Positions 1-64,000 of a stretch of DNA of 64,000 bases are shown here, in pieces. How positions within the stretch are numbered: position 1 is the first letter of the stretch; every line of letters begins with the position of its first letter. This DNA is from a virus: positions 27,886 through 91,885 of the IMG/VR virus record IMGVR_UViG_3300023179_000056; one strand, written 5' to 3'. Both the position numbers and the translations under genes were made by a program. The notes under the pieces were generated by a model. That model was not told the origin of the DNA. It did not search any database and was given only the letters and a program-made list of their open reading frames with translations.

Positions 1-45
1 GTTGAGATAGTTGGTCTTTGGTGTTGCTCTTGTAATGGTTGCCAT
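1..45 (-). CDS. N-terminus of a gene running off the window (MATITRATPKTNYLN...), possibly a gp55-like late sigma factor
   Basis: ATG at 45 with AAGGA RBS and a TTGACA-16-TATAAT promoter at 101-74. The KxNYLN motif resembles gp55-family N-termini, but only 15 codons are visible. Confidence 0.35.
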   Translation of the reverse strand, partial: MATITRATPKTNYLN

Positions 46-155
46 TGGGGCAAGATCCTTTAAAATATTATTTATTATAGCATATCTTCCCAGTTTGTCA
101 ATGATTATAAACTACGCGGTTTATTTTTTGGGTAAATAAAGAGTAGGGAATTATC

Positions 156-1661
156 ATGGCATACAGCAAAAATAACGCAACATCATTCAATCAATTGATA
201 CAACAAGGCCTCACAGTGACCGACGCCACTGCACAATCTGGAGTTAGTTCTGATGCTGCTTCATACGGCTCTGGTACAAATTTCAATGCAGGTGCAATAA
301 TTCCAGGTGCAGGGGGAGATATTGTCTCGTCAGGAATGACACAAGTACCCTACCCACAACCTAGCATTGCCGTAGATGCACAACCTGCCATAAAGAGTAA
401 TCCAGTAGTTGATCCACGTGTAATTGTGGTCACACCTCCGCTCCCTACTGTAACAATAATTGAACAACCATCTCCATATGTTGATGCTACAGGAGTAGAT
501 GCTGCGGTAAATGCAGCAACAGCGGCAGCACAACTATCTCCATATGTTGATGCTACAGGAGTAGATGCTGCGGTAAATGCAGCAACAGCGGCAGCACAAC
601 TATCTCCATATGTTGATGCTACAGGAGTAGATGCTGCGGTGATTGCTGCTAGCACACAAATAACACCAGCGGCTGCACCAGTTATAGTAAATCCAACAGA
701 TGCAAGACTTGCAGCTGGCACACAAACAACGCCAGCGGCTGCACCAGTTGTAGTAAATCCAACAGATGCAAGACTTGCAGCTGGCACACAAACAACGCCT
801 CTAAATGCTGCCACTGACGCCAACTCAAAAGCCTTGGTCGGTACACAATTGGCACAAAGACAAGCAGTATTAGAGGCGCAACGCAAATTGGTCAACAACG
901 GTGATTGGCGTGTGAGACTTAGTCTTGCTGCTGGTGCTAACTATTTGTACAATGAGCCATCGAACCCTGGTATACTGGAACCATTGGCTAGAACCGGCGG
1001 AGTAATATTTCCATACATGCCCAAGATTGACGTGGCATACAAAGCTGACTATGACCCTTACACACTTACACATTCAAATTACAAAGGGTATTTCTACAAA
1101 AGCAGTTATACCGACGCTGTGACTCTCACTGCAACATTCACAGCACAAGACACATCAGAAGCTAATTATTTGTTAGCAGTGATACATTTTTTCAGATCAG
1201 TAACAAAAATGTTTTATGGTCAAGATGCACAACGTGGTGCTCCGCCACCACTGGTATATCTAACTGGACTTGGTGAATATCAGTTTGCAGCACATCCTTG
1301 TGTGGTCAGCAGTTTTCAATATAGTTTGCCCAATGATGTAGATTATATTCGCGCAGGCAGTCCCAATATCAATGGTACCAATTTGATCACTCGCAGAGCA
1401 AGACAAGACTTGCCTACCAATCCTATAACAGGTGCTGTTAAACGATTAGAAAACTTGTTCTCTAGTCAAGGTATCAACAAAGGCGCTATTACAAGTACAC
1501 AGGCACCACCGTCATTGAGTAAAAATTCTCCAACTTATGTGCCTACCAAGATTGATTGTACAATAAGTCTATTGCCCATGCAAACTCGTGCTCAAGTCAG
1601 CCAGGTGTTCAGCCTCAAGAGCTTTGCCAACGGTGACTTGATCAAAGGAGGATTCTGGTAA
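156..1661 (+). CDS. Virion baseplate/tail-tube-associated protein with low-complexity repeat N-terminus
   Basis: 501-aa ORF after a TAAATA late promoter (133). C-terminal GVIFPYMP...THSNY...GAPPPLVYL domain; first gene of the baseplate cluster. Confidence 0.6.
   Translation: MAYSKNNATSFNQLIQQGLTVTDATAQSGVSSDAASYGSGTNFNAGAIIPGAGGDIVSSGMTQVPYPQPSIAVDAQPAIKSNPVVDPRVIVVTPPLPTVTIIEQPSPYVDATGVDAAVNAATAAAQLSPYVDATGVDAAVNAATAAAQLSPYVDATGVDAAVIAASTQITPAAAPVIVNPTDARLAAGTQTTPAAAPVVVNPTDARLAAGTQTTPLNAATDANSKALVGTQLAQRQAVLEAQRKLVNNGDWRVRLSLAAGANYLYNEPSNPGILEPLARTGGVIFPYMPKIDVAYKADYDPYTLTHSNYKGYFYKSSYTDAVTLTATFTAQDTSEANYLLAVIHFFRSVTKMFYGQDAQRGAPPPLVYLTGLGEYQFAAHPCVVSSFQYSLPNDVDYIRAGSPNINGTNLITRRARQDLPTNPITGAVKRLENLFSSQGINKGAITSTQAPPSLSKNSPTYVPTKIDCTISLLPMQTRAQVSQVFSLKSFANGDLIKGGFW
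471..799 (+). repeat. Two consecutive in-frame 66-bp tandem repeat families
   Basis: Unit A (SPYVDATGVDAAVNAATAAAQL) starts at 471, 537, 603. Unit B (TQTTPAAAPVVVNPTDARLAAG) starts at 652, 718, 784; last copies are partial. Confidence 0.95.
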
Positions 1662-1960
1662 TGGCCACATACGACTCGACTAGTGCATACTATACCACAG
1701 GGTACAGTCAATTTTTCTTGGATGTAATGACCAATCGTGCCATCCCCAAAGAAAGTGATGATCGACTCATGCAGATCAATCAAACATACCAGTATAGACC
1801 TGACTTATTGGCCTTGGATTTGTATGATAATCCTGGACTATGGTGGGTGTTTTATCAACGCAACCCCAACACACTCACAGCACCTCCACTGGATTTCAAA
1901 GCAGGCGTGCAGATTTATCTACCCAAAATAACTACGTTACGTAGCGTATTAGGATTCTAA
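1661..1960 (+). CDS. Baseplate wedge protein, gp53/LysM-like
   Basis: 99 aa with YRPDLLALDLYDNPGLWWVF motif typical of gp53/tail-X proteins. Confidence 0.75.
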   Translation: MATYDSTSAYYTTGYSQFFLDVMTNRAIPKESDDRLMQINQTYQYRPDLLALDLYDNPGLWWVFYQRNPNTLTAPPLDFKAGVQIYLPKITTLRSVLGF

Positions 1961-1962
1961 GC

Positions 1963-3441
1963 ATGGCATTATATATTGCTAATGAACTTTTTGTTCCTGG
2001 GCAGTTGTTGACAGCACGACAAATGTTAGCAATTGCTGCTGGCCTACAATTAGGTTTAACATATTCCTCAGATGTATTAGAACAATATTATGCTCAAGGC
2101 GGCCAGCTTGGAGCAGCACTGTTGGCTCAACAGCAAAGTATTGGTGCCCTTGCTAGCAGTAGTGCAGGTGATATCACAGCACAAGCACAAGTGGCCAGAG
2201 ATGATCAGGCTAATACCACAGCAACAGACCCACAGCAAAAAGTGGAAACTCCTGATGGTCGCATCACTAACAAAACACCTGTGGCAAATTCCAATGCCAA
2301 TCAACCCGACACTACCAACAATGGTAATACGGATGCGGGCACCAATGCTGAAACAAGAACACTAAACAACACTCAAGCCATACCATCTCCGGAACCATCG
2401 GGTGTGTTGCCGGCTCCGCCATTTAGGGATCCTCAACAACAAGCAGAATTCAACAACTTGCAAACTCAAGGAGCATTGCCCGGTTATGCTCCAGTTAATA
2501 ATGCCACTCAAGGTGGAGTGGGCGCACGAGGCGATGATGCCGCACAACCTACCACCAATGCAGTACGAAATAGACTGGATGAACTGTATGGAGGTATATC
2601 CAATGCTATTGTATCGCAAGATAATATTTTGGATTTTTATGCCAGCTATACCTATAGTCTCAGCTGGTATCTAGTGGACCCTGAAACTTACAATAAATTG
2701 GTCAAATCTCCCAAGAGAAATCTTGAAGGCTACTATCTCCTGGTACAAAGTGGAGGTGCTCCAGTCAACAACCAAGTGCCTGCAAACAACGGAGCCAATC
2801 CCACTGTACAAACATCGAGCACAGTGGGTTATGGGCGCAGTCCATTTTTTCCACTAGACTATTACATTGACAATCTTGAATTCAATGTTGCTTATGCAGG
2901 CACTGCAACCATGGGTGCAGCTACATTTAGCGATTTAACATTTACCATAACCGAACCCAACGGAATTTCGTTGTTGGATAATTTGTACAGTGCTGTGGCA
3001 GATTTATACAGTAAAAAAAATATTGTCAAACCAGGAACCCCACCAAATTATTCTGCTGCAATATATGTGATGGTAATAAGATTTTATGGGTACGATGTGG
3101 ACGGAAATCTTGTACAACCCATCGGACAACGAACCGGAGTTACAGATAATCAAGCAGTAGTGGAAAAATTTATTCCTTTTATCATTAGCAATATTGATTT
3201 CAAAGTGGCTAACAAGCTGGTTGAATATCAAATTGCCGGAACAGTACCAGGCACCGCAACAGGATTCAGTACCAATCGAGGCAGTATCCCGCAAAACTTT
3301 CAATTTCAAGGTACCACAGTCAAAGACATTCTGGTTGGAACAGTGGTACAACAAACAGCTAGTCAAGCAGCAGGCGATCAAACTAGAAATGGCATTCCTA
3401 TATCTGATGCTCCCAACAACACTGGATTAGGAATAAGATAA
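1963..3441 (+). CDS. Baseplate hub-like protein, N-terminal part
   Basis: 492 aa; NILDFYASYTYSLS and FTITEPNGISL motifs; lies between gp53-like and gp5-like genes. Confidence 0.55.
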   Translation: MALYIANELFVPGQLLTARQMLAIAAGLQLGLTYSSDVLEQYYAQGGQLGAALLAQQQSIGALASSSAGDITAQAQVARDDQANTTATDPQQKVETPDGRITNKTPVANSNANQPDTTNNGNTDAGTNAETRTLNNTQAIPSPEPSGVLPAPPFRDPQQQAEFNNLQTQGALPGYAPVNNATQGGVGARGDDAAQPTTNAVRNRLDELYGGISNAIVSQDNILDFYASYTYSLSWYLVDPETYNKLVKSPKRNLEGYYLLVQSGGAPVNNQVPANNGANPTVQTSSTVGYGRSPFFPLDYYIDNLEFNVAYAGTATMGAATFSDLTFTITEPNGISLLDNLYSAVADLYSKKNIVKPGTPPNYSAAIYVMVIRFYGYDVDGNLVQPIGQRTGVTDNQAVVEKFIPFIISNIDFKVANKLVEYQIAGTVPGTATGFSTNRGSIPQNFQFQGTTVKDILVGTVVQQTASQAAGDQTRNGIPISDAPNNTGLGIR

Positions 3442-3442
3442 C

Positions 3443-5155
3443 ATGGCTGATAATCTACAACCAACACCGAGATACACTGGCAAACCAGGAGAAAGCATTT
3501 TGGCCAATGCTGCTGCTGGACTTGCACCAGCCAAAGCTGACGCTGCACCAAAATCTGGCGCCACCGAAACAGGTACTGGACTAATTGCAGCACTCAATGC
3601 CTATTGGGCAGGAATAGCCAACTCAAAAGGGCTAATACCTGATATTTACGAAATCAAATTTGTTGATCCTTTGTTGAGCAATGCCAGCGTGATTCCACCA
3701 GGGCCATTGGATAAAAGTTTTGCTGGCGGATCTTTACAGGTAACTGCTGCTGATGAGCTACTGCCTGAAAAACAAAACATGAGTCCGGCTGTGAGACAAC
3801 GATCTGCTACAGCCGGACAACAGATTCTACAATTCATTGACACAGTATTGCGTAACAGCAATTACATCACAGATCAGCAAAAAGTAATTTGGAATTCAAA
3901 AACCAACACATGGGATTACAACGGAAAACCTGCACAAAACTTTGCGTGGTTCAATATCTCTTGTCAAGCCGAACAGTTACAGTATGATCCCAAGCAGAAT
4001 GATTTTGCATATAGGATAACTTATATTATTGCACCGTACCAAATTCCTGTTCAAAGTGAATACTTTGACAACAGTTCTTTCAGAGGTGTACACAAAGTTT
4101 ACAATTACTGGTTCACAGGGCAAAATTCTCAAGTCACACACTTTGAACAAAATTACAACAATGCCTGGACACAGTCATTGACTAGTGATGTATCTGTCAG
4201 AGCAGGCAATGACTCCAACGCCAGTCGAGTAAACAGCAGAGAGCAATGGAAAAAAAGATACATGCCGGCTAGTAATCAAGCTAGGCAAGGCAGCGACGGC
4301 AACACATTTGAACCCGGTGCCAATGCTGCTGATTATCTTTACTCTGTTGATACTGCTACTATTGCATTAAACATACTAGGAGATCCTGCATGGATTCCGT
4401 CACCAACCAATGTACAGCCAGGACAATTTAGCACGTCACCTTTTTTTCCTGATGGCAGCATTAACACCACAGCAAGTGCAGCGTATTTTGAGTTTGCCTG
4501 GAACCGGCCCACTGATTACAATACAACCACTGGACTTATGGATCCAGGGCAAAACAACTTTGGTTCCAGTTACAGTAATTATGTTGTAAAAAGAGCCAAT
4601 GACAAAGCAGGTGTTGCTCAACAAGCTGTTTCGTATCTGGCAACTGGTGTAAAAAGTAAATTTCGTGGTGGTAAATTCACTCAAGAACTAACCGGAACAT
4701 GGTTGCAAACCCCTGCTAAAAATGCTGTAGCTGCTGCCGACACTGGTAGAAAAACTGATCCAGTTACTGGAACAACACCAGTAGGCAGCATTAACAATGC
4801 ACAAGATCCCGAACGAGGTGGCACTGGTGTTAAATCTCTGGGATTACAAGCTGGTGCATCAGTGTATAACATTAATAATTTTCAAAATCTTGCTACATCA
4901 GTGGTAAACATCAACTCTTCATCCACTCCAAATTCAATTGCGTCAGTTAATACTGCTGAACTCAGACCAGCTGAGCCACCCACTCAAAACCCAGCTCTGA
5001 CCCCTAATCCTGCTGTGGCAGCGCCGCCGGTATTGCCAAAAAACGGGTTAGGTAGCGGAGCTTATGACTCAGAATTTACCAACTTCAGTGATACAGCAGT
5101 ATCATCTACACCAACACAAGGCATTGTAAATGATGATCAAGGTAAACCAAGATAA
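3443..5155 (+). CDS. Baseplate hub-like (gp27-like) protein, C-terminal part
   Basis: 570 aa; YNYWFTGQN, LNILGDPAWI and SKFRGGKFTQEL motifs typical of hub proteins. Confidence 0.6.
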   Translation: MADNLQPTPRYTGKPGESILANAAAGLAPAKADAAPKSGATETGTGLIAALNAYWAGIANSKGLIPDIYEIKFVDPLLSNASVIPPGPLDKSFAGGSLQVTAADELLPEKQNMSPAVRQRSATAGQQILQFIDTVLRNSNYITDQQKVIWNSKTNTWDYNGKPAQNFAWFNISCQAEQLQYDPKQNDFAYRITYIIAPYQIPVQSEYFDNSSFRGVHKVYNYWFTGQNSQVTHFEQNYNNAWTQSLTSDVSVRAGNDSNASRVNSREQWKKRYMPASNQARQGSDGNTFEPGANAADYLYSVDTATIALNILGDPAWIPSPTNVQPGQFSTSPFFPDGSINTTASAAYFEFAWNRPTDYNTTTGLMDPGQNNFGSSYSNYVVKRANDKAGVAQQAVSYLATGVKSKFRGGKFTQELTGTWLQTPAKNAVAAADTGRKTDPVTGTTPVGSINNAQDPERGGTGVKSLGLQAGASVYNINNFQNLATSVVNINSSSTPNSIASVNTAELRPAEPPTQNPALTPNPAVAAPPVLPKNGLGSGAYDSEFTNFSDTAVSSTPTQGIVNDDQGKPR

Positions 5156-5170
5156 AGGAAACATGTTGCA

Positions 5171-6688
5171 ATGACAACCAATACAAATCAAGCATCTGGC
5201 AGAACAAAGAATTTCAAGTTTGATCGTGGGGGCACACCCGCCGAGATGGGACCATTCATTGGCCGAATTGTCAACAACATTGATGCTACTCGTACTGGTC
5301 GTGTACAAGTGTTTATTGAACAATTTGCCACAGGCCAACCCAGCACCAATCCCGAAACCTGGCGATGGGTGCGTTATCTATCACCATTCTATGGAGTAAC
5401 AGAAAAAAACAGTACCAGTGCAGGAGCAGGCTCATATCCGGGCAATCAACAAAGCTATGGCATGTGGTTCACTCCTCCGGACATGGGAACATTGGTCATG
5501 TGTTTTTTTGTGGAAGGAGATCCTGACCAAGGCTACTACGTTGGCAGTGTGATTGACAACAGTTTGAATCACATGTTGCCCGCCATTGGTGCTGCTAACA
5601 AATCTCAGTATGTTACACAAAACAAAACTCAAGCAGCATATTTTGCAGATGCTCCACAACTTCCAGTTACTGAAATCAACACAGCCAATAAAGAATTAGA
5701 TCAGAATCCCAGGTTCTTTGATCAACCCAAGCCGGTACACAGTTATCAAGCAGCTATATTTTTTCAACAAGGTCTAGACAAAGATCCTGAACGTGGACCC
5801 ATTATATCCAATGCACAACGAGAAAGCCCTAGCACAGTGTATGGTATATCCACACCAGGACAACCAATATACCAAGGTGGGCTAGATCCTGCTACCATAC
5901 GCAAACAACTCAACGCAGGCTCAGTTAACCCTCAAGATGTCAGGGTCATTGGCCGTAAAGGCGGGCATACTTTGGTAATGGACGATGGCGACCTGGAAAA
6001 TAAAAATGCTTTGTTTAGATTGAGAACATCCAAAGGTCATCAGATCATGATGAATGATTCAGAAAATTTCTTTCAAATTATTCATGCCAATGGACAAACC
6101 TGGTTGGAGTTTGGCGAAGAAGGCACAGTGGATGTTTATTCCACTAATTCAGTGAATGTTCGTACACAAGGTACTATAAACTTACATGCTGACAAAGATA
6201 TCAACATGTATGCCGGCGGCAATCTCAACATGAAATCAAATTCCAATACCAACATAGGTGCAGTAGGTACCATGGACCTAGCCAGTCAAGGTGAAATGGT
6301 ATTGTATGGGCAATCAACTGTGGGAATAAAAGCCGATGGATCACTGGCATTGCAAAGCAAAATCACTGGATCATTTGACGGTGGCGCTTCATTGAGACTC
6401 AAAGCAGCCAGAATAGATCTCAACGGATTACCGCCAACTCCAGTTAAAACTCCTAGGCTGTATCCCAAAACCACATTGGATGACACTGAATTTGATAATT
6501 CTACTGGATGGAAAGTAAAACCAAAATCTTTAGAAAGTATTGTCACTCGTGCTCCTACTCATGAGCCATATCCATATCACAACAAAGGAGTAGCAGTTAG
6601 TGTAAATCTTGGAGGCACAGGAGCGCCTACTCCGCCTCCAGCAGCAGAACCAGTTCCTACAAACTGGAGTATCATAAGAAAATCATGA
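5171..6688 (+). CDS. Baseplate central spike, gp5/VgrG OB-fold
   Basis: D..RTGRVQV and SYGMWFTPPD.G..V.C.F..GD motifs followed by beta-helix repeats. Confidence 0.85.
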   Translation: MTTNTNQASGRTKNFKFDRGGTPAEMGPFIGRIVNNIDATRTGRVQVFIEQFATGQPSTNPETWRWVRYLSPFYGVTEKNSTSAGAGSYPGNQQSYGMWFTPPDMGTLVMCFFVEGDPDQGYYVGSVIDNSLNHMLPAIGAANKSQYVTQNKTQAAYFADAPQLPVTEINTANKELDQNPRFFDQPKPVHSYQAAIFFQQGLDKDPERGPIISNAQRESPSTVYGISTPGQPIYQGGLDPATIRKQLNAGSVNPQDVRVIGRKGGHTLVMDDGDLENKNALFRLRTSKGHQIMMNDSENFFQIIHANGQTWLEFGEEGTVDVYSTNSVNVRTQGTINLHADKDINMYAGGNLNMKSNSNTNIGAVGTMDLASQGEMVLYGQSTVGIKADGSLALQSKITGSFDGGASLRLKAARIDLNGLPPTPVKTPRLYPKTTLDDTEFDNSTGWKVKPKSLESIVTRAPTHEPYPYHNKGVAVSVNLGGTGAPTPPPAAEPVPTNWSIIRKS

Positions 6689-7797
6689 GCAACTTTACAT
6701 TCACTGGTCCAGATGGTGCAACTTACGAAGTTCAAGGACCTCCTACAGCTACATTTTCCCAAGCTCAAGCAGTGTTTGCTCAACAAATTTCCACCGGCGG
6801 CCTAACTGGATTACCGGTAGGAGGGTTAGTTAATGCAGTGACTCAATCAGCTGGCGGCCTAAGTTCTGCGGTGGCACAGCTGGGGTCACAAGCTATAAGT
6901 TTGACAAAACAAATAGGCAATTATATCAATCTGCCTAACTTAACTGGCCTACCAGTGCCCAACGCTATCACTACAAGTGATTTTGTCAATACCAGAACCT
7001 TGGCGCAAACAATTGGAACCATTGGGTCTACACAAATACAAGGATTAGTAGCGCAAACTGCTGCATCAGTTAATCAAGCTGTGGATGTGATTACCAACAC
7101 CAAGGGGCTGGGACAATTTGGGTTCAATGCTGACCAACTACAACTATCAGGTTTGATCAAACCAGGGCTGGCTGATCAGATCAACCTTGACCCATCTCAA
7201 TTTACCAGCATACTATCAAGTCCCACCAGCTGGACAGGCAAATTAGGCGCAACTGACATTACTTCTGTTCTCAGCAGCGGCAGTTTACAAACCACAGTGC
7301 AACAAGGATTAATGAACACAGCCCTTGATCAGCTTAAACAACTAGGCACAATTACAGGGTCAGAATCAGCAACACAACTGGGTCCGTTGTTAAATGTAGC
7401 TACAAAATTTAGTGCAGGTACTGCCACTGAATGGCTATCCGGTGCCACCGGAGCATCGGGTATTACCAGTGCAATAACCAGTGCTGTGGGTGGCAATATA
7501 AGTGGACTAATCTCCGGCGGAGGTATCGGCGGTGCAGCTAGTTTGTTAACTGGCGGGTTGACGTCGGCGCCTGGGTTATCGTCGGCAATAGATGGCTTTG
7601 CACAATCTGCACAATTTGCGCAGGTATTTTCATTTGCTAGTTCTTTTTTGGGTGGCGGTGGAAACCCGCTAGAAGCAGGTACTGTGACTCCTGCGCCCGC
7701 CACCAACACAGTGAATAGACAAACTGTAAATCAAGCAGTGTTAGCCATAATTGGCAACAACAAAATACCCGTGCCGGACTTTGTACCAACAGCGTAA
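6685..7797 (+). CDS. Putative virion structural protein (Gly/Ser/Ala-rich)
   Basis: 370-aa ORF overlapping the gp5-like stop, within the structural operon. Confidence 0.55.
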   Translation: MSNFTFTGPDGATYEVQGPPTATFSQAQAVFAQQISTGGLTGLPVGGLVNAVTQSAGGLSSAVAQLGSQAISLTKQIGNYINLPNLTGLPVPNAITTSDFVNTRTLAQTIGTIGSTQIQGLVAQTAASVNQAVDVITNTKGLGQFGFNADQLQLSGLIKPGLADQINLDPSQFTSILSSPTSWTGKLGATDITSVLSSGSLQTTVQQGLMNTALDQLKQLGTITGSESATQLGPLLNVATKFSAGTATEWLSGATGASGITSAITSAVGGNISGLISGGGIGGAASLLTGGLTSAPGLSSAIDGFAQSAQFAQVFSFASSFLGGGGNPLEAGTVTPAPATNTVNRQTVNQAVLAIIGNNKIPVPDFVPTA

Positions 7798-7830
7798 ATC
7801 TGCACTGGAATTCAATGGATAAATATCAAC

Positions 7831-8205
7831 ATGCCTACATTCATTGGATTCAACACACAAAATCAATACAAAAAGTTTACTGTAGTAGACCAAGAGCTAA
7901 TCAAACGTGATCTCTTGAACGCTTTTAACATATGGCAAGGTCAGCTGCCTGGCCGGCCTGCATACGGTACCATACTTTGGGATTTTTTATTTGAAAGCCA
8001 GGATCAAACTACTATGGCTGCTATCTTGAGAGAAGTACAGCGTGTGGCCGGCGGCGACCCTAGAGTAGCGGTTACAGATGTAAATTTATTTCCACAAGAA
8101 AATGGTGTGCTAATTGAAATTGAAGTGCAATTTGTTCCCAATACTGATGCTCAATTGTTGAGCGTGTTCTTTGATCAACAACAACGTAGAGCTTCGTTTG
8201 TATAA
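7831..8205 (+). CDS. Baseplate wedge subunit, gp25-like
   Basis: LIKRDLLNAF...G...RPAYGTILWDFLFE...DPRV motif; TAAATA upstream. Confidence 0.85.
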   Translation: MPTFIGFNTQNQYKKFTVVDQELIKRDLLNAFNIWQGQLPGRPAYGTILWDFLFESQDQTTMAAILREVQRVAGGDPRVAVTDVNLFPQENGVLIEIEVQFVPNTDAQLLSVFFDQQQRRASFV

Positions 8206-8253
8206 ACGTAGCCGTTTATATATTCGGTAAATAACAAATAACAACGGACAATC

Positions 8254-11200
8254 ATGGCAACCACTACCAGACAAACAGTTATATTCGGAGTAGAAGATTG
8301 GAAACGCATCTACGAGACCTACAGAGAAGCGGATTTCCAAAGCTATGACTTTGAAACCTTACGCAAAAGTTTTGTAGACTATCTGAGACAGTATTACCCA
8401 GAGACTTTTAATGATTACATTGAAAGTTCAGAATTCATTGCACTGTTAGATGTGATAGCATTCATGGGTCAGGCCATGAGTTTTCGTAATGATCTCAACA
8501 CCAGAGAAAACTACATAGACACTGCTGAACGTAGAGACAGTGTGGTTCGACTGGCCAATTTAATAAGTTATACACCCAAACGAAACACTGCTGCCAGTGG
8601 GTATCTCAAAGTATTTTCTGTTCAAACCACAGAAAACCTCACAGACTTCAATGGTATAAATCTAGCCAATGTCACAATCAACTGGAACGATCCTACCAAC
8701 TTCAATTGGTTAGAGCAGTTCACAGCCGTTATCAATGCAGCATTGGTAGATACACAACGAGTTGGACGTCCAGGCAATCGTGAAACCATAGTGGGAGTAG
8801 ATACATCAGAATATGCAATCAACCTGGTTCCTGGATTTTTGCCAGTATTACCCTACACAGCCACGGTGGATGGGGTTAATATGCCATTTGAAGCAGTGAA
8901 TGCCACATCGGTTGGGACACCATCAACTTCTCCTTTTATCTTTGAGCCAGCACCACAACCTAGTGGTATTTTCAACGTGTTGTTCCGCAATGACTCACTG
9001 GGTTATGCAGCAGCCAATACAGGATATTTTTTCTACTTCAAGCAAGGTGTATTGCAAAATCAAGATTTTAATCTAGCTGAACGCATTCCTAATCGCACAG
9101 TCAATATCAATATTGATGGTGTAAACAATGAAGATCGTTGGTTGTTTCAACTTGACAATACTGGCACAGTAACTAAACAATGGCAGTATGTACAGTCTGT
9201 ATATGCTGCGGCAGCAGAACAACTGGCACCAGACCAACGTAGTTTATTTTCAGTAACATCCAGGGCCAACGATCAAATCACATTGACATTTGGCGACGGT
9301 GTATTTTCAGCTGTGCCTACTGGGTTGTTCCGTGCATATGTTCGTGCATCAAACGGATTACAATACATTATTAATCCAGAAGAAATGCAAAGTGTAGTAT
9401 TGCCTATCAGCTATATCAGCAGATCAGGACAGTTGGAAACTATCACATTTACCTGTGGTATCACAACCCCAGTAAGCAATGCTCAAGCTAGAGAAACACT
9501 GGATGAAATCAAACAACGTGCGCCTGCTAGATACTATACACAGAATCGCATGGTCAACGGTGAAGATTACACTAACTTTCCGTTTACTGAATACAATTCT
9601 ATCATCAAGAGTTATGCATTAAACCGTGCCAGTATTGGTACCAGTAGATATCTTGATCTAGTGGACAACACAGGCAAGTACAGCTCCACCAACATCTTTG
9701 CATCTGACGGTGCCATATGGGAAGAAAATCAGTTGCCTACATTTTTGTTCAACTGGCTTACCAACAATGACATTGCTAATGTGCTGGTTAATCAAGTACA
9801 GCCAATAATAGCAACTGATGCATTTGTGCAGTTTTACTATGCCAACTTTCTTAGACCAGATCTAGCAGTATTGAATTTAACCTGGCATCAGAGCACAACG
9901 TTGGCCAATGAAACCACTGGATACTTTGTGAATGCTGCCGGCAATCCTGCACCTATCGGCGCATACAGCAGTTCTAATTCAAAATTTATTACTGTGGGCA
10001 GTTTGGTTAAATTTACAGCACCCGCAGGCTATTTCTTTGATGCCACCAATCGACTCAAATTGGGCATACCCACACTAGCAGATGAACGCTTGTACTTTTG
10101 GGCTAGTCCTTTGAGTATCTATCTAGACGGAACCAATCAAGGGCAAGGAAACTTTGTAGATGGAACAGGACCTGTGGCCATGAATGTGTTTGTGCCAACT
10201 GGTGCAATTCCAACTGAAGTAATTCCATTGTTAATTACCAGTTTGCCCAGCAGTTTAATCACAGAAATCACACAACAAATTTTGCTGTATAGAAATTTTG
10301 GGTTAGGATATGACAACACCGGCGCAATCACAGGTACACCGTACACATGGTATCTAATCACGTCCAACAACATAGACGTTGATGCCACTTTTAGTTTGGT
10401 CAATGCAGGTAGCACATCCGGCACAAATCAAGATGCCAGCTGGATGATCCAAGCAGTGACCAATGGTACAAAATACACAGTAACCAGTCGTGCATTGGTG
10501 TACAATTGGGGTTCGGTATTACAAACAAGATTTTTCTTTGAAACCGGCAATCGCATCTATGATCCGCGACTGGGCAATATAGTGAGCGACTATATTAATG
10601 TGCTCAAAGTCAATAGTTTGCCTGACTCAAATAGTCCTCAACCCGGGGACATTTATCTCAAGATTACCGGACAGCCTGTGCAGTCCGACGGACTAGTTGA
10701 TGATTTCCAAGTCATCGTCAGCTATGAAGATCGTAACAATGATGGTGTTACAGATGATCCTGATTTCTTCAATGAAATTGTTGCGCCTGACGTGAATTCA
10801 AATACAAAATATGTATTCTTCCAAAAGACCGTGGACTTTGACAATCTGCAACGCTATTTGTTAATTGCCTCTGGAGTTGTCAACAGTGACTATGCTACCA
10901 TGGATGATATTGAAGCTGTAAAAGCTCAATACATTATTGGGCAGATTTTTTATGCATATTCACAAACAATAACAGTGGGACCATTGGCCGGACAAGTGGG
11001 TGCGTTTTATCAATTGGTAATCAGTACCAATGGAACAAAAATCCTACTGGACGTGTCAGGGGAGTGGTTGGCCAAAGTGGGACGATCAGGAATGTATTTC
11101 CAATACCGGCACAATGCTCCGCTGACCGACCGTATTGATCCAGGTACTACCAACATTATTGATTTGTATGTGGTCACCCAGGCCTATTACACAGCTTATC

Positions 11201-11724
11201 AAAATTGGATTAGAGATTCAACAAACACAGTGCCCAAACCTGATGTTCCCACAATTAATGAACTCAGCACTGCATATCAAGGACTTGATTCTTACAAAAT
11301 GATATCTGACAATATAGTATTAAATTCAGTATCATTCAAGCCGTTGTTTGGTCCCAAAGCAGCTGAAAATCTACGTGCAACAATCAAGGTAATACGTGCT
11401 GCCAATTCCACTGCTAGCGAAAGTGAAATTAAAACCCTGGTAGTGGCCAATTTAAATGAATATTTCAGCATTGACAAATGGAATTTTGGAGATACATTTT
11501 ATTTCTCAGAACTGGCTGCATACATCCACAGAAACATGGGCGGCATCGTGAGCTCAGTGGTGTTGGTGCCATTGGATCCATTGAAATATTTTGGTGACTT
11601 GTATGAAATACATTCAGCACCGAATGAAATATTTGTAAATGGTGCCGGTGTAAGCTCAGTAGAGGTTATAACTTCCTTGACTTCAACTAATATCAGAACT
11701 GCACCCGGCAGCGGAGTAATTTAA
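8254..11724 (+). CDS. Baseplate wedge subunit, gp6-like
   Basis: 1156 aa; DFETLRK...[15 protein letters not shown] and [17 protein letters not shown] motifs. Confidence 0.85.
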
Positions 11725-14700
11725 TGGCCACAACAAAGTCGGTAGATTTTCTACCACCCATATTTCAAACCAGCACTAACAAGCAATTCTTATCAGCTAC
11801 ACTAGATCAACTGGTCCAGGAACCCGAATTCAAAAAAACACAAGGGTTTGTTGGACGTCATGTTGGCCCTGGAGTAAATCCCAATGACTACTATGTGGTT
11901 GAACCTACTGCCGCTCGATCAAACTATCAGCTGGAGCCGGGCGTTATAAGTTTAGTGCCAGATACTGATACCATTGCAGATGCAGTAACTTATCCAGGTA
12001 TCACTGATGCAATAGGTCGGCAAGGTGGATTCACCAACAATTCATCAAGACTGTATACCAGCGACTACTATACCTGGGATCCGTTTATAAACTTTGATAA
12101 GTTTACAAATTACAGTCAGTATTACTGGCTGCCGGGCGGTCCTATATCTGTGGGTGTGAGTGGAACTACAATTCCAACCACAGCTACCTATGACGTGACC
12201 AGAACAGACGCCTATTATGAATTTTCAAGCCTACCGGGCCAGAATCCAGTGATCACCTTGGTGCGTGGCGGAACTTACAAGTTTGCAGTCAATCAGGCAC
12301 CCGATGCTTTTTGGATACAATCAGACCCTGGTGTAAATGGACGCTTGCCGTATGCTCCCAACATCAGTTCTAGAACGGTGCTAGGCGTTACCAACAACGG
12401 TGAAGATTCGGGCACCATTACGTTTAGTGTACCTTATAAAACAGCTCAACAGTTTTATTACGATCTAACACTGGCCCCTACTATTACTGTTGCTGGGCAA
12501 GTTGATTTGGTAACCAACATTGATTACAATCAAATCAACGGAGCGTTAGTAGCTGCATTTTTTGCCAGCTATCCTTCAGGCATAGACGGTATAACTAATC
12601 TTCAAAATCGCACAGTGGTATTCAACAATACCACAGCACCTACTGATGTATATCAAATACAATACATAGGCACTGGTCCTAGCCAAACTATTCAGCTGGT
12701 ACCAGTGTTGTCAGTCCCGAGCCTGAACAAATTTACCATCATGTTTGGTGCCGAGTGGAGTAACACACAGTGGTACCTCAATGCATCGGGCTATTTTGAA
12801 CAAATACCGTTGCTGACTGCGGTACAAGATCTGCTGTGGTATCAAGACAGTACCAACCCAGAAATTTTTGGACAAATCAGACTGGTAGATCAAACTCAAG
12901 CAGCTTCTATCAATGTGGTCACTGACATCCTGGGCAAGAAAAACTACACCTCGCCCAATGGTGTGGTGTTCACCAACAATTTAAAGATCACATTTGAAGG
13001 CACAGTGTTTCCTGCCAGCTATCAAGCTCAGACTTATTATGTGGCCGGAGTAGGCACGGCTATACAGTTGTTGTTGGAAACTGATTATGTTACCCCTGAA
13101 ATTGCACACACTGCCAGTATTCCTTGGGATTTTGTTCCTTGGGATTCTGCCAACTGGGACGGAACACTGAATCAACCACTGGATCCTGATTACATCACAA
13201 TAGCACTGGATAGTCCTGATCTCAATGCCTGGACAAGATCAAATCGCTGGTTTCATATTGATGTAATCAACGCAGCAGCCGCATACAATAACACAATTCC
13301 GGTGTTAGATAACGCATTCCGTGCCAAACGTCCTATCATTGAATTCCGCGGCGGTACACGTTTGTACAACATGGGCACCGAGTCCAAAGATCCCATAAAC
13401 ATCATTGATCTCAATCAAACTGATGCTTTGTCCAATGTCAATGGCACCACTGAGTACTACATTGACGGTTATCAATTGCAACAAGGCAGCAGAGTTATTT
13501 TTGCACGCGATGCAGATCTTGCTGTGCGTGACAAGATTTATGTGGTAAATTTTGTCAGTCCAGCTTCGGTGCCATTGCCTGACAGTTCGTTGGTGGATCA
13601 GCCTATCATTGACCTAGTGCCAGCGGATGATGCATTGGCTCTGATTGATCAGTGTGTGGTTTGTTTGAGTGGTAATACACTGCAAGGTGTGACTTTTTAT
13701 TATGATGGTACACAATGGATTCGTGCACAGCAGAAAACAGAGGTGAATCAGAATCCCATGTTTGATGTTTACGATCAAGCAGGATACAGTTTGGGTAATC
13801 GTGTGGTTTACCCAAGCTCAACTTTTTCAACTGTCAAGAACAATATTGGTACTGTCACAGGCGGAAGCCCGTTGTTCAGTTATGCAATTGGTCCAGGAAC
13901 TGTGGCAGATACTGTGTTGGGATTTCCCCTAAGATATCTCAGCTTGAACAACATTGGCGATATTGTGTTTGATAACAATCTTTATGCAGATACTTTTATC
14001 TATGTCAAAGACAATATACAACAAACTGCCAATATCAGTATAGGGCATGTTCGACAATACGAAAATCGAACTGTGTATGCTAAAGAACTTGGCTGGCAAA
14101 AAGCCGCGGTCAAGAGTCAAGTTTATCAACAGTTTAATTTCACATACAGTACCACTCTCGTAACAGCATCTATATCAGGTACAACACTAACTGTGACTCA
14201 AGGTCCGGCCACAGGCTCACTGTTAATTGGGCAAAGTATCTCTGGCAAAGGGGTGGTGCCCGGTACTCAGATCACAGGATTGCTCACCGGAACCGGCGGA
14301 ACCGGAACTTATACTGTCACCCCGGCACAAACGGTTCTGTCTGAAATTATCACAGCAACCACACCATTGATCCTGGATGTGGCTGCTGTACCAACTGGCA
14401 TGATCCCCAGCGTTAAAGTCTATGCTACCAGTGTGAGTCAAAACTACAGTAGTTTATTTCAAGACCCAGGCAATTACACAGTTACCACCACCGATAACAC
14501 CACAACTATTAGATTCAATCCCACAACAAAAATAGTGCAGGGCGACATTGTTGAAGTATTAGTTCTGAGCGATCAAACAAGTGCTGTGGGATTCTATCAA
14601 GTTCCTGTCAACTTAGAAAACAATCCATTGAATGGCAATAACCCATACTTCACGTTGGGTACCATTAGAACACATTATGACACAATTGCACAAAACTTAG

Positions 14701-17700
14701 TCAATCTCACTGGGCCAGTGAATGGTGCCAACAACTCAAGAGACTTGGGCAATATTGTTCCGTACGGGTTGAGCATTTTGCAACAAAGCTCGCCTATGAC
14801 TCTGGCTGGATACTTCTTGCGCAAACCCGATTACGATATCTTTGCGTCATTGGCATTCAATTCTAGAGAATACGAAAAATTCAAAGCGCAGTTCCTGAAC
14901 ACAGCAGTTCAAGGTGATTACACAAACATGACAGTGGCAGAAATACTGAATGCAGTGTTTTCTGAAATTAACACAGGGCAGACCAGTTCAAATCCATTCT
15001 ATTGGTCAGACATGTTGCCCACCGGCACAGTGTATACTCAATTACAGACCACAGTGACTCCTATCACTGGGCTGGTGTTTGATCTCACACAAGTATACAA
15101 TTACACCTCAGCCAATTATCAAGCATTGCTGGTGTACATCAATGATCGATTGTTGACTAGAAATATTGAATATGTTGTCAGTACCGATGCACCAGTTATC
15201 ACAATCTTGATACCATTGGCAGTGGGAGAAGTTGTGACCATTCAAGAGTACGAAGCTACTTTTGGTAGCTATGTTCCTAACACTCCTACCAAGCTGGGAT
15301 TGTATCCAGCATATGTACCTGAAATATTTTTAGATGAAACTTATGTAACACCTACTGTTGTTATTCGTGGGCATGATGGATCCATTACTAGAGCGTTTGG
15401 TGATTTCCGTGATCAATTGTTGTTGGAATTTGAAACTAGAATCTACAACAACTTAAAACTAGATAACAATCCAGTACCTCTGACTGCCGCAGAAGTAATT
15501 CCAGGTCAATTCCGCACCACCGATTACAGTCTATTAGAGATACAAGATATTCTCAATCAAGACTTTTTGACCTGGGTGGGCTGGAACAAACTTGATTACA
15601 AAACACAAGATTATATTCCAGCCAACGAGTTTACTTGGAATTATAGCACAGCATCAAACAAACTCACTAGTGATCCATTGTTGATTGGCGCCTGGCGCGG
15701 TATCTACAATTATTTCTACGACACTATCTATCCTGCCACACGACCTTGGGAATTACTGGGATTCAGTGAGCGTCCATCATGGTGGGAAAATCAATACGGC
15801 CCGGCCCCGTACACTTCGGGTAACCTGGTGTTATGGGGAGATCTAGCAGCAGGCCTGGTAAGAGATCCAGTGGCTGCTTATGTGCGCCCGGAATACATTC
15901 GTCCTGAATTGTTGCAAGTAATTCCAGTTGATAGTGAAGGTCAATTGTTAAGCCCACAACAAGTGGTAGTAGGCAACTTTAACACAGCCGACTTTCGCAA
16001 GAGTTGGACAGCTGGTGATGACGGCCCTGTAGAAAACGCCTGGCGTACCTCAAGTGCGTATCCATTTGCCATCATGAGATTGTTGGCATTGACCCGCCCG
16101 GCTGAATTCTTCTCATTGTTTGCTGATAGAGATCTGTACCGATTTGATACTGATTACGATCAATACTTGTACAATAATCGTTATAGACTAGATGCCAATG
16201 GTGTTGAAGTGTATGGCAACGGCATCAGTAAAGCCAGTTATATTGATTGGATTGTGGACTTTAACCGAGTAAGTGGTATTAACTCAACTGCTGCACTCAC
16301 TGCTGATCTTAAAAATCTTGACGTGAGATTATGCTATAGAATGGCATCATTCACCGGCAAAAATCTACTGGAACTGTACACCGAGAAATCTAGTCCTAAC
16401 AGTTTAAACTCCAACTTGTTGTTGCCTGATGACAGTTACAATCTGTTGTTCTACAAAAACGTACCGTTTGCACAACTCACTTACTCTAGTGTGATTGTGC
16501 AAAGTACCGCCACGGGCTGGGCAGTGTATGGTTACAATATGAGTCAACCATATTTTAACATTTTGCAAAGCCGAGTCAATGGCAATCTGGGCACTATATC
16601 AGCCGGCAATAGCACAGTTCGTGTTCCAGTGACATATACCAATAATGTGGTACAAATTCCATATGGTTATGTGTTTACCAATCAAACATTAGTGGCTGAC
16701 TTCTTGTTGAGTTACGGCGCACTATTGCAAAGTCAAGGTGTTGTGTTCAACACATTGGAAAATGGATATGTGTTGGATTGGAATCAGATGGTCAGTGAAT
16801 TCTTGTACTGGAGCAATCAAGGCTGGGACACTGGCAGTATTATCAATCTGAATCCAGGTGCAAGCAAATTGATTGTGGAGCGTCCAGGCGCAATTGTTGA
16901 TAGCATTGCAGTGCAAACTGTAGAGAACATGGTGTTAAATGCCGATAGGGTTCCATTCAATGCCAGAGACTTGGTAATTGAAAGATTGGATAATACTTTC
17001 ACTATTACCAGCTTGACCACAGAAACTATCAACTTCCTCAACATCAAGTTCACCAGTTACGAGAACATGATTGTGTTGGACAACACCAGTATCTTTGCTG
17101 ACTTGATTTATAATCCCATAACTGGTGCAAGACAAAGTCGTATTAGACTGGTAGGATGGACCACTACAGAATGGAACGGGCAATTGAATGCTCAAGGATT
17201 CATATTAAATCAAGATGATATCAAGCCCTGGGATCCATTGAAGAAATACTCTCGTGGCGAAATTGTAAAATGGAAAAATACCTATTACAGTGCCATTGAC
17301 ATAGTACAGCCATCTGCAGAGTTTGATATCAATAACTGGAGAGTTAGTAACTATACATCAATACAACAAGGGCTGTTACCTAACTTGGCCAACAAGAGCA
17401 ATCAACTGGCCAACAGTTACAATATCTACACTGCTAATCTTGAACTCAACCAAGATTTATTCTCATATGCATTGATTGGGTGGAAACCTCGACAATACAT
17501 GGTAAATCTAGAATTAGATAGTACCAGCCAGGTGAGTTTGTATCAACAATTTTTAGGTACCAAAGGCACCGTACGTGCGGCTGACATATTCTCATTTGCT
17601 GACATAGGGCACGGTCCTACACAGTATCAGATTTATGAAAATTGGGCCATACTTCGCGGAGTATACGGTGCCAATGCTAACCGCAGCTTCTATGAACTGC

Positions 17701-20700
17701 AACTCAACGAGGCATTGCTAACTGCTAATCCTAGCACCGTACAGGTTATTTTGCCCAACCAAGCTAGTTTGGCTGAGCAAACAGTGCTGTTGAATAACTT
17801 ATGGAAATCCAGCTACAAGATAACAAGTCCAAATATATTGACCACTGTGACTTTGCCTATAGAGGATTCGGCATTGCCCAGTGCTGGTTATGTGAATTTT
17901 GATGATGTTGATATCACGGTATTTGATATCACAAACACTGCTGAACTAAGTGCTAATATTGACAATATCAATTTAGGAACTGACATATGGGTGGCACGTA
18001 TCAACAGTTATGATTGGGGCATTTATCGAACTAGTCAGATTCCGGGATATCTTGATTCGGTTACCACAAACCTTGACGGCACCAGTGTGTTTACCTTTAC
18101 TCAACCTCATGGTATTACTACCACTGGGCGGCTGTTTATAATTCGATTCTTCTCTGACGAGGTCAATGGAGTATACAACGTACTACGTATACCAAGTATT
18201 AATCAACTGGTTGCTGAATTTAGTTTTGTCAATGCTGGGCAAATTACTGCTGTTGGCAATGGTATTGGATTTGTATTGCAAACTCAACGTGTGAAACAAG
18301 CCAGTGATGTGATCTCATTACCGTATGCCAACAGTTTGATCCCAGGTAATAAAGTATGGGTAGACAACAATGGGTTGGGTCTATGGGAAGTGTTGGAAAA
18401 ACAACTAGTTTTCACATCCACAGACGAAATAAAAGCTGCTGTTCCACAAACCAATAGTGAATTTGGTCAAAGTGTAGCACAAAACAAAGACAATATCTAT
18501 GCAATTGTTGGTAGTCCAGCATACAATTCTGGCATTGGTGCAGCATACACTTACATACGATCAACAGTTAACCCATTTGCAGAAAATTCTGTTCTTGAAC
18601 TCAATGCCATAGACACTGTCGGATACGGACGCGCAGTCAGCATTGGCAATCAGACTTGGCAAGTAATAGGCGCACCGGCCAGTGATAACAACCTAGGATA
18701 TGCAGCCACGGTTTATAGAATCCCTGGCACCAGCACTTTCATAACTTCCGGTTTGCTCACAGTTCCAGTGGTCACTGACTTGGTATATCCAGCTGAGTTT
18801 GGCTACAGCGTAGCAATGAGCCAAGATGAGCATTGGATGTATATTGGTGCACCGGGAATTAATAAAGTTTTTGCATATGGATTGGTAGAGGTACAGACTC
18901 AAACTAAAAAATACACAACTACCGGCACTACATCAATTTTCAATTACAGTAATTACATTGTGATTGATTCACAATATCCCAATCAGCTTACTGTGGTCTT
19001 GAACAATCAAGAATTAACAGAAGGACTTGATTATATTTTAACAGCCAGCAGTGTAGTGTTTAATTCAACACCACCAAGTGATTTGATATTACAAATCAGT
19101 CGTAGAACTTCTGCAACTTATACCGGTGATGGATCAACACATTTGTTTTCGCTGAATGAATATTTGTACACCGCAGTCAACATCTACAGTTTTGTTGTGG
19201 CAGTCAACGGAGTATTGCAGCGTCCAAATATTGATTACGAATTCAACGCAGACTACAGTACCACTGGTAGAGATTTAATATTCTTCACCGCACCCGCTGC
19301 CGCAGCAGTAATTACAATAACCACCAACAGTTACTATACATTTGTTGATACGTTAGAGTTTACCATTGAATTCACAGCTTCAATCACAGGCAACACACTC
19401 TCAGTAACTGATATGCCAATTGGCTCTCCGTCTCTTGCTGTTGGCATGATTCTCAGTGGTACTGGTGTTGCACAAGGCACACGTATCACAGCACTGGTCA
19501 GCGGAACTGGTGGTACAGGAACATATCTAGTATCACCAGGACAGACCACAGCATCTACTGTTATCACAGCTAGATTGCCCGATGATAGTAGATTTGGTGA
19601 AAGTATTGCATGTACCATTGATGGAACTCAGATCCTCATTGGTGCACCAAATACTGATACTGGTAACGTGATAGATGCTGGTACAGTTTATGCATATGAT
19701 CGTTCAGTACAAAATTTTGTCATAACCAACGCTACTCAAACATCTTATACTGTGGATGGCGGTGTATTAATTTCACCTACTTTTGTAAATTTAAACAACA
19801 ATTTCTTGGTCAATACTGAAGACAACATAGACGGAACATTCTCTGTAAGTGGAGCCACAGTCACAGTCACAGTTCCACTGGCAGTGGGTGATGTGTTACA
19901 AGTACAACCAAACACATTTAGTTTATTGCAGATTGTAAATGCTAATACACCAAGTGTGGCTGCTAATTTTGGTAGCAGTGTAGACATGTGCCGATTCAGT
20001 TGCAGTGTGTACACAGGAGCACCACACGATAGTTCTGTGTTGTCACAGGCTGGATCAGTGCAACGCAACGTGAATCAAAGTCGTTTATACGGTACTACCA
20101 CTAGCCAAACAGTTGATCCTGAATTGACCCCAGGGCATAGCATCAGAATCAACAATCAACAAGTGGTATTGAGCAATCCTGATCAATGGATCGGCACAGT
20201 AATTTGGCCTGCCAACAGCTTGGTGCAAGATACCGGATCAGTGTATCAAGCTATTCGTACTGTACCAGTTGGTGTAACACTCAATGATGTAACCTACTGG
20301 AAGCAAAGTAGCTGGGTAGCAGTATTGGCAAATGATATCAACACATCTGGCATTGCCAACGTGATAGCCAGTACTGGTGCAATTGGAACAGCAACATTTG
20401 GATTATTAACTGTAAGCGTGAAGAATGTGTCAGCAGCTGATCCCGGCAATCGTGTTACTGTATTGCCGGGTCTGACAGGAACTATATTCCAGGCCCTAGG
20501 GTTCAATACCTATGCATACACACAAACTATTACCAGTCCGGCACCGTCAATCAACGCTAATTTTGGTGCAGCACTGAACATTGATACATCGGCTACTACA
20601 CTAACAGTAGGAGCACCGGGCGGAAACTTATATCGTCCCAACACGTTTGATCAGGGCACTACATATTTTGACGGTCGCACTACCACATTCAATGGACCGT

Positions 20701-23700
20701 TGTATCAAAGTGGTGTAGTGTACACATATGATTATCTAAGTAGTGCTTCAGACTCTGTGAGAGATCCAGGCAAGTTTGCATTTGGACAACAAATATATGA
20801 TCAACGTGTGCAAGAACTAGACCAGTTTGGTACTGCAATGGATTATACCAATGGTGTATTAATGATTGGTAGTCCAGGCAGTGATGTTGACGACAGCACT
20901 TTGAGTGAACTCAATTATGGACGTGTGGCAATATTCAGAAACGATACACTTACGCCAGCATGGGCAGTGATACATGAACAACTGCCTGTGGTTGATATTA
21001 AATTGATCAATTCTGTATACAGTTACAGCGCCAGCACTGGTGCTAAAACCACGTTCTTTGATTTTATTGATCCATTACAAGGAAAAATCCTAAGTGCTGC
21101 CGCTGAAAATATTAATTATACCAGTGCTGTGGATCCTGCTGCATACAATGTAGGCCCGGTGAACAACTATGGTAGAATTTGGGCCGAAACTCATGTGGGA
21201 GAAATTTGGTGGGATACCAACAGTGTGAGATTTGTTGACCCCAACCAAGACAACATCACTTATGCAGCTCGCCGTTGGGCACAAATATTCCCAGGATCCA
21301 CTGTTGATGTATATCAATGGGTCAGCAGTGCAGTACCTCCAGCTGGATACACAGGTCCGGGCACACCACGAGATATTGTCAGTTACAATGCAACCAATGG
21401 TATAAATGCCAATGGTATTTTTACTACCACTTATTATTTCTGGGTAAAAGGTATCACCACAATCAATACCACAGCTGGCAAAACTCTCAGCATCAATGGT
21501 ATTTCCAGATACATTGCAGACCCGCGCAGTTCAGGTATCCCTTATGTGGCATTCTTGAATGCCAGTTCAACTGGCATCTACAATGCAGTAAATGATATTT
21601 CTGCACAAGATACTATACTCAGTATTGAGTTTGATCAAGAATTAACCAGCGACAATGTTCACACACAATACAGTTTGATTCCTCAAGATCGTGCCGATGG
21701 ATTTCTTCCTGACAATCTGTATCTTAAATTTATAGACAGTCTTTGTGGAGTCAATTCCACTGGTGCAGCAGTACCTGATGTGACTTTGAGTCCAGCCAAT
21801 CGTTATGGCGTACAATTCCGCCCACGACAAAGCATGTTTGAGGATAGATTCTTGGCACTAAAGAACTATTTTGGCCGAGTTAATTCAGTACTAGCACAGT
21901 ATCCAATCACTGAAATTCGTAGTTTTGCATTGTTAAACAGTAGAGAACCTGAGCCACCGGCAGGAACTGGCGCCTGGGACAAGCGGGTAGCCAATCTTGA
22001 AGAGTTAAGTTATCAAAATCTTGCATCAGTTCCGGTAGGATATCTATATCTTGTGGCAAGTGATTCAGATCAAAATGGTCTATGGACTATCTATCAAGTT
22101 ACTGCAACAAAAACATTTGCTACCTTGGATCTAGTGCGAGTACAAAACTACGATACTCGTAGATACTGGAGTTATATCAACTGGTACTTACCGGGATACA
22201 ATCCTAGCAAATTGGTCATTGCCACAGTGGGGGTATACAGCGACCTCAGCAAGTTAAGTTTGTACCAAGCACCAGTGGGATCCAGTGTGCGAGTTACTGC
22301 AAACTCACAAAACAAGTGGGAAATATACCTGCGTGTGGCCACTGACACATGGGATCGTGTGGCTCTACAAGATGGTACTATAAAAATTTCTGCTGAATTG
22401 TGGGATTATCAATTGGGTCGCTTTGGTTTTGATACCGAAGTGTTTGATGCACAATACTTTGATCAAGAACCTGTAATTGAAACACGACGAATCATACAAG
22501 CAATCAATCAAGAACTATTAGTAGACGAACTGTTGATTGATCGCAACCGTGCATTGATCCTGATGTTTAATTTTGTACTCAGTGAGTTTGAATCTCCTGA
22601 TTGGTTGTCAAAGACTTCATTGATTGATGTGGATCATACTATTCGTGAATTGGTTGCATTCCAAACATATCAACGAGACAATCAAGATTTTGTGTTGGAT
22701 TACATCAAAGAAGTCAAACCGTATCATGTACAAATACGTGAATTCAATTTGATTTACAATGGTTTAGATAGCTATCAAGGGTCGCCAACTGACTTTGATG
22801 TACCTGCATATTACGACACTGATGTAATCCCCAATCAGTTTGTGAGTCCTATTCTGACTCCTTATACTGTGAGCACAGCACAGGGTACTGGGACTCCGGA
22901 TGACGCCAGTGACGCTGCATCTGACAGTTTGATATGGCAAGCACAGCCTTGGAATTTCTGGTATCAAAATCACACTCTGGCAGTGGTAGGTGCATCGGTA
23001 GCAGCAGCAGGATCAGGATACACTGTGGCCCCAGTGGCCACAGTTACCGGCGATTGTGTTACCCCTGCCGAACTAACAGTGACCATAAACAGTGCTGGGC
23101 AATTGACTGGAGTTGTAGTGAACAATCCTGGAGTGGGATACACTACCACTGCGTTGATAACCCTGAGCGGCGGCAATGGAACTGGAGGACAGTTGGTAGC
23201 AGTAATGGCCGGCCCAGGTGTTGGAACAGATCAAAATCCAATGGCAGCAAACAGCGGCGACACACAGTATTATAATCTGGTGCGCAGTTTCAATCTCACA
23301 ATGAAATATGATAGATATCAATATGTATCAACCATTGTGGATTGGGAGCCCAATGTGAACTATGACACTGGCACACAAGTTCGCTATGACAATCGTGTGT
23401 GGTCTGCAAATAGCCCTGACTCAACAGCGGTCAATTCTCAAACATTTGACCCTGCAGACTGGCTATTGGTCGATGCTGCCACATTGAGTGGTGTAGATCG
23501 TACCATGGGACTGTATGTGCCCACAGTGAACCAACCTGGGTTGGATCTGGGTCAGTTGATCAGTGGTATAACTTACCCAGGTGTACAAGTGAGTGCGCCG
23601 ACATTTGGACAAAATACTGGTTTTGATGTGGGCAATTTTGATATAAATCCATTTGATAATATTGCATATGGACCTGAGGGACTACCTACATATGATCCGG

Positions 23701-24590
23701 GCATACTGGACGTTATCTATCAAAGCAGATTCTCGGATATCTATTTGGGTCTGCGTGCCACAGACATCAATGTGGTTGGTGGAGAATTTGTTGGTCCTTT
23801 TGAAAGCCATGCACCAGAAGAGCTGATTCCCGGATCAGCATTTGACACCTTGGATTTCCGTGTGTTCACTCAAGTGAGTGTGGTAGCAGAATTGTTTGGT
23901 GATTTGGTGGTGCCAGAATCAGTGGATTTTAGAATTTTCCAAGACATGCGAGGCGCACAGGCCACTTACCGAATCACGCCTGATACCACAACCGTGCTCA
24001 CACAAAAATTGTTTAAAGATCAAGACACAATACATGTTGCAGATGCCGCAGCACTGGCACAACCCAATTTGCAAGCCAACATCTGGGGTGTGATCACCAT
24101 AAACGGTGAACGCATTATGTATCGTGAGATTGACACCAACAACAACACTGTGAGCAGTTTGTTGCGTGGCACAGCAGGTACCGCAGTGGCCGAGCATGAC
24201 TTGGGTTCCACTGTGTATAACATCAATAATGGCAACTTGGCGCCAGTTGAATATCAAGATCACGTGGTGTATACCAATACTTTAGCTGATGGCAGTACCA
24301 CAACATTCTCAGCACCAAATATCGATCTCAGTGCATTGACTGTGAGTTTTGCTGAACAAGCCATCTTGGTGTATGTGGCAGGCATACGGGTGTACACTGG
24401 ATACACTGTGGATTCTGTGGCACCTGCAACCATAACATTTGGCACAGCACCTGCTGCTGGTTATGAAGTTTCCATACTGGTACGTCAAGGATTTGGTTGG
24501 TATCAACCAGCAGCTGGCAATCCATCAGACGGCACAGCTCTGCAGGTCACCCAAACCGACGCCGCAAGGTTCTTCCGAGAACAAAATTAA
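11724..24590 (+). CDS. Giant baseplate/tail structural protein (4288 aa) with FG-GAP-like repeats
   Basis: Follows gp6-like gene; multiple FG.S.A....IGAP repeats; [10 protein letters not shown] motif near the C-terminus. Confidence 0.75.
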
Positions 24591-24602
24591 GCTAAATAAA
24601 TC

Positions 24603-24749
24603 ATGAAGCAAAATCAGCAGATCACCCCACAGACGCCACGCCAGGCACCAGTAGCTCGCCCAGACGAGCGTGGTGCTATTGCAGTATCAGGATTTTTAAA
24701 GATCTCTGATCCTGTGACCAAACAAATATTTGTGGAGAAAAAAGCATGA
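24603..24749 (+). CDS. Small protein (48 aa) similar to the N-terminus of the next gene
   Basis: Translated by hand: MKQNQQ...VSGFLKISDPVTKQIFVEKKA; TAAATA upstream; ATGA overlap with next ORF. Confidence 0.7.
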   Translation: MKQNQQITPQTPRQAPVARPDERGAIAVSGFLKISDPVTKQIFVEKKA

Positions 24750-25357
24750 TAATACCAGTTCAGATACAAGGGTTTGTAAAGATTTTTGATCCAAAATCTG
24801 GTGAAGTTTTTGTAGACAAAAAGAATTCAATACACTATGAAAACATGAGTATTTCTCTAGCCCAGACACTAAGCAATAGAACTCTAGCCCAAGGTGGCGG
24901 ATGGATTTATGCCATGGCATTCGGCAACGGTGGAAGTTCAGTTGACCCCACTGGTGTGATCACATATTTGCCACCCAATACCACCGGTGTCAATGCAGAC
25001 CTGTACAATGAAACTTTTGCCAAGGTAGTAGATGACAATTCTGCTGCTGACACTGATGTGACCAACAATTATCTACAGGTGTTGCACACCTCCGGGCAGG
25101 TGTACACTGATATTCTGGTGAGTTGTTTGTTGGACTATGGCGAGCCGCCAGGACAACAGCCTTTTGACAATTCAACCAATTTCAATGGAGAATATGTGTT
25201 TGACGAGCTGGGACTCAAAGCTGTAAACGGAGACACTACCAATCTTCGACTGATAACACATGTGATTTTTCACCCAGTACAAAAAAGTCTAAATCGCCAG
25301 ATACAAATTGACTATACTGTGCGAATTCAAACACTAACTAACCTAAGCACAACATAA
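24746..25357 (+). CDS. Conserved virion structural protein
   Basis: 203 aa; MAFGNGG...FDELGL...THVIFHPVQKSLNR motifs in tail operon. Confidence 0.6.
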   Translation: MIIPVQIQGFVKIFDPKSGEVFVDKKNSIHYENMSISLAQTLSNRTLAQGGGWIYAMAFGNGGSSVDPTGVITYLPPNTTGVNADLYNETFAKVVDDNSAADTDVTNNYLQVLHTSGQVYTDILVSCLLDYGEPPGQQPFDNSTNFNGEYVFDELGLKAVNGDTTNLRLITHVIFHPVQKSLNRQIQIDYTVRIQTLTNLSTT

Positions 25358-25409
25358 ATATGTGTAGACAAACAGGTAACACACACCTATAAGATTTGGA
25401 GCAAGCAAT

Positions 25410-26801
25410 ATGTCATATACAATCACTCTTACCGATGGTTCAACGTTCGCAACAATACCTGACGGAACCATCAACACCAGCTCAAGCATGACCCTGGTGG
25501 GCAAAAACTACGCTGGTTACGGACAGTTCATCAATGATGACATCATTCGTTTACTGCAAAATGGAGCAAATACCACAGCACCGGGGGCACCGCTGCAAGG
25601 TCAATTATGGTACGATCAAACCACAAACACCATGAAGATGTACTCCGGTAGTGCATTTAAGATTATTTCGGGTGCCACTTCCAGCGCCACAGCACCTTCT
25701 GTGTCCAATGTGGCAGGAGATTTGTGGTACGACAATGTAAATGCTCAGCTGAAAGTATACAGTGGTAGTGCCTGGTTGTTGGTGGGCCCGGCCTATACTG
25801 GAAATACCGGTGTGAGCGGAGCAATTGTCACAACCATTACAGACACCAATGCCATAAGTCATGTGGCTGTGGAAATGTATGTTGCTGATGCAGTTGTGGG
25901 CATTTTCAGCAAGGATGCTGCATATACCCCTGTTACACCGCCAGCAGGTGGCGGCTGGACCGGTAGTAAACAAGTGCAGCCAGGGTTGACCATGTCTGGT
26001 GCAATTTCTGGTGTAACTCCATTGTTTCAGGGCACAGCCAACAACGCCAATTACCTGGGCGGAACAGCAGCGTCGGGATTTTTGCGCACCACCACCAACC
26101 AAACCATGACAGGTACATTGGGTATCTTGAATGATACTGGACTGTCGGTGGGTGCAAGTTCCAGTTTTCGAGTTTCGGTAACTGGGTCAGATGTGTATGT
26201 GCGCAATCAAATATCCAATGGCAATTTGAATATACAAGCCAATGTGGGCGGAACCACAACCACAGTCATTGGCGTCAATGGCAGCACCGGCACAGTTAGT
26301 ATTCCTACTGTTTCGGTAGGAAACATTGTTAATGCCAATGCCAATGGTGTTGGCAATATTGGAAGCAGTAGCGGTTATTTCAACAAGGTATTTGCACAAG
26401 CTACCACAGCACTTTATGCCGACGTTGCAGAACGTTTTGCTGCTGATGAAATCTACGAGCCGGGCACTGTGGTTGAACTGGGTGGATCTGCAGAAATCAC
26501 AAGAGTGCTAATGGATGCCAGCGACAATGTATTTGGAGTTATTTCTACCCAGCCTGCATTTACCATGAATGGCGGTGCAGGGGATGACAATACTCACCCG
26601 CCAGTTGCCATGACTGGTCGTGTGCCTGTTCGTGTGACAGGTATTGTAAACAAAGGTGATCGATTGATCTCTGCAGGTGATGGTATTGCTCGTGCTGCAT
26701 TGGCTGGCGAAGCAACTGCATTTAATGTGATTGGTCGTGCATTATCCCACAAGCCCACCACAGGGGTAGGTACTGTAGAAGCCATTGTCACAATAAAATA
26801 A
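25410..26801 (+). CDS. Tail fibre/baseplate protein with C-terminal chaperone-like domain
   Basis: LVGKNYAGYG N-terminus, GQLWYD repeats, C-terminal YADVAERF...GRVPVRV domain. Confidence 0.7.
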   Translation: MSYTITLTDGSTFATIPDGTINTSSSMTLVGKNYAGYGQFINDDIIRLLQNGANTTAPGAPLQGQLWYDQTTNTMKMYSGSAFKIISGATSSATAPSVSNVAGDLWYDNVNAQLKVYSGSAWLLVGPAYTGNTGVSGAIVTTITDTNAISHVAVEMYVADAVVGIFSKDAAYTPVTPPAGGGWTGSKQVQPGLTMSGAISGVTPLFQGTANNANYLGGTAASGFLRTTTNQTMTGTLGILNDTGLSVGASSSFRVSVTGSDVYVRNQISNGNLNIQANVGGTTTTVIGVNGSTGTVSIPTVSVGNIVNANANGVGNIGSSSGYFNKVFAQATTALYADVAERFAADEIYEPGTVVELGGSAEITRVLMDASDNVFGVISTQPAFTMNGGAGDDNTHPPVAMTGRVPVRVTGIVNKGDRLISAGDGIARAALAGEATAFNVIGRALSHKPTTGVGTVEAIVTIK

Positions 26802-26813
26802 TAGGAAACCAGC

Positions 26814-27803
26814 ATGACATATTCAACAGGCGGATTAATCCAAGCATCGGACTTCAATGGTTTTGCAAGCAGTCTAAATGACGTATGGGGCACAGGCAGC
26901 GGAGACAGTGGATGGGGGCAAACAGCTATTCCCACAGTGAGTTCAAATGGTACAGTGACTGCTACCAACTGGGCCACATTGATCAACAATCTTTCCACAG
27001 CAGCTGGTCAAACTAATACTGGGTTAACGGTTCGAACCGCACCAGTCGCGGGCAATATTATTTCTCCCTTTATCAATTTGGGCACTGACATTGCCAATGT
27101 CGGTACTAACCGTGGAAATGCAAGGTTTACTGGCAGCAGCATTAACTCCTGGAGCGGTACAGTTTCTAAAACCACTAGCACCGTCGAGGGCCCAAGTCAC
27201 AACTGGGCACTAACTTGGGATCACACCATAACATTTCCCAGTGCCAACCAAGCTAGATATTTTTGGAACGCGGGAGGGTTGGTTCAAATCATCATGAGCA
27301 AAACCTCCACTGGTCTGGCCAACGATGCATCATGGAACAGTTTTATATCAAACATGGGCACTTTTTATTTAAGTGGTAGAGTCAACAATGCTTCTCAGTC
27401 CATTGGTGGTCAGACATTTACAGGATTCACAAGATATCTTGGTACAGGTACCCCCACCGTGTTCAATTCAACCACTGGATGGTGGCAGTTACCACCTAAT
27501 ATTGGTTATTCACTACTGTGGTCGATCTATAACAATGCTCCATACTCCCTTGAGCAGGTTATTATATCTGCGGGTATTCAAGGTACAAGTACTTTGATTC
27601 GGACCGTTTGGCAGCAATACGCGAATTTCAGTTCATCTTATGATGCTACTATAAGTGGTGGCACACCGACCAACAGCCCGTTTGGTGGTTATGGCACAGC
27701 ACCAACTGTATTATGCACACCAATTCTACCAGACACCAGTTATCTGCCCACTAATTCATGGGGAACTCCTACTGTGACTGCTTCTGTTATACAGTCAGGC
27801 TAA
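26814..27803 (+). CDS. Tail-associated structural protein
   Basis: 329 aa, Thr/Ser/Gly-rich, ARYFWNAGG motif. Confidence 0.55.
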   Translation: MTYSTGGLIQASDFNGFASSLNDVWGTGSGDSGWGQTAIPTVSSNGTVTATNWATLINNLSTAAGQTNTGLTVRTAPVAGNIISPFINLGTDIANVGTNRGNARFTGSSINSWSGTVSKTTSTVEGPSHNWALTWDHTITFPSANQARYFWNAGGLVQIIMSKTSTGLANDASWNSFISNMGTFYLSGRVNNASQSIGGQTFTGFTRYLGTGTPTVFNSTTGWWQLPPNIGYSLLWSIYNNAPYSLEQVIISAGIQGTSTLIRTVWQQYANFSSSYDATISGGTPTNSPFGGYGTAPTVLCTPILPDTSYLPTNSWGTPTVTASVIQSG

Positions 27804-27857
27804 AACTCATCCGGGCTCAGAGTTGACTGTTGTGTTGTTTTTGTTTATAATATCTCA

Positions 27858-28163
27858 ATGAATACAGATGATTTACTTGCTCATGCAAAATCACGGTTTG
27901 ATCATGTGGCTGCACGCCGTGTGTTGAAGGAAAAATACGAAGCCAAAATGTTGTTTGCACATGCCGGAGGCATGTGGCGCGCAGGCCCTGACCTAATTGC
28001 ATTGTGTAATGCTTGCGCAACACAACAAGTGGTATTGCTAGATCTTTATGAAAACCCGGTCAAAGTAAATGCAGCAGATCTACAGGCATTGGCTCAGAGT
28101 TGTTGGCAAGAACAAATGAATGCCTGGCTGGTAGAGTATGAACATCTGAATAAAAAACGATGA
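27858..28163 (+). CDS. Hypothetical protein
   Basis: 101-aa ORF after a TTGACT...TATAAT promoter; coupled to the next gene. Confidence 0.65.
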   Translation: MNTDDLLAHAKSRFDHVAARRVLKEKYEAKMLFAHAGGMWRAGPDLIALCNACATQQVVLLDLYENPVKVNAADLQALAQSCWQEQMNAWLVEYEHLNKKR

Positions 28164-28963
28164 CCACCGGTGCCTTGATATTTGCATTTGACAGCGAGCA
28201 AATAGACTATATTGGCCTGGCTGCCTGGAGCGCTCAGCGTATCAAACGGCATTTAAACATACCCACTGCTGTGGTAACCAATTGTACAGATCAGTGTCGC
28301 TTGGTCAACTTTGATCGCGTGATACTAGCAGATGCTGCCACAGGCGGAACGCGACTTTTTTCAGGTTACACACAAGCACAAACATGGTACAACGCTGGAA
28401 GAGTAGATGCATACACATTGACTCCTTGGGATCAAACTTTAGTTCTAGATGCTGATTATGTTGTTTGTAGTGATCAGTTGACCACAGCTATTCACAGCAA
28501 TCGAGATTTTTTATGCCATCGTATGGCTTGGGATATAACAGGAATCAATGATTTTGTGGAGTTGAATTGGTTTGGTACCAGTCGCATGCCCATGTGGTGG
28601 GCCACTGTGATGATGTTTCGCAAAAGTACCACAGCTGAATATATCTTTGATTGTATGAAAATGGTCAAAGAAAATTGGCCGCACTATAACGACTTGTATC
28701 ACAGTTCTGGTGGCATTTTTCGCAATGACCATGCACTCAGTATTGCATTGGGCATAACAAGTGGTCATACATTAAAAGTAGATCACATGCCATGGAGCCT
28801 GGCCACTATTGTGTCCAGTCACAGCTTGACTCAACTGGGCCCAGATCATTTTGAAATACAATATCACGACCAAGGCAAGTTAAAAACACTTGAGTGGCAA
28901 AACATGGATTTTCATGCCATGTGCAAAAAACAACTGGGAGACATAGTTGCTAATACAGTCTGA
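28160..28963 (+). CDS. Glycosyltransferase-like (GT-A) protein
   Basis: TLVLDADY (DxD) and FRNDHALSIA motifs. Confidence 0.65.
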   Translation: MTTGALIFAFDSEQIDYIGLAAWSAQRIKRHLNIPTAVVTNCTDQCRLVNFDRVILADAATGGTRLFSGYTQAQTWYNAGRVDAYTLTPWDQTLVLDADYVVCSDQLTTAIHSNRDFLCHRMAWDITGINDFVELNWFGTSRMPMWWATVMMFRKSTTAEYIFDCMKMVKENWPHYNDLYHSSGGIFRNDHALSIALGITSGHTLKVDHMPWSLATIVSSHSLTQLGPDHFEIQYHDQGKLKTLEWQNMDFHAMCKKQLGDIVANTV

Positions 28964-29720
28964 ACGAGGGTATTTAATAATAGCTCAACACTCTCAATCA
29001 GTTGACTATGTTGGCTGTGCACATCAGCTGGCTCGATCTATCAGACACTTTCATCCCAATGCCAAAATTTGTTTGTTGTCGGATTCTCACACCCAGCCAT
29101 GCAATTTGTTTGATTATCATCGAATATTCGCACACCCACTTGACCCCAACCCATACGCCAATGACTGGCAGGTGTTTGGCATCAGTCCGTTTAGACAAAC
29201 TATCAAATTAGAAGCAGACATGATCATTGCTAGTGCGATTGATCATTGGTGGACCATGCTAGAGCACAAGGATCTGGTGATATCCACCGGTGCAAGAGAT
29301 TTTTACGATCAAAAAACTACCAACCGATGGTATAGAAAAATATTTGATGACAACAATTTACCAGATGTATATAATGCCATAACATACTGGAGGTTAAGCA
29401 AAACTGCACAAGAGTTTTTTCAATTAGTAAAAACAATTTTTGAAAACTGGGAACAATACAAGACTCTACTAAAATTCCCTGACAAAATCCCATCAACAGA
29501 TTTGGTCTACGCCATGGTAGCGCAAATCATGGGACCAGATCAAGTGACCATGCCGTTTGTGAGTTATCCCAGAATTGTGCACATGAAGCGCGGCATAATT
29601 CCAACAAGTTTGCAAGACTGGACACAAGAACTGACTTGGGAATCTAATCCATTAAGGATTCAAACTGTGGCACAATGGGGTGCTGTACATTATCATCAAA
29701 AAGCCTGGCGCCATGACTGA
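28947..29720 (+). CDS. Glycosyltransferase-like protein, paralog of the preceding gene
   Basis: SPFRQTIKLEADM and C-terminal HYH motif; start uncertain. Confidence 0.6.
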   Translation: MLIQSERGYLIIAQHSQSVDYVGCAHQLARSIRHFHPNAKICLLSDSHTQPCNLFDYHRIFAHPLDPNPYANDWQVFGISPFRQTIKLEADMIIASAIDHWWTMLEHKDLVISTGARDFYDQKTTNRWYRKIFDDNNLPDVYNAITYWRLSKTAQEFFQLVKTIFENWEQYKTLLKFPDKIPSTDLVYAMVAQIMGPDQVTMPFVSYPRIVHMKRGIIPTSLQDWTQELTWESNPLRIQTVAQWGAVHYHQKAWRHD

Positions 29721-30057
29721 ACAAGAATTTTTAGACTTTTGGAAAACAATCAAATGGCCTGAACCCAGGCCAATTTTTTACAGATTATATCACGACCATA
29801 ATGGTTGGCCATTATTTTATAGTCGAGAAGATTTGGCTGGTAAGTACATAGATATTACTCCGGAACAATTCATAGTTCGTGACATGTCAGTGCGTGTGAT
29901 CAACGGAAAACTTGTGCCACGTAAAACTGTGTGGCTCAGCAAACTTGTGCCTGCCGCCTCGGGAACTCTTTGCCACCACAAAGATGTTGCTGTTGTGGTT
30001 AGCAATCAATCAGGACAACACTGGAAGAAAAAAGAAAATGTCACCGAAACAGATTAG
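29713..30057 (+). CDS. Hypothetical protein
   Basis: ATG overlaps upstream gene end; ends in TAG. Confidence 0.6.
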   Translation: MTEQEFLDFWKTIKWPEPRPIFYRLYHDHNGWPLFYSREDLAGKYIDITPEQFIVRDMSVRVINGKLVPRKTVWLSKLVPAASGTLCHHKDVAVVVSNQSGQHWKKKENVTETD

Positions 30058-30158
30058 TACAGTAGATTTGACCCCAACAGAATTTTTGCACCAGTTTTGT
30101 TTGATTTGATCTGTCAAATTGAGTAGTTGATTTTCTAGAAATAACATGAAAGGTTGTT

Positions 30159-31073
30159 ATGAATCAAAAATCAGTAGATCTAGCAGATCTCTGTACCATT
30201 TATTTATCTTATGATGAACCCAAAAAAGAACAACATTGGATAACAATACGCAACCAAGTGCCTTGGGCCATAAGGGTAGATGGGGTCAAAGGTTCAGATG
30301 CTGCACACAAAGCTGCCGCAGAGGTCAGCACCACAGAACGATTTGTTTTAATTGATGGTGATAATCTTCCTGATCCTGAATTTTTCAATCAAACATTGAC
30401 ATTCTCCACAACAGATCATGAACATGCTGTGTACAGATGGCGGGCACGAAATCATATAAATGGACTCATGTACGGCAATGGCGGACTGAGCTCATGGACC
30501 AGAACTCATGTGAAAAACATGCAAACACATGAGAATTCAGATGGTCGAGCAGAAACACAAGTTGAATTTTGCTTTGACCCACTGTACTGGTCCATGCATG
30601 ATTGTTATTCAACCACATACCCCAATGGATCTGCTGCTCAAGCCTGGCGCGCTGGATTCAGAGAAGGAGTGAAAATGTGTTTGGATCGAGGCCAACGACC
30701 TACCATGATAGAATTTCAATCGCGGGTGCATCAACGCAATCTAGATCATCTCACAATTTGGCATAACATAGGTGCAGATGTAGAGTATGGGTACTGGGCC
30801 ATGGCCGGAGCACGTCAGGGCACATACATGACCATGCTCACAAACTGGGATTATTTGCAGGTGCAAGACTTTGATGCATTGAATGAATTGTGGCTTACAG
30901 TGAAAGATCAGCAGCCCGAGCATGTGAGCAACAACATTGCAAACGAACTGCACACACAGTTGGGTTTGCCCATGCACATGTTTACTCAAGAAGCCAGCAA
31001 ATTTTTCAAACATCATTATCGATCAAACTGGCGCAATCGTGGTGTTATGGTTCGAGAACTAGATGCAACGTAA
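30159..31073 (+). CDS. Glycosyltransferase family-2-like protein
   Basis: YLSYDEP...GVKGSDAAHKAAA...IDGDN...AWRAGFREGVK motifs. Confidence 0.7.
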   Translation: MNQKSVDLADLCTIYLSYDEPKKEQHWITIRNQVPWAIRVDGVKGSDAAHKAAAEVSTTERFVLIDGDNLPDPEFFNQTLTFSTTDHEHAVYRWRARNHINGLMYGNGGLSSWTRTHVKNMQTHENSDGRAETQVEFCFDPLYWSMHDCYSTTYPNGSAAQAWRAGFREGVKMCLDRGQRPTMIEFQSRVHQRNLDHLTIWHNIGADVEYGYWAMAGARQGTYMTMLTNWDYLQVQDFDALNELWLTVKDQQPEHVSNNIANELHTQLGLPMHMFTQEASKFFKHHYRSNWRNRGVMVRELDAT

Positions 31074-31088
31074 CAGCATAAAAATAAC

Positions 31089-32459
31089 ATGAGCAAAAGC
31101 AAATTCTTGTCTTCGGCCGAGCAAATGCATGCAAAGCTGGGTGCCTCATTGTGTTTGGCCAAATGGAAGCAGGTGAGTTTGCATTTGCCCACGGGGTTGA
31201 ATAACTCATGCTATCATCCGCCATTGCACTCAATAGATCCTGCCGAGATCAAACACAATCCGTCTGCTCTACATAACACTCAGCATAAAAAAGCACAACG
31301 CAAAATAATGTTGCAGCAACAGCGCCCTGCGGAATGCAGTTACTGTTGGAACATGGAAGACTTGGGTCGGCTTAGTGATCGACACTACAGATCTGGCGAA
31401 CCTTGGGCAGCAGTGGATTTTGAAAAGATAAAAAACTCAACTGGAGATGAAGATGTTGTACCGTCGTATGTGGAAGTTAATTTTAACCATGCTTGCAACC
31501 TTAAATGCAGCTATTGCAGTCCGCAATTTAGCTCTAGTTGGCAACAAGAAGTTGAACGGCATGGCGCATTTCCTACTTTGGTGCCTCATAACGCTCCTGA
31601 GCACTTTAGCGGCCATCGCAGGCCTATCCCTGCCCGTGACCACAATCCTTATGTAGAAGCGTTCTGGGCATGGTGGCCTGATCTCTACTCTGAACTCAAA
31701 CACTTTCGAATGACTGGCGGAGAACCACTCCTGGATCGCAACACCTACAGAGTATTTGACTATGTGTTGTCTCATCCCAAAAGCGATCTGCATCTGGCAG
31801 TAACTTCGAACTTCAGCGTGGAACCCGAGTTGTCAGACAAATACTTCGACTATGTGAAAAGATTGTGCAATACCGACATCGAACACTTTATGCAGTATGT
31901 GAGTCTTGACTCGGGAATTGGTCCACAGGCAGAATACATCCGTTATGGATTGAGCTTTGAAAGATTGCAAACCAATGTAGAAACATATCTCAGAGATATT
32001 CCGTATCGCAACAGTCTCACGTTCATAGTGACCATGAACAATCTGTCAGTGACTGGATTTTTGCCATTGATGAAATGGATATTGGATCTACGTCGACAGC
32101 ATAGCCAAACATATCAACGTGTGTGGTTCGATACACCTGTGCTACGACAACCTGCTTGGCAAAGCCTGCAAACACTGCCTGAAAGTTACGCTGCTCTATT
32201 GGAAAAAGCAAGAGACTTTATGCTGGAAAATCTAGAGACTGAATCTGACCCATTTCATGGATTTAAAGATTATGAAGTTCAGCGACTGGAACGTGCCATA
32301 GACTGGATGCGATCTGCTACGTCGCAACCCACTGCTCTGGCCAACTTTTATAGATTTTTCATGGAACACGATCGTCGTAGAGGTACTGACTTTGAGACAA
32401 CATTTCCAGAAATGATCTCTTGGTGGAAACAATGCAAGGACACAACACATGGCCAATGA
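31089..32459 (+). CDS. Radical SAM protein with N-terminal twitch/SPASM-like domain
   Basis: CNLKCSYC (CxxxCxxC) and TGGEPL motifs. Confidence 0.9.
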   Translation: MSKSKFLSSAEQMHAKLGASLCLAKWKQVSLHLPTGLNNSCYHPPLHSIDPAEIKHNPSALHNTQHKKAQRKIMLQQQRPAECSYCWNMEDLGRLSDRHYRSGEPWAAVDFEKIKNSTGDEDVVPSYVEVNFNHACNLKCSYCSPQFSSSWQQEVERHGAFPTLVPHNAPEHFSGHRRPIPARDHNPYVEAFWAWWPDLYSELKHFRMTGGEPLLDRNTYRVFDYVLSHPKSDLHLAVTSNFSVEPELSDKYFDYVKRLCNTDIEHFMQYVSLDSGIGPQAEYIRYGLSFERLQTNVETYLRDIPYRNSLTFIVTMNNLSVTGFLPLMKWILDLRRQHSQTYQRVWFDTPVLRQPAWQSLQTLPESYAALLEKARDFMLENLETESDPFHGFKDYEVQRLERAIDWMRSATSQPTALANFYRFFMEHDRRRGTDFETTFPEMISWWKQCKDTTHGQ

Positions 32460-33813
32460 TCAAAAAATACAATTTTTAAAAAACGTTAGAGATAGACTAA
32501 ACGCAGTAAGCCCTAGCTTCTGCACACAAAAATGGTTAAACCAAACCCTGTATTTGCACACAGGCGACAATCACAGTTGCTATCACCCAAGACCACATCA
32601 CATTGGCCTAGATGAAATTGCCACAGATCCCAGTGCATTGCATAATACAAAATGGAAAAAACAACAACGCAAAATGATGTTGGAGGGCAAGCGTCCGGAT
32701 GAGTGTTACTACTGTTGGAACATTGAGGACCTAGAAGGCGACCACATTAGTGATCGCATGATTCACAGTGGTAGTGATTACTCAGAACCTATTATTGAAA
32801 AACTAGCCGAGCTTCCTTGGGATAGAAATATCAATCCCAAATACTTGGAGGTTAGTTTTGGCAATAACTGTAACTTTCGTTGTGGATACTGCTGTCCGCA
32901 GGCCAGCACACAATGGGTTGATGAAATCAAAGAGTATGGTAATTATGACTTAACCTACAATCAATATGGCATAGAGTTCTTGCATAACGGAACCTACTAT
33001 ACTGCCAAAGAACAAAATCCATACATTGATGCATTTTGGAAATGGTGGCCAAGTCTCAAACAAGACCTACATACATTGAGAATCACCGGCGGTGAACCTT
33101 TGATGAACCCAGCAGCCATGCACTTTTTTGACTTGCTAGAACACAAACCTGCTTCTGAACTAGAGATCACTCTCAACAGCAATCTAGGAGTTGCCTACGG
33201 TAAAATTGACAGACTGTTGGCTCGTGTTAAGAGTCTATTAGATCAAAAGAAGATTCGTAAGTTCAGTTTCTTTACCAGCATTGATAGTTGGGGAGAGCAA
33301 GCAGAGTATATGCGTACAGGCTTAGAATGCAGCCATTGGGAACGCAATGCCAAAGCTGTTATGGACACAGGTGCTACGGTTAATCTAATGTGTACATTTA
33401 ACATTCTCTGCGTTACTAATTTTCAACAGCTATTGGAAAAAGTAATCGAATGGCGCAAGGAACGTGGTATGAAGTGTGTGGCATTTGATACACCTTACCT
33501 TAAAGAGCCGCCGCACTGGATGATTAAAATCCTTACACCAGATTTTATTCCTTATATGGATAATACTTTAAAGTTCATTGAACACAATTCAGAATGGTTC
33601 ACCGATTTAGAATACGAAAAATTTAAACGTGTTACAAACTTTATGAAAGAACATGATATCGGTCAAGACAAGATTCGTGCAGGCCGTAGAGACTTCTATG
33701 TGTTCTTTACTGAAAATGATAAACGTATTGGCACTGACTTATTAAAAACATTTCCTGAATACGCCGAGTTCTACGAAATGTGCAAAGAGATATATGAAAA
33801 CTATGATAACTGA
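32449..33813 (+). CDS. Radical SAM protein, paralog
   Basis: CNFRCGYC and TGGEPL motifs. Confidence 0.9.
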   Translation: MANDQKIQFLKNVRDRLNAVSPSFCTQKWLNQTLYLHTGDNHSCYHPRPHHIGLDEIATDPSALHNTKWKKQQRKMMLEGKRPDECYYCWNIEDLEGDHISDRMIHSGSDYSEPIIEKLAELPWDRNINPKYLEVSFGNNCNFRCGYCCPQASTQWVDEIKEYGNYDLTYNQYGIEFLHNGTYYTAKEQNPYIDAFWKWWPSLKQDLHTLRITGGEPLMNPAAMHFFDLLEHKPASELEITLNSNLGVAYGKIDRLLARVKSLLDQKKIRKFSFFTSIDSWGEQAEYMRTGLECSHWERNAKAVMDTGATVNLMCTFNILCVTNFQQLLEKVIEWRKERGMKCVAFDTPYLKEPPHWMIKILTPDFIPYMDNTLKFIEHNSEWFTDLEYEKFKRVTNFMKEHDIGQDKIRAGRRDFYVFFTENDKRIGTDLLKTFPEYAEFYEMCKEIYENYDN

Positions 33814-34213
33814 AAAAAATGAACACTCATGGTGTGTCAATGCTTTCCACGGCATGAGAGCCAACAATGATGGTAGCACTCAGATGTGCTGTATGATATC
33901 TAAAGAGTATCGTAGAATGGGCACCATTGATTATTCAATTGGTAAAGTATCTATACGGGATAACTTTGACAATCCTATTGCTATTTCAATTTGAGAAAAC
34001 CTTGCCAACGGTGTGCGAGATGAAGCCTGCAATAACTGCTGGCAAGCAGAAGATGGCGGCCGTAAGAGCAAACGTATGCGTGACAATGAGCGTTATCTAC
34101 ACGAGCTACAATGGCAAGAGCGCACTCCATATTCTGGACTTGCAAAATTAGAATTGAACCTGGGTAACACCTGTAATATTCAATGCACATACACAAGAAA
34201 TCATAATGAGTGA
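33794..34213 (+). pseudogene. Truncated radical SAM gene
   Basis: ORFs 33794-33994 and 34013-34213 are in one frame separated by a TGA; the gene ends just after an incomplete CNIQC motif. Confidence 0.8.
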
Positions 34214-34337
34214 AACTACATTTTATACATGTTCGTTTGACAAGTTGTTTATGGACGTAGACGTAGTATAAAACCCTGTTGTTCTTTTGCAGCAAAATTC
34301 AATTGCACTCCGACAAGAATTATGTTATATATACTGT

Positions 34338-35657
34338 ATGTTTGATATTGTGATTATGAATATGGGCGGGCATGAGGAGAATCTAAATTGTCTACAAGAT
34401 CAATTTCCTCATGCCATCACAGTGAATTGGACTGACCACTTGTCTACCATTCAACGAGGATCTCGGAATATAAGAACTAGATATTTTTGGGTCATAAGCA
34501 GTTGCTGCGATTACAGTGACTTTGATTTTTTATGGGAACCCAAACCTTGGCAAAGCCATCAGATACATTGCTGGCCCAGCGGCGATCAACAATTTGGTGA
34601 TACATTTCTAATACCCACAGCTGACTGGAATCAACAAAAAGACTTGTTGGAACGATTGGAACAATATCGAGATGTGAATTTTGAACATGAATCTGTGACC
34701 AGATTGCCTTGGCAAAAAATACAGTACAATCAGGACAGTGTAGTCACAGCTATTGCTAGTTCACAGTGTGTGACTCCGTATGTGTTATTTGAACATGAAA
34801 ATAATCCAGTAACTGTGCAACCTGATCCGTGGCTGTGGAGAGAACAACCAGTTGTTGGACTCACCCGTAATCAAGCATCTTGCCTAGTACCTAGACATGC
34901 ACATGGTAGCATACAAACACAAGTGTATGACTACCGATATTTACAAAAGACAAATCTAAATCCCAGCCAACCGTTAGACATAGTATTCATCTCCAATGGA
35001 GAACCCAACGCTGAACAGAATTTCAAACGTTTGATTTTATTGCCTAGAAAAGATCATCGCACAGTACGAGTAGACAGTGTTAATGGACGAGCGGCAGCAT
35101 ATCATGCAGCAGCAAGAGCCAGCACCACACCTTGGTTCTTTGCTGTGTTTGCCAAGCTGGAAGTAGATATTGATTTTGATTGGTCATGGCAACCGGATTA
35201 TATGCAGCAGGCCAAACACTATATTTTCCATGCTTGTAATCCGTGCAACGGCTTAGTATACGGGCATCAAGCCATGATTGCATACAATCGACAATTGGTA
35301 CTAGATAATCCAGGCCGTGGTTTAGACTTTACATTAGACTCACCGCATGAAGTGGTGCCTATCTTGAGTGGGATAGCAGCTTACAACACATCTGCCTGGA
35401 GCACCTGGCGCACAGCCTTTAGAGAAGTGTTGAAGTTACGAGCCAGCTTACCTGATGTAGAAAATGAATATCGCATACAGCAATGGTTAAAACCAAACCA
35501 GGCAGTTCGTAGTGAATTAAGTGCAGCAGGTGCACAAGATGCACTAGACTACTATGATGAAGTAGCCGGCGACTTTGATCAACTAAAGAAAAGCTACGAG
35601 TGGAAGTGGTTGGCCAGTTATGCGTTTTTTAAACGGCAGCTAACACCGAATCAATAA
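34338..35657 (+). CDS. Glycosyltransferase-like protein (repeated domains)
   Basis: C-terminal DIVFISNGEPNA...WRTAFREVLKL resembles 30159-31073; ATG at 34338 preferred. Confidence 0.65.
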   Translation: MFDIVIMNMGGHEENLNCLQDQFPHAITVNWTDHLSTIQRGSRNIRTRYFWVISSCCDYSDFDFLWEPKPWQSHQIHCWPSGDQQFGDTFLIPTADWNQQKDLLERLEQYRDVNFEHESVTRLPWQKIQYNQDSVVTAIASSQCVTPYVLFEHENNPVTVQPDPWLWREQPVVGLTRNQASCLVPRHAHGSIQTQVYDYRYLQKTNLNPSQPLDIVFISNGEPNAEQNFKRLILLPRKDHRTVRVDSVNGRAAAYHAAARASTTPWFFAVFAKLEVDIDFDWSWQPDYMQQAKHYIFHACNPCNGLVYGHQAMIAYNRQLVLDNPGRGLDFTLDSPHEVVPILSGIAAYNTSAWSTWRTAFREVLKLRASLPDVENEYRIQQWLKPNQAVRSELSAAGAQDALDYYDEVAGDFDQLKKSYEWKWLASYAFFKRQLTPNQ

Positions 35658-36714
35658 CGTAGTCAGTCTCCAGATCGGTCAGTTCAGGATAGAATGGCAA
35701 TGAGACGCATCGACGTGACAAACTTGATGCCACGCTCAACAAGTTAGGTCCTTTACAATCTTGATACGCAGTCAGCTCATGCAGAGGATTCTTGTAGTGT
35801 ACCTTGGTTTCAATTTGCCCAGCAGCAAGCCTTTGTTGCAATTCTCTTTGATTATCTACTTCAATCACAAACTTCTGCAACGCATGACCCCTAAAGTTGG
35901 TATCATCAATCAAGCATCTAATAGATTTTTCTTTTAGTCGGGCCATCCAGTATCTTGCTATCTTGCTTCTGCGCAGTTGCCAATCATCTAGATGCTGAGT
36001 TTTAACCATCATCTGCGCACAGTCAATCTCACTCATGCGACTGTTTGTGCCGACAACGGCATGCCCACCAGCTTTGCCGTTGTTGCACCAATTGCGAGCA
36101 TATTCAGCTAGGTACAAATCTGAAGTGATCACAGCACCACCATTGCCGTAGTTGGGGAGATTTTTGGTGGGATCAAAACTGATGGCAGCACAGCTAGATT
36201 GTCGATGACAGTTGTCAGATAGCCAATGCTGCGCACCATCTTCGATCAAACAATCAGTCATGTCATACCATCTATGCGTTAACGCAGCACCGTAGAGGCC
36301 TACAACACAGATAGCATCATAACTACGTGTGAGATCATTCTGGATCACGGCAGGATCCATACATCCATATGTGTCAGTATCCACAATCTCTACTTGCCAA
36401 CCGGTCCGGATGAATGCGTTGGCTGTGGCTGGATATGTTAACGCCGGAACCAATACTGTGGGAGTCTTGCCTGCATCACGAATGTTATCGAAACAGTAAG
36501 CAGCAATGATTTCTAGAGCCTGTGTGCCCGAGTGGCATGTCACTGCATGCAGATTATGATTCTTTTTGGCCAACCACGACTCAAACTCAGCAGTATAGTT
36601 ACCATCCATGAGATTACCTGAACGCAACACTATGTCGGTTACATCCAAGATCTCCTCACGGAGATTGTTATACTGTTTTTGGAGCCCAGTAAATGCTATT
36701 TTTAAACCAGCCAT
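35629..36714 (-). CDS. DegT/DnrJ/EryC1/StrS PLP-dependent sugar aminotransferase
   Basis: SGTQAL, IEDGAQ, SFDPTKNL...GGAV, NSRMSEI and SLPFYPEL motifs. Confidence 0.9.
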   Translation of the reverse strand: MAGLKIAFTGLQKQYNNLREEILDVTDIVLRSGNLMDGNYTAEFESWLAKKNHNLHAVTCHSGTQALEIIAAYCFDNIRDAGKTPTVLVPALTYPATANAFIRTGWQVEIVDTDTYGCMDPAVIQNDLTRSYDAICVVGLYGAALTHRWYDMTDCLIEDGAQHWLSDNCHRQSSCAAISFDPTKNLPNYGNGGAVITSDLYLAEYARNWCNNGKAGGHAVVGTNSRMSEIDCAQMMVKTQHLDDWQLRRSKIARYWMARLKEKSIRCLIDDTNFRGHALQKFVIEVDNQRELQQRLAAGQIETKVHYKNPLHELTAYQDCKGPNLLSVASSLSRRCVSLPFYPELTDLETDYVIDSVLAAV

Positions 36715-37642
36715 GGTAGTTCTCAAATCCTTGTTCAACATCAACTTGTGGGTTGTAACCCAATACTTGTTTGGCACGACCAATATTCAATGCACCACGT
36801 GACGGAAAGTCTGCATCTTTATCTCGTAGTTCAATGCTACCTTTGCCGACTATGTCAATAATCATTCTAGCAGCCTGTAACAAGCTCACGCTGTGGCTTT
36901 TTGTAATGTTGAAAGTTTGGTTGGCAGCATTGGGTAATACAGCAGCAGCTACAATACCATCCGCAGCATCATCCACATAAGTGAAGTCTAGTGTTTCGCT
37001 GGCTCCGTTAACTCTGAGCACTCCGCCTCGCATTGCTGTGAGCATGAATTTTGATACCACGCGGTCTTCTACATCAAGTGGTCCATAAACAGCACTGGGG
37101 CGGATAATAACATGATCAAAACAACCACGGCGAGTATAATCTTTAACAAGATCCTCTCCTGCAAGTTTCATAATGCCATACTGCCCCTGTGGACGACATA
37201 CAGCATCTTCGGTAACGTCATCCACAAAGTCTCCATACACCATTGAACTGCTGATATAAACAACTCGCTTGATTTTGTGTTTTTTGGCACTCTCGAGTAC
37301 ATTGATCGATCCTTCCATCATGACACTAGCACCCCATGCAGGGTTAGCATTCACAACTTTTTGTCGAGGAAAGCTGGCCATATGAATCACTACATCGGGT
37401 TGTTCAATCTCAAATATGTCGTTAATGGATTCTCTGTCACAGATGTTTCGACTGTACAAGTGCGATGGCGATTGATTTATTTTTTTCAATCTTTCACTCA
37501 TCAAGTAATCAAGTTCAGATTGTGGGATTATTCCATACGTGGTTCGATTATCAATTATGGATACTGTGTGTGATTGATCTTGTAGTCTCTTAACTACATT
37601 GTGTCCAATCAAGCCAAGACCGCCTGTTACTAATATTTTCAT
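36668..37642 (-). CDS. NAD-dependent epimerase/dehydratase
   Basis: ILVTGGLGLIG Rossmann motif, SSSMVYG, YGIMK (YxxxK). Confidence 0.92.
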   Translation of the reverse strand: MKILVTGGLGLIGHNVVKRLQDQSHTVSIIDNRTTYGIIPQSELDYLMSERLKKINQSPSHLYSRNICDRESINDIFEIEQPDVVIHMASFPRQKVVNANPAWGASVMMEGSINVLESAKKHKIKRVVYISSSMVYGDFVDDVTEDAVCRPQGQYGIMKLAGEDLVKDYTRRGCFDHVIIRPSAVYGPLDVEDRVVSKFMLTAMRGGVLRVNGASETLDFTYVDDAADGIVAAAVLPNAANQTFNITKSHSVSLLQAARMIIDIVGKGSIELRDKDADFPSRGALNIGRAKQVLGYNPQVDVEQGFENYHGWFKNSIYWAPKTV

Positions 37643-37905
37643 TTTGATCCCCATTTCAAATTATAAAACATATAGACCTTTTCGTCCATCAAAGTCCATT
37701 TGCCTTGGAAGTAATTCCAATAACATCCATTCACATATTGTCCGGGCGGCCCGTAGGTGTTTTCTAACCACTCGTATACTTTTGCATCAAACTTGTGTTC
37801 CACCCTATACAAAAGCAAAGGCACAAATTCTTTGCCGTTCCAGATCTGTTTTTTCACTGGAGGGTGATCCACTTTATTTGTCTCGTCTATATATTCAACG
37901 TACAT
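37639..37905 (-). CDS. Hypothetical protein
   Basis: 88-aa ORF coupled to neighbours. Confidence 0.6.
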   Translation of the reverse strand: MYVEYIDETNKVDHPPVKKQIWNGKEFVPLLLYRVEHKFDAKVYEWLENTYGPPGQYVNGCYWNYFQGKWTLMDEKVYMFYNLKWGSK

Positions 37906-38221
37906 ACTTCAGTGTATAAAAGGTTTGGTCAGATTCTTTCATGCGAGCTACGATTGCAAACTCAAATCCATGCCATAAGTGATCTACTTGCCGTATCCAC
38001 CATGTTTCTACAGCATGTTCTATTACAAATTGTCCAGCTTCGGAGTTTTGCCAATCAGATATGGGTTCAGCAGCAATTTGCACAGGATTGTCAGTATCGG
38101 CTATGCGGAATCGATGAACCACCATGTCAGAAAATTTAACAACATTGCCGTCGATAATTTTATATTCAGGTGGTCTACCATGCTTACTATGTTCTCTCTC
38201 CAAGTTACGCAAAATGGCCAT
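37895..38221 (-). CDS. Hypothetical protein
   Basis: 108-aa ORF in the operon. Confidence 0.6.
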   Translation of the reverse strand: MAILRNLEREHSKHGRPPEYKIIDGNVVKFSDMVVHRFRIADTDNPVQIAAEPISDWQNSEAGQFVIEHAVETWWIRQVDHLWHGFEFAIVARMKESDQTFYTLKYVR

Positions 38222-38244
38222 GTGCTAGTATAGCACAGCAATTT

Positions 38245-38913
38245 CTACTTTGCAACTAGATCGGCAGCCATTGGGAAAATTTTGGCAATAACTTGAGCAC
38301 AAGCTAACGCTACTTCTTGATGTTCTCGCTGTGTACCGTTTGCACTGCGCAGTTCAATAAAGTGGCACCATGAGCGTAGTGTGCCATTCATGTATAGTCT
38401 GCTGACTGTGTTGCCTTCAGGCAAGATAGCTCGGGCTTGTTCTTTAGCAATGCCGTTTTCAATTGCCCAGGCATAATGCTTTCGTACAAGTGCAATAACT
38501 TCTTGCTGACGAACATTCCATTCATTGGACAAGCCAAGATCATCAGTGTCAATGCTGTTTTGTCTGTTCTTTGTGTCTTGCAGTCTGGCAGCACGTGGCA
38601 CAAAGTCTAGATCTTTGGTTGGATCAGCATAACGTTGGCTGAACTCCTGAAAGCTAAAGCTACGGTGACGTAGGATTTGTCTTGCAATATCACGAGTGGT
38701 AGTGATTTCAATACAAGCCGATACCATTTCAAGTGGTGACCAGTGTTGGTGTTTGACCAGATACTTGATGAGTTTTTCACTGGTATCTGTGTTTAGTTGA
38801 TTTGAAGGATTGCTTACGCGGGCGCAATATGCCACAAGTTCCTGAGCGTCATCAATGCCCTGACTTGCAAATTCTTCTGTTGGTTGGCTGTGGCTGAGTA
38901 ATCTAACGTTCAT
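38245..38913 (-). CDS. thyX: FAD-dependent thymidylate synthase
   Basis: HWSPLE and QILRHRSFSFQEFSQRY (RHRx7S) signatures; ends in TAG. Confidence 0.95.
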   Translation of the reverse strand: MNVRLLSHSQPTEEFASQGIDDAQELVAYCARVSNPSNQLNTDTSEKLIKYLVKHQHWSPLEMVSACIEITTTRDIARQILRHRSFSFQEFSQRYADPTKDLDFVPRAARLQDTKNRQNSIDTDDLGLSNEWNVRQQEVIALVRKHYAWAIENGIAKEQARAILPEGNTVSRLYMNGTLRSWCHFIELRSANGTQREHQEVALACAQVIAKIFPMAADLVAK

Positions 38914-39212
38914 AATTTTTTTAGTAATTTATCAGTTGCTGGTTGTACAATGCCAGCCACAGTATTAACATCTACCACAAAGTCAATGGTTCGAACTGTA
39001 TCTCCCAGCATTGAAAGATTTCTATTTAGGATTTCTTCAACTTCATCATCGTCAAGACCGTCGCGACGTAATCTAGCAAGATTGATAGTCTTTTGTTTAC
39101 CACCATCAATCTTGATGACCATTTTATTAATGCATTCTAACGGAACTTCAGTCTTGTCGACTTCAGAAATTATATAATCCCATTTGGCTAAGAATTCATC
39201 ACTCAGTGGCAT
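38910..39212 (-). CDS. Hypothetical protein
   Basis: 100-aa ORF overlapping thyX start. Confidence 0.65.
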   Translation of the reverse strand: MPLSDEFLAKWDYIISEVDKTEVPLECINKMVIKIDGGKQKTINLARLRRDGLDDDEVEEILNRNLSMLGDTVRTIDFVVDVNTVAGIVQPATDKLLKKL

Positions 39213-39963
39213 GAGCAGCAGCCTTGGCCTTTGCAGGGCGGCCTTTTTTCACTGCGGCAACTTTTGGTGATTCGGTTTCAGCTTCAACTTGTGGAATTGG
39301 AACCATCTTGGGCAAGTCCATCATCTTTACACCCGGGAACATTCTTTCAGCTTCCTTCTTCATTCTGGCTGCTTCGTTGATCATACCAGTTGCTTCGTTG
39401 TGCATACGTACAGCTTGAGTAAGCATGTTAGCAGCAATGGTCTTGTCATCCAATGCACCATCTGTGGGTGCAGCAGTGTAACCAGCTTCTACCGGTGTAG
39501 AGCGTGATTGTTGACCAGCTTTGTACGCAGCTTCAGCAGCACGTTTAATTTTTGGATCAACAAGGCCACGGCTGTTGTCAATCTCTGCCAGTTTGCGCAC
39601 AGCATCTTCGCCCTTTTTCATCTCATTGAGAATCTTGTTAAGCTCACTGAGTCGAACATTGGAGCTCATGTTAGGGGTCATCAAAATCTGTTCAGTTTGC
39701 ACACGTTTCATTAGTCGTTCGGCATGCAAGGTGTGCAGCATATTACGACCATCGGGCAAGATACTTCGATTCAATGCATCTGCAAATTCTTCAGCAGCTT
39801 GCCCAACTGGACTTTCTAACACCTTCATCAATGGGTCGTGAATACTGATGGCCAACAGGTCTGGATAAATGCAAAGACACATATGATCATCGCCGGGGAT
39901 CTGTCTAAAGATTACTGCAACTTTACGGTCGCCGTGTTTACCGATGTGTTTTAAAAATGCCAT
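39199..39963 (-). CDS. Conserved phage hypothetical protein
   Basis: 254 aa, AAGGAG RBS, C-terminal KKGRP motif. Confidence 0.7.
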   Translation of the reverse strand: MAFLKHIGKHGDRKVAVIFRQIPGDDHMCLCIYPDLLAISIHDPLMKVLESPVGQAAEEFADALNRSILPDGRNMLHTLHAERLMKRVQTEQILMTPNMSSNVRLSELNKILNEMKKGEDAVRKLAEIDNSRGLVDPKIKRAAEAAYKAGQQSRSTPVEAGYTAAPTDGALDDKTIAANMLTQAVRMHNEATGMINEAARMKKEAERMFPGVKMMDLPKMVPIPQVEAETESPKVAAVKKGRPAKAKAAAHATE

Positions 39964-39973
39964 AAAATGCTCC

Positions 39974-40204
39974 TTAAAGGGTTGTAGATTCAGATGAATC
40001 TGGCACTCCAGCCTGGGGCTGAATTCCTGCTGCGGCTTCTGCTTGTGCTACTGCATTCTTGATGAACAGATCAATCTTTTCATACAAGGTTCCAACTTGT
40101 TTTGCTTCAGCAGCACCAAATGCACCACGTTTGACAGCAGTATTGATTACATCGCGAATTAGCGCAATGTCGTTAATTGTGAGTTGAGTGTTGATGTTTT
40201 CCAT
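39974..40204 (-). CDS. Small conserved phage protein
   Basis: MENINTQLTINDI...RGAF.A.E...VG.LY; TAAATA directly upstream. Confidence 0.65.
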   Translation of the reverse strand: MENINTQLTINDIALIRDVINTAVKRGAFGAAEAKQVGTLYEKIDLFIKNAVAQAEAAAGIQPQAGVPDSSESTTL

Positions 40205-40271
40205 ATAGATATTTACATAAAAAAACCCCCTGATGTAATTTTTCAGGGGGTTTTGGTAAAACAATTTGATT

Positions 40272-41570
40272 TTACTTTTTGTGTTCCTCATAATAAGCAT
40301 GAACACCCCAGGGCGGAACAATGCTTGTAGTACCGTGCAAGATCCAAGTTACTTCACAGTAGTTTTCATCACCCCAGCTGCCGCAAGGATAACCATCTGT
40401 AAACACTACCAAGCGACGCGGCACAATGTCGTTGGCTTTGAAGTATTCGTAAAAACAATCAAAGTCTGTGCCACCACCACCTGTTACTTCGTAGTCACAG
40501 ATACCGTCCAAGTTGTCTGAATCGTACTGTTGTGGATTGTACGCTTGTGTATCAAAGGTCACCACGTGGATTTTGTAAGCAGGAAACGAATCCATAATGC
40601 CTTGAATCTCGCCCAGAAAGTCGCGCAGCATATTTTGACTAATACTGCCTGATGCATCAATTGCAATAGCAATATCAATCATCTCGTCGGGCTTCATACC
40701 GGGCATTACTGCATCCATATGCCAGCCTCGACGGCTTGCTCGCATCCAGGTGTAGTCGCTTTTGATGGTACTTTCTAGGTTCATACGCAGCAGTTCACGC
40801 CAGTTCATCTGCGGCTCAGTCATATCTGCAATAAGACGTTTTACACCAGCAGGAATATTACCAGCACCGTCAGCTGTGGCAGCAGCAGCCATCATGGCTT
40901 CTTTGATCTCGTCCTTGATAGCCCGGCGATCAGCTTCACTCAGTTTGGGACGCCCTTTGCCTTTTTTGTCATTAGTACCGGCGTCGCCATCACCATCACC
41001 ATCACCTTCGCCATCACCTTCACCATCCAAGTGATCATCCAGCAATTGGCCAATGAGATCTGACAAGCTAACACGTTTGACATTTTTCATGAGATCGTCG
41101 TACACTTTCTCAGAACTCCAGCCGTTGTACTTGTGATCGTACAAACAAGGCACTGACGTAATAAACTCACCAACGCCATGTTCTTTCAAGTCTGCGTTAA
41201 CGCAGAAGTCATTGGCCACATTCCAAATCTGTGGATCACGTTCATTGCGACGTCCGAAGTGATCATAAACACAATGCAGCACTTCGTGACCAAACAAGAA
41301 CTCAATCTCTTTAGGCCGTAGCAGCTCGATGAATCGAGTGTTGTAATAAAAGTGACGACCGTCTGTGGCAGCAGTACCGCACCATTCATCTGCGTTAACC
41401 AACTTCAAACGAGTTGCCAAGTTACCAAAGAAGCTGGCTTTCAACAGCAAGCCCACACGGGCTGTGATCAGCTTTTCACGTACCTTGCTGTCTAGCTTTT
41501 CATTTTTGGGGCCAATGAGATTTTTAAATTTATCTTCTTTTTTGTTTGCTGTGGTGGTGGCAGTTGTCAT
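40272..41570 (-). CDS. DUF2201-like metallopeptidase + VWA domain protein
   Basis: TAATDG...HEVLH (HExxH); DASGS MIDAS; GGGGTDF; FTDGY. Confidence 0.88.
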   Translation of the reverse strand: MTTATTTANKKEDKFKNLIGPKNEKLDSKVREKLITARVGLLLKASFFGNLATRLKLVNADEWCGTAATDGRHFYYNTRFIELLRPKEIEFLFGHEVLHCVYDHFGRRNERDPQIWNVANDFCVNADLKEHGVGEFITSVPCLYDHKYNGWSSEKVYDDLMKNVKRVSLSDLIGQLLDDHLDGEGDGEGDGDGDGDAGTNDKKGKGRPKLSEADRRAIKDEIKEAMMAAAATADGAGNIPAGVKRLIADMTEPQMNWRELLRMNLESTIKSDYTWMRASRRGWHMDAVMPGMKPDEMIDIAIAIDASGSISQNMLRDFLGEIQGIMDSFPAYKIHVVTFDTQAYNPQQYDSDNLDGICDYEVTGGGGTDFDCFYEYFKANDIVPRRLVVFTDGYPCGSWGDENYCEVTWILHGTTSIVPPWGVHAYYEEHKK

Positions 41571-41771
41571 AGATTGTTCCTTGTTGATGTGTTTGTATTA
41601 TACAAGGTCTTGCAATATCGGTCAACCGTGTTAGTTAACTATTATACCATCCGCAAGTGAATCGACGCCAGGGTTTCCAGGCCCAATACCGACCACGCAA
41701 GTGACAGACGCGAACCCACGCCCGCCCAATCTGTAGTTCGTAAGCAGTAAACCCTTTGAATAATGAAAAGA

Positions 41772-42834
41772 TCATTTTTTACCCTTTTGTTGAGTGATGT
41801 GTGTATTAGCCAGTGCTGCCTTCGGGGCGTCAACTGTCTCTTCGTAGAACTCGTCTTTCAAATGCGCCAAATGATCCAGCGCCTGCTGCGCGGCTTGTCT
41901 CAAGTCAGTCATACCAAACTCCAAATAATCCCAGCTACCGCCACAACCAGCAGCGCCAGAATAATCAGCACAGTGCGCGTCAGGTCGCGCCGCCATTTGT
42001 CCCGACCTTTAGCCAGTTCGTGAATGTGAGGCATCATTTTTGGCTCCTTTCGCGAATGGCGTTGCGGACAACGGCATACACACTCCAGCCGCACGAGACC
42101 ACAAACGCCAACGCACACCCGGGCAACACCCATTCAAAACCGGGCTTGCGGTTGAAAACGACCTCCACTATCAACTGAGCCAAGAACACGATTCCGGTAA
42201 TCTTCATGGCAGTACGCGGCCAAAAGTAGTCGATGCGCTTCATATCTGCCCCCTTGCGCGGAGGGCGGCGGCGCACCACGTTGCTAGCACATCCTCGCCA
42301 TCATATTTAGTGTCTATGTCCTCACATACCTTCGCGCACGCCTCCCGCTCGGCTGCTGCTCCTGCGGCGTATGCGGCTCGGAAGAAGCGTTCAAGTGTGT
42401 CTGTGTGCAAAGGCCACCAAGTTGTGCCACCGCCGGCCTCTTGCGCCATGCGGATGATTTCTTCTCGGTTCATTTATTCCCCTTTGCTCGTAAGGCATCA
42501 ATCATTTCACTTCCTCCCTTGTTACTTTCATGCACTTGTCTTTGACCCACTCCGTCTTGACAGACTGGCAGGCAACTTCCTGACCGACCTTTTGTCCATA
42601 GACAAAACCAAATAGCGCGAAGCACGTCAACAGCACGACAACGGCAGTTATTTCCTTGGATGCGTTAATCATTTGTCACTCCTTGTTTAGTCAGTAGATC
42701 ACCAGTTCGCCGGATTTCTCGTCCAACTCTATTGAATCAATGGAATCGCTGCAATCCCAATCACGGTTCCACACAGTTACTTCTTTGTCCTGATCTTGCT
42801 TCAACAGGAACTCTACCAATTCTCTTACTTTCAT
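41772..42834 (-). other. Run of tiny early genes, partly GC-rich
   Basis: Overlapping short ORFs, e.g. 42240-42473 MNREEIIRMAQEAG, 42034-42243 and 42691-42834 MKVRELVEFL. Confidence 0.55.
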
Positions 42835-42846
42835 GATTTACTCCCT

Positions 42847-43023
42847 TTATGCAGCAGAACCTTGTTGCGCAATACCACGAGGGCCCCACTCTTCACCGTA
42901 TTGGTCGATAGCTCGTGCTACCATGTCTACAGAGACACCTAGATCACGTGCAATCCAGAGCACTGAGTCGCCGGCTTGGTAGGCGTCTTTGATTGAGAAG
43001 AGGAGGGATTTTGTTTGACTCAT
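42847..43023 (-). CDS. Small hypothetical protein (possible HTH)
   Basis: MSQTK...IARDLGVSVDMV; CAGGA RBS. Confidence 0.55.
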   Translation of the reverse strand: MSQTKSLLFSIKDAYQAGDSVLWIARDLGVSVDMVARAIDQYGEEWGPRGIAQQGSAA

Positions 43024-43082
43024 GGTTGTTTCCTGTTTTGATAGATCAATTATAACAAATCGTCTAATTTCTGTACACCGTT

Positions 43083-43430
43083 TTATGCAAAGTAGCGGTA
43101 AGGCAGGCCAACCAGATAGCACAGGTACTCGTCATCACCGTCGGAACCTTCAGCTTCGTGGATCCAACGCAGTGCCATCTCACGATCCTTGGCGCCGCAG
43201 CCGATCACAGCCTGCACCCGCTTCTCGAAGGCAATCACAGCCTTCTCTTCAGCTGCCTCACGCAGGCTCACGTTGTCGGTGATCACGTGATGCAGAACCT
43301 CAAACGCATGGTTGAATTCCTCCTCAGTCCAGCTGGAGGTGTCGATGCCACGTGGGCGAATGCCGTAAGCATCCTTGTACATGTCCCAGTAGATCGACTG
43401 GAGTTCTTCTTGGCGAGTCATGTAATCCAT
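43083..43430 (-). CDS. Conserved phage hypothetical protein
   Basis: YWDMYKDAYGIRPR...GAKDREMALRWI; sigma70 promoter upstream. Confidence 0.75.
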   Translation of the reverse strand: MDYMTRQEELQSIYWDMYKDAYGIRPRGIDTSSWTEEEFNHAFEVLHHVITDNVSLREAAEEKAVIAFEKRVQAVIGCGAKDREMALRWIHEAEGSDGDDEYLCYLVGLPYRYFA

Positions 43431-43516
43431 AGTGATTCCTTTTTGCTGTTTATGTGTATATTATATCCGATCTTGCAATTACGGTCAACCGAAAAAATGT
43501 GAGTTTTTTACAACAT

Positions 43517-43777
43517 TTACAGGTATTTTAGCTGAAACCAAGTTAATGCAGCTTCGTTAAAAAAGTCCAAATGCACTTTCTTTATGTATCGCCTTCTTGC
43601 CTGGCTCCATTCCTCATGGTGCCGCACAGTGAATCCCAACTCGCGTTTCAACACCCAACTCAGTGCAATGCTAGGACTGTTGTGGGCTATTATCTTGTTC
43701 CAAACTTCATCCCAATCCGCAGTTGAGCAAAAAATAATGAGATTCTTTTTTACAATTACTTTAGGTTTCTCGAACAT
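43517..43777 (-). CDS. Hypothetical protein
   Basis: 86-aa ORF. Confidence 0.6.
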   Translation of the reverse strand: MFEKPKVIVKKNLIIFCSTADWDEVWNKIIAHNSPSIALSWVLKRELGFTVRHHEEWSQARRRYIKKVHLDFFNEAALTWFQLKYL

Positions 43778-44084
43778 GAGCCAACTGGAACCACGCTACT
43801 TCTTTGTCAGACGCTACATAGATACGATAATCACGATACTCAGTTTGATATGCCCAATGTGGATTAGATTCAAGCGGAGCATTAATTGCTCTACATTGCC
43901 GGTTCATTGCTACCTGCAACTCAGCTTCTTGTGCATATCCGTATGTTTGATTGAACCAACGACGAGCTCGATCAAAGTCCAATGCACCAGTGCCGATGAT
44001 TGAATCAATGCTGAATCGAATCATGTATCGATATCTATCGCGATGATTGTGACGCCAATCTAGTTTGGTAATTTCGTATCGCAT
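43761..44084 (-). CDS. Hypothetical protein
   Basis: 107-aa ORF. Confidence 0.6.
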   Translation of the reverse strand: MRYEITKLDWRHNHRDRYRYMIRFSIDSIIGTGALDFDRARRWFNQTYGYAQEAELQVAMNRQCRAINAPLESNPHWAYQTEYRDYRIYVASDKEVAWFQLAHVRET

Positions 44085-44091
44085 GATAAAA

Positions 44092-44112
44092 TATGGGGAC
44101 CGTAGTCCCCAT
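44092..44112 (-). terminator. Hairpin terminator after the ATPase
   Basis: ATGGGGAC-CGTA-GTCCCCAT inverted repeat. Confidence 0.55.
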
Positions 44113-44119
44113 TCTTGTG

Positions 44120-45205
44120 TTAGCCCTGAGCTTGAAGCACGTACTTACCAAACTTGCTGTGGAACTCATCAAAGTTCTTGAGCTTGGTAGGCTTGAACGG
44201 CAAGTTGTAAGTGGTCAACGCAATACGTGACCCCATCACAGTCAACTCAGTTTCAAAGTTACGCATCATGTAGCCGAGGAAGTTGTCGGCCATTTCATGA
44301 AACTTCTTTTCGTCCATCTTGCTTTCAACAGCAGCCTTGAGCTCGTAGCACATGGAAATAACCAGGCTGTACATGGCACTGATTTCTTTCACGTTCAAGT
44401 CTTTGACTTTGCCGCTGAGAATGTCAACCGGGTTAGGCATACGACCTGATACTTTGCGGTGAGCCATAAACTTCACTGCCAAGCCTTCGCCAACAGTACC
44501 TGCTACCAAGTTGGTAAAGGTGTCGTCGTCGCCATCCGTATCATGCAGCAGCTCGCTCACAAAGGTCCAGCTACGCGGAGTAGCAAATGCACGGCTCGAG
44601 CTTTTGGCATCAAAATCGTACAGGTCTTGCTTGGCAAAGCTCAAGTAACCAACCACGTCCTTGTGGATGTTGTTGAGCACAGCCCATTCTTGCCAGCTAG
44701 CAAAGTCCACTTTCATTTCCTGGTGGATGAAACGATTTGCCAGCGGAGTGGGCATACGATACGTCACACCTTTGTCGCTTTCGCGATTGCCTGCTGCTAC
44801 CATCACAACATTGTCGGGCAGCTTATACTTGCCAATGCGACGGTTCAAAATCAGCTGATAAGCAGCGGCTTGCACACTGGCAGCGGCACTGTTGAGCTCG
44901 TCCAAGAACAGTACCACAATAGGATACTGGCTAGCAAGTTCTTCATCGGGCAGTTCCACAGGGGGCGCCCAATCCATCTTGCCGATTTCTTTGTTGTAAA
45001 ACGGAATACCGCGAATGTCGGTAGGTTCCATCTGACCCAGACGCAGATCGATCATGTGACCGTTAAGATCTCGGGTAATGCCTTCAACCAATTCGCTCTT
45101 GCCAATTCCGGGAGGGCCCCACAAGAACAAAGGACGCTTGACTTTGAATGCCTTGAGTAGGGATTTATGCGCTTGGCGAGCTGTAACTGTACGAGATTCT
45201 GACAT
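44120..45205 (-). CDS. MoxR-like AAA+ ATPase
   Basis: GPPGIGKS Walker A, LFLDE Walker B, AAGN, LANRF; typical partner of the VWA protein. Confidence 0.9.
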   Translation of the reverse strand: MSESRTVTARQAHKSLLKAFKVKRPLFLWGPPGIGKSELVEGITRDLNGHMIDLRLGQMEPTDIRGIPFYNKEIGKMDWAPPVELPDEELASQYPIVVLFLDELNSAAASVQAAAYQLILNRRIGKYKLPDNVVMVAAGNRESDKGVTYRMPTPLANRFIHQEMKVDFASWQEWAVLNNIHKDVVGYLSFAKQDLYDFDAKSSSRAFATPRSWTFVSELLHDTDGDDDTFTNLVAGTVGEGLAVKFMAHRKVSGRMPNPVDILSGKVKDLNVKEISAMYSLVISMCYELKAAVESKMDEKKFHEMADNFLGYMMRNFETELTVMGSRIALTTYNLPFKPTKLKNFDEFHSKFGKYVLQAQG

Positions 45206-45260
45206 GGTGAATACCTTTCTGTTGTTGATAAGTCTATTGTAAGCGATCTTGAATTTCAGG

Positions 45261-45692
45261 TCAAGCAGTTTGTTTAGTCAACTGTTCTTGCAACACATAC
45301 AAGGTGTTGGGCTTCATGCCTTCTACAGCATACATAGTACCACAGTACCATACATCATCTTTCATGATGTAAAAATACTCAGCACCGCAGTTGTCTACCA
45401 GTTCCAGGAACTGGGCAAAGCTATGGCTCACCTGGAAGTCCACATCGGTTTCGCCGCGGTCACGTTTATAAAAAGTGCAACCGTCTTCATAGTGATCATC
45501 GAAGTCGTGCTTCTCGCCAAGGTTCTTGTGCAGTATCGATAAGTCACCCAGTGCCACAAGATGATTGGCCTTGGCTGAGTCATAGTGTTCCTGCAGAATG
45601 GCACCAACGCCGCTGAGATATCCATCCCAATGTGCATAAACGCTCTTGCACTTGTCACCATGCATCACACCAATTCGACTACGTGTACCCAT
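45261..45692 (-). CDS. Conserved phage hypothetical protein
   Basis: MGTRSRIG...YAHWDGY; AGGAG RBS. Confidence 0.75.
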   Translation of the reverse strand: MGTRSRIGVMHGDKCKSVYAHWDGYLSGVGAILQEHYDSAKANHLVALGDLSILHKNLGEKHDFDDHYEDGCTFYKRDRGETDVDFQVSHSFAQFLELVDNCGAEYFYIMKDDVWYCGTMYAVEGMKPNTLYVLQEQLTKQTA

Positions 45693-45748
45693 TTTTACTC
45701 CTGTTTGTTGTTGATAAGTGTATATTATACTCGATATTGCAATACCAG

Positions 45749-45973
45749 TCAACCGATGATTACCACGCGGCGTGTACCCTCAAAGTCGCCCTCGTCTTCG
45801 TCCATCAGCCGGTCCATACCATGGTAGGCACTGCGCTTGACCACACCTTCAAACACTTGGTCCACAGAGGGAGCAACCTGCGTCCTCCAGTGATCACCGT
45901 AGCAGTAAGAAAAATGCACTTCGGCTTCGGGATTCATTGATTGCAGTTGCTCAATGAGTTCTTGAACTTTCAT
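45749..45973 (-). CDS. Hypothetical protein
   Basis: MKVQELIEQL; AGGAG RBS. Confidence 0.65.
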   Translation of the reverse strand: MKVQELIEQLQSMNPEAEVHFSYCYGDHWRTQVAPSVDQVFEGVVKRSAYHGMDRLMDEDEGDFEGTRRVVIIG

Positions 45974-46099
45974 AAACCACTCCTGTTTGTTGCTGCGTAT
46001 GTGAGTATTATAGCCGATCTCAAAATAGCAGTCAACCTGAATACCCACACAAAAGTGTGGGATTCTTACAACAAAAAAGTTGTTTAAATTACAGGGTTT

Positions 46100-46147
46100 T
46101 TGTCAGTGGATTTCTGACGGGGAGCATCCACTCGACTAGCAAGATCA
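46100..46147. repeat. 48-bp direct repeat, copy 1
   Basis: TTGTCAGTGGATTTCTGACGGGGAGCATCCACTCGACTAGCAAGATCA, identical to 49053-49100. Confidence 0.97.
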
Positions 46148-46150
46148 ATG

Positions 46151-47284
46151 TCAAGGAGGACCAAGATAATATTCACGACTTGGACAACTGGACAGCACAG
46201 TGAATTGAGAATCACTTGGGTCAGGATGCGTGTATTTTTCAAAAGGAGTGGCATGAACAAGAGCGGACACAGAATCTGAATAATTTTTAGCAGTTTGATA
46301 CCAATTCTTAGCAGCCTGATTTTGTTTATACTGACTCTGAAACCAAACATCTCTATCAGAACTGACTGTGCCAACCGGCTTGCGCACCTGCCAGATATCT
46401 CTATAATCCGGATATATCAAACTTTTGATTAAATTCTTATGTTGTTGATTTCTATTACCACGAGATTTTAATAAATTTTTATGATCCGGGTGTTTCTTGA
46501 AAAAATTCATTACAGTGTGTGCCTGTTTGATCAAAAGAGGTACACAATCAGGATCCCAGTAGAAAAATAAATCATGCCATGCTATTCCTGACATAGCACG
46601 TTCGTATACACCTTTATGTAAAACTTGGTCATCATAAAACACTAGATACCAACCATCATCACAAAGTTCTACTATGGGTTTGTCAATGCCAAAAATATAA
46701 GCAGTGCTGGGCAAATTGGGCAATTTAAATGGATTAATATCAAAGTAGCCATCAGATGGCACAAATGTTGGAAGTATTATATTATTGGATAAAATATCTC
46801 TAGGACCTTGTTTCCAATTATCAGTGATAACTTTTTCAATATCCCAAGTGGCCCATTTCATGCCGGGTACCAGTTGTTGGAACTGTTGAAAACCTCCCCA
46901 TGCCTGAAACTTTCCTTCGGCCCAGTAGTTTGTGGGAGAGAAATCTGATTTCTCTCCCACACAAGACTCAATCACTCTATGAATAATTAAATCTACTTTG
47001 AGTCCTTGCCTACAAAAAGAGTTAAGCACGTTCCAACTGTCGGATCCTCCTGAGAACTCCAAGGCCACAAAGGAATATTTTTCACGTATGCTGCGAGCAC
47101 GAACTTCATATAACTGCTGAAGACTTGCTGTGGGTTCTTGGGTCCAGTCATATTTGCCAAAAATGTCTTCGTTAAAATTCCAGTGCACCCAATGGTTGTG
47201 AGACACGGCGTCCATTACCGCCTTTAGTTTGTTTATGTATTTTTTTCCACGAACCTCGTAATGACCAAATCGATCAGCAAACAT
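46151..47284 (-). CDS. PP-loop (adenine nucleotide alpha-hydrolase-like) protein
   Basis: FSGGSDS PP-loop; GIDKP and FFYW motifs. Confidence 0.65.
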   Translation of the reverse strand: MFADRFGHYEVRGKKYINKLKAVMDAVSHNHWVHWNFNEDIFGKYDWTQEPTASLQQLYEVRARSIREKYSFVALEFSGGSDSWNVLNSFCRQGLKVDLIIHRVIESCVGEKSDFSPTNYWAEGKFQAWGGFQQFQQLVPGMKWATWDIEKVITDNWKQGPRDILSNNIILPTFVPSDGYFDINPFKLPNLPSTAYIFGIDKPIVELCDDGWYLVFYDDQVLHKGVYERAMSGIAWHDLFFYWDPDCVPLLIKQAHTVMNFFKKHPDHKNLLKSRGNRNQQHKNLIKSLIYPDYRDIWQVRKPVGTVSSDRDVWFQSQYKQNQAAKNWYQTAKNYSDSVSALVHATPFEKYTHPDPSDSQFTVLSSCPSREYYLGPP

Positions 47285-47285
47285 A

Positions 47286-48233
47286 TCAGTACAGATGTTG
47301 ATATTTTTTTATATTCTGATATTCAGTTTCCACAAACTTTTCACTCTGTGCCACAGTGAAATCCAATGCAGTGGCGTTTAGAGATTCAAATCTTTTGCGC
47401 TGCTCTGTACTGTGTGCAGCCAATCGATATGCTCGATTCCAAAATTCCACTAGGTGACTTGGGGTTCCGGCTCGCACAGAAATCATTTGGAAATTATTGA
47501 TCCGAGTCTGAGGCATGTATTTTGTGATTGGCACAGCGTCGGGCCATATTTCCAGTCGGGTCGCAGAACCCACCATCAACGGCGTGATTTTTTTGCCTTG
47601 GACCCAACTCAATCCTGATGCCGGGCTAGCCATGGTTACCTGGATATCACCTTGTACCATTCCAATCATTACATCAGGTATGCCTTTGTAAGTAACACGT
47701 TGAGGACGGAGTCCTTGCGAATCAAAAAAAGCTGATAGATACAAGCATGCCAATGGAAAACTGCAACCTGCATTAAACTTGGGATTGTTCCGAGCTTCAT
47801 TGATTAGGTTTTCTACAGTTTTGATATTGCCGTTGGCACTAACATAAAAAACTTGATGAGTCAATAAAAACACATTCACAAATTGAAATTCCTTGTTGTC
47901 TACTTTTGTAGGCAGGTTCAACGCCGAGTTTACTACAAACGTTTCGCTGGCTGACCCTAGTAATGTAAGACCATCAGCAGGTGAATTGAGTATACTTTGG
48001 GCAGCGATCTTGGTATCTGCCCCAGGTCGATTGATTACTACTATCTTGAGACCAGTGATTTTTTCCAGCTGCTGTGCCATGGCTCGATGATTGATATCAG
48101 TATCACCTCCAGGTGTTACTCCAAGAACCAAGTTAATTGTCTGTCCCTGAAGTTCGGCAGGAACTTCTAGTGTCTGACCCTGTACTATGCTTGCAATCAT
48201 ACAGATTGCGATCATTAAGATTTTCTTCATCAT
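47286..48233 (-). CDS. Bug/TctC tripartite tricarboxylate transporter substrate-binding protein
   Basis: Signal peptide; PGGDTD...VVINRPGA...PADGLTL; YKG...GDIQ; PDAVP motifs. Confidence 0.85.
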   Translation of the reverse strand: MMKKILMIAICMIASIVQGQTLEVPAELQGQTINLVLGVTPGGDTDINHRAMAQQLEKITGLKIVVINRPGADTKIAAQSILNSPADGLTLLGSASETFVVNSALNLPTKVDNKEFQFVNVFLLTHQVFYVSANGNIKTVENLINEARNNPKFNAGCSFPLACLYLSAFFDSQGLRPQRVTYKGIPDVMIGMVQGDIQVTMASPASGLSWVQGKKITPLMVGSATRLEIWPDAVPITKYMPQTRINNFQMISVRAGTPSHLVEFWNRAYRLAAHSTEQRKRFESLNATALDFTVAQSEKFVETEYQNIKKYQHLY

Positions 48234-48234
48234 T

Positions 48235-48894
48235 CTATTTCTCCAATGTAAATTGTACGTTGTCTGGAGTCAACGCAATGTCTAAAAACATACGGCAACC
48301 TTGTTGATTCAACACGCCGTGTCGTATGTACCCATTAAATACCACCCATTGGTTTAATGGAAGTTTTTTCCGATCTAGTTCAATCAATTCATCTACGTTA
48401 TTGTCACTGTAAGTATAACCGTGCTTGCTAAACCAAGCGTCAGTATCAAACAATACTGATTCTCCAGGCCGGATATACCATACTGTTTCAACATTCGGCC
48501 CTCCGGGATCTACTAGATAAAAAAGTCGGAGTTTTCCAGGCCGGTCCACATGTGGCCCAGTGGTAGCGCGATCATTGAAAATAGTGATCCTTGCACCGGT
48601 ATCAAAATATCGATCTGTGATATTATCCCGAACCCATTGTTCCCATTCTTGTCCCAAGGCGTATTTGGCAGTGATCTTTGATTTCTGTGTAACACCATTT
48701 ATTGTTACATCTCGATCTAGATAGGAAGGATGCCGGCCACCGGGCATGATATTTTCTTCTCCTAATTGTTCGCTACGGCCCATGGACAACACGCGGTCAA
48801 CAAAATGCTGAGGAACACCGGGCAATCCAGGCATAGGGATACAAGTGAACACTGGAATCCCCGACAGAGATAGGGGAACTGATATGTCAGACAT
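48235..48894 (-). CDS. Putative 2OG-Fe(II)/cupin-fold protein
   Basis: PHVD...IRHGV (HxD...H) arrangement; ends in TAG. Confidence 0.45.
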   Translation of the reverse strand: MSDISVPLSLSGIPVFTCIPMPGLPGVPQHFVDRVLSMGRSEQLGEENIMPGGRHPSYLDRDVTINGVTQKSKITAKYALGQEWEQWVRDNITDRYFDTGARITIFNDRATTGPHVDRPGKLRLFYLVDPGGPNVETVWYIRPGESVLFDTDAWFSKHGYTYSDNNVDELIELDRKKLPLNQWVVFNGYIRHGVLNQQGCRMFLDIALTPDNVQFTLEK

Positions 48895-49036
48895 AGATTT
48901 CCTTTAAACAAATTAAATAAGCTCGTGAAAGAGATCCGCTCACGGTTGACGTTCTGTAGTAATACTACAGTAAAGACATCACCATGCCAAGAGTCTAATA
49001 CACCGGCGTCAAGATTACTTGGCGCTGTAACTATAT

Positions 49037-49210
49037 TTATTTGCTAATGGTATTGTCAGTGGATTTCTGACGGGGAGCATCCACTCGACTAGCAAGATCA
49101 GCTTGAATCATGAGTCTACGAATTTCACCGCGATATTGCGGGTCCACAATAACTGCTAGTTGACGTTTAATGCTTTTGGGCATGCGGTAAGTTGAGTTTG
49201 ATTTAATCAT
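49037..49210 (-). CDS. Small hypothetical protein (57 aa)
   Basis: MIKSNSTYRMPKSIKR; ATGA overlap with upstream gene; AAGGA RBS. Confidence 0.65.
   Translation of the reverse strand: MIKSNSTYRMPKSIKRQLAVIVDPQYRGEIRRLMIQADLASRVDAPRQKSTDNTISK
49053..49100. repeat. 48-bp direct repeat, copy 2
   Basis: Identical to 46100-46147; lies inside the 3' end of ORF 49037-49210. Confidence 0.97.
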
Positions 49211-51153
49211 TGGTTTCCTTGTGCTAATCCGGCCTGGATGGCACGTTGCCATACCTGAGTCCATTTTTCCTTTACATCTGGCGGCAATGCATCAAATGCA
49301 GCTTGACTGGGCACAAGCTGTCTGAATTCTGCCCGTATTTTTTCGAACTCAGCTTGATCTATTGCGCTCATGGTTTTTGGCGCTGTCATAAATTCCCAGC
49401 TTTTATATAAACCGGCTCCGACGGTACCGAGTGTTGCTAATTTGGCCGCTGGAGCAATTACATTATTAATAGTTCCTCTAACAATTGCGTTTCCGCTTGG
49501 TTTAATAACATTATCCCATGCAGACTTTGCAGCTGGTGCAATTATATTTTTAGCAGCCCATGAGACTGGTCCTTCATTCACTATGTCACGATATCGTGCC
49601 AGTTGCTCGCTTTCGCTGAGTGTGTTAAACTTGACACTTTCAAAATTATTTTTCTTTAGTAATTTATCAAGTTTGTCCAATGTAACATTGAGTTTTGGTA
49701 CCACAGTGTTTGCTGCCGGCGTAGTTGGTTGCACCGCCGGAGTAGGAGCCTGTGTTGGATACGCTACTGGCGTAGTATGTTTAGTATCTACTGCCAACGC
49801 TTTTAGACCTGTCATGACTTTCTCTACCCGAGCTTGTGTGTCTGGTGATAGTGTATCTGCAATTTTAGGATCTTTCATGAAACCATTGACCACAGCAAGA
49901 TTCTGTTTAATCACTGCTTGATCTGCATCATTCATGCCTTCAAGATTTTTAGAATCTTTGTATATGTCATACAGAAAGTTACCTACATCCCACACAGTAT
50001 TTACTGCGCTTCCAAGAAAAAATAGTGGAGCAAGTGGACCCGATACTGCTGTGGCTCCAGCCCTGGCTGCTGTTCGAGCACCTAACCCGGGTAACTTAGA
50101 AAGGATCTTTTGCCCGGCACTAGCTGCCCAACTTTTTGGTTTGGCAGATGCAGACGCCGCTTGTTGTGCACGAAACGCCTGTGCTTCTCTACTGCCGCCA
50201 GGTCTCTGCACATTGGGATTTGCTGGGCTAGTAGGCGCAGGAGGAACAGGAGGAACAAACCCTCCTGTTTTTATCTTTGACTGCAGAAATCCAGGAGTTT
50301 CTTGAGCAACAGGATCTGGTGGTATAGTCTGATTAATACGGGCCATGTATTCTTTTGCACTGAGTGGACGATTGGCTTCGTAAATTCGACTTTCAGGAAC
50401 TTTGGACTTGCCTTTGTATTTGGCAATGATTGATTCAATTGCAGTTAGAGCAGCATCCAATTTGCTAGTGTCCACCACAGGAGTAGCAGCTTGAGCAGGT
50501 GCCGCAGCCCTGTTGAGATCGGTGTATTTTGCAGCGATATCAGGATACTTGGCCATGGCAGCCCGAGTCAATGGCCCCAAGTCACCATCTATGCCGTCAC
50601 GGCCCGCACCAGTCTGGCCTAAATCGGCACCTGCTTGTTTTAACTCTCTTTGTAATTGTTTGATGCGACCAACATCTCCACCACCTCCTGTTGTGTCGCC
50701 TTGCGGTACAGGTTCTGGTGGAATGTTGCTACCAGGAACAAATTTATGTTTTAGATTTTGATGTTGATTTTGGGGAGTGCCGCACACCGCACACCTTGTG
50801 TCCAAATTTTGCTGGGCCAGTGCAGCCGCAACAGCATCATCATTGCTGAATGTGTTTGCACTTGGCAGAGCCACATCAGTATTAGGTGGTACTAGATCTG
50901 GCTCGGTATTGCCAAATGTTCTTGAATTTGATTGTGCTGCTGGCGCAACAGGTTTAAATTTGTTCGGAGCACGATTGGCAATATACGGATCTGTTAAATC
51001 AGGTCGGCCGCCGTTTCTGGTTGCCCATTCTTGATCTTCTGGGCTTAACGACGCATAGATAGCTGCTTGTTTGGGATCGTTGGCATAGGGATTTGACATC
51101 ACATCTGCCTCGTTTAAGAGATCAAGATACTGGCGGAATTGATTGGTGCTCAT
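49207..51153 (-). CDS. Late protein with peptidoglycan-binding domain (possible internal head protein)
   Basis: IKQLQRELK...GIDGDLGPLTRAAM PG-binding motif; TAAATA upstream; repeated (L/V)NE/LSE motifs. Confidence 0.6.
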   Translation of the reverse strand: MSTNQFRQYLDLLNEADVMSNPYANDPKQAAIYASLSPEDQEWATRNGGRPDLTDPYIANRAPNKFKPVAPAAQSNSRTFGNTEPDLVPPNTDVALPSANTFSNDDAVAAALAQQNLDTRCAVCGTPQNQHQNLKHKFVPGSNIPPEPVPQGDTTGGGGDVGRIKQLQRELKQAGADLGQTGAGRDGIDGDLGPLTRAAMAKYPDIAAKYTDLNRAAAPAQAATPVVDTSKLDAALTAIESIIAKYKGKSKVPESRIYEANRPLSAKEYMARINQTIPPDPVAQETPGFLQSKIKTGGFVPPVPPAPTSPANPNVQRPGGSREAQAFRAQQAASASAKPKSWAASAGQKILSKLPGLGARTAARAGATAVSGPLAPLFFLGSAVNTVWDVGNFLYDIYKDSKNLEGMNDADQAVIKQNLAVVNGFMKDPKIADTLSPDTQARVEKVMTGLKALAVDTKHTTPVAYPTQAPTPAVQPTTPAANTVVPKLNVTLDKLDKLLKKNNFESVKFNTLSESEQLARYRDIVNEGPVSWAAKNIIAPAAKSAWDNVIKPSGNAIVRGTINNVIAPAAKLATLGTVGAGLYKSWEFMTAPKTMSAIDQAEFEKIRAEFRQLVPSQAAFDALPPDVKEKWTQVWQRAIQAGLAQGNQ

Positions 51154-51189
51154 GAAGATATTTATCCTTTTTCACAAGCACCGTGTACT

Positions 51190-51423
51190 TCAATATTTTC
51201 TGTGATGGCTTTTTGACACAATATCTTGTGGTTTGTAAAGCCAGCTACGATCCACAAAACCTTGCTCAATTTCTCTCAATGCTGTGACTGGATGCCCAGT
51301 CACTTTGGTAACTCGCGGCATGTCTCCACGTGCTAGTTCTCGTGCTCGTCGTGCTGCAATCAGTACCAATTCGTATCTATTGCCGATCATCTCTGCTGCA
51401 TGTTGACTGGTGATTCTTGCCAT
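51190..51423 (-). CDS. rpoZ: RNA polymerase omega subunit
   Basis: MARITS..A...IGNRYELVLIAARRAREL...TALREI omega signature; AGGAG RBS. Confidence 0.9.
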   Translation of the reverse strand: MARITSQHAAEMIGNRYELVLIAARRARELARGDMPRVTKVTGHPVTALREIEQGFVDRSWLYKPQDIVSKSHHRKY

Positions 51424-51482
51424 GTTGTTCTCCTGGGGTTGTTGATAGTTACAGTATACAATCGACCACATACAAAGTCAAG

Positions 51483-51725
51483 TTAAAATTCTTTCAATTT
51501 AGAAATATTCTTGTGTGTGGCAATGATGATATTGTGTATCACTCCTTCGTGTTTGATTGGGAGATCCAAGTGAATTGAGATTCTGGGTCCGGTGTTGTCA
51601 ATCACAGTATCGTTGCCCACGGTGCCAATAAATGGAATCTTGTTCCATGTTCCAAACACACGATCACCGATCCAATATTTGGGTCTATAACCAATGCGTT
51701 CAAAGTATTCTGTTTGATTTCCCAT
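51483..51725 (-). CDS. Conserved phage hypothetical protein
   Basis: IGDRVFGTWNKIPFIGTVGND. Confidence 0.65.
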   Translation of the reverse strand: MGNQTEYFERIGYRPKYWIGDRVFGTWNKIPFIGTVGNDTVIDNTGPRISIHLDLPIKHEGVIHNIIIATHKNISKLKEF

Positions 51726-51763
51726 GATTATAGTATGTAGCAAGGTGTCAACACATGGTCAAC

Positions 51764-51787
51764 AAAAAGCCCACCGAAGTGGGCTTT
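51764..51787 (-). terminator. Bidirectional rho-independent terminator
   Basis: AAAAGCCCAC-CGAA-GTGGGCTTTT. Confidence 0.8.
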
Positions 51788-51961
51788 TACACTTGATATC
51801 GAGCACGTGACATGGCCAATCGTCGAGCTTGGTTCAATCGATGTTTCACATAAGGACTAACATCATCTATACCATCTCCATCTTCTGGAGTATGATCTCT
51901 TCCTCGATGAAGATCGATGGTCACCCAATCTTGGTCATTGTCATCGTCGTCAATTTCAAAA

Positions 51962-52171
51962 TTACTTACTCGCTGGTGCAACCGGTTTTGCTGCGTCCTT
52001 GGCAGGAGCACTTTTGGCAGGCGCTTTCTTGTCTTTATTTTCTTTTTTAGCAGCAGAAGCAGCAGGTGCAGGTGCAGAAGCAGCAGGTGCAGCAGCAGGT
52101 GCTTTGGCTGGCTCGGCAGCAAAAGCAGAAACAGCAACGAGACCAGAGATTAGAGTAGCAATAATTTTCAT
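51962..52171 (-). CDS. Small exported Ala/Pro/Lys-rich protein
   Basis: MKIIATLISGLVAVSAFA signal peptide; AAGGA RBS. Confidence 0.75.
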   Translation of the reverse strand: MKIIATLISGLVAVSAFAAEPAKAPAAAPAASAPAPAASAAKKENKDKKAPAKSAPAKDAAKPVAPASK

Positions 52172-52275
52172 GCAAAGTTTCCTTAAGGTTAGCGCAGACA
52201 ATCTGTCTGCGTACATATATAACGCCTTAACCTAACAAAGAGTTGACACTGTTTGAAAGCATTTTTAAAATAGTC

Positions 52276-52298
52276 AAAAAAAAGCCCCTTGCGGGGCT
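52276..52298 (-). terminator. Rho-independent terminator
   Basis: AGCCCC-GCAA-GGGGCT followed by a U-run on the minus strand. Confidence 0.8.
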
Positions 52299-52301
52299 AT
52301 G

Positions 52302-52511
52302 TTAGCGGCAAAGACCGCGATACTCTGCTTTCACGTACCAATCAGGTGTAGACGTTGCACTGTTGTGTTCTCGGTTGTAATCACTTGCACGTTGCCGGGC
52401 TTCTGCTTCGTTATCGTAATACTCTGTATCCCAATGTTTTTGACCCCAACCACGTTCGTATTCGGTGAATTCTACGCGATAAGTTGCTGTAGGGGGTTGA
52501 ACTCTTGCCAT
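52302..52511 (-). CDS. Hypothetical protein
   Basis: YRVEFTEYERGWGQK; AAGGAG RBS and sigma70 promoter. Confidence 0.7.
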   Translation of the reverse strand: MARVQPPTATYRVEFTEYERGWGQKHWDTEYYDNEAEARQRASDYNREHNSATSTPDWYVKAEYRGLCR

Positions 52512-52571
52512 ATGCTTCTCCTTCTGTGTAATTACAGTATAGTACCTTTTGAGATAGTGGTCAACCTAACG

Positions 52572-53141
52572 TCAACTGTACTCGTACGGGGTATCTGGAT
52601 CATTATAGTTGACTTTGATATCACCTTTACTCTTGTCATATTCTTGGTAATAGACTTCGTTGGGTTGTAAGATTCTAAAACCATCATATTTCAATAAAGC
52701 AAATGTTACCTCTGCTTTATCAAGCATATCACAGATAATAAACGAACTGGCACAAGCACCTCTGATGTTTTTGAAGGAACTATGTTTGAATTCTTTATTC
52801 CGGAGTGCATTGTGCATATTACTGTTGGGGCTAAACATGATTCGTGTGATACCTAACTTTTGGTTACGCAAACGAATTTTATCAAAAACAGTGAGTTCAG
52901 TTAAGGTTGCTTCGTTATCGTCATTGATCTGTAATAAACAGTTTTTGACTTTGATGCTGCCTTTTGTAGATACATTGTCGGGCGTTTCCTTAGTTGACCA
53001 AGGTAGCCGGCAGTCTACATGATTGACGTATAACGTCTCCCCATGAAATTTTAAGACCCACATTGGGATGGTCTCGTCTTCCAAGTGCTTTTTGTTAAAG
53101 TGGAAAACACAATCTTTACAAGCATATTCAATCTACAACAT
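52572..53141 (-). CDS. 189-aa protein with an in-frame amber codon at position 3 (ML*IEYACKDCVFHFNKKHLEDETIPMW...)
   Basis: AAAGGA RBS, ATG at 53141, TTG, TAG at 53135-53133, then 16 open codons joining the called ORF at 53084 in frame. Confidence 0.8.
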
Positions 53142-53162
53142 TTTATTTTCCTTTAAGTTAAA

Positions 53163-53239
53163 TGGTGCGCTAGACAGGAATCGAACCTGCTACAATCTGG
53201 GTTAGAATCAGCTGCCCTTACCTTACGGGCTACTAGCGC
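53163..53239 (-). tRNA. tRNA with CUA anticodon (amber suppressor)
   Basis: GCGCTAG/CTAGCGC acceptor + ACCA, GCCC/GGGC D-stem, loop TT-CTA-AC centred on a CTG/CAG helix, TTCGATT T-loop. Confidence 0.85.
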
Positions 53240-53247
53240 ATGAGTGT

Positions 53248-53276
53248 AGTATATATGTTTTGCTTGATCAAGTCAA
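53248..53276 (-). promoter_or_regulatory. Sigma70 promoter for the suppressor tRNA and amber gene
   Basis: TTGACT-17 bp-TATACT. Confidence 0.75.
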
Positions 53277-53302
53277 GAAAAAAGGCAACCGAAGTTGCCT
53301 TT
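53277..53302 (-). terminator. Terminator of the tmRNA transcript
   Basis: AAAGGCAAC-TTCG-GTTGCCTTT followed by U-run. Confidence 0.8.
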
Positions 53303-53580
53303 AGTGTTATTTTTGGTTACAAGGTATAACTACCTCGCTATTAGGCGTTTGCTGCCAATAGGAATTGTGAATCGTTTGCGATTACTTTTTGTGCTTCTTC
53401 GGCCGAGTTCCCTCAATCCTAACGGCTTCTACATTGCCGGACTGTCTGGTCAAATACTAATTACCCAATCGATCACCATGTCCGCCCCACTAAAAAACTC
53501 TTTTTCAAAAAAAAATCTTTTGGTGGAGCGGGGGGTTTCGAAACCCCGTCTTGAATACTTTTCTTTTTCCTTCATACAAT
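53303..53580 (-). ncRNA. ssrA: Circularly permuted two-piece tmRNA; tag ANDSQFLLAANA*
   Basis: Acceptor piece ending CCGCTCCACCA (53521) precedes an AU-rich spacer and a coding piece starting GGGGCGG (53488); G3:U70 pair; tag ORF at 53379-53341. Confidence 0.9.
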
Positions 53581-53673
53581 CATAAATAGTAGAGTAAGGT
53601 GTTAGCGGTAACTAACACCAACCCCGGGGTTACTCGGGACTGTCCTCTACTGTATTTATAAGGGTTACACATC

Positions 53674-54426
53674 ATGTTCTATATTGTATATAAAACAATC
53701 AATCTTGTCAACAATAAATTTTATATTGGCAAACATCGCCAAACTATTGATCCGTATCAATTTGACGGTTATTATGGATCCGGTTCCCAGATAATCAATG
53801 CTGTAAAAAAGTATGGCAAAGATAATTTCGTTAGGGAAACTTTGTTTGTGTTTGAAAATGAATCTGAATGTTTGCTCAAAGAAGAAGAAACAGTAGCACC
53901 GCACCTGGGTAAATCATATTGTTATAATATGCGGTCAGGTGGTATAGGTGGGTTTGAACACATAAATTCTATACCAAAAGAAGATAGACCAAATATTAAG
54001 GCATATCGTCAAAAAGTTGATTCAGGTGAGATTGTAGTAGGCGGAACTCAAAATTGGACCGAAGAAACTTACAATAAAGTTAGGCAAACAGGTTGGTCTA
54101 AATTAGTAGAAATGGGATTGTTAAATCCTAATACTTGGGAAAATCTAACGGAAGATCAAAGAAAAGAAAGATCCGAAAACTTATCTAAAAAAGTTTCTGG
54201 TAGCAACAATGGATCTTATGGAACAAAGTTCTACTACAACCTAACAACAAAAGAAAAGAAGCGATTCGGACCCGAAGATGTTATTCCCAACGGATGGGTA
54301 AGTTCTGTAGATTATTTTGAATCAAAGAAAAAGACCCACTGGTATAACAACGGGTCTAAAAGTTATTTGTTAAAAATAGGTGATCCTAAAATTCAGCAGT
54401 TGGGGCTGGTCAAAGGAAGATTGTAA
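53674..54426 (+). mobile_element. Free-standing GIY-YIG (Seg-like) homing endonuclease
   Basis: YIVYKTINLVNNKFYIGKH...Y.GSG...YN motifs; antisense to the RNA array; flanked by duplicated tmRNA sequence. Confidence 0.88.
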
Positions 54427-54434
54427 TACCTTTG

Positions 54435-54475
54435 TCGAACCCGCGTCTTGAATCCTTTTCTGTCAACTTCATACA
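54435..54475 (-). pseudogene. Truncated copy of the tmRNA acceptor piece
   Basis: 34/41 identical to 53538-53578; breaks off after GACGCGGGTTCGA. Confidence 0.85.
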
Positions 54476-54523
54476 GTCTTAACTTGCAGTATATATTTAT
54501 TTCTACATGCTGCCAAGTGAATT

Positions 54524-54598
54524 TGGTGCTGATAGCAGGATTCGAACCTACGACCTCTTTCATACCAAGAAAGCACACTACCTCTGTGTTATATCAGC
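54524..54598 (-). tRNA. tRNA-Thr(GGT)
   Basis: Cloverleaf, loop TTGGTAT, CCA. Confidence 0.9.
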
Positions 54599-54671
54599 AA
54601 ATTAATTTAGTAAAAAACCTCTTGCTAGAGTGTTAAGCAAAGAACCTATTTAACTATAGGAGCACGTTGAT

Positions 54672-54746
54672 TGGTCTCCGCGACCAGAATTGAACTGATA
54701 TTTAAGTCTTAGGAGGACCTTGTTCTATCCTTTGAACTACACGGAG
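54672..54746 (-). tRNA. tRNA-Arg(CCT)
   Basis: Loop CTCCTAA, CCA. Confidence 0.9.
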
Positions 54747-54751
54747 TAGAG

Positions 54752-54826
54752 TGGCCGGTCCTGCAGGAATTGAACCCACATCACATGGTTCGAAGCCACG
54801 CATTCTATCCATTGAACTAAGGACCG
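54752..54826 (-). tRNA. tRNA-Arg(TCG)
   Basis: Loop CTTCGAA, CCA. Confidence 0.9.
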
Positions 54827-54881
54827 AAATAAAGAACCCTGCTGTGAGGTTGTCAAGAGCACAAGGCAGAGCCGTGTTGTT

Positions 54882-54973
54882 TGGCGGAAAGCAGAGGAGT
54901 CGAACCCCATCCCATTTCTGAGAACCTGGTTTTCAAGGCCAGTCGCAGGACCATCCCCGCTGCATTACTTTCC
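54882..54973 (-). tRNA. tRNA-Ser(TGA)
   Basis: Loop CTTGAAA, long variable arm, G73, CCA. Confidence 0.88.
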
Positions 54974-55123
54974 AAAATTGGTGGGAGGCGTTTTGAGGCC
55001 CGATGCTCCCTAGGGTAGATCACTACCGCCTGTCTCATTGCATTTTGATACTGTTACCTGCCCTAAGGATTAGGTACCTACCTTAGTGACTCATACTGGC
55101 GAATGAGACTTCGCCGCTGTTGT

Positions 55124-55198
55124 TGGAGCGGGCAGCGGGAATCGAACCCGCAACTTGTCCTTGGCAAGGATATGTGTTACCACTAGCACCATGCCCGC
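55124..55198 (-). tRNA. tRNA-Gly(GCC)
   Basis: Loop TTGCCAA, U73, CCA. Confidence 0.92.
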
Positions 55199-55213
55199 AT
55201 ATAAATACTTATC

Positions 55214-55510
55214 ATGTTGAAACAACATATACCACGAAATCTTCGACGCAGAATCATTGAACGAGATGGCTTACGTTGTGTTTATTGCGACGAGGATCTG
55301 TGTGATTCAGAAATCCATATGGATCACGTGATTCCTGAATCACAAGGAGGAGCAACCACTTACCACAATCTACAAGTGACTTGTCGTAAGTGTAATCTAG
55401 CAAAGGGTGTGTTATCTGAACATGAGTTCTCCAACAGATTGAGAACTCGTGCAATGAACATCCTTTACAGGCTCGGGTCTACAACAGACCTTCCGCAGTC
55501 AACACAGTAA
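55214..55510 (+). CDS. HNH endonuclease
   Basis: RDGLRCVYC...DHVIP.SQGG....NLQVTCRKCN..K; TATAAATA upstream. Confidence 0.9.
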   Translation: MLKQHIPRNLRRRIIERDGLRCVYCDEDLCDSEIHMDHVIPESQGGATTYHNLQVTCRKCNLAKGVLSEHEFSNRLRTRAMNILYRLGSTTDLPQSTQ

Positions 55511-56063
55511 CTGCATCGGCACCAAGCTCGATCTCAGTACGAACGTTGATATCCAACAATTCGTCCTGCAACTTTTGTTTGGCTTTCTTGCCCTGACTTA
55601 CTGCTGCCCGGAACCCTGCAATATCTTCTTGAGTGAAGATAGAAGTATCCACAGTGGCCTCGTGCCCGTAGTACAAATTACGAGTGTCTTCTTTGCGATT
55701 ACACAATTTTGACATCTTGCCTGCCACAACTTCCTCACTGTCACGTACAGCTTTACCAGACAATTCGACCAGATACTGGATTTTCTTGTCCATCAAGGCC
55801 ACATCGGCCAATTTCACATCCACACCCTGAGCCGCATTGGCCTGGCTCACAGCCTTGCGGATATCGTACAGGCTGTTCAGCAGTTCACGGTGACGATTTT
55901 GATTAGCAGCAAAGGCTTCACGCGCCTTGGCAATCACATCTTCTGCCACTTGGAATTCGTTGATTTTGACTTCAGTGTCAAATTTGATTGTTTTGATTGT
56001 GTCCTGGATGGCCAGTTGCAATGCATTGGCTTTACGTAGATTGATTTTCATATTTTCTTTCAT
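55479..56063 (-). CDS. Coiled-coil protein (possibly DIP1984-like)
   Basis: MKINLRKANALQ...KQKLQDELLDINVRTEI; ends in TAG; family call is from memory. Confidence 0.55.
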   Translation of the reverse strand: MKENMKINLRKANALQLAIQDTIKTIKFDTEVKINEFQVAEDVIAKAREAFAANQNRHRELLNSLYDIRKAVSQANAAQGVDVKLADVALMDKKIQYLVELSGKAVRDSEEVVAGKMSKLCNRKEDTRNLYYGHEATVDTSIFTQEDIAGFRAAVSQGKKAKQKLQDELLDINVRTEIELGADAVTVLTAEGLL

Positions 56064-56077
56064 TAAACAATAAGGGT

Positions 56078-56312
56078 GGCAAGACCCAGGTCAAGTTGCA
56101 GACTGAGCAAGGTGCAATATGCAACATGCAAAATACAAACCACAGTGGCCTGCATATGTCCGGTTATCAAAGTGCATATGTCTATAATAAGTCCGGTTCA
56201 CACAAGCACGATCCAGGAAACCCCGGAGGCCATAATTGGTCAGCTTTCAAGGCTGGTTGCTGGCTTGAAGCCAACAGTTTGTCTGTTCTAATCTACCTGG
56301 TTCTTACCTGCC
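56078..56312 (-). ncRNA. Structured ~235-nt leader/ncRNA with short internal repeats
   Basis: 13/14-bp closing helix (56308-56295 with 56091-56078); TATAAT upstream. Confidence 0.55.
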
Positions 56313-56370
56313 AGCTTTCGCTGACAAAACTAATTATATACAAAACAGCGATACAAATCAACTGTTTCGG

Positions 56371-56853
56371 CTAAGCTGCTCGGCGATTGCTCAACACCCA
56401 ATCCAGCCTGTCAGCAGCATAGCTGGCAGCAAAGGCTCTAGGCTTGACCATTGGAATCACATTGCAAGTGCCTTTGATGTAACCAATTGCTTGGTTAACC
56501 ACCACAGAGCTTTTGTGCATTTGATCTGGATTGATGTCCAAATGTACTTCCACAACACGATCTTCAAGCACATCACTCATCTTTTGGAACAGTTCACTAA
56601 CCTTGTATACTTCGTTCATGAGTCTCATGGCAGGTTTGTCGCTGCGTTGATCCCAGTCACGTTCACGTTGTACTTCACCAAAGATTTTGCAACCATGGCA
56701 GCTATCAATGTGTACAACCACCGCCAGAGCATAGTCTGCGTACCATACGTCATTGACTTTTACTCGTTCGCTGTCGCAGCCCAGATACACACTGGTTTCA
56801 GGACTTTGAGCATGTATAAATGCTTTGACTTTTTCTAGGTCCATTTTTTTCAT
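56371..56853 (-). CDS. RNase H-like YkuK (DUF458) family protein
   Basis: YLGCDS...RLMNEV...EVHLDIN...KP.AFAASYAAD; ends in TAG. Confidence 0.85.
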   Translation of the reverse strand: MKKMDLEKVKAFIHAQSPETSVYLGCDSERVKVNDVWYADYALAVVVHIDSCHGCKIFGEVQRERDWDQRSDKPAMRLMNEVYKVSELFQKMSDVLEDRVVEVHLDINPDQMHKSSVVVNQAIGYIKGTCNVIPMVKPRAFAASYAADRLDWVLSNRRAA

Positions 56854-56870
56854 AGTTGACTTTCTTTTAT

Positions 56871-56945
56871 TGGCGTACCCCGAAGGACTCGAACCCTCAA
56901 CTTACGGCTTTGGAGGCCGATGTGTTGCCATTACACCAGAGATAC
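56871..56945 (-). tRNA. tRNA-Trp(CCA)
   Basis: Loop CTCCAAA, G73, CCA. Confidence 0.9.
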
Positions 56946-56979
56946 ATTTTACTTACTTACACACTTTCACATTACACTT

Positions 56980-57071
56980 TGGTACGAGCGGAGAGGATCG
57001 AACTCTCTCAAGAACCCTAATCTGGGGCTAAAAGGCTTATAAAACCTCTCTGACTACCAAGTCTCGCTCGC
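56980..57071 (-). tRNA. Atypical tRNA with TAT anticodon and long variable arm
   Basis: Loop TTTATAA, tiny D-arm (GACT-TGGT-AGTC), long V-arm, CCA. Confidence 0.75.
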
Positions 57072-57078
57072 AATATTC

Positions 57079-57153
57079 TGGTCCGGCGTAGAGGAATCGA
57101 ACCTCTATAATGACTTTAGAAGAATCATGTCCTATCCGTTGAACGAACGCCAG
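57079..57153 (-). tRNA. tRNA-Arg(TCT)
   Basis: Loop CTTCTAA, CCA. Confidence 0.9.
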
Positions 57154-57161
57154 AAAATCTT

Positions 57162-57244
57162 TGGTGCGGGTAGAGAGACTCGAACTCTCACGCTAAAGCG
57201 TCTGGGCTTAAACCAGGTGTGTCTGCCAATTCCACCATACCCGC
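57162..57244 (-). tRNA. tRNA-Leu(TAA)
   Basis: Loop TTTAAGC, variable arm, CCA. Confidence 0.9.
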
Positions 57245-57272
57245 ACTTATTTTTTTTGCTCTTTCAATGTGT

Positions 57273-57346
57273 TGGTCTCGGTAGGAAGAATCGAACTTCC
57301 GCTTCATGCTCCCAAAGCACGGGTGATACCATTTCACTATACCGAG
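57273..57346 (-). tRNA. tRNA-Pro(TGG)
   Basis: Loop TTTGGGA, CCA. Confidence 0.9.
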
Positions 57347-57353
57347 TATTAAC

Positions 57354-57431
57354 TGGAGCAACGGGAGGGATTTGAACCCCCGGGTTTAGTGATTTGCAAT
57401 CACTTGCATTGGACCGCTCTGCCACCGTTGC
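57354..57431 (-). tRNA. tRNA-Cys(GCA)
   Basis: Loop TTGCAAA, U73, CCA. Confidence 0.9.
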
Positions 57432-57438
57432 ATGTTGT

Positions 57439-57512
57439 TGGTACCTCGTTGGAGAATTGAACTCCCGTATCCACCGTGTAAGGATGGCGTTCTACCATTA
57501 AACTACCGAGGC
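57439..57512 (-). tRNA. tRNA-Val(TAC)
   Basis: Loop CTTACAC, CCA. Confidence 0.9.
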
Positions 57513-57604
57513 AAATTTTCTATTCTGAAACACACTCATCACGCACCGTATTAACTGCGATCAACTAGTTAACCTAATAGGTATCAAAATGTGTTTTAGA
57601 ATAG

Positions 57605-58497
57605 TGGAGTGCTGAGAATACACACTTACCCAACAACACCTCGGACATTATTGTACACCTTGCGAGCATACTTTCTTCCGACTTCCACCAAGTTCTATTT
57701 CTAGATATCCTGGTCTGTTGTCAACATCGCCGTTTAGAGACAGGCAGTAGTCTTGTCGCCATATGCTATTCTACGCTTTCTATCCCGTTGACCTTGCGAG
57801 CCATTCAAGTGCGCTAACACCTTACGAAACTTCCTGCATAAACAAACCTCACCTTGCGAGCTTGGGTTGACTGGATTACCTTGCGGCTCCAGTATTAGAT
57901 GCTTTTCACATATGACCGAGTCAGTCTTTGCATTTTAATCGTTAGTAGGACTTGAACCCACAGTCGACTCCTTAACAGGGAGTTAGCTTACATTAGCTTA
58001 TAACAACCTACTGCGATGTGCTGACTCAGTTGCTTCATATTCTTTTGGAATACAAAATACAACACACCACGTTCCTTTTGTCTTGCGGACTACTCAGACG
58101 TCTTTCACGATCGGCGTCGGGGTCTCGGCTTTCGCATACCCGCCACTAACCATTAAAACTGCATACAAGCCCTTGGGTGCAACCCCTTGGACAAATACAC
58201 TACCCTTTCTCATACTAACTAACTGGACTGGTTTAGTTGTGAAGTCAGCACCACCTGTTACTTTCCATCTACTCCGGTTACCCTTGCGGGCCGGTAAGCA
58301 AACGTTCTTTCCACAACATCCAGCGTCATTGTTACAACCACCGGTCTTATCAGTGATCGGATCCTCACGGACCTGAGCAGGCTTGTCTAAACGAACCATT
58401 GCTGGCGGAGTTATGTAGGCATACCTCCTTTGGCTGTGTCACCACAGTTATTCTTCATAAACCAGCAAGCTGGCCTATAGGATGTTAAACCACCCTT
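57605..58497 (-). ncRNA. GOLLD-like giant ornate RNA (~890 nt)
   Basis: Long region with no credible ORF inside a tRNA array; many GCAA/GNRA-capped hairpins on the minus strand; embedded tRNA; ends approximate. Confidence 0.7.
57937..58007 (-). tRNA. tRNA-Asn(GTT)-like element embedded in the giant RNA, no CCA
   Basis: ACTCC-CTGTTAA-GGAGT anticodon arm; GTGGG-TTCAAGT-CCTAC T-arm; weak acceptor. Confidence 0.65.
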
Positions 58498-58743
58498 GAA
58501 TTTCATTGTAACATCAACTGCTGAACTAGTCAACTATCAATGTTACCAAAATCTCTATATCCACATACACTTGCAGGAATTGAACCTGCCCACCTGGCGA
58601 CCATTTGTACATCCAGGCTGTAATCCGCTACATCTGCCCGGCCTGGGCATTTGTGCATGTGGATATAAAGACTTGAACTGTTGTCAGTCTTTATATCAAG
58701 CGAATTTTTAATGAACAATCAGTTAATTTCTTAACTTGCAGCA

Positions 58744-58772
58744 AGTATAACATCAGTGGAGATACTTGTCAA
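58744..58772 (-). promoter_or_regulatory. Sigma70 promoter upstream of the giant RNA
   Basis: TTGACA-17 bp-TATACT. Confidence 0.75.
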
Positions 58773-58773
58773 G

Positions 58774-58847
58774 TGGTAGACTCTACAAGAATTGAACTTG
58801 TTTCTGTACCATGTCAGGGTACTGTTCTTCCATTGAACTAAGAGTCT
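58774..58847 (-). tRNA. tRNA-Val(GAC)
   Basis: Loop CTGACAT, CCA. Confidence 0.88.
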
Positions 58848-58857
58848 AGGATCTGTA

Positions 58858-58947
58858 TGGCAGAGGAAGGAGGAATCGAACCCCCACCAGCTCACGCCAG
58901 TGGCCTGTTTTCCAAACAGGTGTAGGAACCATCCTACTGCATCCTCT
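58858..58947 (-). tRNA. tRNA-Ser(GGA)
   Basis: Loop TTGGAAA, long V-arm, G73. Confidence 0.88.
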
Positions 58948-58954
58948 AATGTGT

Positions 58955-59029
58955 TGGTGGAGGATAGCAGATTCGAACTGCTGACTCTGCCATGCCATGA
59001 CAGTATGTTTCCAACTATATCAATCCCCC
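58955..59029 (-). tRNA. tRNA-Ala(GGC)
   Basis: G3:U70, loop ATGGCAT, CCA. Confidence 0.88.
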
Positions 59030-59063
59030 GAGCCCGGTAAATATGTATTACCAGGAGATTTTT

Positions 59064-59252
59064 ATGAGTGACTTTTTTGCCCGCGATCCACGTATCCAAG
59101 ACGATGTAATCAGAGACCTTGAAAAAAAGATACACTATCTCATGGCCTGCATTGACAATCAAGGCATGCTCATGGACAACACTGTGTTCAACGTGCCCAG
59201 TTTGCCTAATGAAGTCATGGCCGATGCCATGGAAGTTGCACAACAATTATAA
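59064..59252 (+). CDS. Small hypothetical protein, antisense to the tRNA array
   Basis: TAAATA promoter, AGGAG RBS, MSDFFARDPRIQ... Confidence 0.65.
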   Translation: MSDFFARDPRIQDDVIRDLEKKIHYLMACIDNQGMLMDNTVFNVPSLPNEVMADAMEVAQQL

Positions 59253-59335
59253 TGGTGCCCCGGGCGGGATTCGAACCCGCAAAAACCTGGCTTCTAAGAC
59301 CAGTAGCTGTGCCAATTTGCATAAGTCACCAGGGC
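59253..59335 (-). tRNA. tRNA-Leu(TAG), atypical (short V-loop, enlarged D region)
   Basis: Loop CTTAGAA, CCA. Confidence 0.8.
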
Positions 59336-59352
59336 AAATTTCTTGGTGGTTG

Positions 59353-59426
59353 TGGTAGTAATTGAAAGAATCGAACTTTCGTCACCAGCGTATGAAACTA
59401 GGGTTTTACCATTAAACTAAATTACC
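59353..59426 (-). tRNA. tRNA(CAT), elongator Met or Ile2
   Basis: Loop TTCATAC, CCA. Confidence 0.82.
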
Positions 59427-59473
59427 AATATTTATACTTTGATTAGTCGCTATGCTACACTGCCATTAATTTT

Positions 59474-59549
59474 TGGGTTGATCTATGGGAGTTGAACCCA
59501 TTCTATCGCTTTCACAGAGCGAGGTGCGCACCGGTACACTAAGAACAAC
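59474..59549 (-). tRNA. tRNA-His(GTG), copy 1
   Basis: G-1:C73, loop CTGTGAA. Confidence 0.85.
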
Positions 59550-59565
59550 ATAAATATAGTTAAGA

Positions 59566-60666
59566 TTACATATTCAAGATAGAAGCAAATTCAGGAAAAT
59601 ATTCTTTATACGATTGATCTCTCAATTGATCAACTTCACGTATCCTATCTGATAGGCATCTAGTTAAAGTTTCCTGTCCATCACCCAGTAAATAAGTCTT
59701 GATCGGCTGTGCCGGGGCAGATAATAAATTTCTAGCTATCAAATCTTTTAAATTATTAGATAAATTAATAATGTTAAAATGCTGCGGTTTTGTTACTAAC
59801 CCAATATAGGGTACAGGTAATTCTTCTTGTTCGATCCATCTTATGAAATTGTCTAAGTAAAAAACGTTTAAGATACCAACGGTGTGACTAATGCTTAATT
59901 GAATGTTACTAGTTGCACGTTGAAATTCTTGATATCGCTTAATATTAGCATATACAATTTCCCACTTAGCGGGATGTCGCATATACTCAAATTGATTACC
60001 TACACCGTCTATACTCAGTTGAATATCAACACTTTTAAATTGCTTCCATAAAGAAATTAACTCTGGTTTGGGAAAGTTTGTACAATTTGTAATGTATCTC
60101 AGTGTTTTCTTTTCTGGATTATGATTTAATAAATATTTGATATAATCTATGTGTTCTTTTATACCCGAATAAAATGGTTCACCGCCCGGGAACTCAATCA
60201 AAATCGCGTCTTTTGACAATTCAAAAAGACGAAGCATTGTTTCAGTATTTTTATAAAATTTATTATGATTGAAAATCTTAATCTCAGGTCTATGCTTTTT
60301 TAATTCTTTTTCATCCGAAACCCAACTTGAGCTAGCATAACTTTTGCAATATCTACAAGATAGATTACATGTATTACCAAATGCAAAACTTACTATTTTA
60401 AGCGTATCATTAAAAGATTCTTGACATAGAGTACTTGACTCTAATTGTCTTTTGCTATCTTTGCCTGATAATTCATCTTTCCAACATCTATTACATGCGC
60501 TAGGCTTTTCTCCTAACAAAAAAGCAGACTTCAACTCTTTTAGTTCTTTGCTCGATAGATAATCATCTAGATTATCTGCAATAGAAGTAGCATATTTACA
60601 GCAAGGTTTGAATTCCCCCTGAGGACTAATGTCTATTCCTTGCCACGGTAGCTTACAAAAAGTCAT
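59566..60666 (-). CDS. Radical SAM protein (twitch-domain type), AT-rich
   Basis: FCKLPW...KPCC; CNLSCRYC; GGEP; TAAATA directly upstream of ATG 60666. Confidence 0.88.
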   Translation of the reverse strand: MTFCKLPWQGIDISPQGEFKPCCKYATSIADNLDDYLSSKELKELKSAFLLGEKPSACNRCWKDELSGKDSKRQLESSTLCQESFNDTLKIVSFAFGNTCNLSCRYCKSYASSSWVSDEKELKKHRPEIKIFNHNKFYKNTETMLRLFELSKDAILIEFPGGEPFYSGIKEHIDYIKYLLNHNPEKKTLRYITNCTNFPKPELISLWKQFKSVDIQLSIDGVGNQFEYMRHPAKWEIVYANIKRYQEFQRATSNIQLSISHTVGILNVFYLDNFIRWIEQEELPVPYIGLVTKPQHFNIINLSNNLKDLIARNLLSAPAQPIKTYLLGDGQETLTRCLSDRIREVDQLRDQSYKEYFPEFASILNM

Positions 60667-60813
60667 CTTATATTTAACATGCAATATAACAGGATGCATT
60701 TTTACGTTTTAGATTAGAAGTCTAGTGTATAAAATGTTTGCAGTTAGCATCCTAAAATTGGTTTCCAGCAGGTAACGCTACTTGATATTAAGTTAAGGGC
60801 AATAAATACTATT

Positions 60814-60978
60814 ATGAAAACATACAAGAATCATACTCCAAGTGGTTTGAACTTCCACCTGTCACTTAGTGACTCTGGCGTTTGCTACATCATTGTGTAC
60901 GATGTGTTTACTGCCGAAGCTCAAATGCGTTATTTTACCAACGTGTCTCGAGCCTTGCGTTTTATCAACAATCTTTAA
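60814..60978 (+). CDS. Small hypothetical protein (54 aa)
   Basis: Translated by hand: MKTYKNHTPSGLNFHLS...FINNL; ATAAATA upstream. Confidence 0.6.
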   Translation: MKTYKNHTPSGLNFHLSLSDSGVCYIIVYDVFTAEAQMRYFTNVSRALRFINNL

Positions 60979-60979
60979 T

Positions 60980-61054
60980 TGGGGTGACTAACGGGTAACG
61001 ATCCCGTGCTACAACTTTCACAGAGTTGGGTGCTTCCATTACACCATAGCCACC
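60980..61054 (-). tRNA. tRNA-His(GTG), copy 2
   Basis: G-1:C73, loop CTGTGAA, atypical T-loop ATCGTTA. Confidence 0.85.
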
Positions 61055-61582
61055 ATATCTTTTGTCTACTATATAGAAACATTTTCAATATTAGTTCAAT
61101 GCTGGCACAAAGAACCGTTCGCCCCTGCCAGGGGACCGAAGTAGTTACCGCTAATTTCTGGGCGGCACCCTCCCCGTCAAAAATGTTTATATATGGCCCC
61201 AGTCTCTCCTAGGAAGTCACGACTGACGCTGCCGTTTACGCTGGGTAATGACCCCAGACCGGAACCTTACCATATAGAAACACACCGCTGTTGCTACGTC
61301 ACAGGTAGGGTGATCAATCCTCTTACCGATGTGTTTTTATATAGCGAACTCATTGTAGACAGGATTCGAACCTGCAAGAGGCGTTTATTTCCTCAGGCCC
61401 CTTCAATGAGGCCCATGTATACCATTCCATCACTACGAGTTCATCGGGTCATGACTCCCGATTCTGGTCGAGGTTAATTACTCCTTCAGATACCATAAGT
61501 AAACACACTACAGGGTCCTCTATAACCTGCGCCGGAATGAATTCGAATACTTCACCGGAAGATTTAGTAATGTGTTTGCTTA

Positions 61583-61658
61583 TGGTCGGGGCACAGGGAT
61601 TCGAACCCTGAATTGGCACTTTAAAAGAGTGCTGTGATAACCGTTTCACTATACCCCG
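61583..61658 (-). tRNA. tRNA-Lys(TTT)
   Basis: Loop CTTTTAA, CCA. Confidence 0.9.
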
Positions 61659-61663
61659 TATAT

Positions 61664-61738
61664 TGGTCCCGTGGCTCAGATTCAAACTGAGTTCTCTCGG
61701 CTTAAGAGGCCGGACTTCATCATCAAAGTTTCCTCGGG
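61664..61738 (-). tRNA. tRNA-Lys(CTT)
   Basis: Loop CTCTTAA, CCA; atypical D/T loops. Confidence 0.82.
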
Positions 61739-61855
61739 CGGTGCATACTAAATTGTCTTTAATGTGCCAATCCAGGACCAATATACGGGGTCTACGATTG
61801 ACACTACATTTTACGAGATTTTCGTTTCATATAGTACCTTTTTGTTTATGTATTA

Positions 61856-61884
61856 ATTATACAACCTTTTGCAGTAGTTGTCAA
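61856..61884 (-). promoter_or_regulatory. Consensus sigma70 promoter
   Basis: TTGACA-17 bp-TATAAT. Confidence 0.85.
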
Positions 61885-61900
61885 CTGTGATCTGCTTGCA

Positions 61901-61977
61901 TGGTACCACCTGAGAGATTCGAACTCCCAATCCCCGGATTCGTAATCCAGTGCTCTATCCAGTTGAGCCAAGGCGGT
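61901..61977 (-). tRNA. tRNA-Arg(ACG)
   Basis: Loop TTACGAA, CCA. Confidence 0.92.
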
Positions 61978-62052
61978 AAAAAAACTAGTCCAGAGGCTCT
62001 CCAAATAACGGAACAAACACTCAGTCACTGTGAGTGACGCATGGACTTGACT

Positions 62053-62131
62053 TGGTTGCGGGGGGTGGATTCGCACCACCGATCTCCAGCTTATGAGACT
62101 GGCGGGGACGACTAGACTCCCCTACCCCGCG
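62053..62131 (-). tRNA. Initiator-type tRNA-fMet(CAT)
   Basis: CGCGGGG acceptor with C1xA72 mismatch; loop CTCATAA. Confidence 0.85.
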
Positions 62132-62137
62132 ATAACT

Positions 62138-62212
62138 TGGTGCCCCTTGCAAGAATCGAACTCGCACACCCTGCTTACAAAACAGGACCTCTACCATTAA
62201 GGATAAAAGGGC
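62138..62212 (-). tRNA. tRNA-Thr(TGT)
   Basis: Loop TTTGTAA, CCA. Confidence 0.9.
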
Positions 62213-62351
62213 TAAATTTCTTTTAATATGTCTTGCCATTAAATGGCAAGATCTTTGTTATAATTTTGTGTTTTATTCTTCCGTCTATTCTCCATGGCAG
62301 GAAGATATTGTAAATTGTCTTGACATTGTGGTGAGGTGCACCATGTCATCT

Positions 62352-62708
62352 TCAAAAAGAGATAACCTCTGCAGCAGATAATGCAGATCTTGCTTGTTCT
62401 AATGTAATGCCTAAATCATAGTTCATTACTAAAAATGTAGCAAACAATTCTGTTAGGTCAGTTGTATAATATTCCAGTTGTTGCTTGTACGCTTGAGCTT
62501 CGTATTTTAAACGAGCTTCTTTACTGAAATAGTATCTTAACGGAAACATAATTGGGTTGCTCCAGAATTGTTTAACGTGCGTTAATTCATGTGTTAACAA
62601 TCCTCTATCTTCTTTGTACTTGGTGCGAATGAGACATACTGGTCCTATTGTGTAAGCACCAAACCGTTTTGGTATAAACCATTCTGTGTAAAATACTAAA
62701 CTTATCAT
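62352..62708 (-). CDS. Small HExxH metallopeptidase-like protein
   Basis: GLLTHELTHVKQF...YEAQAY; TAAATA and AAGGA upstream. Confidence 0.7.
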   Translation of the reverse strand: MISLVFYTEWFIPKRFGAYTIGPVCLIRTKYKEDRGLLTHELTHVKQFWSNPIMFPLRYYFSKEARLKYEAQAYKQQLEYYTTDLTELFATFLVMNYDLGITLEQARSALSAAEVISF

Positions 62709-63234
62709 AAAACTTCCTTATGTTTGTATTTATCACCATATTGAAACACCCATTGCGCTTTTAAGTAATGCTACAGCCTAGCATTTGGCTCTCACTTAAA
62801 AGAATAGATGTTTCGATATGAAAGCTGGTTACGAATCCAGCACAAGTATATCGTTCTCGTCGATCAAATCACGTATACTTACTTCGTTTAAGACTCGCCG
62901 CCTTTTACTTCGCTGTATACCACGAAGGCTGGTTACGATAACTTCCAGCGTTGGTGCCGCCCATGCAACCACAGACCTTCTCTTCCGCTACGCAGTTGAG
63001 CCAACCGATCAAGCATTAATGAATTTGTAAGCATAGACCCTCAGGTTAGTTCTATGATTTAGATGTGCAACGCTAGTCAATTCACATCGAGGTTTTCCAG
63101 GGTATGTTACTTGGGATACTTGACATAGGTGCTCCACTGCATTTACGGTACTCGAACCCGCCCTACTTTTACACTGAGTTGACCTTCGAAGAATCTTCCC
63201 AGCGAGTCTTTCTCTTGCTAACTCTTACAAAAAT

Positions 63235-63489
63235 TGGCTTCGTCAGCAGGACTCGAACCTGCGATAGGGGCTCAAAATCGCGTATGCTGGGTGCCCCCGT
63301 GTTTCCCAATGATACCCTCACATCCCCTCAATGCCTTATCTCGACGTTCACACATTTCAACCTGTTCCGCACTTCCCGGACTCACAGTGTTTGGTTTTAA
63401 AGCCTACGCGATTATTATCTACTTTGTGCTACTAGCAGCCTTATCTCACCTACTCAATGCTACTCTTTCATCCTCTACACTATAACGAA
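63235..63489 (-). ncRNA. 255-nt tRNA-like RNA with large internal insertions
   Basis: TTCGTTA/TGACGAA acceptor + GCCA; perfect GCAGG-TTCGAGT-CCTGC T-arm. Confidence 0.65.
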
Positions 63490-63497
63490 ATAAAAAT

Positions 63498-63578
63498 TGG
63501 TGGACCCCGTCGGTATTTCACCGCACTCTTAGTTCAGTAACGTTATTTCTGAACCAACGCATCTCACGTTGAGAGCCC
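63498..63578 (-). ncRNA. Non-canonical tRNA-like RNA with G3:U70
   Basis: GGGCTCT/GGGGTCC + ACCA; long hairpin in place of the anticodon arm. Confidence 0.5.
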
Positions 63579-63585
63579 ATAAACT

Positions 63586-63694
63586 TGGTGGATTGTAAGG
63601 GACTTGAACCCTTGTCAGACCAAGAGTGCGATGGCGCACACTCGATAATGCTCCTACGGCTATTCACCGTGCATAAGACCATCCTTGACAACCC
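63586..63694 (-). ncRNA. tmRNA-TLD-like mini RNA with G3:U70
   Basis: GGGTTGT/ACAATCC + ACCA; GAC-AAGGG-TTCAAGT-CCCTT; no D-stem or anticodon arm. Confidence 0.6.
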
Positions 63695-63881
63695 ATTAGA
63701 AAGCAATCTTGGCGTATTCGGGCGAGTCCCTTACGGGAGAGTTTACCTGGGATGCCAAACCTGATCCAGTATTTCTACTAGATTTAGATTGCTTACTGAT
63801 AGGGCCCTGCGAGTAAGAATTGCGCTTACTGCTTACATGCATGCGGTGTCGTGCTACTAGTACACTACGCAGGGATAAACT

Positions 63882-63969
63882 TGGTGCATCATGTTGGATT
63901 CGAACCAACGCTAGAAAACCTTGACACTTCAAGGTTGAGGCAACCGCACCCCGTTACATCCTATGACGC
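63882..63969 (-). ncRNA. tRNA-like RNA without a canonical anticodon loop
   Basis: GCGTCAT/ATGATGC + ACCA; GTTGG-TTCGAAT-CCAAC T-arm; AACCTTGA-AGTG-TCAAGGTT hairpin. Confidence 0.6.
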
Positions 63970-64000
63970 GAAACTAAAGCAAAGTGGCAGCGTGAGTCCG

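What the first reader, a model, noticed from the sequence alone, without database searches (positions are those of the whole stretch)
52572..53276. Amber-suppressor tRNA directly upstream of a gene with UAG at codon 3: candidate tRNA-gated expression unit
Seen: a terminator (53277-53302), then a sigma70 promoter (53276-53248), a tRNA(CUA) (53239-53163) and, 21 nt later, AAAGGA RBS + ATG TTG TAG ATT GAA TAT GCT TGT..., which continues in frame into the 170-aa ORF to give 189 aa. The ORF caller's TTG start has no comparable RBS. Elsewhere TAG is a normal stop (thyX, YkuK-like, 48235, 55479, 30057) and long genes contain no TAG, so the genome is not globally recoded. Inference: the protein is made only when the co-transcribed suppressor is processed and charged. 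This could work as a timer or sensor of tRNA maturation or tRNA-nuclease attack, or as a safety lock on a toxic gene. The weak anticodon stem (G27xA43, A31xC39) may tune readthrough.
Basis: partly seen in the sequence, partly recalled or inferred. Interest (0 to 1): 0.92.

Follow-up and report, generated by a model that had tools for sequence, protein, structure and literature searches.

The report
Phage gene gated by own amber tRNA
A fragment of a large freshwater phage that otherwise uses the normal genetic code keeps a UAG stop as the third codon of one conserved gene, right behind its own UAG-reading tRNA; 83 of 86 distinct relatives keep the same stop, so it looks like a natural one-codon translational switch.

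Summary
On the minus strand the order is: promoter-like site (53276-53248), tRNA(CUA) (53239-53163), AAAGGA, then ATG TTG TAG ATT, in frame with a 189-codon gene ending at 52572.

- **Stop conserved:** 83 of 86 distinct relatives from viral metagenomes and Rhizobium phage RHph_I1_18 carry an in-frame TAG 1-9 codons after a Shine-Dalgarno (SD)-led start. The next base is always A.
- **Stretch is translated:** the 23 codons after the TAG are under purifying selection (pN/pS 0.11).
- **tRNA linked:** 60 of 62 relatives with up to 10 kb of flank have a tRNA(CUA) of one family on the same strand. In 38 it is the only tRNA found. Other synteny is not kept.
- **Not recoded:** no other gene in the 92-kb contig has such a TAG.

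New here:
- In sister phages the same leader gates PTH2-type peptidyl-tRNA hydrolase genes.
- The tRNA family has a 3-4 bp anticodon stem and often a promoter ending 7-9 nt before its 5' end.

The protein's function is unknown and no solved fold matched clearly. Context points to translation rescue. This scan found the pairing before on other genomes. I found no paper describing it.

The parts
53278..53632 (-). Two-piece (permuted) tmRNA gene directly upstream. This is context, and it is often linked to the module in relatives.
   Evidence: Rfam RF01850 scores 88.1 bits (gathering 84) and RF04321 84.2 bits (gathering 47). A permuted tmRNA lies on the same strand within 10 kb in about 26 of 62 related loci.
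53281..53302 (-). Hairpin followed by a T-run. It is the last helix of the tmRNA and a probable intrinsic terminator that insulates the unit.
   Evidence: Terminator scan. It is aligned as the final helix of the tmRNA model.
53248..53276 (-). Sigma-70-type promoter TTGACT-17-TATACT. Its -10 element ends 8 nt before the first base of the tRNA.
   Evidence: 10 of 12 match. In 18 of 39 distinct relatives a promoter scoring at least 9 of 12 ends 7-9 nt before the tRNA 5' end.
53163..53239 (-). tRNA with anticodon CUA (reads UAG) and an encoded CCA end. It has G1-C72, C2-G71, G3-C70 and A73. The anticodon stem has only 3 standard pairs (G27.A43, A31.C39) and position 38 is C.
   Evidence: ARAGORN, Rfam tRNA 50.4 bits, fold, family comparison of 37 distinct sequences.
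53149..53154 (-). Shine-Dalgarno AAAGGA, 7 nt before the ATG.
   Evidence: Read from the sequence. An SD at this spacing from the ATG is kept in the relatives while its distance to the codon after TAG varies.
53139..53141 (-). ATG start codon of the gated gene.
   Evidence: Homologous starts are seen in 62 of 62 loci.
53133..53135 (-). In-frame UAG at codon 3, followed by A (AUU). This is the gate.
   Evidence: TAG is kept in 83 of 86 distinct relatives and the +4 base is A in 83 of 83.
52572..53141 (-). Coding sequence of the gated protein, 189 codons including the UAG, with a TGA stop. It has a beta-rich N-domain (about residues 4-84) and a ferredoxin-like C-domain (about 95-175).
   Evidence: Translation. 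1128 database relatives. pN/pS is 0.11 for the 23 codons after the TAG. AlphaFold models have pLDDT 86 and 89.
52283..52564 (-). Downstream promoter-like site (52564-52536), a 69-aa ORF (52511-52302) and a terminator-like hairpin (52298-52283). This is the probable end of the transcription unit. Whether it belongs to the module is unproven.
   Evidence: The 69-aa ORF has no Pfam match and is not conserved next to the gene in relatives.

Best explanation
This is a two-part translational gate. A phage tRNA with anticodon CUA is transcribed from its own strong host-type promoter. In this window the same transcript continues into the mRNA of a conserved 189-aa protein.

Ribosomes start at the SD-led AUG, translate one or two codons and then meet UAG-A. 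Release factor 1 ends translation there unless the charged suppressor tRNA decodes the UAG. Full-length protein is therefore made only in proportion to the amount of working suppressor tRNA.

Because tRNA and mRNA come from one promoter, the unit behaves as a coherent feed-forward AND gate: low leak and a delayed, steep onset. The UAG lies in a short variable leader before the first beta-strand, so the residue inserted should not matter and little is wasted when the gate is closed.

The gated protein most likely belongs to the phage's translation-maintenance kit (tmRNA, PTH2 peptidyl-tRNA hydrolase, RNA repair). Its output would then be matched to suppressor activity.

Shown: the anatomy, the conservation of the UAG, translation of the stretch behind it, and the linkage to the tRNA. 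Inferred: read-through itself, charging of the tRNA, co-transcription, and the function of the protein.
For: - TAG is kept in frame 1-9 codons after an SD-led start in 62 of 62 loci and in 83 of 86 distinct proteins. The next base is A in 83 of 83.
- The 23 codons between the TAG and the first in-frame ATG have pS 0.69 and pN 0.08, so pN/pS is 0.11. They are translated.
- A same-strand tRNA(CUA) of one family lies within 10 kb in 60 of 62 loci, and the other two are short contigs. In 38 loci it is the only tRNA ARAGORN finds in the stretch.
- Other neighbours are not conserved.
- Starting from the tRNA instead, 65 of 120 loci hold the gene in the DNA at hand. All 64 found by tblastn are on the tRNA's strand.
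- Rhizobium phage RHph_I1_18 has a stand-alone N-domain form with TAG at codon 6 and a tRNA(CUA) 11 nt after its stop. The gene is unannotated in the record.
- The SD-to-ATG spacing is constant while the leader length varies, so the ATG is the start.
- The gene's own stop is TAA in 53 and TGA in 25 relatives, never TAG.
- The same leader gates PTH2 and PTH2-like genes beside the same tRNA family in L193, L173, L175, L176 and L200.
- An early TAG with this layout is found 149 times, against 47 for TGA and 26 for TAA under the same rule.
- A database protein with Q at that codon is identical to a TAG-bearing locus read with TAG=Q.
- The contig is not recoded.
Against: - Nothing here shows read-through, charging of the tRNA or the protein itself.
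- The residue inserted and the tRNA's identity class could not be assigned.
- This window's tRNA is the most degraded of the family, with 3 anticodon-stem pairs and a unique C38.
- Three relatives (L163, L187, L176) lack the TAG yet keep a nearby tRNA(CUA). The tRNA therefore has other clients or another role.
- The codon after TAG is an Ile codon (AUU, AUC or AUA) in 79 of 83, which would also fit re-initiation there.
- The protein's function is unknown. Foldseek gave no significant PDB hit, and the best VIA-align matches were Z 5.1 for the C-domain and Z 3.5 for the N-domain.
Confidence: 0.8

Rival explanations
1. Mini-ORF with termination and re-initiation. Ribosomes translate the 2-10-codon leader and terminate at UAG. 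The same ribosome then restarts at the adjacent AUU, AUC or AUA, so the protein begins there. The tRNA(CUA) is then unrelated to this gene.
For: The codon after TAG is an Ile codon (ATT 69, ATC 7, ATA 3) in 79 of 83 distinct relatives. ATT there is more uniform (60 of 65) than at the other mostly-Ile codon of the stretch (38 of 53 Ile codons). TAG-less relatives L163 and L187 start with ATG ATA GAA, at the same point.
Against: It leaves the same-strand linkage to a tRNA(CUA) in 60 of 62 loci unexplained, although synteny is otherwise lost. Four distinct relatives have AAC or AAT after TAG, and so does RHph_I1_18. Those are not near-cognate starts, and no other start precedes the conserved core. 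PTH2-like genes with the same leader have GTG or GTT, AAC or ATT after TAG. An A after UAG is also the context known from E. coli genetics to favour suppression (my own knowledge).
Confidence: 0.08
2. The tRNA(CUA) mainly serves something else, such as general read-through of host or phage UAG stops, or replacement of a host tRNA hit by a defence nuclease. The UAG in this gene is then only a coupling device, or a trap that makes the tRNA indispensable. It is not the reason the tRNA exists.
For: Three TAG-less relatives keep the tRNA. 55 of 120 tRNA loci show no copy of the gene in the DNA at hand, nine of them with more than 8 kb downstream. A phage tmRNA, which deals with the products of read-through, is often nearby. 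Phosso carries two tRNA(CUA) genes while its homolog has no TAG.
Against: This does not conflict with gating; it changes only which part is primary. In 38 loci the CUA tRNA is the only tRNA that ARAGORN finds in the stretch of up to 20 kb around the gene. TAG-ending ORFs show no nearby back-up stop, so no adaptation to heavy general read-through is visible.
Confidence: 0.1
3. Artefact or decay: a sequencing or assembly error, or a pseudogene with a chance nonsense mutation next to an unrelated tRNA.
For: Only the single-window view supports it. The standard gene caller truncates the gene to 163-170 aa.
Against: The same TAG occurs in 83 distinct sequences from many samples. Purifying selection acts right behind it.
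Confidence: 0.01
4. Insertion of a special amino acid, as in pyrrolysine systems. ARAGORN labels the tRNA 'tRNA-Pyl'.
For: Only the label, which follows from the CUA anticodon.
Against: The tRNA has an ordinary cloverleaf: a GG-bearing 9-nt D-loop, a TTCGATT T-loop, a 5-nt variable loop and a short rather than 6-bp anticodon stem. The UAG lies in a variable leader, not in a functional site.
Confidence: 0.01

Closest known systems
Stop-codon-recoded phages with their own suppressor tRNAs (TAG read as Gln, 'code 15': crAss-like, Lak and others; bioRxiv 10.1101/2021.08.26.457843)
   Same: A phage-encoded tRNA(CUA) overrides UAG in a host that uses the standard code. In-frame stops are proposed to hold back translation until the tRNA is made.
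   Different: In those phages 26-71% of genes carry in-frame stops, mostly late structural and lysis genes. Here one codion-sized site is used: a single UAG at a fixed site in the first few codons of one gene, which in sister phages is a PTH2-type gene. The tRNA sits beside its client, and UAG still serves as a stop elsewhere.
Synthetic suppressor-tRNA feed-forward 'leak dampener' (Nucleic Acids Res 2020, PMC7969014)
   Same: One input drives both an amber suppressor tRNA and an mRNA with an early amber codon, so output needs both.
   Different: That circuit is engineered in E. coli. This one is natural, conserved across a large phage clade, and uses a dedicated tRNA family with a shortened anticodon stem. 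I saw only the title and abstract of that paper.
Orphan CUA suppressor tRNAs of standard-code phages (Xanthomonas phage XacN1, PMC5852040; Stenotrophomonas phage Summit, PMC9022506)
   Same: These are standard-code phages that carry tRNA(CUA).
   Different: Those reports found no target. XacN1's authors read through annotated stops only. Summit's abstract states that no target genes were identified. Here the client is an unannotated N-terminal leader with UAG. I did not test those two genomes.
prfB (release factor 2) autoregulation through an early in-frame UGA
   Same: An early in-frame stop makes the yield of a translation factor depend on the balance between termination and recoding.
   Different: prfB uses a +1 frameshift and its own product recognises the stop. 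Here decoding stays in frame, depends on a separate tRNA, and the product's activity is unknown. This comparison rests on my own knowledge.
Lambda bar minigenes (SD, AUG, one or two codons, stop)
   Same: When the gate is closed, the leader is formally such a minigene. PTH-type hydrolases are the known remedy for minigene-driven peptidyl-tRNA drop-off, and they are gated the same way in sister phages.
   Different: Here a conserved, selected ORF continues in frame behind the stop. The link to drop-off is my inference.

Membership tests
Stop-codon-recoded phage (TAG reassigned, code 15) | A large share of genes carry in-frame TAG (26-71% in the described clades). | tested here: not met
   A census of the 91,885-bp contig finds one such gene only. 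The contig is about 26% of the genome by CheckV's estimate.
Stop-codon-recoded phage (TAG reassigned, code 15) | The phage encodes a suppressor tRNA(CUA). | tested here: met
   ARAGORN and Rfam both call it.
Stop-codon-recoded phage (TAG reassigned, code 15) | TAG is no longer used as a stop. | tested here: not met
   TAG ends 36 of 590 distinct long ORFs in the contig and its relatives.
Canonical elongator tRNA (Rfam RF00005) | The cloverleaf scores above the curated threshold. | tested here: met
   50.4 bits against a gathering score of 29. The anticodon stem is weak.
Pyrrolysine system (tRNA-Pyl) | tRNA-Pyl architecture: a 6-bp anticodon stem, a 3-nt variable loop, a small D-loop without GG, and no T-psi-C motif (my own knowledge of the family). 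| tested here: not met
   The window tRNA has a 9-nt D-loop with GG, a 5-nt variable loop, a TTCGATT T-loop and a 3-bp anticodon stem.
Pyrrolysine system (tRNA-Pyl) | pylS and pylBCD genes are present. | not tested
   Only a quarter of the genome is in hand, and no search was run.
Autoregulated translation factor of the prfB type | The gene product itself acts on the recoding site. | not testable with these tools
   The product's function is unknown. It has no Pfam match, and its only PHROG match is non-significant (E 0.26).
PTH2 peptidyl-tRNA hydrolase (for the gated genes of sister phages, not the window gene) | A match to Pfam PF01981 over the whole domain. | tested here: met
   L193:787-1188 scores E 1.4e-28 over profile positions 1-115. 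The L176 form matches the same PHROG (phrog_1866) at 2.4e-7. The window protein itself has no such match.

The most novel reading that the evidence does not exclude
The SD-AUG-(1-9 codons)-UAG-A leader and its dedicated short-stemmed tRNA(CUA) form a portable natural regulatory cassette. Phages place it in front of different translation-rescue genes: the 189-aa family, PTH2-type hydrolases, and in one case a homing endonuclease that rode in on it. It works as a feed-forward AND gate that matches the supply of rescue factors to the level of stop-codon suppression the phage imposes on the cell. It is a stable one-codon state of genetic-code change, not a step towards full recoding.
Probability: 0.4. 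Interest if true: 0.9.

Novelty: new variant of a known kind. Interest (0 to 1): 0.8.

Why it matters
- **A client for orphan suppressor tRNAs.** Published genome reports on standard-code phages say they could not find a target for these tRNAs (XacN1, Summit).
- **A natural one-codon gate.** It would be a natural counterpart of the amber-suppressor feed-forward circuits built in synthetic biology. It could also supply a compact tRNA-plus-leader pair for that field.
- **A different view of code change.** A single reassigned codon can stay fixed at one site across a large clade. This bears on models in which acquiring a suppressor tRNA leads on to genome-wide recoding.
- **A testable link.** It ties suppressor tRNA to tmRNA and peptidyl-tRNA hydrolase in phage control of host translation.
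- **Annotation.** Among the 121 database relatives examined, many are cut short at a downstream start and the full-length ones are called under code 15. The RHph_I1_18 copy is not annotated at all.

Tried and rejected
**Searches that gave nothing**
- DNA search of the locus and of the tRNA against 50,697 phage records: no match.
- Pfam and PHROGs on the protein: nothing significant.
- Foldseek against the PDB: no hit with E of 0.001 or better; the top rows were ribosomal uL6 and RRM proteins at TM about 0.2.
- VIA-align wide search: the C-domain resembles ACT- and RRM-type ferredoxin folds at Z 5.1 or less. The N-domain alone reached at best Z 3.5. BFVD gave only uncharacterised phage proteins. 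I draw no function from any of these.
- Search for longer fused forms of the N-domain: none.
- Profile search of 1.8 billion representatives: 142 clusters in three layouts (two-domain, stand-alone, and C-terminal to a helical extension), but no informative fusion.
- Bacterial genomes: one hit only, on a 7.6-kb contig of a metagenome bin. No host clue came from this.
- SmpB, PTH2 and RF-1 domains in the 92-kb contig: none.

**Ideas tested and dropped**
- tRNA identity class from similarity to 200-odd co-resident phage tRNAs: no clear nearest isotype.
- Back-up stops after TAG-ending genes: none seen.
- Amber-gated PTH2 in cultured phages (Myrna, Gurke): those are ordinary genes.
- Atu_ph07: no tRNA(CUA) found by pattern. 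Its paper reports a UCA suppressor instead.

- My first tRNA pattern scan used a wrong gap and found nothing. The corrected scan is.

Full report
**What is in the window**

- On the minus strand a hairpin with a T-run (53302-53281) is followed by TTGACT-17-TATACT (53276-53248).
- Next comes a 77-nt tRNA with anticodon CUA and an encoded CCA end (53239-53163).
- Then come 8 nt, AAAGGA (53154-53149), 7 nt, and ATG TTG TAG ATT GAA (from 53141).
- This runs in frame into the ORF that ends with TGA at 52572. Read through, the product has 189 residues.
- Rfam scores the tRNA at 50.4 bits.
- No terminator-like site lies between the tRNA and the gene.
- The window also holds 23 further tRNA genes upstream.
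- The record is a 91,885-bp viral contig, which CheckV rates as about 26% of a genome. The phage is therefore probably a jumbo phage.

**Is it real, and is the genome recoded?**

- A census of the contig finds no other long ORF joined to an SD-led start through a TAG.
- In the contig plus related loci, TAG ends 36 of 590 distinct long ORFs. UAG is thus a rare but normal stop.
- The gated gene has more than 1100 relatives in metagenome protein sets.
- Calls made under the standard code are truncated to 163-180 aa. Among the 121 database proteins examined, every full-length call (189-197 aa) shows Q just before the conserved I-E-Y/F motif.
- One of them (P0039) is letter for letter the TAG=Q reading of a locus whose DNA has TAG. 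The Q residues are therefore code-15 gene calls, not sense codons.

**Conservation of the stop**

- All 62 loci fetched from viral contigs (46-77% identity) have TAG in frame a few codons after an SD-led ATG and just before I-E-Y-A-C.
- I pooled these with 120 loci found from the tRNA side, the window and Rhizobium phage RHph_I1_18. That gives 86 distinct proteins, of which 83 are TAG-gated.
- The leader is 1-9 codons long, most often 2. The base after TAG is A in 83 of 83. The gene's own stop is TAA (53) or TGA (25), never TAG.
- The 23 codons between the TAG and the first in-frame ATG have pS 0.69 and pN 0.08 (pN/pS 0.11) over 65 distinct sequences. That stretch is translated, although no standard start lies in front of it.
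- In the AlphaFold model it forms the first beta-strand.

**Linkage to the tRNA**

- With up to 10 kb of flank, ARAGORN finds a tRNA(CUA) on the gene's strand in 54 of 62 loci.
- Five more loci have family members with odd T-loops that ARAGORN misses. One has a GCA...TGC acceptor variant 296 nt upstream.
- The two loci left are short contigs. One ends 186 nt upstream of the gene.
- In 38 loci the CUA tRNA is the only tRNA ARAGORN finds in the stretch. Its position ranges from 30 nt to 7 kb upstream, or just downstream of the gene.
- No other neighbour is kept.
- Starting from the tRNA pattern instead, 65 of 120 loci hold the gene in whatever flank was returned. All 64 found by tblastn are on the tRNA's strand.
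- RHph_I1_18, a cultured T4-type rhizobiophage, has an unannotated 82-codon stand-alone N-domain gene reading ATG AGT GAG TTC ATG TAG AAC. A tRNA(CUA) starts 11 nt after its stop.

**The tRNA family**

- The 37 distinct tRNAs share G1-C72, C2-G71, G3-C70, A73, an encoded CCA end and the anticodon loop YUCUAAA.
- 34 of 37 have fewer than five standard pairs in the anticodon stem. Position 31.39 is C.A, C.C or A.C in 29, and position 27.43 is mismatched in 13.
- The window's tRNA has both mismatches, plus a C38 that no other member has.
- A 2026 paper notes that a tRNA-Thr with a natural G27-A43 mismatch and a CUA anticodon reads UAG better than its 5-bp version (PMC13092985). The weak stem therefore looks like a design feature.
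- In 18 of 39 distinct upstream regions a near-consensus sigma-70 promoter ends 7-9 nt before the tRNA's first base, as it does here. This suggests transcription starts within a few bases of the mature 5' end.
- The amino-acid identity of the tRNA could not be assigned.

**Other clients of the same gate**

- In tRNA loci that lack the 189-aa family I looked for the same leader. L193 has ATG ACG TAG AAC in front of a full PTH2 peptidyl-tRNA hydrolase (Pfam E 1.4e-28), 264 nt after the tRNA.
- L173, L175, L200 and L176 have it in front of a PTH2-like family (phrog_1866).
- In L176 the main gene has lost its TAG. It sits 1 nt behind the stop of the amber-gated PTH2-like gene, a layout typical of translational coupling.
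- In L127 a NUMOD3 homing-endonuclease ORF is inserted in frame after MS-UAG-IEYAC. It carries a fresh MTQK-UAG leader for the displaced gene.
- Under one fixed rule (SD, start, at most 10 codons, stop, at least 70 open codons), TAG gives 149 hits against 47 for TGA and 26 for TAA. Of the 149, 120 belong to the main family. Most of the remaining 29 are at background level.

**What the protein might do**

- It has no Pfam or significant PHROG match.
- The model (pLDDT 86) has a beta-rich N-domain and a ferredoxin-like C-domain. Fold searches gave only weak, generic matches.
- The N-domain is about 82% identical column by column across otherwise diverged phages.
- The N-domain also occurs alone, and at the C-terminus of about 175-aa proteins without a TAG.
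- In the jumbo rhizobiophage Phosso (and, by gene layout, Atu_ph07) that last form sits in an overlapping operon: PTH2, a hypothetical gene, the domain protein, then a kinase-plus-metallophosphatase protein of the RNA-repair type. Pfam was run on the Phosso genes only.
- In Phosso this operon lies 5 kb downstream of a tRNA(CUA) in an island with aminoacyl-tRNA synthetase genes.
- A permuted tmRNA lies on the same strand within 10 kb in about 26 of 62 loci, and directly upstream here.
- I infer a role in tRNA, ribosome or rescue biology, with modest confidence.

**Mechanism and rivals**

- The best reading is suppression-dependent translation (confidence 0.8). The tRNA and the UAG-bearing mRNA come from one promoter, and RF1 competes with the suppressor at UAG-A. 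Output therefore rises with accumulated, charged tRNA, as in a feed-forward AND gate.
- Placing the UAG in a variable leader makes the inserted residue irrelevant.
- The main rival is re-initiation at the Ile codon after a mini-ORF. It fits the near-constant AUU but not the tRNA linkage, and not the AAC or AAT variants.
- A softer rival is that the tRNA's main job lies elsewhere. It is supported by three TAG-less relatives that keep the tRNA, and it is compatible with gating.
- Error, pseudogene and pyrrolysine readings are excluded by conservation and by the tRNA's ordinary architecture.

**Novelty**

- Phage suppressor tRNAs and genome-wide recoding are known. In those cases 26-71% of genes carry in-frame stops.
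- A synthetic amber feed-forward circuit exists (PMC7969014, seen by title and abstract only).
- Reports on standard-code phages with CUA tRNAs state that no target was found.
- Four literature searches found no description of a single conserved early UAG paired with a dedicated tRNA.
- Earlier agents of this scan reached the same reading on other genomes. I formed mine before reading their notes and tested it independently.
- Added here: the PTH2 clients, the operon-level gate in L176, the endonuclease insertion, the tRNA family's traits and promoter placement, the tmRNA link and the selection test.

Noticed in passing
window 53278-53632 (-): A phage-encoded two-piece (permuted) tmRNA. It scores above gathering on the betaproteobacterial tmRNA model and on the permuted-tmRNA model. 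Read by eye from the alignment, the tag reading frame is A-N-D-S-Q-F-L-L-A-A-N-A-stop. ARAGORN missed it here but finds permuted tmRNAs in 21 related loci.
   Followed up: partly
window 53674-54426 (+): A 250-aa ORF on the opposite strand, between the tRNA array and the tmRNA. It has a weak SegE-type GIY-YIG match (E 0.002, below the cut-off) and is probably a homing endonuclease.
   Followed up: partly
window 51190-51471 (-): A 93-aa ORF with a clear RNA polymerase omega/Rpb6 domain (Pfam E 1.6e-12). A phage-encoded RNA polymerase omega-like subunit is unusual.
   Followed up: no
window 54524-62212 (-): An array of 23 further tRNA genes. It includes a 92-nt tRNA-Ile(UAU), a call with an undetermined two-base anticodon at 61351-61439, two tRNA-His and two tRNA-Met genes. 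A sub-threshold tRNA-Sec-like match lies at 54886-54973 (34.7 bits against 47).
   Followed up: no
L127:9311-9994 (+): A NUMOD3 homing-endonuclease ORF is inserted in frame just after the amber leader and the first five codons of the gated gene. The displaced gene has a new SD-ATG-3 codons-TAG leader, encoded at the end of the insert.
   Followed up: partly
L193:787-1188 (+); L176:6274-6645 (-); L173:4548-5006 (+); L200:1985-2308 (+): PTH2 and PTH2-like peptidyl-tRNA hydrolase genes with a UAG at codon 3-9 beside the same tRNA(CUA) family. In L176 the gated PTH2-like gene ends 1 nt before the TAG-less main gene.
   Followed up: partly
L247:2496-2840 (-): A 115-aa ORF of unknown family with ATG AAT ACG TAG ATC, 57 nt after a tRNA(CUA). 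It may be a further client of the gate. It has no Pfam or PHROG match.
   Followed up: partly
L152:2808-4103 (Phosso 446807-448102): A 1.3-kb stretch with no open frame directly after Phosso's second tRNA(CUA). It may hold an unannotated structured RNA.
   Followed up: no
L124:9834-9908, L125:4245-4319, L127:9193-9267: tRNA(CUA) genes with non-standard T-loops (ATCGTTA, CTCGATA or ATCGATA in place of TTCGAAT). ARAGORN does not call them, so tRNA censuses of these phages undercount suppressors.
   Followed up: partly
L151 (Phosso 169971-179178): A translation island in a jumbo rhizobiophage, as annotated in the record: cysteinyl-tRNA synthetase, tRNA(CUA) (annotated as undetermined), a short 'serine-tRNA synthetase', tyrosine phosphatase, PTH2, the domain protein, and a protein annotated 'metallophosphatase' that Pfam shows to carry a kinase-type AAA_33 domain plus a metallophosphatase domain.
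   Followed up: partly

What the first reader, a model, noticed from the sequence alone, without database searches (positions are those of the whole stretch)
57520..62820. Family of RNA modules sharing a conserved closing stem but with unrelated interiors
Seen: five elements (57520-57604, 61071-61194, 61271-61344, 61493-61585, 62737-62820) are closed by 12-15-bp stems of consensus roughly YAUAUnnAAACAC...GUGUUUnnAUAUR. Each has one mismatch on the transcribed strand just outside the AAACA block. A sixth (58556-58667, UAUAUCCACAUGCAC/GUGUAUGUGGAUAUA) is similar. Interiors differ entirely (multi-hairpin, pseudoknot, tRNA-like). Most start at the 3' end of an upstream RNA, and two overlap its CCA: tRNA-Lys at 61583 and the tRNA-like RNA at 61194. 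Inference: a common handle for a nuclease, ligase or RNA-binding protein that releases or protects a set of small cargo RNAs.
Basis: partly seen in the sequence, partly recalled or inferred. Interest (0 to 1): 0.75.

Follow-up and report, generated by a model that had tools for sequence, protein, structure and literature searches.

The report
Shared-stem RNA cassettes between phage tRNAs
Between the tRNA genes of this uncultured giant lake phage, and of hundreds of its relatives, sit small RNA cassettes that share one conserved 19-base-pair closing stem but carry very different inner RNAs; this modular system appears undescribed and its purpose is unknown.

Summary
The five elements are real, lie on the tRNA-sense (minus) strand, and belong to one family. 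A covariance model of the stem finds all five, and in 766 kb of five related phage records it hits only inside tRNA arrays. The sixth element (58556-58667) is a different long-stem RNA.

The stem is a 19-bp RNA helix:
- 93% of positions pair, and 12 of 19 pairs show compensatory changes.
- In 100 of 164 copies it starts exactly at the discriminator base and CCA of an upstream tRNA. It often ends inside the first bases of the next tRNA.
- Position 9 is usually unpaired, mostly A.C.

The interiors are replaceable. I found 135 different ones falling into 107 unrelated groups. The same interior occurs at different tRNA junctions. Some stems are empty, and some relatives have no stem at the same Lys-His junction.

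My best reading is a processing and stability adaptor that lets passenger small RNAs ride on the tRNA transcript. Release would be by tRNA-end enzymes, an RNase III-type cut, or both. No partner protein was identified: Ro60, RtcB, Nop and phage RNase III were not found in these incomplete records.

There is no Rfam family and no paper that prints the motif. This scan has met the same family before on other DNA (e1-5411612, e1-5836200, e1-5697727, e1-5687263).

The parts
57519..57605 (-). Handle cassette E1. It lies between the 3' end of the GOLLD-like RNA and tRNA-Val(UAC). Position 9 is A.C.
   Evidence: The model scores it at 51.9 bits, but it was one of the rows used to build the model. Fold. 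The same cargo family sits after GOLLD in relative G2 and inside a canonical handle in L172.
61068..61197 (-). Handle cassette E3. Its cargo is a conserved three-hairpin RNA with complementary CUGGCA/UGCCAG loops. Its 5' CCA belongs to the upstream 75-nt RNA.
   Evidence: Model hit of 30.7 bits; this element was not in the training set. The cargo is 94% identical in G1. 11 pairs show compensatory changes across 4 homologues.
61269..61345 (-). Handle cassette E4, downstream of an odd tRNA-like gene. Position 9 is A.C.
   Evidence: Model hit of 48.5 bits; not in the training set. Its cargo cannot be aligned with the cargo in the same slot of G1.
61492..61586 (-). Handle cassette E5. Its first four bases, ACCA, are the discriminator and CCA of tRNA-Lys(UUU). 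Position 9 is C.A.
   Evidence: The model scores it at 55.8 bits, but it was a training row.
62735..62822 (-). Handle cassette E7, a weaker variant with no flanking tRNA. It lies 28 nt upstream of the 118-aa ORF at 62352-62708.
   Evidence: Model hit of 28.2 bits; not in the training set. Fold. ORF list.
61583..61658 (-). tRNA-Lys(UUU). Its 3' ACCA forms the first four pairs of the E5 stem.
   Evidence: ARAGORN and Rfam. In the whole sample, 62 handles start at the CCA of tRNA-Lys(UUU).
61195..61269 (-). 75-nt conserved small RNA between E4 and E3. It ends in CCA, and that CCA starts the E3 stem.
   Evidence: 93% identical in G1. Reading the two sequences shows a compensatory CUGGGG/CCCAG to CUGAGG/CUCAG change.
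61351..61439 (-). Odd tRNA-like gene between E5 and E4, which ARAGORN calls with a 2-base anticodon.
   Evidence: It is conserved in G1 (72% identity over the spacer).
60980..61053 (-). tRNA-His, the downstream end of the Lys-to-His segment that holds E5, E4 and E3.
58549..58674 (-). It is not a member of the family.
   Evidence: Fold of -59.2 kcal/mol on the minus strand. No model hit at E<=0.01. The stem is conserved in G1.
61650..61794 (-). A different 20-bp leader-to-junction stem that encloses tRNA-Lys(CUU). It is not a member, but follows the same architectural habit.
   Evidence: It is conserved, with changes on both arms, in G1 and G2.
56371..56853 (-). YkuK/DUF458 RNase H-like ORF inside the tRNA array. 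It is only a candidate for an array-associated nuclease.
   Evidence: Pfam PF04308, E=1.8e-15. It is present beside the array in all 5 records searched. No link to the handle was shown.

Best explanation
The elements are passenger small-RNA cassettes built into the long tRNA-array transcript of a T4-like giant lake phage.

Each cassette is closed by a conserved 19-bp RNA helix:
- The 5' strand begins at the discriminator base and CCA of the upstream tRNA or other stable RNA.
- The 3' strand is the leader of the next tRNA and can include its first 1-3 bases.
- The outer 8 pairs are A/U-rich.
- Position 9 is kept weak or unpaired, mostly A.C.
- The inner 10 pairs (AAACACAUU/AGUGUGUUU) are conserved in sequence and include a U.G pair next to a U-A pair.

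Inferred mechanism: the stem works as an adaptor. It keeps the insert from disturbing the folding of the neighbouring tRNAs. It puts the cassette ends where RNase P and the tRNA 3'-end enzymes cut, and it may add an RNase III-type cut near position 9. The released cargo is left capped by the inner stem, which protects it from exonucleases.

Shown here:
- the helix forms in the sense-strand RNA;
- it joins tRNA ends exactly;
- cassettes are optional, can be empty, and move between junctions.

Inferred only:
- which nuclease cuts;
- that the cargos accumulate;
- what the cargos do.
For: Helix and strand:
- On 130 distinct copies, 93.4% of cells pair and 12 of 19 pairs have changes on both sides. 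None of 500 shuffles reached the observed values, and slid controls pair at 29-60%.
- Outside positions 9 and 17, G.U outnumbers A.C on the tRNA-sense strand by 74:10, and by 50:5 in an independent sample chosen through a neighbouring protein.
- Cargos fold more stably on the sense strand (p=1e-11).
- Empty handles carry short loops such as GUGA.

Junction with tRNA ends:
- 100 of 164 copies start exactly at N73-CCA of a tRNA called by ARAGORN. 46 end 1-2 nt inside the next tRNA.
- Position 3 co-varies, C-G to U-A.

Restricted to arrays:
- Model R1 hits only tRNA arrays in 766 kb.
- One hit in 185,579 prokaryote genomes, on a 1.5-kb contig binned in a Planktophila MAG. None in cultured phages.

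Modular and optional:
- 135 cargos fall into 107 groups.
- Homologous cargos sit at different tRNA junctions in many of the 23 multi-member groups.
- Four-fold degenerate sites are 66% identical between the window and G1, yet two cargo slots cannot be aligned while a third is 94% identical.
- The Lys-to-His junction occurs with a 7-12-nt plain spacer, with an empty 35-38-nt hairpin, or with loaded cassettes.

RNase III-like shape:
- The helix spans about two turns, has a weak pair in the middle and A/U-only pairs beside it.
- It carries a U-A plus U.G step like the canonical distal box described in PMC1540722.
Against: - No RNA ends were seen. The RNA runs were held only as assembled contigs.
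- Relatives manage the same Lys-to-His junction with a plain 7-12-nt spacer. The stem is therefore not needed for tRNA maturation, and a selfish or neutral origin is not excluded.
- Most cargos are only weakly structured (mean z = -0.5) and mostly singletons. That fits free-to-vary loops as well as it fits functional RNAs.
- The strong sequence conservation of the inner helix is more than RNase III usually needs and hints at another, unidentified partner.
- In one possible register, C13-G falls on the proximal-box position where C-G inhibits E. coli RNase III binding.
- At position 9 the common A.C would be a G.U on the opposite strand, so that single position taken alone would favour the antisense strand.
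Confidence: 0.55

Rival explanations
1. The stem is the constant scaffold of a dedicated ribonucleoprotein system. An unidentified phage protein binds the conserved inner helix and the mismatch. The variable cargo gives specificity, acting as a guide, decoy or sponge in conflicts between phage and host or between phages.
For: - The inner helix is conserved in sequence across phages whose four-fold sites are only about 41% identical.
- Cargo diversity is extreme and cargos are replaced wholesale between phages about 95% identical in protein.
- Cargos move between junctions.
- A DUF458 RNase H-like ORF is kept beside the array in all five records.
Against: - No Nop, TROVE or RtcB gene was found.
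- Cargo lengths run from 4 to about 130 nt with no shared internal motif.
- The window's cargos show no complementarity above chance to the 92-kb phage record.
- The DUF458 link rests on position alone, and all the records are close relatives.
Confidence: 0.2
2. The hairpins are punctuation only. They are cut or insulation sites in the array transcript, and their loops are free to drift, grow and be replaced. Under this reading the 'cargos' have no function of their own.
For: - Empty handles exist.
- Cargo z-scores are near those of random sequence.
- Most cargo groups are singletons.
Against: - Some cargos are strongly conserved, with compensatory changes: the E3 type and the E1 type, which follows GOLLD in two phages.
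- Cargo GC is 47%, against 40% for the loci.
- Plain short spacers serve the same junction in relatives, so punctuation is not needed there.
Confidence: 0.13
3. The elements act at the DNA level. The inverted repeats would be sites for recombination or homing (attC-like folded sites, endonuclease targets or MITE-like ends) that shuffle tRNA genes and inserts. The RNA helix would be a by-product.
For: - The same junction shows presence or absence of the element.
- Modules are found at different junctions.
- In G2, a 220-aa antisense ORF with weak endonuclease-like hits lies exactly between the CCA and the handle.
- The size range resembles that of attC sites (own knowledge).
Against: - Wobble pairs are strongly one-sided, favouring the transcribed tRNA-sense strand.
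- No cargo was found in inverted orientation.
- Inspection of the flanks shows no target-site duplication.
- Interiors are unrelated, unlike copies of a transposon.
- Stem ends coincide with RNA processing sites.
Confidence: 0.07
4. The elements are Y-RNA-like (YrlA-type) RNAs, with the stem as a Ro60/Rsr binding site.
For: - They have a long stem formed by the two RNA ends.
- A minority of cargos carry a T-arm next to the 3' strand.
Against: - No TROVE gene in the five records.
- No Rfam match of any kind to the window's five elements, even at E<=1.
- Most cargos are not tRNA-like.
Confidence: 0.03

Closest known systems
RNase III processing stems: phage T7 early-RNA sites (R1.1) and the stems that flank rRNAs in bacterial operons (PMC1540722)
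   Same: - A double helix of about two turns formed by sequences that flank a stable RNA in a polycistronic precursor.
- A weak or unpaired position in the middle.
- A/U pairs beside that position.
- A U-A plus U.G step like the canonical distal box.
   Different: - Here one stem sequence is reused around more than 100 unrelated interiors.
- It starts exactly at a tRNA's CCA and is optional at a given junction.
- Cleavage by RNase III is untested.
- One possible register places an inhibitory C-G pair in the proximal box.
Phage T4 stable RNAs species 1 and 2 (rnaC, rnaD) in the T4 tRNA cluster (own knowledge)
   Same: Small non-tRNA RNAs of unknown function, co-transcribed with phage tRNAs in a T4-type phage and released by the tRNA processing machinery.
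   Different: - T4 has two fixed RNAs, not a shared closing stem with interchangeable interiors.
- BLAST of the region against 50,697 phage records found no similarity beyond tRNAs and GOLLD.
tRNA-linked hairpin RNAs released by tRNA enzymes: MHV68 TMERs (viral tRNA-like plus pre-miRNA hairpins cut by tRNase Z) and engineered tRNA-gRNA arrays (own knowledge)
   Same: Passenger RNAs are placed directly after or between tRNAs, so that RNase P and 3'-end enzymes define their ends.
   Different: Those are eukaryotic or engineered systems. They have no conserved closing stem that pairs with the CCA, and none is known from phages.
YrlA / bacterial Y RNAs (Rfam RF02553)
   Same: The two RNA ends form a long stem. 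Some members carry tRNA-like parts, and such RNAs are found in phages.
   Different: There is no Ro60 gene, no Rfam match and a different stem sequence. Most interiors are not tRNA-like.
TIGR stem-loop arrays (PMC12045711)
   Same: Phage-borne small RNA units with a palindromic stem around variable sequence.
   Different: TIGR units have two 8-12-nt spacers flanked by box C/D motifs and a Nop-domain Tas gene. Neither was found here.

Membership tests
RNase III processing signal | Double helix of about two turns (at least 11 bp between the cut site and the helix end) | tested here: met
   19 co-varying pairs, 93.4% paired. Criterion taken from PMC1540722.
RNase III processing signal | Internal loop or weak pair at the cut site | tested here: met
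   Position 9 is unpaired in 106 of 130 copies and in 40 of 70. All other inner positions are at least 97% paired.
RNase III processing signal | Proximal-box and distal-box base-pair rules of the E. coli enzyme | tested here: inconclusive
   The U18-A plus U17.G step equals the canonical distal box, and positions 10-12 are A-U. The register could not be fixed because the figures are not held. C13-G may fall on an inhibitory position. The host enzyme is unknown.
RNase III processing signal | Cleavage by RNase III with a 2-nt stagger | not testable with these tools
   Only assembled RNA contigs were available.
YrlA / Y RNA | Ro60/Rsr (TROVE) gene in the genome | tested here: not met
   PF05731 is absent from five records that are 26-75% complete. 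Because the records are incomplete, this is not proof of absence.
YrlA / Y RNA | Match to the Rfam model | tested here: not met
   No Rfam match of any kind to the five elements at E<=1 in the window. None at gathering score in five relatives' arrays.
TIGR-Tas | Nop-domain Tas gene beside the array | tested here: not met
   PF01798 is absent from the five records.
TIGR-Tas | Two 8-12-nt spacers flanked by box C/D motifs | tested here: not met
   Interiors run from 4 to about 130 nt, with no conserved internal columns.
CRISPR array or solitary repeat unit | Direct repeats of 25-37 nt with spacers of uniform length | tested here: not met
   The arms are inverted, not direct. Most units stand alone between tRNAs, and interior length varies about 30-fold.
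Invertible DNA segment | The same interior found in both orientations | tested here: not met
   0 opposite-strand pairs against 33 same-strand pairs among 135 interiors.
MITE or transposon | Copies share their interior; target-site duplication | tested here: not met
   107 unrelated interior groups. Inspection of the five flanks shows no duplication.
Integron attC site | IntI integrase and GTTRRRY core sites | not tested
   No integrase search was run. The arms do not show RYYYAAC/GTTRRRY. One-sided wobble pairs fit an RNA, or a single folded DNA strand.

The most novel reading that the evidence does not exclude
The conserved stem is the scaffold of a new phage small-RNA system. A dedicated protein would recognise the inner helix and the position-9 mismatch. 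The interchangeable cargos would be specificity modules (guides, decoys or sponges) that phages swap by recombination at the arms during conflicts with hosts or with rival phages.
Probability: 0.15. Interest if true: 0.9.

Novelty: new variant of a known kind. Interest (0 to 1): 0.62.

Why it matters
Phage tRNA arrays are usually read as codon-supply or anti-defence tRNA sets. Here they also serve as an expression platform: one conserved adaptor stem lets well over 100 different small RNAs ride on the array, be released at tRNA ends, and be exchanged between phages.

If the cargos are functional, this is a large and unexplored pool of phage small RNAs in lakes. It sits next to the highly expressed GOLLD RNA.

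If only the stem matters, it is a new, sharply defined RNA processing signal. It would also be a natural counterpart of engineered arrays that use tRNAs to release guide RNAs.

Either way, the stem is a simple search key: a 16-base word, or model R1.

Tried and rejected
- Inverton reading: no cargo occurs in the opposite orientation.
- Antisense or guide reading within the phage: BLAST of six window cargos against the 92-kb record gave only chance-level matches of at most 13 identical bases outside the T-arm-bearing sixth element. The record is only 26% complete.
- RNA evidence: four metatranscriptome runs held only contigs. GOLLD (57584-58503) is covered very deeply. The cassettes have too little conserved sequence to map, so nothing can be said about their level or ends. 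One contig shows the E1 stem closing a 7-nt loop in a relative.
- Late-promoter reading (TATAAATA-like UAUAAAAA in the 5' arm): rejected, because these bases co-vary with the 3' arm (UAUUG, UAUGC, UAGAU, UUCUA variants).
- Terminator reading: no U-run follows the stem.
- Neighbour-gene routes that gave little: the radical-SAM ORF found one distant locus. A 14-base word from the E3 cargo gave mostly chance hits and only 4 true homologues. The DUF458 relatives found are all from the same clade, so co-occurrence says nothing.
- Mapping the stem onto the E. coli RNase III box register failed, because the figures are not held.
- A 2023 catalogue of about 8,500 IMG/VR structured-RNA candidates (PMC10690425) could not be checked, because no supplement is held.

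Full report
CONTEXT

The window is the last 64 kb of a 91.9-kb IMG/VR record, estimated 26% complete, of a T4-like giant phage. Runs that hold it are lake and freshwater metagenomes.

From about 53 kb to the contig end, the minus strand carries a tRNA array. It holds 24 ARAGORN tRNAs, a tmRNA and a GOLLD RNA. All the elements in the finding lie in this array.

OBSERVATION

Inverted repeats with 13-nt arms and at most 1 mismatch cluster at 57.5-62.8 kb and include all five elements. A strict detector requires AAAC(R)(Y) ... (R)(Y)GUUU plus at least 7 of 9 outward Watson-Crick pairs. It finds 3 in the window, against 0.03 per locally shuffled window.

On the tRNA-sense strand, the pair just outside the AAACA block reads A.C, U.C, A.C and C.A in four elements. 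In 62737-62820 it is C.A, one pair further out.

tRNA-Lys(UUU) ends at 61583, and its ACCA forms the first four pairs of the 61492-61586 stem. The stem at 61068-61197 starts at the CCA of a conserved 75-nt RNA.

RELATIVES

The baseplate wedge protein finds more than 599 related viral contigs. I fetched the arrays of five long contigs, G1 to G5. The first four (G1-G4) carry the same stem, mostly in the segment between tRNA-Lys(UUU) and tRNA-His: one copy in G3 and G4, two in G2, and three in the window and in G1.

In 81 of the 93 matches in the loci examined, the partner arm lies within 320 nt.

THE HELIX

On 130 distinct copies:
- 93.4% of cells form standard pairs.
- 12 of 19 pairs show changes on both sides.
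- No shuffle out of 500 reached the observed values.
- Sliding the partner by 1-3 columns drops pairing to 29-60%.

Position 1 is the discriminator base and positions 2-4 are CCA. Position 3 co-varies from C-G to U-A.

Position 9 is unpaired in 106 of 130 copies. A.C is commonest; C.A, U.U, C.C, U.C, G-C and A-U also occur. Positions 10-13 are AAAC/GUUU. Position 17 is mostly U.G and position 18 is U-A.

I took a second sample through a neighbouring protein gene rather than through the stem. It gave 70 unique copies from 37 loci with the same picture:
- Position 9 is non-Watson-Crick in 40 of 70.
- Every other position from 2 to 18 is at least 97% paired.
This alignment was fitted to the model, so it leans towards the structure.

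WHICH STRAND

Outside positions 9 and 17, G.U outnumbers A.C on the tRNA-sense strand by 74:10, and by 50:5 in the second sample. Cargos fold better on that strand (mean -12.8 against -10.7 kcal/mol, p=1e-11). Empty stems carry loops such as GUGA.

The helix is therefore an RNA helix of the array transcript. The A.C at position 9 is a kept weak point, not a tolerated wobble.

JUNCTION WITH tRNAs

98% of the tRNAs in these loci encode CCA.

In 100 of 164 copies the stem starts exactly at N73-CCA of a called tRNA: Lys-UUU 62, Gln-UUG 18, Glu-UUC 5, and many others once. These counts are biased by how the sample was seeded. In 46 copies the next tRNA starts 1-2 nt before the stem ends. In those cases its first bases pair with the CCA of the previous tRNA.

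MODULARITY

- The 135 unique interiors fall into 107 BLAST groups, and none is inverted.
- Interior length runs from 4 nt (empty hairpins) to about 130 nt.
- Between the window and G1, four-fold degenerate sites are 66% identical. Even so, the cargos of two slots cannot be aligned (z about 0), while the third, the E3 type, is 94% identical.
- The E3 cargo is a conserved three-hairpin RNA with 11 compensatory pairs and invariant complementary loops.
- The E1 cargo family follows GOLLD in two phages, and sits in a canonical stem after tRNA-Gln in a third.
- In many of the 23 multi-member groups, the same cargo lies between different tRNAs.
- The Lys-to-His junction exists in three states: a plain 7-12-nt spacer, an empty 35-38-nt hairpin, and one to three loaded cassettes.

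The stem is therefore not required for tRNA maturation. It is an optional, exchangeable module.

SPECIFICITY AND NOVELTY

Model R1 hits only inside tRNA arrays in 766 kb of five records. It retrieves all five window elements, three of which were not used to build it. It does not retrieve the sixth.

- Rfam 15 has nothing there, even at E<=1.
- No held paper prints the motif.
- Literature searches found no description.
- Cultured phages have no match.
- 185,579 prokaryote genomes gave one hit, on a 1.5-kb contig binned in a Planktophila MAG. It is probably a stray phage fragment.

Earlier notes of this scan describe the same family on other DNA. They agree with what I measured here, but they are not independent proof.

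MECHANISM

Three facts point to an adaptor for passenger RNAs: the stem is anchored on tRNA ends, it is optional, and it carries anything from nothing to conserved folded RNAs.
- RNase P at the next tRNA, and the 3'-end machinery at the CCA, would cut at the base of the stem.
- The A/U-rich outer 8 pairs and the weak position 9 would let those ends open.
- The conserved inner helix would stay closed and cap the cargo.

The shape also fits an RNase III site as described in PMC1540722: about two turns, a weak middle pair with A/U pairs beside it, and a U-A plus U.G step like the canonical distal box. I could not fix the register, and the host is unknown.

No phage RNase III, Ro60, RtcB or Nop gene was found in the five incomplete records. 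A T4 Rnl1-like ligase is present in one. A YkuK/DUF458 RNase H-like ORF is kept beside the array in all five, but nothing ties it to the stem.

VERDICT

The handle-and-cargo idea is supported. The acting enzyme and the role of the cargos remain open.

Noticed in passing
window 57584-58503 (minus strand): The GOLLD-like RNA extends well beyond the Rfam hit (57609-58070). Relatives' copies are covered at summed contig depths of thousands to hundreds of thousands in four freshwater and estuary metatranscriptome runs. It is bracketed by the long-stem RNA at 58549-58674 and by cassette E1.
   Followed up: partly
window 56371-56853 (minus strand); L217-L221: A 160-aa YkuK/DUF458 RNase H-like ORF sits inside or beside the tRNA array in all five related records. 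The family is uncharacterised and no solved structure matches by sequence.
   Followed up: partly
L093:8528-9190 (minus strand of the locus): In relative G2, a 220-aa antisense ORF is inserted exactly between the CCA of tRNA-Lys(UUU) and the first handle, and ACCA is duplicated at the joint. Its Pfam hits (DUF7487, phage endonuclease I) are weak and below cut-off. It may be a homing-type insertion at the conserved site.
   Followed up: partly
window 61650-61794; L092 and L093 counterparts (sense coordinates 9723-9860 and 8329-8463): A different 15-20-bp stem pairs a leader with the junction between tRNA-Lys(CUU) and tRNA-Lys(UUU), and so encloses the whole tRNA-Lys(CUU). It is kept in G1 and G2 with changes on both arms.
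   Followed up: partly
window 61184-61282 and similar places in G1 and G2: Where cassettes stand in tandem, the 3' arm of one can pair equally well with the 5' arm of the next. This would enclose the tRNA-like RNA between them, so two mutually exclusive foldings are possible.
   Followed up: no
window 59253-59330 and 62820-64000 (minus strand): Several sequences bearing T-arms are missed by ARAGORN. One scores 25 bits against the Rfam tRNA model (59264-59323). The last 1.2 kb of the contig is dense in such odd tRNA-like RNAs.
   Followed up: no
L222 (GTDB contig CAZQNP010000058.1, 1478 bp): A 1.5-kb contig binned in a Candidatus Planktophila MAG matches three cassette cargos. It is probably a mis-binned phage fragment, or possibly a hint at the host.
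   Followed up: no
sample of 164 cassettes: Cassettes most often follow tRNA-Lys(UUU), tRNA-Gln(UUG) and tRNA-Glu(UUC). These are the three tRNAs with a modified wobble U34, which several anticodon nucleases target (own knowledge). The counts are biased by how the sample was seeded.
   Followed up: no
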